From Chloroflexota bacterium (GTDB lineage Bacteria > Chloroflexota > Anaerolineae > SpSt-313), in contig JAKPJZ010000100.1 of assembly GCA_029553955.1 (NCBI GenBank), positions 21,437 to 53,436 of the forward strand: 32,000 nucleotides of DNA, given 5' to 3'. The notes under the pieces are model-generated. The model searched no databases. It had not been told where the DNA came from and was given only the letters and a program-made list of their open reading frames with translations. Positions 1 through 32,000 of the stretch are shown here, one piece after another. Position 1 is the stretch's first letter; each line of letters opens with the position of its first letter. The position numbers and the translations under genes were made by a program.

Positions 1-236
1 CGTCTGGCCTCGCCGTGGCGCCAGATTCGCCCGCGGCCACGCCAAGCCGCCTGTGGCGGCCAAGGGGGGGCCAGGCTACGACTTTTCGGATAGGCTCTTG
101 CTATTGTAGCACCAACGCCGGCGCCTGTCACGAGCCGCCTGGGCATAGGATATGTTCCACAGTTGTGGGGCACCCGGGCAATGGCCCGGTTCTCTGCTCC
201 GCTGCCACCCGGCCCTGACCCCTGCCCAAAAGGCTA

Positions 237-356
237 GGTCGTGTTCGCAAACCCGTAGCATAGCCCCCCTTGGCCGCCGTAGGCGGCTTCGTGGGCGTCG
301 TAGCCCATCAAGATCAGTGCGGCAGACTGCCAGGCTACGGGTTTGTGGACACGACC
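237..356. repeat. imperfect inverted repeat (23-nt arms, 2 mismatches) enclosing a motif that recurs at 26911-26944
   Basis: GGTCGTGTTCGCAAACCCGTAGC (237-259) pairs with GCTACGGGTTTGTGGACACGACC (334-356). The inner AGCCCCCCTTGGCCGCCGTAGGCGGCTTCGTGGGCGT (262-298) closely resembles AGCCCCCTGGCCGCCACAGGCGGCTTGTGGGCGT (26911-26944). Confidence 0.75.
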
Positions 357-519
357 CAAACTGAATCCAGCTTGAGACCCGCAGGCTCCAGGCGTCGGGG
401 GCATGTAGGTCCCATCGTGGATTCGGTCTAGTTCGGAGCATGAAGCCCGGTCATGGTGCGATGGCTACCTGACGGCTGTACACTCGCGCATTGTGGACGC
501 ACCCCGCTCACCAATATAC

Positions 520-548
520 TTGACAACAACACAGAATCATAGTATGAT
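520..548 (+). promoter_or_regulatory. sigma70-like promoter, TTGACA-N17-TATGAT
   Basis: TTGACA at 520-525, exact 17-nt spacer, TATGAT at 543-548. It lies about 120 nt upstream of the first SD-preceded ORF of the operon. Sequence match only. Confidence 0.5.
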
Positions 549-669
549 CGGGAGGAATGGACACGTTGCAGAGCGCAAGCTTGGCCCGATGTGGTTTCGA
601 GCCCGTCTGGCGGCTGCTACGGCAGGCTGGGAGGCCTGGTCGACGTGCCGGCGGAGAACGGGAGGAGCA

Positions 670-843
670 ATGGCGGCAGGGTCCGAGATGGAGCAGGCAC
701 AGAGCGATGCCCAGGGTGCGGAAGGCCAGGCCGAGGCCCTGAACCGGATCGATCACGTGCTCGCGCGCATGCCCAAGAGGATCACGCCGGTTTTCGGCAG
801 GGGAAAGAGTTCACAGGGCGCCGAAGCCCAGGAGGTGTGTTGA
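670..843 (+). CDS. small hypothetical protein (57 aa)
   Basis: ATG 670 is preceded by GGGAGGAG (659-666). The stop TGA 841-843 overlaps the next gene's ATG 843 (TGATG coupling). Third codon positions are mostly G/C. No family recognised. Confidence 0.35.
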   Translation: MAAGSEMEQAQSDAQGAEGQAEALNRIDHVLARMPKRITPVFGRGKSSQGAEAQEVC

Positions 844-1217
844 TGAAGGTCGTCGTTACGGCCCAGGGCGTCGATCCGGATGCCGTAAGCAGCCCGATCT
901 TTGGCCGCTGCCCCGCCTTTGTCTTTGTCGATACTGAGACTATGCAGTTCGAAGGCATCGAGAACCCATGCGCTGCAGCGGGGGGCGGTGCGGGCATTCA
1001 GGCGGCCCAACTGGTGGTGGAACGGGGCGCCACGGTGCTGTTGAGCCACAACGTGGGGCCCAACGCCTTTGCTGTGCTGCAGGCTGCAGAGGTGGCCACC
1101 TACCGCATTGGCGGCGGAACGGTGCGCGAGGCCGTTGCGGCTTTGCTCGCAGGCACGCTGCCGCGCCTCGATGGCCCCAGCACAGACGGGCATCGGAGAC
1201 GAGGACGCAGTATCTGA
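843..1217 (+). CDS. NifX/NifB-C-type (dinitrogenase FeMo-cofactor-binding domain family, COG1433-like) protein
   Basis: Translation MKVVVTAQGVDPDAVSSPIFGRCPAFVFVDTETMQFEGIEN...GIQAAQLVVERGATVLLSHNVGPNAFAVLQAAEV carries the family signature hFGRCP.hhhhD plus the second G.NA...L unit. Confidence 0.85.
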   Translation: MKVVVTAQGVDPDAVSSPIFGRCPAFVFVDTETMQFEGIENPCAAAGGGAGIQAAQLVVERGATVLLSHNVGPNAFAVLQAAEVATYRIGGGTVREAVAALLAGTLPRLDGPSTDGHRRRGRSI

Positions 1218-1224
1218 GCCTGTT

Positions 1225-1334
1225 TTCCGCACCCAACAGAGGCAGCTCCCACGCCGCCGGTTGTGGCCGCGCAAGACGCCCTCTGCGACGGGCTGAGCTC
1301 GGCGGCGTGGGAGCCGCCTCTGCTGGGTGCGGAA
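1225..1334. repeat. long inverted repeat (35-nt arms, 2 mismatches, 40-nt spacer) inside the operon
   Basis: TTCCGCACCCAACAGAGGCAGCTCCCACGCCGCCG (1225-1259) pairs with CGGCGGCGTGGGAGCCGCCTCTGCTGGGTGCGGAA (1300-1334). Confidence 0.85.
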
Positions 1335-1436
1335 TCTGGGCTGAAGGGCTGTTCGAAAGCACTGGTGTGCCATGGGGTTCCTGTGCAGGGGCCGCTGGGA
1401 TGCATGTGCAGAGCGTGACGGGAAGGAGAAGAAGCG

Positions 1437-1628
1437 ATGGCAGGCGGATTTGGACGGGGTCGAGGTCTTGGTGGCCGCCGCGGGGGCCGCATGGGCGGGC
1501 CGCAGGCTGCGGGGCCAGGCGGCAAGTGCGTGTGCCCCAAGTGTGGCCACACGCAGGACCATGTGGCCGGGCAGCCATGCCGCGAGCAGACGTGCCCCAA
1601 ATGCGGCACGCGCATGGTCAGAGAGTAG
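1437..1628 (+). CDS. Gly/Arg-rich zinc-ribbon miniprotein (63 aa)
   Basis: ATG 1437 is preceded by GGAAGGAGAAG. The N-terminus GFGRGRGLGGRRGGR is followed by two CPKCG motifs (4-Cys zinc ribbon). The position immediately 5' of the MinD-like ATPase genes supports a real gene. Confidence 0.6.
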   Translation: MAGGFGRGRGLGGRRGGRMGGPQAAGPGGKCVCPKCGHTQDHVAGQPCREQTCPKCGTRMVRE

Positions 1629-1641
1629 GCGGGAGCCGTGC

Positions 1642-2511
1642 ATGATCGTCACCGTCGCCAGCGGCAAGGGGGGCACGGGCAAGACGTTGGTGGCCACCGG
1701 CCTGGCCGCTGTCGTTGCCGAGAGCTGCGCCGTGGTGTGCCTGCTCGACTGCGACGTCGAGGCGCCCAACGCCCACCTCTTTCTGAAGCCAGCGCTCACC
1801 GGCTGTGAAGAGGTGAGCCTGCCTGTGCCGCAGGTTGACCTCGCGCGCTGCACCTTCTGCGGCCGTTGCGCCGAGGTGTGCGCCTTCCATGCCCTAGCGG
1901 TCGTCGGCAGGCAGGTGCTCACCTTTGCTGAGCTCTGCCATGGCTGCGGGAGCTGCGCTCGGCAGTGCCCCGAGGGCGCGATCAGCGAGGTGCCGCGGCG
2001 GTTGGGCGTGGTCGAGTGGGGGTGGGCAGGCCGCGTGCGCTTGGCGCGCGGCGTGCTCGACGTGGGCCAGGCCATGGCCACGCCGGTGATTCGGCGGCTG
2101 AAGCAGCGTGCGCTCGAGGGTGTGGGCGGGCCGGCCTTGGTGCTGCTCGATGCGCCCCCGGGCAACGCCTGCGCCGTGGTCGAGACGCTGCGCGGCAGCG
2201 ATTTTGCCCTGCTGGTGACCGAGCCCACGCCCTTTGGCCTGCACGATCTAGAGATTGCCGTGCAGGTTGCGCGCGAGGAGCTTGGCCTTCCGGTCGGCGT
2301 GGTGATCAACCGCGATGGCATCGGCGATGGCGGTGTCGAAGGCTATTGTGCGCACGCCGGCCTGCCAATCCTGCTGCGCATCCCGTTCGACCGGCGCATT
2401 GCCGCGGCCTGCGCTGCGGGCGGGCTATGGGTCGATGCTGTGCCCGAGTATCGTGAGGGCATGCGCGGCCTGTACCGCACGCTGCAGGAAACTGGTGGAG
2501 CGGCGCCATGA
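1642..2511 (+). CDS. MinD/ParA-superfamily P-loop ATPase with inserted 2x[4Fe-4S] ferredoxin domain (COG1149-like)
   Basis: Deviant Walker A ASGKGGTGKT. Two cluster motifs, CTFCGRCAEVC and CHGCGSCARQCP. The rest is MinD-like (LLDAPPG, LLVTEPTPFGLHDL). Confidence 0.9.
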   Translation: MIVTVASGKGGTGKTLVATGLAAVVAESCAVVCLLDCDVEAPNAHLFLKPALTGCEEVSLPVPQVDLARCTFCGRCAEVCAFHALAVVGRQVLTFAELCHGCGSCARQCPEGAISEVPRRLGVVEWGWAGRVRLARGVLDVGQAMATPVIRRLKQRALEGVGGPALVLLDAPPGNACAVVETLRGSDFALLVTEPTPFGLHDLEIAVQVAREELGLPVGVVINRDGIGDGGVEGYCAHAGLPILLRIPFDRRIAAACAAGGLWVDAVPEYREGMRGLYRTLQETGGAAP

Positions 2512-3404
2512 AGCAGTGGGTCGTGTTGAGTGGCAAGGGCGGCACGGGCAAGACGACGGTCGCGGCGGCGCTGGCGCACCTGGCGTCGCAGGAGCGCCGG
2601 CTCGTGATGGCCGATGCCGATGTGGATGCGGCGAACCTGGAGCTGCTGCTCGCGCCCATCATACAGGAGGCGCACGAGTTCAGCGGCGGCATGGTGGCTG
2701 CAATCGACGCGAGCCGGTGCACCGGCTGCGGCGCCTGCCGTGTGGCCTGCCGCTTTGATGCCATCGTGCAAGACGGCGATGTCTGCCGCGTCGCTGCCAT
2801 CGCCTGCGAGGGCTGCGCGGCTTGCAGCTACGTCTGCCCGGCCGGCGCCGTCACCATGAGCGACCGACCCAATGGGCAATGGTTCCGCTCCGAAACGGCG
2901 CTGGGGCCGCTCTGCCATGCGCGGCTATTCGCCGGGCAAGAGAACTCGGGCAAACTTGTGGTTCAGGTCAAGCAGTGTGCGCGCCTGCTGGCGACGGAGC
3001 GCGGCGCCGACCTGCTGTTGGTTGATGGGCCGCCGGGCATAGGCTGCCCGGTGATTGCGACCATGACCGGGGCCGACCTGGCGCTGCTGGTCGTCGAGCC
3101 CGGCGTATCGGGGTTCCACGACCTGGAGCGCATCCTGGCCGCTACGCGCCACTTCCGGGTGCCTGCGGTGGCCTGCCTGAACAAGGCTGATATCAGCCCG
3201 GCCCACACGTCGGAGGTCGAGGCGCTCTGTGCTGCCGAAGGGGTGCCGGTGGTGGGCCACATCCCGTTCGATATGGTAGTGACCGAGGCCATGGTACAGC
3301 GCCGTCCGGTGACGGCATACTGCCAGGGGCCGGTGTCACAAGCGCTCCGGGCGCTCTGGCACACGTTGCAGGGGCGGCCGGAAGGAATGGAGGGACAACT
3401 GTGA
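2508..3404 (+). CDS. second MinD/ParA-like ATPase with inserted 2x[4Fe-4S] ferredoxin domain
   Basis: ATGA overlap with the upstream gene. Motifs LSGKGGTGKTT, CTGCGACRVAC and CEGCAACSYVCP, then LLVDGPPGIGCPV. Confidence 0.9.
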   Translation: MKQWVVLSGKGGTGKTTVAAALAHLASQERRLVMADADVDAANLELLLAPIIQEAHEFSGGMVAAIDASRCTGCGACRVACRFDAIVQDGDVCRVAAIACEGCAACSYVCPAGAVTMSDRPNGQWFRSETALGPLCHARLFAGQENSGKLVVQVKQCARLLATERGADLLLVDGPPGIGCPVIATMTGADLALLVVEPGVSGFHDLERILAATRHFRVPAVACLNKADISPAHTSEVEALCAAEGVPVVGHIPFDMVVTEAMVQRRPVTAYCQGPVSQALRALWHTLQGRPEGMEGQL

Positions 3405-3787
3405 TGCGTATCGCAGTCTCGGTGGAGGATGAACGTGGCCTGGATGCGGCGGTCAGCCCGCACTTTGGGCGCTGCCCTTACTATGCGTTGGTCGACGTCG
3501 AAGGGCGGGAGGTCAAGGCGCTGCGGACTGTGGCCAACCCCTTCTACGGTAACCACCAGCCGGGGCAGGTGCCCGGGTTCATCCATCAACAAGGGGCCGA
3601 TGTGATGCTGACCGGCGGCATGGGCGGCCGGGCGGTGGCCTTTTTCGAGCAGTTTGGTATCGAACCCGTCACCGGGGCCAGCGGCACCGTGCGCTGCGCC
3701 CTCGAAGCCTACCTCGGCGGGCAGTTGCATGGGGCCGCGCCGTGCCATGAGAGCGTCGAGCACGGCCACGGGCATGCCGCAGGGTGA
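3404..3787 (+). CDS. second NifX/NifB-C-type cofactor-binding domain protein
   Basis: MRIAVSVEDERGLDAAVSPHFGRCPYYALVDVEG...VPGFIHQQGADVMLTGGMGGRAVAFFEQFGIE. GGAGGG lies 9 nt upstream. The start overlaps the upstream stop (GTGATG). The tail is His-rich (HESVEHGHGH). Confidence 0.85.
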   Translation: MRIAVSVEDERGLDAAVSPHFGRCPYYALVDVEGREVKALRTVANPFYGNHQPGQVPGFIHQQGADVMLTGGMGGRAVAFFEQFGIEPVTGASGTVRCALEAYLGGQLHGAAPCHESVEHGHGHAAG

Positions 3788-3872
3788 GATGACGACCCTG
3801 CCCGTCGTCACCTGCCCGGGCAGCCCCATCCTGCTGTTGCAGTGGACGACCATTCGTACAATGGAGGCCAGG

Positions 3873-4319
3873 ATGGCTCATGTCGTGGCCGTATGCGCCA
3901 GTGTACAGCGTGAGGACTCGAAGGTCGATCTCGGCGAGGGCGAGCTCATCGCCGGCTATGGGCTGCTGGGCGACGCTCACGCCGGCCGCGGCGAGCGCCA
4001 GGTCAGCCTGCTCGCCGTGGAGAGCATAGAGCGCGCCCGGCAGGAGCACGGCACTGCCGCTGTGCCTGGCTCCTTTGCCGAGAACCTGACCACTGAGGGC
4101 CTGGATCTGAGCGTGCTGGTCGTCGGTGACCGGCTGCGGGTTGGGGCGGCGCTGCTGCAGGTGGTGCAGCTCGGCAAGCCACCGGAGGCTGCGCATACGT
4201 ACAGCTTTCAGGGTGTCTCCCTCCTGCCGCGTGCAGGGGTCTTTTGCCGCGTGCTCGAAGGCGGGCGCGTGGCGCGCGGCGATGTCGTCGAGGTGCTCTC
4301 GGGCGGGGAGGCCGTGTGA
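3873..4319 (+). CDS. MOSC-domain protein
   Basis: The 148-aa translation (GDAHAG...RQVSLLAVESIE..., FAENLTTEGLDL..L.VGDRLRVG.ALLQV, C-terminal GVFCRVLEGGRVARGD) has the beta-barrel MOSC pattern. GGAGG lies 5 nt before ATG 3873. Confidence 0.7.
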   Translation: MAHVVAVCASVQREDSKVDLGEGELIAGYGLLGDAHAGRGERQVSLLAVESIERARQEHGTAAVPGSFAENLTTEGLDLSVLVVGDRLRVGAALLQVVQLGKPPEAAHTYSFQGVSLLPRAGVFCRVLEGGRVARGDVVEVLSGGEAV

Positions 4320-4331
4320 TCGTCTTGCCCT

Positions 4332-4967
4332 GTGCCCTCCAGGCGCCTCGACCGCAGCCTGGGGATCAACACTATCCCTCCCAAGGTCTGCAGCTATACC
4401 TGTGTGTACTGCCAACTCGGCCGTACCACCTGCATGCAGACCAGGCGCGCCACCTTCCGAGACCCCTGGCATTTGCTGCGGGCGGTCCAGGGCAAGCTGA
4501 TGAGCGTGGCGGAGGCGGGCCAGACAGTCGACTATCTGACCTTCGTGCCCGACGGCGAGCCCACCCTCGACCTCAACCTCGGCCGCGAGATCGATCTGCT
4601 GCACTCGCTGGGCATTCCAGTGGTTGTGATCAGCAATGCCTCGCTCCTTGCCGTTGCGGACGTGCGGGAAGACGTCATGCGGGCCGACCTGGTGTCGTTC
4701 AAGGTCGACGCGGCTCAGGAGGCGGCCTGGCGCCGCGTCGACCGGCCGCATGGCGCCCTGCGGTTCGGCGCAATCCGCGACGGCTTGCTCTCCTTGGCGC
4801 GTAGCGGGACCGGCTGGGCACGGGTGCACGATCTGCTCGCCAGCGGCCGGCTCGCGGAGCTCGAGTATGCCGGGCACAGGTTCTATCTGCGCAAGCTGCA
4901 CGGGGAAGTGACGAGGCCGAGGTCCCAGGCGCGCCGGCCGTATGGCCAAGGGGGAAGCTGTGGCTAA
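4332..4967 (+). CDS. radical SAM protein
   Basis: PSRRLDRSLGINTIPPKVCSYTCVYCQLGRT contains the CxxxCxxC SAM-cluster motif in a familiar N-terminal context. The only in-frame start after the upstream stop is GTG 4332. The C-terminal 20 aa look non-native. Confidence 0.8.
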   Translation: MPSRRLDRSLGINTIPPKVCSYTCVYCQLGRTTCMQTRRATFRDPWHLLRAVQGKLMSVAEAGQTVDYLTFVPDGEPTLDLNLGREIDLLHSLGIPVVVISNASLLAVADVREDVMRADLVSFKVDAAQEAAWRRVDRPHGALRFGAIRDGLLSLARSGTGWARVHDLLASGRLAELEYAGHRFYLRKLHGEVTRPRSQARRPYGQGGSCG

Positions 4968-4997
4968 GAGAAGGATAGAGACGACGTTCCAGAGAAC

Positions 4998-5486
4998 GTG
5001 GCGTTCGTCCCCGTCGATTTCGAGACCGAGTCGCTCAGCGCCAGGCTCGAAGAAGCTGGTTTGCGCCGTCAGCAGAAGAGCCTCTTCATTCTTGAGGGGC
5101 TGCTGATGTACCTGCGGCCCGGTGCGGTCGAAGAGCTGTTCCGGACCATCCAGGGCTATGCCGGCCCGGGCAGCAGCGTGGTGTTCGACTATGTCCGGGC
5201 CTCAGTACTGCGGGGCGAGGCCCACGGCGATGGGGAGCGGGAGATCGTGGCGCGGGTGACCCAGGCCCACGAGCTTTGGCATTTTGGCCTCGAGACGGAT
5301 GACATCGGCGATTTGCTCGCAGCGTACGGTCTGAGGCTGGCCGAGCATCGAGACGCCACGGCGCTGGAGGAGGCGTACTTTAGGAATCCATCAGGCAAGA
5401 TTGTGGGCCATGTAAACGGCACGCACTGCCTGGTGACTGCCGAGATGGTCCAGGCACACACTGCTTGGGAACAGCCAGCTCGCTAG
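4998..5486 (+). pseudogene. 5'-truncated class I SAM-dependent methyltransferase (leucine-carboxyl/O-MT-like family) fragment
   Basis: The translation starts abruptly at VAFVPVDFE...SLFILEGLLMYL, which is the C-terminal half of this family (my recollection). No SAM-binding N-terminal half, SD or ATG is present. Confidence 0.5.
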
Positions 5487-5605
5487 CTCCGTGCCCGGAC
5501 GACGCACCCTCGCCGACAAGCATAGTTGCCGCACTTGGGTACGCGGCCCGTGCTATAGCATGGCTAAACGAATGCTCGACGATGTGTTGGGAGGGACGGA
5601 ATGCA

Positions 5606-6610
5606 GTGCTGAGTAGCCAGGGCACGACAGCACCTGCACTCGCCATCGAGGCCTGTGCACTGACGCGCTGCTATGGCGCGCTCGTGGCCGTGGATCACCT
5701 CAGCCTGGCGGTCGGCCGGGGCGAGGCGTTCGCCTTCCTGGGACCCAACGGCGCCGGCAAGACGACGACGATCCGCATGCTCACCGGGCTGATCCGGCCG
5801 AGCGGGGGCACCGCGCTCATCGATGGCTTGGATATCGCCAGGGATGCGATGGCGGCGAAAGCGCGCGTAGGCGTCGTGCCACAGCGCTCCAACCTCTACG
5901 GAGAGCTGAGCGCCCGCGACAACCTCGTCTTCGTGGCCCAGCTCTACGGCCTGCCCTCTCGGCGCTGGCGCGCCCGGGCCGACGAACTGCTCGACCAGTT
6001 CGGCCTGAGCGAGAAGGCCGGCGTGCCCTTTTCCACGCTCTCGGGTGGTATGAAGCGCCGTCTCACCATCGCCGCAGCGCTGGTGCACGAGCCGAGCATC
6101 CTCTTCCTCGACGAGCCGACGACCGGTCTCGACGTGCTGAGCGCGCGTAACCTGCGGGCGCTCGTCGGCGACCTCAAGGGGCGCGGCATCACCATCTTCC
6201 TGACGACCCACCTCATCACCGAGGCCGAGCAACTGGCCAGCCGCGTGGGCATCATCGTCAAGGGCCGGCTGATCGCCGTCGACACGCCGGCAGGGCTGCG
6301 CGCCAGGACCCATGGGGAGGACGTCCTGGAAGTGACCATTCCCGAGCCGGCGGAGGCCCTGCTGGCCGCGCTGCGGGGCGCGGCGACGGTGCGCGCCCTC
6401 TCGCGTGCCGGCGACACACTGCGCCTGACCGTCTCGACGGTCGATGCTGGCCTGCGCACGCTCACTGAGGTCACGCAGCGCTACGGGGCGTGCATCGCCA
6501 ACGTGCGCACTGTGGCGCCGTCGCTCGAGGATGCCTTTGTGCGGCTGACGCAGGTCGATGCCGAGGCCATGCGGAACGGCCCGCGCAGCCAGGGAGGTGA
6601 CGCACCATGA
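5606..6610 (+). CDS. ABC transporter ATP-binding protein (ABC-2/DrrA-like exporter type)
   Basis: Walker A GPNGAGKTT, signature LSGGMKRRL, Walker B ILFLDEPTTGLD. Start GTG 5606 lies after GGGAGGGA; alternative start ATG 5582. Confidence 0.9.
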   Translation: MLSSQGTTAPALAIEACALTRCYGALVAVDHLSLAVGRGEAFAFLGPNGAGKTTTIRMLTGLIRPSGGTALIDGLDIARDAMAAKARVGVVPQRSNLYGELSARDNLVFVAQLYGLPSRRWRARADELLDQFGLSEKAGVPFSTLSGGMKRRLTIAAALVHEPSILFLDEPTTGLDVLSARNLRALVGDLKGRGITIFLTTHLITEAEQLASRVGIIVKGRLIAVDTPAGLRARTHGEDVLEVTIPEPAEALLAALRGAATVRALSRAGDTLRLTVSTVDAGLRTLTEVTQRYGACIANVRTVAPSLEDAFVRLTQVDAEAMRNGPRSQGGDAP

Positions 6611-7350
6611 GCCTGCAGCAACTGGGGCGGGCCTGGCACATCACGGCCAAGGACATACGCACCTACTATCTGAAGCCGCCGCTCATCAGTTGGGGCATGC
6701 TCCTGCCGGCGGTATTCATCCTGGCCTTTTACTTGCGCGCCCCAGGCGACATCCGCAGCGCAGCGCCTGGGCTCATCGGCCTGACGGTGCTCTTTGGCGC
6801 CACCTCGGTGGAAGCGGTGGTCATCTCGTTCGAGAAGCGCATCGGCGGCATGGAGCGCCTGCTCATGGCCCCGGTGTCGGTGCCGGCGCTGCTTGCCGGC
6901 AAGGTGGCGAGCGGCATGCTCTTCGGCGTGGCGACCGGCGCACTGGTGTGGTTGGGCAGCACTCTCGCCTGGAGCCTGCCGCTGGCTGCGGGCCTGCCGC
7001 TCGTGGCCATCGCCCTGGGGAGCGCCACCTTTGCGCTGCTGGGCGTGCTCATCAGTCTGGTGATGCGCGAGGTCTTTGACGCCATGACACTCTCCAACTT
7101 GTTCCGCTTTCCGATGATGTTCCTGAGCGGCGTGTTCGTGCCTGTCGCGGCGCTGCCAAGTGCGCTGCAGGTGGTGGCCGCTCTGCTGCCGCTCACCTAC
7201 ACCGTCGATGCCCTGCGCCACCTCCTGCTCGGCGGTGCGGGGGCGTCGTACCCACTGTGGACCGACCTGCTGGCCAGCCTGGCCTTTGCTGCGGCGCTCT
7301 ACGTCGCCGCGCTCGAGCTCATGCGGCGCCGGCTAGAGGACCTGCTCTAG
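6607..7350 (+). CDS. ABC-2 type transporter permease
   Basis: ATGA overlap with the ATPase gene. The product has about six hydrophobic segments and an N-terminus (AKDIRTYYLKPPLISWGMLLP) typical of ABC-2 permeases. Confidence 0.85.
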   Translation: MSLQQLGRAWHITAKDIRTYYLKPPLISWGMLLPAVFILAFYLRAPGDIRSAAPGLIGLTVLFGATSVEAVVISFEKRIGGMERLLMAPVSVPALLAGKVASGMLFGVATGALVWLGSTLAWSLPLAAGLPLVAIALGSATFALLGVLISLVMREVFDAMTLSNLFRFPMMFLSGVFVPVAALPSALQVVAALLPLTYTVDALRHLLLGGAGASYPLWTDLLASLAFAAALYVAALELMRRRLEDLL

Positions 7351-7658
7351 CTGTCTTGGCCCTGGAGCTCCTCCAGGCGCTTCTCGATGCGCTCGAGCGC
7401 CTGCTTCAGAAACCCGGCCTGTGCCTCGAGGGCGCCGGCTTCATCGGGCGACGCGGACGGCGCGTAGCCGCCGCGCGCCCAGCGGGGCAGCCCCGTCGCG
7501 TAGAACCAGTTGCGCCAGCCGCGGCCGCCGCCCCGGCCACAGCCACGGCCCACTATCGGATTGGCAAAGCCGGGCCTGTCGCCGCCGGCGCAGTAGCCGG
7601 CGCCCCTTCCCGTCATGGGGCCTATCCCGCCGGGCCCTGTCCCATCACCTCTCGGCAT
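7347..7658 (-). CDS. DUF5320-type protein (Gly/Arg-rich N-terminus, C-terminal coiled coil)
   Basis: MPRGDGTGPGGIGPMTGRGAGYCAG...GRGCGRGGGRGW...LEAQAGFLKQALERIEKRLEELQ. SD AGGAGGAGG lies upstream. Confidence 0.8.
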   Translation of the reverse strand: MPRGDGTGPGGIGPMTGRGAGYCAGGDRPGFANPIVGRGCGRGGGRGWRNWFYATGLPRWARGGYAPSASPDEAGALEAQAGFLKQALERIEKRLEELQGQDS

Positions 7659-7688
7659 AGTGTCCTCCTCCTTGTTCTGCCGGATCGT

Positions 7689-7919
7689 TCACGATCTGCG
7701 GCCACGGCTCCTGCCGCGCCTCTGGCCGGGCGCCCTGCGGCGGCCCAAGCCCAGGCGCGGTAGCAGGTCCACCGCCCAGCGCCCGATTGCGCTGAGATCA
7801 AAGCTCCGGCCGGCGCCCGGGTTGGCGTTGCCGGGCGTGGGGTAGTTGGCGCAGGGGCCAAGGCCCCGCCCCGTACGCGGACCCATCCCCGTAGGCCCTG
7901 TCCCATCACCTCTTGGCAT
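7689..7919 (-). CDS. short DUF5320-like paralog lacking the coiled-coil tail
   Basis: MPRGDGTGPTGMGPRTGRGLGPCANYP..., preceded by AAGGAG. It ends in the Arg-rich tail RRGRSRGRRS. Confidence 0.55.
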   Translation of the reverse strand: MPRGDGTGPTGMGPRTGRGLGPCANYPTPGNANPGAGRSFDLSAIGRWAVDLLPRLGLGRRRAPGQRRGRSRGRRS

Positions 7920-7945
7920 GTCTGTCTCCTTTCGCCGTGATGGCT

Positions 7946-8027
7946 CGTTGTCCGTGATCCGTTGTCCGTTGTCCACTGTGCCGGCAGTCACGGACCGGCC
8001 GCGGACAACCGACAACGAACGACGGAC
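7946..8027. repeat. intercistronic imperfect hairpin built from CGTTGTCC / GGACAAC(C)G octamer repeats
   Basis: CGTTGTCC occurs at 7946, 7960 and 7967. Inverted copies GGACAACCGACAACGAACGACGGAC lie at 8003-8027 and abut the PadR stop codon. Confidence 0.6.
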
Positions 8028-8389
8028 TATCCAAGCAGTCTGTGCAGCATGTCGTGCGTGCGGCCCAACTCGTCGAGCCATTCGGCCAGGGCGCTCTGTC
8101 CTGCGGGGGTGAGGCTGTAGACGCGGCGCGCCGGGCCGGAGCCGGCCGTGTCCCAACGGGAGGCGACCCAGCCCGCCTCCTCCATCTGCCGCAGCATGCG
8201 ATACACCAGCCCTGAATCGAGCAGCGCCGGCTCGAGGCCGAAGCGTCCGAGCGCGGCAATCAGGTCGTAGCCATGCCGATCCTGCTCCTGCAGCAGGGTG
8301 AGCAGGCAGGGCTCCAGCACGCGGCCAACCTGGCCGCGCTGCACGCCGCGTCCCCCGCGCCAACCGCGTCGTCCTCTGGGTCCGGGCAT
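8027..8389 (-). CDS. PadR-family transcriptional regulator
   Basis: LEPCLLTLLQEQDRHGYDLIAAL...GLVYRMLRQMEEAGWVASRWD...RRVYSLTPAGQ is the winged-helix PadR signature. SD AAGGAGG lies upstream. Confidence 0.85.
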   Translation of the reverse strand: MPGPRGRRGWRGGRGVQRGQVGRVLEPCLLTLLQEQDRHGYDLIAALGRFGLEPALLDSGLVYRMLRQMEEAGWVASRWDTAGSGPARRVYSLTPAGQSALAEWLDELGRTHDMLHRLLG

Positions 8390-8433
8390 GGGCCGCCCTC
8401 CTTTCCAAATCGCTAGCTGTTAGTTTCACCTAT

Positions 8434-8462
8434 AGTGTACAACAGATCGGAGACGTTGTCAA
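8434..8462 (-). promoter_or_regulatory. candidate promoter of the PadR operon (TTGACA-N17-TACACT on the minus strand)
   Basis: The reverse complement of 8434-8462 reads TTGACAACGTCTCCGATCTGTTGTACACT. The -10 lies 45 nt before ATG 8389. Confidence 0.45.
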
Positions 8463-8550
8463 GTATCCTGGTAAGGACGTACTCAAGACTGGGTTGCTGG
8501 CACGCGTATTGCTGGCCGTGGAGAGGGCATCGTCGAGCAAGGAGGCGACC

Positions 8551-8946
8551 ATGAGGATAGCTATGGCCCTGTTCATCGTCTTGGCGCTCCTGATCGCAGG
8601 CATTCCCCACTTCAACAACTGAGAGTATGAGGGCAAGGCGCTGGCCCTGGCCAATGGCAACCGGGCGCCGATGAAGTGCTTCTGGACGGCGCGCGGCAAG
8701 GTTGCGCTGGCTGCGCCACTGCTGGGCCTGGCGCTGGCTTTGAGCCTCAGCCGGCGCAGGGAGGCGCAGCGTGCGCTGGCGTTGGTGGGTGCAGCGCTGG
8801 GCCTCGCAATCATCGCGCTGCCGACGCTGCTCATCGGCACCTGCTCGATGGCCACGGCCTCGTGCAACCTGGTGATGAAGCCGAGCCTGATCCTGCTGGG
8901 CGGGCTGGTGACGGCGACCAGCGTGGCCGTGCTCGCGCTGGTGCGG
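8551..8946 (+). pseudogene. DUF4418-type small membrane protein gene with in-frame TGA (8620-8622)
   Basis: ATG 8551 follows AAGGAGG. It reads MRIAMALFIVLALLIAGIPHFNN*EYEGKALALANGNRAPMKCFWTAR...IGTCSMATASCNLV. The same frame is kept across the stop. Confidence 0.6.
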
Positions 8947-9894
8947 GCCGAGGCGCCACAAGCGGCGGCGCTGACCGGGCTGGCTGTGGCGGTCATGCTC
9001 CTGGTGCAGGGCGCCGAGGGCAGTCTGCAGTTGGCGCGCGAGCGGCTGGGCGCCGATATCATCGTCGTGCCCGAAGGCACGCTGGCCAGGGTGGAAAGCG
9101 CCCTGGTCGTGGGCGTGCCCACGCGGGTGTGGATGCCACGGGACGATCTGGCGCGCATCGCCGCGATCCCGGGGGTAGCCGCAGTGTCGCCACAACCGTA
9201 CCTCTCCTCGCTCTTTGGGGCCTCGTGTTGCTCGGTGTCGGAGATGTTCCTGGTGGCCTATGACCCCGACAGTGATTTCTCGCTGCGGCCCTGGCTGCAG
9301 CGCAACCTGAGCGCCGGCCTGGGCCCGGCGAGGCCATCGGCGGCAGCGATGTCTTCGTGCCCGAGGGCGAGGAGGCCATCCGGCTCTACAGCTCCAGCGT
9401 GTCGCTGAGGGGCAATCTCGAGCGCACCGGCACGGCCCTGGACCACACGCTGTTCTTCACCTTCGAGACTGCTGCCGAGATCGCTCGCCGCTCGCACATT
9501 CAGGCCGAGCAGCCCTTGGTGATCCCGGAGGACAGCATCTCGGCAGTGCTGGTCAGGGTGCAGCCGGGCGTCGACTCGCGCCGCGTGGCCCTGCGCATCC
9601 TGCGGGATGTGCCCGACGCCAGGCCCATCGAAGGGGCCGGCATGTTCCGCACCTTCCGGGGCCAGATCGCCAGGCTGCTGCGCGCCTTGCTGGCCATCCT
9701 AGGGGTGACGGCTGGGGGTGTCGCTTCTGCTGCTGGGCCTGGTCTTTTCGAAGGCGGCGCACGAGCGGCGGCGCGAGATCGGCATCATGCGCGCGCTAGG
9801 CGCGCCGGCCCTGTCGGTCTGCTGCTGCCTGCTCGCCGAGGCGGTGCTGTTGGCGGCAGGTGGCGCGACAGTCGGCTGGTGCTGGCCGGCGGCG
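8947..9894 (+). pseudogene. FtsX/MacB-like ABC permease: N-terminus fused in frame to the DUF4418 ORF, two frameshifts, 3' truncated
   Basis: LQLARERLGADIIVVPEG..VWMPRDDLARIAAIPGVAAVSPQ, then EAIGGSDVFVPEGEEAIRLY (frame change at 9327-9328), then SLLLLGLVFSKAAHERRREIGIMRALGA (frame change at 9714-9718). The sequence stops after the first FtsX-domain helix. Confidence 0.65.
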
Positions 9895-10080
9895 TCGCGC
9901 GAGGTGCTGCGTCCGCTGCCCGATCTGCTGGCGCTGCTGCGCGACCAGGCCATCACCACGGTGACCTTGCCGCCGGCTGTGCTCAAGCTGCTGCCCAGCG
10001 ACGACCTGCCGGCGCTGCGCACCGTCGCCTCGGCGGGTGAGGCCTGCACCTGGGACGTCTGGGCGCGTTGGGCGCCCTGG
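9895..10080 (+). pseudogene. isolated NRPS adenylation-domain fragment
   Basis: LLALLRDQAITTVTLPPAVLKLLPSDDLPALRTVASAGEACTWDVWARWAP matches the A-domain region (ITxxxLPPSxLxxL...LPSLRTLxxAGEAC...RWAP). No flanking A-domain cores are present. Confidence 0.55.
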
Positions 10081-10087
10081 CCGCCGC

Positions 10088-10213
10088 TCAGGTACTCCAT
10101 CCGCGCGCCGGCGACGTCGAGTGCACGGGGTGGGCGGCGCGAAAGTCGAGCAGCATCTGCCGCTGCTCGGACGGCACGTTGGCGTAGAGCTGGTCAAAGC
10201 GTGTGTTGTCCAT
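10088..10213 (-). pseudogene. 5' stub of a probable alpha/beta-hydrolase gene
   Basis: ATG 10213 follows GGGAGG and reads MDNTRFDQLYANVPSEQRQMLLDFRAAHPVHS. After a 1-nt shift it reads LDVAGARMEYLSGGQGA, and similarity then ends. Family assignment is weak. Confidence 0.3.
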
Positions 10214-10228
10214 GCTGTCACCTCCCGG

Positions 10229-10789
10229 CTAGAAGAACACAAAGTAGCGGGGCACGCGCCTCATGTACTCGCGATAGGCCTCGCCGTACTGCTGCAAGAG
10301 GGCGTCTTCCTCACCCAGGAGCCGCAGGTGGTAGAAGCCAACCATGACGAGGAGCAGGATGACGGCGGCCCAGGAGCCGATGGCGATGCACGTGCCCAGG
10401 AACATGACTGCCAGGCCAAGCCACTGCGGGTTGCGCGACAGGCGGTAGAGTCCCTTGGTGACCGGCTGCCCGAGCGGCGTGGTGCGATAGTCGTGCAGGG
10501 CGACCATCATGACAGCGAAGCCGAGCGCGAACGCTGCGCTGCCGACGACAAAGACCCCCTGACTCAGCTTGAGCGGCGTGAGCACGATGAGGGCGAGGCA
10601 GCCGAGGTTGAATGCCCGCCCCGCCATCCAGACGGCCATGCGTCGGCCGCTTAGCCGGGGAAAGGCGTACAGCCGGGCGACCACTTCCCTGGGGTAGACG
10701 AGCAAAAGCACGCCAAAGACCATGTAGAACCCGGCCAGCAGCAGCCAGCCGTTCAGCCAACCCAGACTCAGCGCAGGCCACAATTCCAT
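10229..10789 (-). CDS. membrane methyltransferase of the ICMT/PEMT (isoprenylcysteine carboxyl methyltransferase-like) superfamily
   Basis: Polytopic membrane protein with GLYRLSRNPQWLG...GEEDALLQQYGEAYREYMRRVPRY, the characteristic C-terminal catalytic region. SD GGAGGGAGG lies upstream. Confidence 0.75.
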   Translation of the reverse strand: MELWPALSLGWLNGWLLLAGFYMVFGVLLLVYPREVVARLYAFPRLSGRRMAVWMAGRAFNLGCLALIVLTPLKLSQGVFVVGSAAFALGFAVMMVALHDYRTTPLGQPVTKGLYRLSRNPQWLGLAVMFLGTCIAIGSWAAVILLLVMVGFYHLRLLGEEDALLQQYGEAYREYMRRVPRYFVFF

Positions 10790-10834
10790 GGTTCACCTCC
10801 CTCCGGGTTCGCCAAGCCTAGAAGACCCCGTCCA

Positions 10835-11065
10835 TCAGCCGCCATGGTACGCGGTGCATGCATTCCGCGTACACGAGACCGAACCGCTGCAGATGGTTGA
10901 GAGACGCGCCTCGTGCGCGGTCTTGGGTGGAGCCGCCTCCTGCACCGCCTTGGGATAGTCCTGCAGAAGGAGGCGCGGGTTCAGGTACAGGATCCTCATC
11001 AGGTAGATCGAGGCAACGATCGACAGGATGACGCCGTCACAGAGCATACGCACGGGATCAAGCAT
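10835..11065 (-). CDS. hypothetical single-TM protein, possibly a gene fragment
   Basis: ATG 11065 overlaps the feoC-like stop by 8 nt. One hydrophobic helix (GVILSIVASIYLMRILYL). The tail looks non-native. Confidence 0.25.
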   Translation of the reverse strand: MLDPVRMLCDGVILSIVASIYLMRILYLNPRLLLQDYPKAVQEAAPPKTAHEARLSTICSGSVSCTRNACTAYHGG

Positions 11066-11339
11066 GACCCTTACTTCCGTTCGCGCTGTGGCGGCGTCCC
11101 TTCTCTGTGACCGCCCACAGGCGCACTTGAGGGCGCAGGGTGCAGGCGCCGGCCTGGGCACAGCCGCGGCAACTGCCGGCGTCACAACTCGGCGCAACCT
11201 CCTCGAAGTAGCCCAGGCGTACGAGCTGCTCGATCATTTGCTCGACCAGCTCGGCGCTGACGCCAAGCCGGCCGGCCATATCTCGGACGGCCGTCGGGCC
11301 GTCGCTCGTGGCCATCGTCTGCAGAAGCTGCTCCAGCAT
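11058..11339 (-). CDS. FeoC-like winged-helix protein with C-terminal Cys cluster
   Basis: TAVRDMAGRLGVSAELVEQMIEQLVRLGYFEEV...CDAGSCRGCAQAGAC. It lies directly downstream of feoB. SD AGGAG lies upstream. Confidence 0.6.
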   Translation of the reverse strand: MLEQLLQTMATSDGPTAVRDMAGRLGVSAELVEQMIEQLVRLGYFEEVAPSCDAGSCRGCAQAGACTLRPQVRLWAVTEKGRRHSANGSKGHA

Positions 11340-11435
11340 GCTACACTCCTATTCCACAATGCGACATGGCCTGTCATTGTGAGCGAAGCAATCCCCGAGC
11401 AGGAGACTACTTCGCTGCCATGGCAGGGTACGCAC

Positions 11436-13478
11436 CTACCCCAACCCCAGCAGCCGCGCGGCCTGGTAGACGAGGATGCCGAGGCCAAAGGCGATGACGG
11501 CCTGGAAGCCGATGCTGAACGCCGTCCAGCGCCAGCTCCCGGTCTCCTGACGGACGGCGGTGATGGTGGCGACACAGGGCACGAAGAGTATCTGCACCAC
11601 CAGGAAGGCCAGGCCCGCGGCCGGAGTGAGCAGCGCCGGCAGCGCCGTGGCCAGCGAGCCTTCGGTGCCGGCGGTGAGCACAGCCAGGGTGGCGATCGAC
11701 TGCTCCTTGGCCACGATGCTCGCCAAGAGCGCCACCATCGGCCGCCACTCGAGCCCCATGAGCCCGCCCAGGGGGGCGAGCCAGCGGCCGAGCGCCGCCA
11801 GGTAGCTGTGCTCGATGCCGCCGCCGGGTAGGGTGGCCAGCGCCCAGATCGTCAGCGACAGGAGCAGGATGGTCGTGCCCGCCCGCTCGACAAAGGCGAC
11901 CAGGTGTTGCCAGGTGTGCAGCAAGATCGTGCGCCAGTTGGGCAGGTGATAGAGTGGCAGTTCCATGATGAACGATGAGCTCTCGCCGCCGAAGAGCAGC
12001 CGGTTGAGCAGCGCCCCAGAGAGCCCGATGACGGCGAGCGACAGCGCCAGCAGGCCCAATGTCACCAGCGGTCCGCGACTGCCAAAGAGGGCACCTGTCA
12101 TGAAAACGAGCACGGCGAGGCGCCCGGTGCAGGGCACCAGCGGCACCAACAGCGTCGTCAGCAGGCGATCCCGCTTTGACTCCAGGATGCGCGTGCCCAG
12201 CACGGCGGGCACGTTGCAGCCAAAGCCCAGGAAGAGCGGCAGGAACGATTTGCCGTGCAGGCCCAGGCGATGCATGAAACGATCGGCCACAAAGGCGCCG
12301 CGCGCCAGGTAGCCGACGTCTTCCAGGATGGCGATGACGGCGAAGAAGAGCGCCAGCATGGGCAGCACCGAGAGCACCGTGCCGACGCCGCCAAGGACAC
12401 CGTCGGCGAGCAGCCCGCCGAGCCAGGGCGTGCCCGCTAGCGCCCCACGCGTCCAATCGCCGGCCAGGCCGAGCGCGGCCTGGAGCAGGGCTACCAGTGG
12501 CTCTGAGAGCCGGTAGACGGTCCAGAAGGTCAGGCCGAGCAGCCCCAAGAGCACCAATGGCCCGGCGATGGGGTGGGTGGCCACGCGGTCCACCCGCTCG
12601 GTGAGCGAGATGGCGCCGACGCGCGGGCGGCGGGTGGCGGCGCGCGCCATGCGGCCGATCCAGGCGTAGCGTGCGCTGGCGATGGCGAGGACGGCATCCT
12701 CGTTCTGGCGCAGCACGGCGTCGAGCGCGGCCCAGCGCGAGGCGCGCAGCCGGCCGCGCAGCAGCTCGGCCACCTCACGGTCGCCTTCGAGGAGCTTTTG
12801 GGTCAGCCAGCGCCGCGGGTAGGGCGCTGGGGCGGCGTCGCCGATCAGCGCTTCGACGCGGCCGATCAGCGCTTCCAGCGCGACGCCGAGCTCGGGGCGC
12901 TGAGGGGCGTAGGAGGCCGCGCCGTCGGCCACGCGGGCGACGGCGTCGAGCAGTTCGCCCGGTCCCTCATTGCGGGAGGCCACCATCCCCACCACCGGCA
13001 CCCCGAGGGCCGCCTGCAGCACGTCGACCTCCACCTGCACGCCGTTGCTCTCGGCCACGTCCATCATGTTCACGCCCACCACGATGGGCACCGGCAGCTC
13101 GAGCAGCTCGGCCACCAGGTACAGAGTGCGTTCGAGGTTAGCGGCGTTGACGATGACGGCCACCACATCGGGCCGGTGGAGCAGGATGTACTCCCGTGTC
13201 ACCTGTTCTTCGGGCGAGTTGGCCGTGAGGCTGTAGGCGCCCGGCAGGTCGACGATCTCGAAGGTGCGCCCACGGCGCTGGCAAGCGCCCGCCTTTTGCT
13301 CCACCGTCTTGCCGGGCCAGTTGCCGACATGCTGCGACAGGCCGGTGAGGGGGTTGAAGACGCTGCTCTTGCCCACGTTGGGCGCCCCGGCCAGGGCTAC
13401 GGTGATGGCGCGAGCTGCTCCGGGCGCGGTTCCCTCGCCACGGTGCGCGCCGCTGATGACCTCAGCCGGCCTCTGCAT
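11436..13478 (-). CDS. feoB: ferrous iron transporter FeoB
   Basis: G-domain motifs VALAGAPNVGKSSVFNPLTG, IVDLPGAYSL and VVGVNMMD, followed by the polytopic gate/permease region. 680 aa. Confidence 0.95.
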   Translation of the reverse strand: MQRPAEVISGAHRGEGTAPGAARAITVALAGAPNVGKSSVFNPLTGLSQHVGNWPGKTVEQKAGACQRRGRTFEIVDLPGAYSLTANSPEEQVTREYILLHRPDVVAVIVNAANLERTLYLVAELLELPVPIVVGVNMMDVAESNGVQVEVDVLQAALGVPVVGMVASRNEGPGELLDAVARVADGAASYAPQRPELGVALEALIGRVEALIGDAAPAPYPRRWLTQKLLEGDREVAELLRGRLRASRWAALDAVLRQNEDAVLAIASARYAWIGRMARAATRRPRVGAISLTERVDRVATHPIAGPLVLLGLLGLTFWTVYRLSEPLVALLQAALGLAGDWTRGALAGTPWLGGLLADGVLGGVGTVLSVLPMLALFFAVIAILEDVGYLARGAFVADRFMHRLGLHGKSFLPLFLGFGCNVPAVLGTRILESKRDRLLTTLLVPLVPCTGRLAVLVFMTGALFGSRGPLVTLGLLALSLAVIGLSGALLNRLLFGGESSSFIMELPLYHLPNWRTILLHTWQHLVAFVERAGTTILLLSLTIWALATLPGGGIEHSYLAALGRWLAPLGGLMGLEWRPMVALLASIVAKEQSIATLAVLTAGTEGSLATALPALLTPAAGLAFLVVQILFVPCVATITAVRQETGSWRWTAFSIGFQAVIAFGLGILVYQAARLLGLG

Positions 13479-14385
13479 GGTCCTCTCCTTCTCGGCTCAC
13501 GAGGATCCTGCCCGCTTCGCCGCGCCCCAGCGCCACGCGGGTCTCGCGTACGATGACGATCACCGGCCCCTGCCCGGCGTTCTGCACCATGCGCACCTCG
13601 GCGCCGGGGGTGAAGCCGAGTGCTAGGCAGCGACCCACCAGGCCACGGCCGGCGCGGAAGCCACAGATGCGCGCCGTGGCCCCCGGGGCCAGTTCGGCGA
13701 GGGGCAGGGCCTGCTCCGCTCGCTCTTCCGCGGCCGACAGCGGCGCCACGGCGATCCGTGCAGCCTCGCCATGGGCGAGCGTGTGTTGCACGCCCGCCGT
13801 GCTGAGCGTGACCGTGCCCTCGTCAGGCGAGTTCGCAGTGACCTGGACGACGGCGCCGGGCCGGAGCTTGAGGGCGGCCAAGCGGCGCAGCAGCGGGGCT
13901 TCCTCGCTCACGCTCACGATGCGCGCCGAGGCGGGCGGGGTGAGGTCGCTGAGGAGCGACGTGGCGGTGCTCGCGGCGCCGGCGTCGGCCGCAGGGATGG
14001 CGTGCCCGTGGGGGCAGGTCGCGGCATTGCCCAGCGCGCGCGCCAGGCGGCGCTCGAGGTCAGGCGAGGTTGCGTGCTCGAGCTGACAGGCCTCGTCGTG
14101 GACGCGGTCCCAGCCGAGGCCGAGCACGTCGTGCAGAAAGCGCTCCCACAGGCGGTGACGGCGGATGACGGTCGACGACAGGCTGCGTCCCGCCTCGGTG
14201 AGGGCGATCTCGCGCCTGGGGGTATAGTCGATCAGCCCCTGCCCGGCGAGGCGGTGCAGCATCTCGGTCACCGTCGGCGCGGCGACGCCGCACTCCCGGG
14301 CCAGGGCCGAGGTGGTCACCGGCTGGCCCCGCTCCTGGAGCTTGCCGATGGCTTCGAGGTATTCTTCCATCTGTTGGCTGATCAT
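13462..14385 (-). CDS. DtxR/MntR-family metal-dependent regulator fused to two FeoA/SH3-like domains
   Basis: N-terminus [41 protein letters not shown]...[14 protein letters not shown]...EACQLEHA is DtxR HTH plus dimerisation. Two FeoA-like modules follow (ARIVSVSEE...LRPGAVVQV and [30 protein letters not shown]). The stop overlaps the feoB start. Confidence 0.85.
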
Positions 14386-14397
14386 ACGGGCCTCCGG

Positions 14398-14430
14398 ATT
14401 TAGGCAATCCTAAATTAGGTCTGCCTAATT
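14398..14430. promoter_or_regulatory. two overlapping 18-bp palindromes resembling DtxR/MntR-type operators
   Basis: ATTTAGGcaatCCTAAAT (14398-14415) and AATTAGGtctgCCTAATT (14413-14430). The TTAGG/CCTAA half-sites match the known iron-box core. They sit between the -10 and the SD of the regulator gene. Confidence 0.6.
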
Positions 14431-14457
14431 ATAGCACAGAGGAACGACCCGCGTCAA
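14428..14457 (-). promoter_or_regulatory. candidate promoter of the DtxR::FeoA-feoB operon (TTGACG-N18-TATAAT, minus strand)
   Basis: The reverse complement of 14428-14457 reads TTGACGCGGGTCGTTCCTCTGTGCTATAAT. The -10 overlaps operator palindrome 2. Confidence 0.5.
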
Positions 14458-14488
14458 TAGGGTGGACTCCGATTCTGTGCAATGGCTC

Positions 14489-14567
14489 GTAGTGCGGGAG
14501 AGTTGGCCGGCCGGGCACGGCGGCGCATAGCGCCACCGTGCCCGGCCGGCCAACTCTCCCGCACTAC
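14489..14567. repeat. perfect 32-nt-arm palindrome in the divergent intergenic region
   Basis: GTAGTGCGGGAGAGTTGGCCGGCCGGGCACGG (14489-14520) pairs with its exact complement at 14536-14567. The 15-nt centre is itself GGCGCataGCGCC. Confidence 0.95.
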
Positions 14568-14683
14568 AAACGGGTTGATTTGCGGAGTTGTGCTAGTTGC
14601 CTATACTTGTAAATGTGAATCTTTGCAGCAGGACCCTCGCCATGGCTGGCTACGAGCCCTCGCTCTCACCGAAGGAGGCACAG

Positions 14684-15799
14684 GTGGATACCTACTCTCC
14701 CCTCGCGCGCGCACCTCGCTGGCTCAAGGTCTACTATGGGCTGGCCGCCGTAGTGCTTTTCACCACTGGCATGCACGTGCCCGACGGCTACCTTAGCCCG
14801 GTGACCTGCGCCGTGATGTTCGCGCTGGCGCTGCCCTTCTGGGTGCTCGGCCTGCGCCGGGTGCGCGAGACGTTGAGCGCGCGCAGTGCGCCGCTGATCG
14901 CCCTCATGGCCGCCTTCTCTTTTGTCATCATGATGTTCAACGTCCCCCTGCCGGGCGGCACGACGGGGCACGCCACCGGCGCGGCGCTGGCAGCCATCGT
15001 GCTGGGCCCCGAAGTGGCCGCCATTGCCGTCTCGGTGGCGCTGCTCATCCAGGCGCTGCTCTTCGGCGACGGCGGCATCCTGGCCATCGGCGCCAACTGT
15101 TTCAACATCGCCGTCGTCATTCCCTTTGTGAGCGCTGCCGTCTACCGTTGGTTGGCCAGCGGCGCCAGCTCAAGCGCGAGACGTCGGGTTGCGGCGGCTG
15201 CGCTAGGCGGCTATGTGGGGCTGACGGTGGCAGCTTTCCTGACCGCGGTCGAATTCGGCATTCAGCCGGCGCTGTTCCACGCTGCCGACGGCGCGCCGCT
15301 CTATGCCCCCTACCCGCTCGCGGTGGCCATCCCGGCGATGGTGATTCCGCACTTGCTGGTGGCCTCGGTGGTGGAGGCGGCGCTGACCGGGCTGGTGGTG
15401 GCCTATCTGCTGCGCATCAATCCACAGTTGTTGCGGGCCGGCGAGGGGGCCCAGCCCGCTGCGGAGGCGGGTGGCCGGCGCGGGCTGCGCGTGCTATGGC
15501 TGGTGCTGGCGGCGCTGGTCGTGGCGGCGCCGCTGGGGCTGCTGGCGCCGGGAACGGCCTGGGGCGAGTGGGGCGCCGAGGAGCTGGCCGAGCTGGGCCT
15601 GGGCGCTGTGCCGCGCGGGCTAGAGCGGCTGGGCGCGCTCTGGGGCGCGCCCCTGCCCGACTATGATCTGCCATCATTGGGCAACGCTGGCCTCAGCTAT
15701 GTTCTCTCGGCTGTGATCGGCGTCGCGGTGACGGTGCTCGTCGTCTGGCTGTTCGCCGCCTTGCTGGCCAGCCGGCGGCCGGCGGAAGGCAGCCGGTGA
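14684..15799 (+). CDS. cbiM: ECF Co/Ni transporter substrate component CbiM/NikM with N-terminal leader, fused to a PDGLE-type C-terminal domain
   Basis: The MHVPDGYLSP core start is at 14771. Other motifs: FNVPLPGGTTGHATGAAL and GDGGILAIGANCFN. The C-terminus reads APGTAWGEWG...LPDYDL (PDGLE-like). GTG 14684 follows AAGGAGG and gives a 29-aa leader; alternative start ATG 14771. Confidence 0.85.
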   Translation: MDTYSPLARAPRWLKVYYGLAAVVLFTTGMHVPDGYLSPVTCAVMFALALPFWVLGLRRVRETLSARSAPLIALMAAFSFVIMMFNVPLPGGTTGHATGAALAAIVLGPEVAAIAVSVALLIQALLFGDGGILAIGANCFNIAVVIPFVSAAVYRWLASGASSSARRRVAAAALGGYVGLTVAAFLTAVEFGIQPALFHAADGAPLYAPYPLAVAIPAMVIPHLLVASVVEAALTGLVVAYLLRINPQLLRAGEGAQPAAEAGGRRGLRVLWLVLAALVVAAPLGLLAPGTAWGEWGAEELAELGLGAVPRGLERLGALWGAPLPDYDLPSLGNAGLSYVLSAVIGVAVTVLVVWLFAALLASRRPAEGSR

Positions 15800-16605
15800 G
15801 CCGCGCGCTCGAGCGCTCGCTCGGCGAGATCGGCGCGCGGCTGGAGCAGTCGCTCTTTGCCGAGGAGGTCAGCCGCCGCGCCGGTCTGCTGCAGTCGCTC
15901 GACCCGCGCGTCAAGGTCGTGACGACGCTGGCGCTGATCGTCGCCGCCAACCTGGCGCGGCGGGCGCCGGCCATCGCGGGGCTGTACCTGCTGGCGCTCC
16001 TGCTCGCCTGGGCCAGCGCCGTGCCGCTGGGCCTGTTCGTGCGCCGCGTGTGGCTGGCCGTGCCGCTCTTCACCGGGCTGGTGGCGCTGCCGGCGCTGGT
16101 GCTGACGCCGGGGCCAGTGCTGGCGCAGCTCCCGCTGGGGCTGGCCGTGACGCGCACCGGCGCGGTGACTGTGCTCTTGCTGCTGCTGCGTGTGGGCACG
16201 TCGGTGTCGCTCGGCCTGCTCCTGGTGCTGACCACGCCGTGGCCGGCGCTCCTCAGGGCGCTGACGGTGCTGCGCGTGCCCGACACCCTGGTGCTGATCG
16301 TGGGCATGACCTATCGCTACATCTATGTGCTGCTGCGGCTGGCCAACGACATGTTCCTCTCGCGCAAGAGCCGCGTGGTGAGCCGGCTGAGCGCGGCGCG
16401 CGAACGGCAGATGCAAGGGGCCATCGCCGGCACACTGCTCGCGCGGTCGCTGCACACCAGCGGCGAGGTGTACCTGACCATGCAGTCGCGCGGCTTTCGC
16501 GGCTACGGGCAGACGCTGCGGCCGGGCCGCGTGACCTGGCGCGATTGCCTTTGGGCTGCGGCCGTGGCCCTGGTTGCCGCCCTGGCCGTTCTCGTAGCCC
16601 GTTGA
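15796..16605 (+). CDS. cbiQ: ECF transporter transmembrane (T) component CbiQ
   Basis: GTGA overlap with cbiM. LDPRVKVVTTLALIV... and ...MTYRYIYVLLRLANDMFLSRKSRV...ARSLHTSGEVYLTMQSRGF are typical CbiQ/EcfT motifs. Confidence 0.85.
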   Translation: MSRALERSLGEIGARLEQSLFAEEVSRRAGLLQSLDPRVKVVTTLALIVAANLARRAPAIAGLYLLALLLAWASAVPLGLFVRRVWLAVPLFTGLVALPALVLTPGPVLAQLPLGLAVTRTGAVTVLLLLLRVGTSVSLGLLLVLTTPWPALLRALTVLRVPDTLVLIVGMTYRYIYVLLRLANDMFLSRKSRVVSRLSAARERQMQGAIAGTLLARSLHTSGEVYLTMQSRGFRGYGQTLRPGRVTWRDCLWAAAVALVAALAVLVAR

Positions 16606-16702
16606 GCCATCTGGCTGTGGACCATGCATGGCTGGGGGTGCCCGGGGTATCCTGGCGACGCGCCGGGCATTTCGCGCAGCTACCGCCCGGCTCCGAGCCA
16701 GG

Positions 16703-16792
16703 AGGGGTTTTGGTGGGTTGGCCCCGCGGGCTCCCCTGGCGCGCCCGCGGGCGCGCCAGGGGAGCCCGCGGGGCCAACCCACCAAAACCCCT
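16703..16792. repeat. 90-nt perfect palindrome (45-nt arms, no loop) between cbiQ and cbiO
   Basis: I checked base by base that 16703-16747 is the exact reverse complement of 16748-16792: AGGGGTTTTGGTGGGTTGGCCCCGCGGGCTCCCCTGGCGCGCCCG|CGGGCGCGCC...AAAACCCCT. Confidence 0.95.
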
Positions 16793-16859
16793 TGTAAGGT
16801 TCCGAACCGGGTATGCGCGGAGCGCGAGGCCCGGTCGCTGGTCTGGACTTGGAGGAGAA

Positions 16860-17615
16860 TTGGTCTCAGATCCCATCTTTGACGTGGCGGGCGTGCACTT
16901 TGGCTACGAGGGCAAGGTGCCTGCGCTCGTCGACGTCTCGCTCCGGGTGCAGGCGGGCGAGTGCGTGGCCATCCTGGGGGCCAACGGCTCGGGCAAGAGC
17001 ACGCTGCTCAAGCTGCTCGACGGGCTGTACTTTGCCGATCAGGGCACGGTGCGCGCCTTTGGCCAGGTGCTCAGCGAGCGCGCCTTCCGCAGCGAGGCGT
17101 TCAGCTTTGCCTTCCGCCGCCGCGTGGGCCTCGTGTTCCAGGACCCCGACGTGCAGCTCTTCTCGCCCTCGGTGCTCGACGAGGTGGCGTTCGCGCCGCT
17201 GCAGCTCGGCCTGAGCGCCGCCGAGGTGGAGCGGCGGGTGGCGAGCGCGATGCAGGCGTTGCGCATCGCGGCGCTCGCCGAGCGTCCCCCGCACCGGCTC
17301 TCGGGTGGGGAGAAGAAGCGGGTGGCGCTGGCCTCGGTGCTAAGCCTGCAGCCCGAGGTGTGGCTGCTCGACGAGCCGACCAGCGGGCTGGATCCGCGCA
17401 GCCAGGGCTGGCTCGTGGAGTTCATCCAAGAGCAGCACCGTGCGGGCAAGACCATGGTTATCGCCACCCACGACATCGCCATCGTGCAGCGCATCGCCAC
17501 CCGCGTCTGCGTGTTCGGCGAGGACCACCGCCTCGCCGCCGAGGGCGCCCCCGCGCAGGTGCTGCAGGATCACGACCTGCTGCACGCCTGCAACCTCATC
17601 CATAGCCATCCGTAG
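16860..17615 (+). CDS. cbiO: ECF transporter ATPase CbiO
   Basis: Walker A GANGSGKST, signature LSGGEKKRV, Walker B WLLDEPTSGLD. The start is uncertain: TTG 16860 lies 4 nt after GGAGG, with GTG 16884 as alternative. Confidence 0.85.
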   Translation: MVSDPIFDVAGVHFGYEGKVPALVDVSLRVQAGECVAILGANGSGKSTLLKLLDGLYFADQGTVRAFGQVLSERAFRSEAFSFAFRRRVGLVFQDPDVQLFSPSVLDEVAFAPLQLGLSAAEVERRVASAMQALRIAALAERPPHRLSGGEKKRVALASVLSLQPEVWLLDEPTSGLDPRSQGWLVEFIQEQHRAGKTMVIATHDIAIVQRIATRVCVFGEDHRLAAEGAPAQVLQDHDLLHACNLIHSHP

Positions 17616-17683
17616 CCTGTCTTCCGCAGCCGCCTCTTACTACTACCATACTTGTCTGGGAAGGCACAGGATCCGGGTACAGC

Positions 17684-17725
17684 GCTCCGCAGCCTCCGGG
17701 CCAGGGCCGGGAGGCTGCGGAGCGT
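17684..17725. terminator. GC-rich hairpin between convergent genes (possible bidirectional terminator, no U-tract)
   Basis: CGCTCCGCAGCCTCC...GGAGGCTGCGGAGCG forms a 15-17-bp stem between the cbiO stop (17615) and the stop of the minus-strand gene (17828). Confidence 0.4.
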
Positions 17726-17827
17726 GTCAGCCGGCAGCTACCCGGATTGCCAGCAGTGGCAGCGCCAAGTACAGTTGTAGTGCTCTGCTGGCTGCGGAAT
17801 CGGCTTAGCAGCCGGCGCTCCTGCGGG

Positions 17828-20238
17828 CTACGTGATAGTGCCCGCGCGCATCTGCTCGACCTCGGCCCGCGTGTAGCCGCCCAGTTCCCAGCGGGGCGTG
17901 TGCGCCACCAGTTCCTCGATCAGCTTTCTCGCGCGACGCAGTGTCGCGGCGCCCGAGACACCATAGTGGTGCTCGAGGCTGGCGACAAAGCTCGAGGCCG
18001 GCGTGCCCTGCCGGATCTCGCGCTGGATGACGCGTACGCTGATGTCGATGCCGGTGAGCTCGCTCAGCTCGCGCTCGATGCGCGCCTCCCCTCCGAAAGG
18101 GGCTGGTTGCCCTCGGCGATGGCATGCAGCGTCTGCAGGCTCCAGCGGCGCGGTGGAAGCCGGTGCGCACGCTTGCGGGTGGCCAGGGCCTGCACGTTGC
18201 CCACCTCGTGGATGGCCACGAGCCCGCTGGCCAGCACCTTGAAGTGCTGCTCGTCGCGCCGCAGCAGGCCCTCCACGCGCTCGAGGCTGCACCAGTCGCC
18301 AGGATGCAGCTCGGCGCTGACGCGAGCGTGCAGCTCCTCTACCTTGAGCGTTCCCTCGAGTCTGAGCAGGCCAAAGGCCGCCTTGAGGAACTCTTGCGCC
18401 TCAGCGATCTCGTGGGGCTGCAGGGGGCGTGGGCAGGCCGGCTCGGATGGCCCGTACTGCTCCTCATAGACAGCGTCAAAGCCCTGGCGCGCCTCGGCCA
18501 GTCGCGCCTCATCTTTCCAGTCGCCCCGCAGGATCAGGCGCGGCTCGTTGCTGGGCATGCCGCGGATCAGGAGCGTATAGCTCACGTTGCGCGCGGGCAC
18601 GGCGTACTCTTGGCGCAGGCTATCGATCTCGGCCTGCATCTGGGCTTCGATGTGCTCGGCCGAGGCCGGCCGCAACAGCGTGCAGTTGCTCCGGCATTCG
18701 GCCTTCTCGCAATCGCAGCCCACGCTGATGCCCCGTGGCGTCAGCCGCCAGGCGCGCACGGCTGGCCCGCGGCCCCTCTTGGCCAGGACGTAGGCGCGCA
18801 CCTCAGGCTCCCCCCACTCGACCTCGACCTCCAGCTTCCAGCCGGCGGTGTTGGGCCGCGGCGGCGCCTTGGCAGGGCGCGGGGCCGGCTTGGCCGGGCG
18901 CGGCCGCGCGGGCGGCGCTGCCGGCGCCTTGGCTGCCGGCGCGAGGCGGGCCTTCGTGGGCCGCGCCGGCTCCGCCGCCGGCGCTGCGGCCGCGGGTGCG
19001 CCGCCGGCGGCGTGGCAGAGCCCTACATGCTCGTGGCAGGTCGCGCGCCCGCAGATGCCGCAGCGGTTCAGGCTCGTCTGGCAGACGGGCCGGCCGCAGA
19101 CGGCGCAGGCGGCCATTTGCGCGGCGCACAGGCTGCAGTACACCCGCTTGCAGTCGGTGCACTGGTGCTCCAGCAGGCACTCGGCGTGCGCCAGGTGGCC
19201 GCCACTGCAGAGCTGCAGGCTGAGACCAGGCTGGCCGCAGACGTCGCAAGCCAGCGGCTCGATGGCATGGGGCAACGGGTCCCAGACGATGCGCCGCTGC
19301 ACTCTGGTGTTGCGGTTCTCGATCTGCACCAGGAGCTCGATCTTGGGCTGGGTGATGACCTGGACCGTGATCAGCTCCAGGTCGACGCGCAGCCGGTAGC
19401 GAGCCTCGGCGTCGGCGAGCTTGAGCTGGCGCTCGGCCTGCGCCGCCGCGATCTTGTCGTGCAACGTGGCCTGGCGCTCACCCTCGGCACGGCGCAGACG
19501 CCGCTCCAGGTCGCGTACCAAGTCGTCATAATACTGCTCCAGGCGCGCCCGGTCCAGCTCCAGGTGACGGGCGGCGCGCCGGCTCAGCCCCTCGATGGCG
19601 CCCGACATGCGGGCCACGGCCGCGCACTCGGCCCGTTTGAGGAGCCCGGCGAGTGCTGCGGTTTCCAGCGGCTGTGGCGCGTCGAGCCAGCGCGGCCGAG
19701 CAGTCGCCAGGTGCGCGAACGCCAGCGCTTCTTCCAGCGCGGCCTCAGTGCGGATGGCCTCCCACTCCACCGGCCAGCCGGCCTGGGCGTCGATGGCTAC
19801 CGTGGCCAGGTGCTCCTGCTTCTCGTCAGTGGTCAGCGTCACCTTGAAGGCGAAGACCAGGTAGTGCGACAGGACAGACCGCTCGACCTCTTTGGGCAGC
19901 TCCACCAGTCGGGCATTGGCAAACGACAGTGTCTGCCGCGCCGCTGCGGCCAGGCCCCGCTTGTCGAGGCGCACGGCATTGACATGGGCCTGTGCCGGCG
20001 CAGGCGAACGCCGGGCCAGCTCCACGATGCGATCGACCTGCGGGTGGCCCTGCGTCAGGTGCAGACGGCCGTCGTCTACGTCGACGTCGTCGAACACAAT
20101 CTCCTGCAGCGCCGGCACGCCGAGCTGGCCGGCCAGGGCGTCGGGCAGCAGCACCTCATGGGCGCCAAACCTGGGCGGCTCGACCAGGGCGCCGTTCACT
20201 TGCAGGAAATCCAGCACAAAATCCCGTAGGTCGCTCAT
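17828..20238 (-). CDS. large (about 800 aa) coiled-coil / multi-zinc-ribbon / Pro-Ala-linker protein translationally coupled to the SNF2 helicase, with an apparent 1-nt frameshift at 18088-18091
   Basis: ATG 20238 overlaps the helicase stop (ATGA). The Cys cluster reads CDVCGQ...CSGGH...CTDCKRVYCSLC...CAVCGRPVC...CGICGRATCHEH. A PA-rich linker follows. The 724-aa ORF stops at 18064, but coding clearly continues in another frame (EARIERELSELTGIDISVRVIQ...) to 17828. Confidence 0.7.
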
Positions 20239-22023
20239 TGCGCCGAGAAGTCCTCCCCAAAGAGTGCTTCGTCGTAATCGCGGGCGTGCCGATACGCCTC
20301 ACGGGCCTGCACTAGCTCGTCGCCGAGCCGCGCAAAGCTGCGTGCCGCCTCGTCGGGAGTTGCCGCCTGGACCCAGAGGTCCATGACGATATCATCGAAA
20401 TCGCGCTCGTCGGCCAGGTGGCCCAGGATCATATCCATCTCACCGATGACCAGCTCGAACATGTTGAGCTTGCGGTCGAGGATGTCGAGGATAGTCCTCC
20501 ACCGAGCCCTCGGCCGTCAGGTTGAAGACCTCGACCGGGCGCGTCTGGCCCACGCGGTGGATGCGGCCCACCCGCTGCTCGATGCGCTGTGGGTTCCACG
20601 GCAGATCGAAATTGACCATGGTGCGGCAGAACTGCAGGTTGCGGCCCTCGCCGGCGGCCTAGGTCGAAAGGAGGACACGGCCCTCGCGCTCAAAGCGCCG
20701 GATGGCCCCGTCCTTTGCCGCCGCGGTCATTTGGCCATGATAGAGCACGGGGTCGATGCCCATGCCACGCAGCCGGTCAGCCAGCAGCTCGAGCGTGGCC
20801 CGGAAATGGGTAAAGATGATGACCCTATCATCGCCGCCGGCCAGCACCGTCGACATCAGCAGCTTGTCGAGCGCGGCCGCTTTCGACCAGCCGGGCATGC
20901 TCGCCGCGCGCTCGGCCAGCGCCTCGAGTTCTTCGCGATAGGGCGCCATGGCCTCGTGCCGGGCCAGCGCCAGCAGCGTCGGCCGGGCAGCGGCGGGGCA
21001 ACTGCCGATCTCGCGTTGCAGCGCCTGCAGCGTGAAGCGATGCGCCTGCGACATGGTCGCGCCTGCCAGGCGCTCGCGGACGAAGGCGCTCGTGTCGTCG
21101 TAGAGGGCGCGCTCGGCCGGCGAGAGCTTGACGCTGACGGTGTGCGCGTGGCGCGGCGGCAGCTCGACGCTCGCCTGGCTGCGGCTGTGGCGTACCATGA
21201 CGTCGGCCAGCAGCTCGCGCAGCCGGCCGCGGTTCTTGGGCAGGCGCGGGTCGCCCTGCGCCACAAACTGGCGCCTGAACTCGCGCGGCGTCGCCAGTTG
21301 GCCCGGCTTTAGGATCGTGATCAGGTTGTACAGCTCGTCGAGGCTGTTCTCCACCGGCGTCGCGGTCAGCAGCAGGATGTACTTTTTCTGCAGGCTGTTG
21401 ACAAACTTCCACGAGACGCTGGCGCGGTTCTTCAGGTGATGCGCCTCGTCGACAATGACCAGGTCGTACATCTGTGCGGCGATGGCCTCGCGGTGTTCGG
21501 GGCGGCGCGCCGTCGGCAAGCTGGCAATGACGCGCGGGAAGGCGCCCCAGGCCTGCGCGCCCAGCTCGCGGAACTGGGCGTCGTAGCTGGAGACGAAATC
21601 GGGCAGGCCGAACTTGCCGGCCAGCTCTTCGCGCCATTGCTCGATCAGCGACGGCGGCGTGACGATCAGCACGCGCCGCGCCATGCCGCGTAGCAAGTAC
21701 TCCTTGAGCACCAGGCCCGCCTCGATGGTCTTGCCCAGCCCCACCTCGTCGCAGAGCAGGCCACGGCCACGGAAGCGTCGCAGGACCGCCTGGGCCGCGC
21801 TGACCTGATAGTCAAAGGGCGTAAAGCTCAGCGCGTCGAGGCAGGCGAGCACGTCAAAGCCGGCCACCAGCGCCATGCGCTCGGCCTGCAGCCGCACGCT
21901 ATGAGCGGTCGCGCTCGCGAATCGGCCCTGGGCGAGCAGGTCCAGCACACCCTGGGCGCCCGGCAGCAGGCGCACGTTTTCGATTACCAGTGGCTTGATA
22001 GTATCCGACATAATGGGAATCAT
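20235..22023 (-). pseudogene. SNF2-family (RapA/HepA-like) helicase with an in-frame TAG and a frameshift near the 3' end
   Basis: Motifs DEVGLGKTIEAG, VIVDEAHHLKN and LLLTATPVENSL, then ...GRVLLST-TAG(20659-20661)[38 protein letters not shown]. A frame change at about 20489-20494 follows, then [23 protein letters not shown] to the stop at 20235. Start is ATG 22023 or 22011. Confidence 0.85.
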
Positions 22024-22083
22024 ACCACAGAGAAAACTCCAAATCAAGCGCCGCGGCGAGACACCATCGGGCGCGCAGCGCAG

Positions 22084-22113
22084 TTGACATGAAGATGGGT
22101 AAAGTGCTAAAAT
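22084..22113 (+). promoter_or_regulatory. sigma70-like promoter (TTGACA-N18-TAAAAT) for the RyR gene
   Basis: TTGACA at 22084-22089 and TAAAAT at 22108-22113, about 50 nt before ATG 22162. Confidence 0.55.
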
Positions 22114-22161
22114 TCGGTCAAGCCCGTTACACCCGCCTTGCCCGGGTGGAGGAGGAGAGCG

Positions 22162-22446
22162 ATGCCCTACCAGCCACAGCCCATCGACACCTCGCACATA
22201 GAGCTTGGCGACGATATCCGCGCGCTGGCCGAGCGCCTGGCCGAGAACGCCCACGAGCAATGGTCGCGGCAGCGCCTGGCCGACGGCTGGCGCTACGGCC
22301 CGCACCGCGATGACGCCCGCAAGGAGACCCCCAACCTCGTGCCCTACAGCGAGCTGCCCGAGTTCGAGAAGGAATACGACCGCATCCTGGTCGCCGAGAC
22401 GTTGAAGGCCATCATCGCCCTCGGCTTTCGCATCGAAAGGGCCTGA
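22162..22446 (+). CDS. stand-alone RyR (ryanodine-receptor repeat) domain protein, 94 aa
   Basis: ALAERLAENAHEQWSRQRLADGWRYGPHRDDARKETPNLVPYSELPEFEKEYDRILVAETLKAIIALGFRI is a textbook RyR-domain pattern. SD GGAGGAGGAG lies upstream. Confidence 0.85.
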   Translation: MPYQPQPIDTSHIELGDDIRALAERLAENAHEQWSRQRLADGWRYGPHRDDARKETPNLVPYSELPEFEKEYDRILVAETLKAIIALGFRIERA

Positions 22447-22463
22447 TGGCATCAGGACCGGTT

Positions 22464-22503
22464 GGTAGACCTGGCAGGTCTGCGAAGACCTGCCAGGTCT
22501 ACC
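22464..22503. terminator. 18-bp perfect hairpin after the RyR gene (possible terminator, no U-tract)
   Basis: GGTAGACCTGGCAGGTCT gcga AGACCTGCCAGGTCTACC. A smaller hairpin, CCTGATggcATCAGG, spans the stop codon. Confidence 0.45.
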
Positions 22504-22538
22504 TGGGCTGCTTGGCCGACATGAGGGGATAGGGCGCA

Positions 22539-22568
22539 ATGGCCCATGACGTCTTTATCAGCTACGCA
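22539..22568 (+). pseudogene. 10-codon remnant of a TIR-domain-type gene start
   Basis: ATGGCCCATGACGTCTTTATCAGCTACGCA encodes MAHDVFISYA, the canonical TIR N-terminal strand (DVFISY). Similarity ends exactly where the repeat array begins (22569). Confidence 0.35.
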
Positions 22569-23070
22569 TCGGCCGGCAGCCGTCGCCAGCCGGTGGCGCA
22601 GGCGTCCTCGCCTGCGCCACCGGCCCGTGGGACAGGCTTTCTAAATGCTTCCAGGTTGATTGTGCTATACGTCAGCGATCCATGGGGCCGACGGAGTTGG
22701 CCACGAATGGCACGAATTGCCACGAATGGAGAGCCTTCGTGCGAATTCGTGCAATTCGTGGCCTCATTCCTCGTCCAGATACGTCCAGGTCGATTGTAGG
22801 CTACGGGAGCACGCTTCCTGAACGTATCCGCGTAACGCAGGATCTAACTGGAAGCATTTAGCCCGTCGGTTGTCGGCCGGTGCGAGGGCCGGCGGGCTGG
22901 AGAGCCCGCCCCACCGGCCCGTGGGACGGGCTTTCGAGCCGTCAAGGATCGGCCGGCGCGAGGGCTGGCGGGCTGGTAAGCCCGCCCCCCACAGGCCCGT
23001 GGGACGGGCTTTCGAGCCCGTCAAGGGTCGGCCGGCGCGAGGGCCGGCGGGCTGGAAAGCCCGCCCCACG
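22569..23070. repeat. tandem array of about 76-79-bp hairpin-bearing units (3.5 units; unit 0 is interrupted by an inserted element)
   Basis: Units start with TCGGCCGG at 22569, 22873, 22949 and 23028. Each carries GGCGGGCTggnnAGCCCGCC and GCCCGTgggACGGGC hairpins. Unit 0 has a different compensated stem, GGCGCAGGCgtcctcGCCTGCGCC. Confidence 0.8.
22641..22861. mobile_element. 221-bp MITE-like insertion with 14-bp perfect terminal inverted repeats
   Basis: CTAAATGCTTCCAG (22641-22654) and CTGGAAGCATTTAG (22848-22861). The element splits repeat unit 0 (GGCTTT|...|CCCGTC versus the intact GGCTTTCGAGCCCGTC). It contains an internal CACGAAT-based palindrome and no transposase. Confidence 0.5.
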
Positions 23071-23184
23071 GGCGCGTACCTGCATCTTGACGACTGGGTG
23101 CCAGCGCACGAGGCCGCAAGCAGGGCGCCGTGGCGCCACAGGCCTGATTCGGGGCGGCGTGGCCCCGGGAAAGGTGGTTGAGCG

Positions 23185-26100
23185 ATGGCCAGACGTGCGG
23201 CGTGGTACACCCGTCCCGTCTTTGTCTCCAGCACCTTCTGCGACATGCACGCCGAGCGCGACCACCTGCGCGACGTGGTCTTTCCCGAGCTGGCCGAGCG
23301 GCTGCGGGCGCGCCGCCACCACCTGGAGGCCATCGACCTGCGCTGGGGCGTGCAGACGGTGAGCGCCACAGAGGAGCAGGCGCGCGAGCTGCTGGTGCTC
23401 AAGGTCTGCCTCGACGAGATCGACCGCTGCCGGCCGTTCTTCATCGTGCTCCTGGGCGACCGCTACGGCTGGGTGCCGCCGCCGGATGCGCTGGCGGCCG
23501 CCGCGGGCGAGAAGGGCCTCAGCGCCATGATGGCGGGGCAGAGCGTGACCGCGCTCGAGATCGCCTACGGCCCCCTGCACGACCCCGCCCAGGCGCGGCG
23601 CTGCCTGGCCTACCTGCGCCAGCCCCTGCCCTACGACGAGATGCCGCCCGAACTGGCGGCGCTCTACTCGGAGGCGCACAGCCCCGCGCCCGGCGCCCGT
23701 GAGGCCGGCGAGCGGCTGCGGGCGCTGAAGGAGCGGCTGCAGGTTGCGCTGGGGCCGGGCCGGGTGCGCCATTACGCAGCCACGTGGGACGCCGCGCGCC
23801 GCCGCGTGACCGGTCTCGACGAGTGGGGCCGCCTGGTGCTGGAGGACCTCTGGCGCCAGCTCGACGCCGAGACCGCGGCGCTGGCGGCCGCCCCTGCGCC
23901 CACCTGGCAGGAGGAGGAGCGCGCCACCCTCGACGAGTTCATCGAAGAGCGCGCCCGCGGCTTTGTGGGCCGCAGTGAGGCGCTGCAGAGCCTGCGTGAG
24001 GTGGCGCTGGGCAGCGGCGACGGCCCCTGGGCGGCCGTGGTCACCGGCGCCGCGGGCACGGGCAAGAGCGCCCTGCTGGCCCGGCTGGCGCGCGACCTGG
24101 AGGCGGCGGAATGCCTGGTGCTGGCGCACGCGGCGGGCATCAGCGCCCGCGCCGGCAGCGTGGAGGCCATGCTGCGGCGCTGGAACGGCGAGCTGTCGGC
24201 GCACCTGGGGCTGAGCGCGGGGGGCGACGAGGCCACCGGGCTGCCGCAGGTCGAGCAGCAGTTCGCCGAGCGGCTCTCGCAGGCGGCGGCGCGCGGCCGC
24301 GTGGTGCTGCTCGTCGACGCCCTCAACCAGTTCGAGCGCACCCCCGCGGCGCGTCACCTCACCTGGCTGCCCGAGCTGTGGCCCGCTAACGCCCGGCTCA
24401 TCGCCACCGCCATCGCGGGCGAGGAGAGCGCCGCGCTCTGCCGCCGGCCGGGCGTCGTGACGCTGGCGCTGCCGCCGCTCGACGAGCGCGAGGCGGCGGG
24501 CATGGTGGCGGCCATCGCCGCGCGGCACCACAAGGCGGTGCACCCCGCGGTCGCGGCGGCGCTCGTGGAGCGGCGCACGCCCGGCGGCGAGAGCGCCGCC
24601 GGCAACCCGCTGTGGCTGAGCATCGCCGTCGAGACCCTGCTCCTGCTCGACGAAGAGGATTTCGCCCGCGCGCCGCGCTACGCTGGGACGCCCGAGGCGC
24701 AGTTGCAGGCGCTGCTCCGTGAAACGGCCGCGGGGCTGCCGGCGACCGTGGAGGCGCTCTACGGCGAGCTGCTGCAGCGGGCGGGGCGGCGCTTTGGCGC
24801 GGCCTGGGTGGCGGCGCTGCTCGACCTGCTCGCCGCCGCCCGCCATGGCCTGCGCGAGGCCGACCTGCGGCAGCTCGTGCCCGCGCTCGTCGGGGAGGGG
24901 TGGAGCGACCTGCGCTTCGCCGGCCTGCGCCGCTACCTGCGCGCCCACCTGGCGCGCCGCGGCGCCGAGGAGCTGTGGGATTTCCGCCACGCCCAACTGC
25001 GCGCCTGCGCCGTTGCTGGGGTCAGCGCCCAGGTGGGCCGGGCGCAGGCGCTGCAGCGGCGGCTGCTCGAGCACCTGGAGCGGCGGCCCAGGGGCGACCC
25101 GCTGCGCGCCGCGGAGCTGATGTACCACTACATCCAGGCCGATGAGCAGCTCGGCGCGGCCGGCTACTATGGCGGCGCGTTGACCGACGAGGAGGCGGCC
25201 GGCGCCACGCGGGCGCTGGCCGAGCTGATCATCGCCGGCGGGGCAAAGCAGCCGAACCCCGGGCTGGCATGGGTGGCGTCGCTTTTGCAGCAGGAGGAGA
25301 CCAGACTCCTGCTGCGTGGTCTCTGTGGGCGCTACCAGTTTGATTTGCTTCACGCGCTGACGGGCAACGCCAGCGTGGCGATATCGCTGGCGTTGCTGCA
25401 AGAGGTTCGCGGCGCGCTGGAGCGGCTGCACCAGCGGGCGCCAGAAGATGTCGACCATGCGCGTGACCTGGCGGTGAGCTACCATAAGCTGGGCGAGGTG
25501 TACTTGGCGTTGGGCGAGCCGGTGCGGGCGCGCGAGCCCTACGAGCGATGCCTGGCGATTGCCAAGATGCTGCGGCAGCGAGTACCAGACAGGGCCGAGT
25601 ATGCGCGCGACTTGGCGGTGAGCTACGAGCGGCTGGGGAACCTGTGTGTGCTGCTGGACGAACTGGCGCAGGCACGCAAGCTCTTTGGGGAATGCCTGGC
25701 GATTGCCGACGAACTGCGTCGTTGTGCACCCGACAACGTCGAGTATGCGCGCATCTGGTCGGTGAGCCGCATCAAGCTAGGAGAGCTGTACGTGGCGCTC
25801 GGGGAGACGGCGCAGGCGCGCGAGTTCTATGAGCGGGCTATTAAGATCGATGAGGAGCTGCACCGGCGTGCGCCCGCTCACGGCGGTCATGCGCGCGAAC
25901 TGGCGGTGAGCTATGAGAGATTGGGCGACCTGCACCTGGCGCTGGGGGAGACGGTGCAGGCGCTGGAATTCTATCAGAAGGATCTGGCGATCGCCGAGGA
26001 ATTGCATCGTCGTGCCCCCGACAACGTCGAGTATGCGCGAGTCCTGATGGTGAGCTACCACAAGCTGGGAGAGCTGTACGTGAAGCAGGGCGACTTTGCG

Positions 26101-26499
26101 GGCGCGAGACAGGTATACAAAGAGGGCCTGGCCATCGCTGAGATGCTGCGGCGGCAGACGCCCGACCGCGCCGAGTATGCGAACGACCTGATGGTGAGCT
26201 ACGAGCGATTGGGCAATTTGCACCTGGCGCTGGGCGAGCCGGCGCAGGCGCGTGAGTTCTACGAGCAGGCCAGGGAGATTGCCGAGGAAATGCGCAGCCG
26301 GGCGCCCAGCAACGCCCAGTACGCGCGCGCCTTCGTCGTGCTGTGCTACAGTCTGGCGCGGACGGCGCAGCAGCAGGGCGATGGCGCCGAGGCGGCACGC
26401 GAGCTGGGGCGCTGCCGCCAGGTGCTGCTGGAGATGCGGGCGCACGGCATGTACCTGGACCCGCCCCTGGCGCAGCTCCTGGAGCAGCTTGGCGGCTGA
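23185..26499 (+). CDS. STAND-class NTPase: DUF4062-type N-terminal domain, NACHT-like P-loop, helical arm, and about seven 48-aa TPR-like repeats (1104 aa)
   Basis: The N-terminus VFVSSTFCDMHAERDHLRDVVFPEL...FFIVLLGDRYGW is the DUF4062 signature. Walker A VVTGAAGTGKSALL and Walker B VVLLVDALNQ. The C-terminus has repeats DLAVSYERLGNL..ALGE..QAREFYE..L.IAEEL.RRAPD..EYAR. Confidence 0.85.
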   Translation: MARRAAWYTRPVFVSSTFCDMHAERDHLRDVVFPELAERLRARRHHLEAIDLRWGVQTVSATEEQARELLVLKVCLDEIDRCRPFFIVLLGDRYGWVPPPDALAAAAGEKGLSAMMAGQSVTALEIAYGPLHDPAQARRCLAYLRQPLPYDEMPPELAALYSEAHSPAPGAREAGERLRALKERLQVALGPGRVRHYAATWDAARRRVTGLDEWGRLVLEDLWRQLDAETAALAAAPAPTWQEEERATLDEFIEERARGFVGRSEALQSLREVALGSGDGPWAAVVTGAAGTGKSALLARLARDLEAAECLVLAHAAGISARAGSVEAMLRRWNGELSAHLGLSAGGDEATGLPQVEQQFAERLSQAAARGRVVLLVDALNQFERTPAARHLTWLPELWPANARLIATAIAGEESAALCRRPGVVTLALPPLDEREAAGMVAAIAARHHKAVHPAVAAALVERRTPGGESAAGNPLWLSIAVETLLLLDEEDFARAPRYAGTPEAQLQALLRETAAGLPATVEALYGELLQRAGRRFGAAWVAALLDLLAAARHGLREADLRQLVPALVGEGWSDLRFAGLRRYLRAHLARRGAEELWDFRHAQLRACAVAGVSAQVGRAQALQRRLLEHLERRPRGDPLRAAELMYHYIQADEQLGAAGYYGGALTDEEAAGATRALAELIIAGGAKQPNPGLAWVASLLQQEETRLLLRGLCGRYQFDLLHALTGNASVAISLALLQEVRGALERLHQRAPEDVDHARDLAVSYHKLGEVYLALGEPVRAREPYERCLAIAKMLRQRVPDRAEYARDLAVSYERLGNLCVLLDELAQARKLFGECLAIADELRRCAPDNVEYARIWSVSRIKLGELYVALGETAQAREFYERAIKIDEELHRRAPAHGGHARELAVSYERLGDLHLALGETVQALEFYQKDLAIAEELHRRAPDNVEYARVLMVSYHKLGELYVKQGDFAGARQVYKEGLAIAEMLRRQTPDRAEYANDLMVSYERLGNLHLALGEPAQAREFYEQAREIAEEMRSRAPSNAQYARAFVVLCYSLARTAQQQGDGAEAARELGRCRQVLLEMRAHGMYLDPPLAQLLEQLGG

Positions 26500-26539
26500 A
26501 TCCTTCCACACCGGGTGTGCGATATGGTGTGGCTGCCGT

Positions 26540-26712
26540 CTGCTCGTGGCAGAGGTGGGGAACCCCCTACCGTTCCCCCGGCGGGGGGAATTCAGGTTCA
26601 CGAGGCAGGCTTGCCGCCTTGCAGGGGGATGCAGCGACGCGGAGCGCCGGGAGCCGGCCCAATTCCCCCCGCCGGGGGAACGGTAGGGGGTTCCCGCCCC
26701 TGCCATGAGCAG
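26540..26712. repeat. about 52-nt-arm inverted repeat separated by 68 nt
   Basis: CTGCTCGTGGCAGAGGTGGGGAACCCCCTACCGTTCCCCCGGCGGGGGGAATT (26540-26592) pairs with AATTCCCCCCGCCGGGGGAACGGTAGGGGGTTCCCGCCCCTGCCATGAGCAG (26661-26712). There are a few mismatches near the outer ends. Confidence 0.85.
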
Positions 26713-26828
26713 ACCTGGCGGCATTGTTTCGCACAATCAAGTTGGAGGCATTTGGCAGCAATGCCTTTCAAATAGGGCGACAGTCGTTACTACGATGTGC
26801 TCGTTATTTGAACGGCATTGAGCCTGGT

Positions 26829-26907
26829 GGTTCGCCGCATTGGTTTTGATGGGCTGCGACGCCCACAAGGGGCTAGGCTACGCCCATCACAACCAATGCG
26901 GCGAACC
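26829..26907. repeat. 26-nt-arm inverted repeat (1 mismatch)
   Basis: GGTTCGCCGCATTGGTTTTGATGGGC (26829-26854) pairs with GCCCATCACAACCAATGCGGCGAACC (26882-26907). Confidence 0.85.
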
Positions 26908-27040
26908 GCGAGCCCCCTGGCCGCCACAGGCGGCTTGTGGGCGTTGCAGGGCGACGATTCGGCCGTCTGGGGGCCTTCACAGGCATGCCTGACCGATGTT
27001 CCCGCGGGCAGCGCGCCCTGCGCTGCGCAAGGAGGCAAGG

Positions 27041-28961
27041 ATGGCGACTGTCGCTACCAAGGGGGTGTGGGCCAACCTGTGCGCCTGGTGGAGGCGCTTC
27101 AATCGGCGGCGCCGCGCCCTCGACCGCCAGTTACACCTGGTGTGGCAGGACGTGGAGTGGCCGGTGGTCGTGGCCTTGGCGCTGGCAGCGTTCGTGCTCG
27201 GCTACATCGGCTTTGCGCGCAACGCGGTCGCCCAGGGCCAGGCGCTCACACCCTGGGACCTCTTCTACCTCTCGCTGCAGCTCTTTGTGCTGCAGTCGGG
27301 CGCGGTGCCGGGGCCAGTCGGTTGGGAGTTGAACCTGGCGCGGCTGCTCGCGCCTGCAGTGGCCGGCTACACCGCCTACCAGGCCATCGTGGCCATCTTT
27401 GACCAGCAGAAGGACCTGGTTCGCCTCTGGTACTGGCGCAACCATGCCATCATCTGCGGGCTGGGGCGCAAGGGGCTGCTCCTGGCGCAGGGGCTGCGCG
27501 CCGACGACGTCAACGTCGTGGTCATCGAGCCCGACTGCGACAACCCACGGCTCGCCCAATGCCGCGATGCCGGCGCCATCGTCCTCACCGGCAGCGACGA
27601 CGAGATGCTGCGCAAGGCGCACGTCGAGCGGGCGCGTTACCTCTTTGCCGTCTCGGGCGATGACAACCGCAACGCCGAGATTGCCGTCCTGGCACAGCGG
27701 CAGTTGGCCGGGCGCCCTCTCAAGCCGCTGCCGACGGGCCGAGTGGCGCGCCTTTGCCGCACGCCTGTGGACCTTTGTCACGCGTCGCCCCAGTGGGCCG
27801 CTCGCCTGCCATGTGCATGTGTTTGACCCGCAACTGCACGCCCTGCTGCGGCCTGTACAGGGGGCGCTGCAGGTGGCGCGCACCTTCCGCCTAGAGTTCT
27901 TCAATACCTTCGACAGCGGCGCCCGCGCCCTGGTCGATGACCCGGCACATTCGCCCTTTGCCGGCCCTGAGTCGGCGCAGGCGGCATGCCTGGTCGTGGT
28001 GGGGTTGGGGCAAATGGGCGAGAGCCTGGTGCTGCGTGCCGCGGCCAGCTATCGTGGGCCGTGCCCGCCTGCCGCACCGCCCCTGCGCATCACCGTCGTC
28101 GACCGCAGGGCCACCCAACGCGTGAAGGCGCTGCTCGTGCGCTACCCCTGGCTGGCGCCCATCTGCAAGATCGAACCGCTGCCGCCGATGGACGTGTCGG
28201 AGGCCGAGTTCCTCAGCTACCAGTTCCTGTTCGACGCCGCCGGGCAGTGCCTGGCCACGCACATCTACGTCTGCATCGACGACGATGCCCGCAGCCTGGC
28301 GGCCGCACTGGGCCTGCTGCGGCGCCTGCGCGACGATCCGGTGCAGATCATCGCCCGCATGGTTGAGGAGCGAGGCCTGGCCCATCTGCTGCGGCAGCCG
28401 GAGGTCAACCAGGGCGGACTGGCCCGGCTGTACCCCTTCAGCCTGCTCGAGCGCTCCTGCCGCTGGACCATGGTCGTCGACGGCACCTGCGAGGTGCTCG
28501 CCCGTGCCCTCCATGATGCCTATGTGCGCCACCAACGGCAACTGGGCCACACGCCCGAGACGAACAAGTCGATGGTGCCCTGGGAACAATCGCCCGATGA
28601 CCTCAAGGAGTCGAACCGGCAGCAGGCCGATCACATCGCCGTCAAGCTGGCGGCCGTCGGCTGCGGCATGGAGCTGCTGACCGATTGGACCGCTGCTGTC
28701 GCCTTCACCTTTACGTCCGCCGAGGTGGAAAAGCTGGCCGAAATGGAGCACGACCGCTGGGTGGCCGAGCGTCTGGAGAAGGGCTACCGCCTGGGGCCAA
28801 GGGATCCGGTGCGCAAGACCATCCCCTACCTGGTGGCCTGGGGCCAGCTCACCAATGAGGTGCAGGAGTACGACCGCGAGGCGGTGCGCCGGCTGCCATG
28901 GGCGTTGGCAGGCGCCGGGCTGCAGATCTACCGCCTGAAGCCGAGGCCACGGAGCCCCTGA
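27041..28961 (+). CDS. membrane protein: 2TM channel-like N-terminus, TrkA-N/Rossmann domain, second Rossmann-like domain, two RyR repeats. The frame changes somewhere in 27700-27826, so this is either a frameshift or two genes.
   Basis: ATG 27041 follows AAGGAGG. TM helices WPVVVALALAAFVLGYIGF and LARLLAPAVAGYTAYQAIVAIF. IICGLGRKG is a GxGxxG motif, and VVVGLGQMGESL is a second one. RyR-like LARALHDAYVR...VPWEQSPDDLKESNRQQADHI and LAEMEHDRWVAERLEKGYRLGP...IPYLVAWGQLTNEVQEYDREAV. Frame 2 stops at 27826; frame 0 carries the rest. Confidence 0.75.
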
Positions 28962-29068
28962 GGGTCAGAGCCCTGGCTGGAGATTGCATTGCCACGTCGC
29001 TCAGAAGCGTGTCATTGCGAGTGCCCCAGGGTTCCCGGCACCCTGCGCCAAGCCGATGACGTCGTACT

Positions 29069-29123
29069 GTAGCCGCGGCATCGTGCCGCGTAGAAGGGTT
29101 TCGCGGCAACATGCCGCGGCTAC
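29069..29123. repeat. 22-nt-arm hairpin (2 mismatches)
   Basis: GTAGCCGCGGCATCGTGCCGCG (29069-29090) pairs with CGCGGCAACATGCCGCGGCTAC (29102-29123). Confidence 0.85.
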
Positions 29124-29256
29124 GGCCCGGCGGACTATGTCATGAGCAGTGCCCCAGGGTCTCCGAACCCTGTGCCAGACAGAGGAACTTGGGCTTGCGG
29201 CCCAGGCCGACAGCCGGGCGTTTCGCTGCGCGCTCATCCGGCCCTAAGCCTTGGGC

Positions 29257-29334
29257 AAGGGGTTTGGGAGGCTGGCACCGTTGCCCGGCCCCCCACGGGG
29301 GGCCGGGCAACGGTGCCAGCCTCCCAAACCCCTT
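29257..29334. repeat. 38-nt-arm perfect palindrome whose termini match the 16703-16792 palindrome
   Basis: AAGGGGTTTGGGAGGCTGGCACCGTTGCCCGGCCCCCC ac GGGGGGCCGGGCAACGGTGCCAGCCTCCCAAACCCCTT. Both this and the 16703 element begin AGGGGTTT(T)GG and end CCAAA(A)CCCCT. Confidence 0.95.
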
Positions 29335-29434
29335 CTTGAGGGGCCCGCACCGGGTTTGTGCCTCGTGCAGGGCACGGGGCGTGCAAGCCGGTCACCGGCC
29401 TCAGGTGCCACAGGCAGGCCAAGTTTCTGAGCAG

Positions 29435-29531
29435 GAGGAGGCCGCAGCCGACGAAGCAATCCCTTGGTTGCGAGCGCAGCGAGGCACTCCACGTCGGACA
29501 TGGAGATTGCTTCGTCGGCTGCGGCCTCCTC
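29435..29531. repeat. 27-nt-arm perfect inverted repeat of the GATTGCTTCG...CTCGCAATGAC dispersed-repeat type
   Basis: GAGGAGGCCGCAGCCGACGAAGCAATC (29435-29461) pairs with GATTGCTTCGTCGGCTGCGGCCTCCTC (29505-29531). CTCGCAATGACAG is repeated at 29528 and 29586. A related copy lies at about 11372-11420. Confidence 0.9.
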
Positions 29532-29625
29532 GCAATGACAGTCGCAGTTTCTGTGCCTGCACAGGCTGCACCGCGGCCTGGGATACTCGCAATGACAGCA
29601 TGAACAGATTCGGGTGCTCTACATC

Positions 29626-29657
29626 GCAAGGACCGTGCCTCATGGCACGGTCCTTGC
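29626..29657. repeat. 14-bp perfect hairpin upstream of the secreted-protein gene
   Basis: GCAAGGACCGTGCC tcat GGCACGGTCCTTGC. Confidence 0.85.
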
Positions 29658-29757
29658 TGTTTGTCCTCTCGGCGGTGGCGCATGCGCCCTGGAACACCCG
29701 GCGCCGCCCGACCGGTTGCCCGGCTGCCCTGGAAAGCACTGCAAGGAGATGCAGGCG

Positions 29758-30306
29758 ATGGAACCCACAACTAGGAAGCGCCGCGGGTTGCGCATCCTCG
29801 GCGCCTCGGCCGTTGTGCTGGTCCTGGTCGCCGCGGGCGTGCTGCCCGGCCTGGCGAGTGTGAGCGCGCAGGGCCCGGCGCCCGGCGCGCCCGACTGGGT
29901 GCAGCGGCTCGTCGACTTGGGGCGTGCCGTGCACATGGCCGTGGATCGGCTGCTGGTGCGGCTCAACCCCGCCGAGGTGGCCAGGGCGGCGGCCGAGGCT
30001 GGGGAAGAGGCGTTCGGCCAAGAGCCCTCGGCAGTGGACCCCGAGCCCGCCTCGCCGCCGACGCTCGACAAGGAAGACCTGGCCGGCAGCGATGAATGGG
30101 TGTACGGCAGCTATACGGGTATCCTCACCCCACCTGGGTGCGATCTGGTGCCCGGCCTCTCCGAGCCCGAGCGCTCCGAGGCCTTTGAGATCTGGATGGA
30201 CGCCAGCAAGTATGTCGGCGACGATCCGGACAAGTACCACAGCATGACGAGCCTGGTCGAAGGGGTGTGGCAACAACTGAAGGGCGACCTGTGGGCTGGG
30301 GAGTGA
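29758..30306 (+). CDS. secreted hypothetical protein (182 aa) with Arg-rich signal peptide
   Basis: ATG 29758 lies 9 nt after AAGGAG. MEPTTRKRRGLRILGASAVVLVLVAAGVLPGLASVSAQG looks like a signal peptide, possibly Tat-type (RR). No family recognised for the mature part. Confidence 0.55.
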   Translation: MEPTTRKRRGLRILGASAVVLVLVAAGVLPGLASVSAQGPAPGAPDWVQRLVDLGRAVHMAVDRLLVRLNPAEVARAAAEAGEEAFGQEPSAVDPEPASPPTLDKEDLAGSDEWVYGSYTGILTPPGCDLVPGLSEPERSEAFEIWMDASKYVGDDPDKYHSMTSLVEGVWQQLKGDLWAGE

Positions 30307-30554
30307 ACTCGCTGGGGGAGATTGTAGAGAACCAGATGTTCTCACTCTCCTAGAGCGATACCCTTCAGGAGCTTCAGGCCTCCTGCATGCCGGCGCCCGT
30401 GGCCGGACCTCGGCGTCGCGTGCGGGAGGCCTGGCTGTTGTATGCCAGTGGCATGCAGCGCGAAGCGACGCCTCGGGGCTGCCTATGATAGCCCGCCCCG
30501 GACCCCACCACCAGTGCATTCTTTTGGCCCAAGCCCTTGATGTGGAGCATTGTT

Positions 30555-32000
30555 ATGGCTGCCCATGGCGATACCCGGGACTCTGGCTCAGCCGCATCGA
30601 TGGCTGCTCCTGGCCTCGAAGCGTACGGCATGCATCCGCTGTCTCATGGACAGCGAGCGCTCTGGTTCCTGCACCAGTTGGCTCCAGGGAGTGCTGCCTA
30701 CAACATTGTGCGCGCCGTGCGCATCGTGTCGGACCTCGATGTGCCGGCGCTGGCGCGTGCGTTCCAGAGGCTGGTCGACCGCCACGCGGCGCTGCGCACC
30801 ACCTTTACGGCGCGCGAGGGGCAGCCCCTCCAGCATGTGCACGAGCACATGGACGCCTGCTTCCAGGTGCGTGACGCCTCCGGCTGGAGTCGCGGCGCGT
30901 TGAACGAGCGCCTCGCTGAGGAGAGCGTCTGTCCCTTTGACCTGGAGCGCGGGCCGCTGATGCGTGTGACCCTGTTCGAGGGCGCGGCGGCGGGGCCGGT
31001 GCTCCTGGTGGCGCTGCACCACATTATCACCGACCTCTGGTCGCAGGCCATCCTCTCGTTTGAGCTCGGTGCGCTGTACACCGAGGAGAGCGGTGGGCCC
31101 GCCGCGCCACTGAAGCCCCTCGCCATGCAGTACACCGACCATGTGCGGGCGCAGGCCGAGCTGCTGGCCGGCCCAGAGGGCGAGGCGCTGCGCTGGTACT
31201 GGCTGGAGCAGCTCAGCGGCGACCTGCCGGCCCTGGGCCTGTGCACCGATCGGCCGCGGCCGCCACGGCAGACCTACCGAGGCGCCAGCGCCTCGCTCAG
31301 GCTGAGCGACGGTCTGGCGCAAGGGCTCAGGGCGCTCAGCCAGGCCCACGGGGCGACTCTCTATGCGACCCTGCTGGCAGCTTTCCAGGTGCTGCTGCAT
31401 CGCTACACCGGCCAGGAGGATATCCTGGTGGGCTCGCCGACGGCCGGGCGCAGGCCTAGGCTGGCGGGGGTGGTGGGCTACTTTGTCAACCCCATCGTCC
31501 TGCGCGCGGACCTCGGCGGCGACCCGACCTTTGCCGACTTCCTGCGGCAGGTGCAGGCGACGTCACAGGCCGGCCTCGACCGCGCGGGCTATCCCTTTCC
31601 CCTGCTCGTCGAGCAATTGCAGCCGGTGCGCGACCCCAGCCGCTCGCCGCTCTTCCAGGCCATGTTCGCCTGGGAAAAGACCTCGCGGCTGTTCGCCGGC
31701 GCGCGCTTTGCGCCCTTTGCCCTGGGCGAGTCGGGCGGGCGCGTCAACGCCGGCCGCTTGGCCATGGAATCGTTGGCGCTCGAACAGCGCATTGCCCAGT
31801 TCGACCTGACGCTGGCGATGGCCGAGGATGACGCCGAGCTGGCGGCCTCGCTCGAGTACAACACCGACCTCTACGATGCGGCGACTATCGAGCGCCTGCT
31901 GGGCCACTTCCAGGCGCTGCTCGAGGGGGTGGTGGCCGGTCCCGACCGGTCGCTGTCGGTGCTGCCGCTGTTGAGTGAGGCCGAGCGGCGGCAGGTGCTC
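30555..32000 (+). CDS. non-ribosomal peptide synthetase, N-terminal condensation domain (partial, continues past the window end)
   Basis: My own translation is open from at least 30540 to 32000: ...MHPLSHGQRALWFLHQLAPGSAAYNIV...LLVALHHIITDLWS (HHxxxD core)...YTGQEDILVGSPTAGR...VGYFVNP...QFDLTL...EYNTDLYD...LSEAERRQVL. This ORF is not in the supplied track because it has no stop. Possible starts are ATG 30555 (GGAG 7 nt upstream), 30600 or 30630. Confidence 0.9.
   Translation, partial: MAAHGDTRDSGSAASMAAPGLEAYGMHPLSHGQRALWFLHQLAPGSAAYNIVRAVRIVSDLDVPALARAFQRLVDRHAALRTTFTAREGQPLQHVHEHMDACFQVRDASGWSRGALNERLAEESVCPFDLERGPLMRVTLFEGAAAGPVLLVALHHIITDLWSQAILSFELGALYTEESGGPAAPLKPLAMQYTDHVRAQAELLAGPEGEALRWYWLEQLSGDLPALGLCTDRPRPPRQTYRGASASLRLSDGLAQGLRALSQAHGATLYATLLAAFQVLLHRYTGQEDILVGSPTAGRRPRLAGVVGYFVNPIVLRADLGGDPTFADFLRQVQATSQAGLDRAGYPFPLLVEQLQPVRDPSRSPLFQAMFAWEKTSRLFAGARFAPFALGESGGRVNAGRLAMESLALEQRIAQFDLTLAMAEDDAELAASLEYNTDLYDAATIERLLGHFQALLEGVVAGPDRSLSVLPLLSEAERRQVL

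Follow-up and report, generated by a model that had tools for sequence, protein, structure and literature searches.

The DUF4062 domain has recently been identified as a TIR-like NADase: KpSwz and TEP1 hydrolyze NAD+ to ADPR and nicotinamide, the TEP1 product being linear ADPR(P) only, with no other ADPR derivatives, and KpSwz being reported as a NAD+ hydrolase to ADPR (10.64898/2026.05.01.722283, a 2026 preprint). Since the characterized DUF4062 enzymes are described as NAD+-depleting effectors, a STAND NTPase bearing this domain may need no downstream receptor. The RyR domain, i.e., the nucleotide-binding domain of animal calcium channels, occurs in phage proteins that bind or cleave 2'/3'cADPR, with ADPR held in the pocket (PMC13232231, a 2026 preprint); the statement in the initial annotation of the DNA considered here that no function is assigned to bacterial RyR domains is thus outdated.

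Against this background, a locus in a 32,000-nucleotide stretch from a Chloroflexota bacterium (the window) represents, in partly degraded form, a widespread and undescribed bacterial gene cluster of immune type: a putative NAD-cleaving sensor next to a protein resembling an ion channel and a small protein, the last two both with a RyR domain. Three genes are present (Table 1): one for a 94-aa RyR-only protein, one for a 1104-aa DUF4062-NACHT-TPR STAND NTPase and a frame-broken one for a 2TM/tandem-RCK/two-RyR protein. Each element listed in the initial annotation was recovered with small corrections, a Pfam profile search backs the RyR, DUF4062 and STAND assignments, and the conflict or NLR-like character ascribed to the locus holds. 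As that annotation had also stated, no described system of this composition was found in a literature search or among the PADLOC or NCBIfam models; none of the three proteins is covered by a PADLOC model.

Table 1. Features of the locus, in window coordinates
Feature	Position	Strand	Basis or remark
Defense-type SNF2 helicase fragment (DrmD/DpdE/BrxH-like), divergent from RyR-only gene	20659..22023	-	context
Promoter-like site, TTGACA-18-TAAAAT, TG-extended, upstream of RyR-only gene	22084..22113	+	11/12 consensus matches
Stand-alone RyR (R12-like) domain protein, 94 aa	22162..22446	+	Pfam RyR E=1.2e-33, 91/91 profile positions
Perfect hairpin, 18-nt arms, 4-nt loop, just 3' of RyR-only stop codon	22464..22503	.	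inverted-repeat listing
TIR-domain gene remnant, 5' end, 11 codons, MAHDVFISYAS	22539..22571	+	start of L008 TIR protein
First repeat-filled spacer	22589..23077	.	short palindrome, MITE-like element, three direct repeats of 76-79 nt
MITE-like element, 31-nt terminal inverted repeats	22641-22861	.	first spacer
DUF4062-NACHT-TPR STAND NTPase, 1104 aa	23185..26499	+	Pfam: DUF4062 E=9e-13, AAA_16/NACHT, TPR families
DUF4062/TIR-like domain of STAND	~23200-23856	+	PDB 11gz_A match
Putative catalytic E125 of STAND	23557-23559	+	residue mapping
Walker A GAAGTGKS of STAND	24046-24069	+	sequence motif
TPR array of STAND, 144-nt period	25414-26356	+	six registered 223-nt copies, 144-nt spacing
Second repeat-filled spacer	26558..26923	.	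perfect 35-nt and 42-nt imperfect inverted repeats
Channel-like gene, 5' part, frame A, 261 codons, TrkA_N	27041..27826	+	start ATG 27041 behind AAGGAGG; stop at 27826
TM1 of channel-like protein	27158-27214	+	
Pore-helix and filter-like segment WDLFYLSLQLFVLQSG of channel-like protein	27254-27301	+	
TM2 of channel-like protein	27335-27400	+	
First RCK/TrkA_N Rossmann, GxGxxG	27455-27475	+	
Frame-break zone, ~46 extra nt vs intact homolog P0003	27731..27776	+	tblastn HSP boundaries; shifts reading frame
Channel-like gene, 3' part, frame B, with RyR	27777..28961	+	profile search, homolog comparison
Second Rossmann/RCK, GxGxxG	27999-28019	+	
RyR repeat 1 of channel-like gene	~28488-28667	+	
RyR repeat 2 of channel-like gene	~28716-28937	+	

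The RyR-only protein is ~50% identical to the human RyR2 repeats in comparison with PDB sequences, matches the B. thetaiotaomicron "putative ryanodine receptor" in the PDB, and has more than 220 homologs at 60-88% identity. The ligand residues of the phage RyR protein RyDEP correspond to its H31, W34, T56 and D73; in the family as a whole, H31 and D73 do not vary and W34 hardly does. The pocket is likewise conserved in the channel-like family, with H and Y in 106/106 sequences each in repeat 1, and H in 100/106 and W/F/Y in 105/106 in repeat 2, and the most conserved RyR positions as a whole are the ligand-pocket residues. RyDEP H100, the histidine coordinating the ligand phosphates, is replaced in all three RyR domains of the window, by T56 in the RyR-only protein and by N and I in the channel repeats; in the channel family as a whole this position is usually N or S. 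The RyR-only protein may bind or buffer an ADPR-type ligand or act as its glycosidase. Its gene does carry the near-consensus promoter and hairpin initially noted: there are three promoter-like sites of this kind in the region vs 0.4 expected, and the perfect hairpin has no T-run and was not called an intrinsic terminator in the scan.

The STAND NTPase aligns over residues 6-224 with the TIR-like domain of human TEP1 (PDB 11gz_A, E=9e-25). It keeps the catalytic glutamate (E125, the equivalent of TEP1 E1008) and the RYG arginine (R976), and the equivalent of the NADase R908 is a cysteine. The 48-aa repeat arm reported for it is real and is a TPR array. Every population contig carries an intact copy of the gene, and the protein may be an invader sensor and NADase.

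The makeup of the third gene, which joins a 2TM channel-like region to a pair of Rossmann/RCK modules and a pair of RyR repeats, is backed by the model of its homolog P0009 (pLDDT 91.3), whose top hits in the PDB are the GsuK channel (NAD- and ADP-bound entries among them, E=3e-11), the TrkA ring, CASTOR and MthK, along with human RyR3 Repeat12 with ADP or ATP; the monomer model has TM-scores of 0.35-0.4 to GsuK, a similarity at the domain level only. Across the family there is hardly any variation in the two Rossmann GxGxxG motifs or their acidic residues. Since the filter-like segment is L(E/Q)SG, not TVGYG, ion conduction is putative. Homologs of this protein are annotated as Kch or NAD-binding proteins at JGI and NCBI.

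The cluster is eroding in this genome: the channel frameshift is fixed, the TIR gene is down to 11 codons and repeats have spread the genes apart. The frame break initially reported was confirmed, with the switch between 27730 and 27777; homology of frame A to intact relatives stops at 27730, and the break falls within the variable linker that follows the first Rossmann lobe. An assembly error is ruled out, the same sequence being found in six assemblies from six samples; the ten related contigs that were fetched all match positions 22000-29200 at 100% identity over the part covered, and six span the break. What had been described as a decapitated TIR-type gene start is indeed a TIR start, but it is the head that survives and the body that is lost: 10 of its 11 residues equal the start (MAHDVFISYSARD) of an intact 1003-aa TIR protein (Pfam TIR_2) neighboring a channel homolog in locus L008. 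The repeats start directly after this remnant. The genes are set apart by repeat-filled spacers, as noted before, here over 0.5-0.74 kb and with the first gene having its own promoter-like site. The palindromic, MITE-like spacer repeats include a 20-mer in 5 copies vs 0.01 expected, a 28-nt motif common to both spacers and, in the second, the perfect 35-nt inverted repeat (26558-26592/26661-26695). The adjacent SNF2 helicase pair of the initial annotation is present on the minus strand but is itself fragmented, with more fragments and a 724-aa ORF, without a family hit, extending down to 18064. Function is likely to persist at most in the STAND protein, via NAD+ depletion, and in the small RyR protein.

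Relatives of the channel gene are patchily distributed, with 492 in 185,579 GTDB species genomes; 80 loci were fetched, 78 of them non-redundant. By MAG title they come from numerous bacterial phyla plus a single archaeal MAG (Chloroflexota, Gammaproteobacteria, Acidobacteriota, Aminicenantes, Actinomycetota, Deltaproteobacteria/Syntrophaceae and Ca. Methanoperedens). Across the 78 loci, 91 of 128 partner genes lie within 2.5 kb (<=2.5 kb) of the channel vs 44.5 expected (P=6.5e-17). Among the 35 non-redundant loci with flanks of 5 kb or more on each side, 30 have some partner gene, 26 a TIR or DUF4062 gene and 12 a DUF4062-STAND; STAND and channel genes are separated by -21 to 263 nt on the same strand in seven loci (eight pairs). 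In the reverse test, RyR genes were found in 15/77 STAND-centered metagenome loci (~20%), with 14/18 of these genes within 2.5 kb (P=0.0016). Genes for stand-alone RyR proteins are repeatedly found next to TIR, DUF4062 or channel genes—e.g., with a TIR/SLATT array (L100), TrkA_N-RyR (L181), TIR-STAND and NUDIX (L184) or TIR (L185). Channel partners also include NUDIX (PADLOC candidate PDC-S07) and RelA_SpoT-TPR-LSDAT/SLOG-RyR (PDC-S33), which fit an ADPR-centered signaling set. The conserved unit is modular: a channel and a TIR or DUF4062 sensor, to which NUDIX, RelA_SpoT-SLOG-RyR and P-loop-RyR may be added. Of the proposed trio, the STAND-channel neighborhood is conserved, often operonic and far beyond chance, but a fixed trio is not seen, with small RyR-only genes at just 4/78 channel loci.

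In our view there are about even chances that the locus is a decaying instance of a conflict or immune system that is modular, has spread horizontally and relies on NAD+-derived signaling. In such a system, the TPR arm of the sensor would recognize an invader molecule and the NACHT module would oligomerize, bringing together the N-terminal DUF4062 domains, whereupon the STAND protein would cleave NAD+. The RyR (R12-like) domains might be receptors of the ADPR-type product, the ligand in sister loci with TIR genes possibly being cADPR isomers. The third protein, with its two RyR repeats and two NAD/ADP-type RCK modules under a 2TM pore with a non-K+-type filter, would be the membrane effector: a GsuK-like channel opened by the ligand, with the ensuing collapse of ion gradients leading to growth arrest or abortive infection. 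The RyR-only protein could bind or cleave the signal, and thereby set a threshold or switch the signal off. Points against this reading are the replaced equivalents of RyDEP H100 and of the NADase R908, the unusual filter-like segment, the domain-level limit of the GsuK similarity, the NAD+-depleting role described for DUF4062 enzymes, the low share of STAND-centered loci with a RyR gene, the lead of TIR genes over DUF4062-STANDs among channel partners, the lack of PADLOC models and, in the window, the gene spacing, the separate promoter-like site of the first gene and the broken effector gene.

Alternatively, two independent systems might share one defense island, the DUF4062-STAND protein being a self-contained Avs-like NAD+-depleting effector, and the RyR channel and RyR-only protein a separate Thoeris-like TIR-signaling module whose TIR gene was destroyed here. 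This would accord with the NAD+ depletion described for characterized DUF4062 proteins, with the 62/77 STAND-centered loci without RyR genes, with TIR genes being the commonest channel partners (33 of 78 loci vs 17 with DUF4062-STANDs), with the TIR stub between the RyR-only gene and the STAND, and with the island character lent by the SNF2 fragment. However, we hold it to be rather unlikely in view of the tight same-strand STAND-channel pairs in loci where the available sequence revealed no TIR gene (L007, L009, L013 and L019), the pairing of each of two divergent DUF4062 subgroups with the channel, and the small RyR ORFs directly upstream of DUF4062 genes (L124, L147/L149). A non-immune role is very improbable: the TrkA_N-RyR protein would be a cation channel or a regulator of K+ transport with a housekeeping function that responds to NAD/ADP/ADPR levels, the RyR-only protein a metabolic nucleotide-binding protein and the STAND/TIR adjacency incidental. 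The Kch and NAD-binding annotations, the housekeeping transporters (FeoAB, CbiMQO) flanking the window and the high conservation of the RyR-only family (mean column identity 57%) speak for such a role, as do the RCK domains of GsuK, which, in the work of Kong et al. from 2012, reportedly respond to NAD+/ADP in ordinary physiology. Against it stand the strong, distance-dependent, mostly same-strand linkage to TIR, DUF4062-STAND, NUDIX and RelA_SpoT-SLOG across phyla, the patchy distribution, the matches of partner genes to PADLOC defense-candidate families, and the fixation in the population of a frameshift loss, typical of dispensable conflict genes.

The initial annotation had suggested protein contacts, with the RyR-only protein docking homotypically on the RyR tail of the membrane protein and so coupling it to the STAND sensor. 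The RyR domain does recur on several proteins per neighborhood, superficially like effector-associated-domain (EAD) coupling (PMC7159879), and the RyDEP homodimer mimics a tandem R12 domain (PMC13232231), which makes RyR-RyR pairing physically possible. Yet the idea fails the coupling test: RyR repeats group by protein type and repeat index, with 0/224 nearest neighbors in the same locus, and partners from the same locus reach at best a median rank of 74.5, out of a median of 156.5 hits. Moreover, the RyR-only protein is only 41% identical to channel repeat 2 vs 60-88% to RyR-only proteins of distant lineages, the STAND protein has no RyR domain to dock to, and the channel's own two repeats already make a pseudo-dimer. 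Together with the conservation being highest in the ligand pocket and the scarcity of small RyR genes at channel loci, this renders such docking very improbable; with DUF4062 now known as a TIR-like NADase, a small-molecule link is more likely than one by protein contact.

The proposed NAD+-based conflict system would resemble Thoeris in its logic, i.e., a NAD-derived signal, and the NLRs in its sensor protein, with the RyR-only protein perhaps being the cellular counterpart of the phage RyDEP.

The three same-strand genes that the initial annotation grouped as a candidate NLR-like conflict locus are all present in the window (G+C content ~69%), and the domains assigned to their products hold up throughout. 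Sequence identity of the 94-aa protein and of the entire 7.2-kb region assigns the window to an uncultured Anaerolineae MAG (GCA_035377745.1, contig DAOSST010000025). Gene 1 encodes a RyR domain alone and, as had been described, lies between a promoter-like site and a hairpin of its own. Its product shows ~50% identity to the repeats of human RyR2, matches a crystallised Bacteroides protein deposited as a 'putative ryanodine receptor', and belongs to a family of stand-alone RyR proteins with more than 220 members at 60–88% identity to it. The setting of the gene is chromosomal, between transporter genes and the STAND gene, and no phage genes were found in the window.

Gene 2 shows the tripartite layout of Avs-like STAND proteins, i.e., an N-terminal effector domain, a central P-loop NTPase and a C-terminal repeat sensor. 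These correspond to a DUF4062 domain (residues 12–99 by Pfam; 6–224 by alignment with the human DUF4062 NADase TEP1), an AAA_16/NACHT module at residues 260–413 with the Walker A motif GAAGTGKS and a Walker B-type DALNQ motif, and a TPR array at residues ~763–1075. The 48-aa repeat arm described earlier is this TPR array, as profile searches established; its DNA shows six registered copies with a 144-nt period. DUF4062 is a TIR-like NADase that converts NAD+ to ADPR and nicotinamide in the bacterial Swarozyc (KpSwz) and human TEP1, and its activity rises with oligomerisation (10.64898/2026.05.01.722283). The N-terminus of gene 2 aligns with the TIR-like crystal chain of TEP1 (11gz_A) at E=9e-25, placing E125 on the catalytic Glu (TEP1 E1008; KpSwz E97) and the Arg of a GDRYGW motif on R976. 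The R908-equivalent is Cys19, at a position that is variable across bacterial homologs. The 11gz_A numbering was derived from the length of the 894–1113 construct, and as a check R908 and R976 fall on the Arg of the conserved STFRD and RYG motifs. Against PADLOC v2.0.0, gene 2 gave weak TPR matches alone, with no Avs model among them, and against NCBIfam r20 sub-threshold TPR matches alone.

Gene 3 had been read as a 2TM channel-like protein with two Rossmann/TrkA-N modules and two RyR repeats, a reading borne out by profiles and by structural comparison of an intact homolog, P0009. Frame A encodes two hydrophobic helices around a pore-helix-like segment, followed by a TrkA_N Rossmann module. 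Frame B, which extends to 28961, adds another Rossmann module and a pair of RyR repeats. The family is uniform, its hundreds of members combining TrkA_N and RyR in ~600 aa, and 492 relatives were found among 185,579 species genomes. The AlphaFold model of P0009 (106 aligned sequences; pLDDT 91.3, pTM 0.86) places TM1, a short helix, a loop, TM2, two Rossmann modules and a C-terminal helical domain in that order, which predicts a 2TM pore domain with an RCK gating module behind it. In Foldseek searches of the PDB, the first rank went to the multi-ligand-gated channel GsuK (E=3e-11, ~510–530 aligned columns, including NAD- and ADP-bound entries), followed by TrkA gating rings, the CASTOR ring and full-length MthK. 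The C-terminus matched human RyR3 Repeat12 with ADP, ATP or AMP-PCP. Across the family the GxGxxG motifs of the two Rossmann modules, and the acidic residues that go with them, hardly vary. The K+ selectivity filter TVGYG is absent from the family, with L(E/Q)SG at the filter position in the segment LQLF(V/T)L(E/Q)SG.V.GP (LQLFVLQSG in the window).

The homologous loci show a recurrent pattern in the company kept by the channel genes, i.e., gene 3 and its TrkA_N-RyR homologs. The first three contexts contained adjacent DUF4062-NACHT STANDs with WD40 or TPR arms, TIR-WD40 or TIR-TPR proteins, a NUDIX gene, a RelA_SpoT-TPR-LSDAT(SLOG)-RyR protein and a P-loop-RyR protein of ~890 aa. HMMs made from these few seeds were run on all ORFs, called mechanically, of 80 genome loci (78 non-redundant), and since many of these are MAG contigs with short flanks the neighbourhood counts are lower bounds. 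Across the 78 loci, 91 of 128 partner genes lie no more than 2.5 kb from the channel gene, where a uniform distribution would give 44.5 (P=6.5e-17), and most share its strand. Where at least 5 kb was available on both sides, a TIR or DUF4062 gene was present in 26/35 loci, a DUF4062-STAND in 12/35 and at least one partner in 30/35. In seven loci, which hold eight pairs, STAND and channel genes lie −21 to 263 nt apart, and no TIR gene was detected in the fetched sequence of four STAND-channel loci (L007, L009, L013, L019). The MAGs carrying channel genes bear titles as diverse as Chloroflexota, Gammaproteobacteria, Acidobacteriota, Aminicenantes, Actinomycetota, Deltaproteobacteria/Syntrophaceae and a Methanoperedens archaeon. 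The reverse test, on 77 non-redundant STAND-centred metagenome loci, found RyR genes in 15, with 14 of the 18 RyR genes within 2.5 kb of the STAND (P=0.0016). Thus, of the trio originally proposed to co-occur, the STAND-channel linkage is conserved. The small RyR gene is found in just 4/78 channel loci, so that the trio represents one arrangement drawn from a modular set instead of a fixed unit; in L124 and L147/L149, small RyR-only ORFs do occur immediately 5' of DUF4062 genes.

Two further kinds of RyR-bearing proteins recur among the neighbours. One, of ~830 aa, combines RelA_SpoT (matching PDC-S33), TPR, LSDAT/SLOG and two RyR repeats, and adjoins a NUDIX gene that corresponds to the PADLOC candidate PDC-S07; NUDIX, SLOG and RyR are the ADPR-linked modules of the eukaryotic TRPM2/RyR channels, and here they lie beside NADase sensors. 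The other is a P-loop-RyR protein of ~880–960 aa that has weak nSTAND_NTPase5/AAA matches and carries a pair of RyR repeats at its C-terminus. No other RyR-bearing protein is met as often beside the channel gene (24/78 loci), and PADLOC and NCBIfam contain no family for it. Likewise, the RyR-only protein and the channel are without a model in PADLOC v2.0.0 and NCBIfam r20, in a scan that included intact homologs; the matches beyond the TPR of gene 2 were the SNF2 fragment, below cut-offs, and the partner genes PDC-S07 and PDC-S33. In the literature, with coverage incomplete, RyR (PF02026) was met together with DUF4062, STAND, TrkA or defence in the preprint on phage RyDEP alone. The earlier statement that no described system of this composition is known accords with both searches.

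In six independent homolog look-ups, four of the six stand-alone RyR genes adjoin TIR genes or a TrkA_N-RyR gene. The TrkA_N-RyR case, in L181–L183 (JGI 3300056824 and related), has a 100-aa stand-alone RyR gene convergent with a 674-aa TrkA_N-RyR gene and adjoined by a T4 gp30.3-like gene (PF08010), with STAND and TIR genes absent within 7 kb; this RyR protein occurs on at least 24 contigs, many with the identical arrangement. Relatives of the stand-alone protein are also encoded by 18 IMG/VR contigs (L186–L203), 16 of them at 46–67% identity, and by two unannotated 'Bacteriophage sp.' GenBank records at 52–54% identity, so the family is common to cells and viruses.

Phage RyDEPs show nanomolar binding of 2'/3'cADPR or convert it to ADPR by cleavage, using residues H75, W78, H100 and D117, and the linear ADPR stays in the pocket after cleavage; residues at the same four positions contact the adenine ligands of human RyR3 Repeat12, and keeping them is no predictor of catalysis (PMC13232231). 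With the RyDEP sequences from the supplement of that study, these positions were mapped onto the cellular RyR domains. The window RyR-only protein keeps three of the four (H75=H31, W78=W34, H100=T56, D117=D73), and the consensus of the stand-alone family all four (H, W, the H of KEHP, and D). Repeat 1 of the channel reads H, Y, N, N in the window and, among 106 family members, H in 106, Y in 106, N in 85 and N in 94. Repeat 2 reads H, W, I, D in the window; in the family (n=106) it has H in 100, W/F/Y in 105, S (56), H (20) or N (19) at the H100 position, and D in 80. Judging from these alignments, the RyR pocket is under selection, with the phosphate-contacting His not kept, so that the ligand may differ in detail. 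In the RyR-only gene of the window the T56 codon lies at 22327–22329. In alignment A4 this protein and its nearest relatives (P0122, P0123, P0197, P0239) carry KETPN or KTTPN in place of KEHP, a loss of the His that is specific to their lineage.

The window itself preserves a degraded version of the locus. Between 27730 and 27777 the homology of gene 3 with its intact relatives passes from one frame to the other, and ~46 extra nt there form a non-homologous segment in a variable linker; no other copy of this segment was found in the window. The 94-aa protein was found on 18 contigs; eight of these loci, from eight samples (JGI, ENA, NCBI), along with L001 and L002, are 100% identical to window 22000–29200 over the part covered. 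The break is spanned by six of the ten contigs, from six samples, and both gene 3 and the SNF2 gene are split in every one of the eight that reaches far enough. Sequencing or assembly error is thereby ruled out as the cause of the break already flagged in the initial annotation. Programmed frameshifting was also considered and set aside: no slippery site was seen by eye, and the break coincides with the ~46 non-homologous nt in the variable linker. Both halves are otherwise open with coding-type GC3, so the lesion looks recent. It is fixed in this clonal population, and the window's own copy of the system is partly dead.

Similar erosion surrounds it. The decapitated TIR-type gene start was recovered as first described, running at once into repeats; in place of a stand-alone TIR (ThsB) gene the window has an 11-codon TIR stub alone, and the body of the gene appears to have been replaced by repeats. 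A defence-type SNF2 helicase gene, upstream of gene 1 and on the opposite strand, lies in pieces. Its best NCBIfam/PADLOC matches are DrmD, DpdE, BrxH and HmaA, all below curated cut-offs, and those other assemblies of the population that cover 18064–22023 show it broken up in the same way. Beyond SNF2 the flanks hold FeoAB and CbiMQO transporters, with an NRPS condensation-domain gene downstream. A near-perfect long palindrome at 29246–29346, 3' of gene 3, drew sub-threshold miRNA-precursor matches, the only ones in an Rfam scan of 21800–29700; they were judged spurious, and the element is almost certainly another repeat and not an RNA gene. An ARAGORN call of a 94-nt tRNA-Gln(ttg) at 18898–18991 (+), which falls within the 724-aa ORF of the minus strand, is probably spurious in view of its length and position. 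Elsewhere, the ORF at 4968–5486 (+) matches the last 56 positions alone of the LCM methyltransferase profile (131–186 of 187), which suggests another truncated or frame-disrupted gene.

Features of the locus in window coordinates, and homologous loci (L-numbers) with related genes
Feature	Position or locus	Strand	Remark
724-aa ORF	18064-20238	-	no family match
75-aa ORF	20235-20462	-	among SNF2 pieces
Helicase_C fragment	20440-20619	-	
SNF2 helicase piece	20659-22023	-	454 aa
Promoter-like site	22084-22113		near-consensus, 5' of gene 1
Gene 1	22162-22446		94 aa; one full-length RyR domain, Pfam E=1.2e-33
Hairpin	22464-22503		perfect, 3' of gene 1
TIR-type start	22539-22571		ATG then MAHDVFISYAS; between genes 1 and 2, directly into palindromic MITE-like repeats
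Spacers	22589-23077; 26558-26923		nested palindromes and direct repeats
MITE-like unit	22641-22861		221 nt; 31-nt terminal inverted repeats
Tandem direct repeats	first spacer (22589-23077)		three, 76-79-nt spacing
Motif common to both spacers	22643-22670 / 26726-26753		28 nt, inverted orientation
Gene 2	23185-26499		1104 aa; DUF4062 + AAA_16/NACHT P-loop + TPR array
Inverted repeat	26558-26592 / 26661-26695		perfect, 35 nt
Gene 3 start	27041		ATG
NUDIX + RelA_SpoT-SLOG-RyRx2 pair	L003 11852-14778; L008 13452-16372		also L015, L020, L023, L025, L036, L058, L163
P-loop-RyR	L007 16801-19494		also L012, L024, L029, L031, L032, L044-L047, L054, L055, L060, L067, L077
Stand-alone RyR, look-up	L100		RyR, TIR/DUF4328, SLATT, RyR, TIR/WD40
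Stand-alone RyR, look-up	L181		with TrkA_N-RyR
Stand-alone RyR, look-up	L184		NUDIX, TPR-S protein, TIR-STAND, then RyR
Stand-alone RyR, look-up	L185		with TIR
Stand-alone RyR, look-up	L099		near other conflict-type genes
Stand-alone RyR, look-up	L097		at contig end

The most far-reaching reading, a possibility still short of probable, is that RyR repeats are ancient receptors of ADPR or cADPR isomers. In prokaryotes they would gate a dedicated 2TM/RCK cation channel and other effectors (the P-loop-RyR and RelA_SpoT-SLOG-RyR proteins) downstream of TIR/DUF4062 NADase sensors, and NAD-signalling immunity would gain a new branch that is widespread. The nucleotide-sensing modules of animal RyR/TRPM2 would then derive from prokaryotic RyR, LSDAT-SLOG and NUDIX modules that occur in the same loci, and phage RyDEP would have its cellular ancestors or counterparts in the host stand-alone RyR proteins, acting as signal buffers. 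In the mechanism that we tentatively favour, with all the functional steps drawn from homology and context, the TPR arm of the STAND would recognise the invader and the NACHT module would oligomerise, clustering the DUF4062 domains; NAD+ would then be hydrolysed, with ADPR rising and NAD+ falling, a change that the RyR pockets of the channel, and possibly also the RCK Rossmann sites, would sense. Opening of the pore would lead to loss of membrane potential and growth arrest. NUDIX partners in the sister loci would remove ADPR, and the stand-alone RyR protein, with its own predicted strong promoter, would act on the signal as a buffer or hydrolase. Where the sensor is a TIR protein, a cADPR isomer may be the ligand.

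The absence of RyR genes from 80% of the STAND loci, and the fact that TIR is the commoner partner of the channel, would accord with a STAND that acts alone via NAD+ depletion, the RyR genes being part of a now-destroyed TIR module; yet the tight STAND-channel operons without a detected TIR gene speak against this, and we consider it unlikely. Far less probable still is the model of the initial annotation, in which RyR-RyR adaptor contacts couple the proteins. In a test for coupling of the effector-associated-domain (EAD) type the nearest neighbour came from the same locus in 0/224 RyR repeats, and the STAND has no RyR domain. In the EAD homotypic adaptors, by contrast, copies in adjacent genes are mutual closest relatives and one is fused to the core NTPase, neither of which is seen here. 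A housekeeping role in K+ or NAD physiology, rather than immunity, ranks scarcely higher: the linkage to conflict genes depends on distance, the distribution is patchy, and in this population the loss is fixed.

If the receptor-channel reading is true, RyR/R12 would be a new receptor domain, and the ligand-gated 2TM/RCK channel a new effector class, in NAD-derived immune signalling; DUF4062-STAND NADases would be tied to a second-messenger output beyond NAD+ depletion alone, and host-side counterparts of the phage RyDEP anti-defence proteins would have been identified. It would also offer a small, tractable bacterial system for the long-debated question of whether a RyR repeat binds ADPR/cADPR directly and couples this to channel gating, and the window copy would capture such a system in the course of its decay within a natural population.

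Among known systems, type X Thoeris, with a TIR protein (ThsB) and an 'ion channel' effector (10.64898/2025.12.03.692087), matches the logic proposed here and, compared by description rather than by effector sequence, may be regarded as the closest validated analogue. Both place an enzyme of the TIR superfamily that consumes NAD+, putatively so here, beside an effector with a ligand-sensing domain, likewise putative here, membrane and channel types included, and the likeness extends to the many sister channel loci with TIR genes and to the TIR stub kept in the window. However, the intact putative enzyme here is a DUF4062 fused to a NACHT-TPR sensor instead of a stand-alone ThsB, and the candidate sensing domain is RyR rather than SLOG, Macro or the other known ones; RyR and TrkA are unmentioned in the type X paper and its tables. 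RyDEP and the window RyR-only protein are alike as small single-RyR-domain proteins sharing H75, W78 and D117 (PMC13232231). They differ in that the window gene is chromosomal and beside host sensor genes, whereas RyDEP is virus-encoded and serves immune evasion, as against a presumed host-side regulatory role; in Thr at the H100 position of the window subclade; and in the N-terminal extension of RyDEP, which the window protein lacks. The window protein is placed nearer to animal RyR repeats (~50% identity) than to the tested phage proteins (at most 54%).

The DUF4062-NACHT-repeat architecture of gene 2 matches that of TEP1, NWD1 and NPHP3. In contrast, KpSwz and Evangelion each consist of one gene, with neither a STAND module nor a RyR partner, and the window protein differs from the DUF4062 NADases in the Cys at the R908-equivalent; the KpSwz, Evangelion and TEP1 papers mention neither RyR nor a downstream receptor. 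The channel is predicted from the model to share with GsuK and MthK the succession of TM1, pore helix, loop, TM2 and tandem Rossmann/RCK modules, with the GxGxxG nucleotide-binding motifs kept, but has L(E/Q)SG in place of TVGYG, an extra C-terminal R12-like RyR tandem domain, an immune-type genomic context and sequence identity of just 15–19%. A parallel may also be drawn with eukaryotic RyR Repeat12 and TRPM2 (LSDAT/SLOG plus NUDT9H), in that the sister loci join RyR, LSDAT-type SLOG and NUDIX to NADases; the prokaryotic proteins differ in being small, with a 2TM pore and RCK gating, and the evolutionary direction and the ligand are here conjectural. Kaur et al. 2020, who describe the EAD adaptors, mention neither ryanodine nor TrkA.
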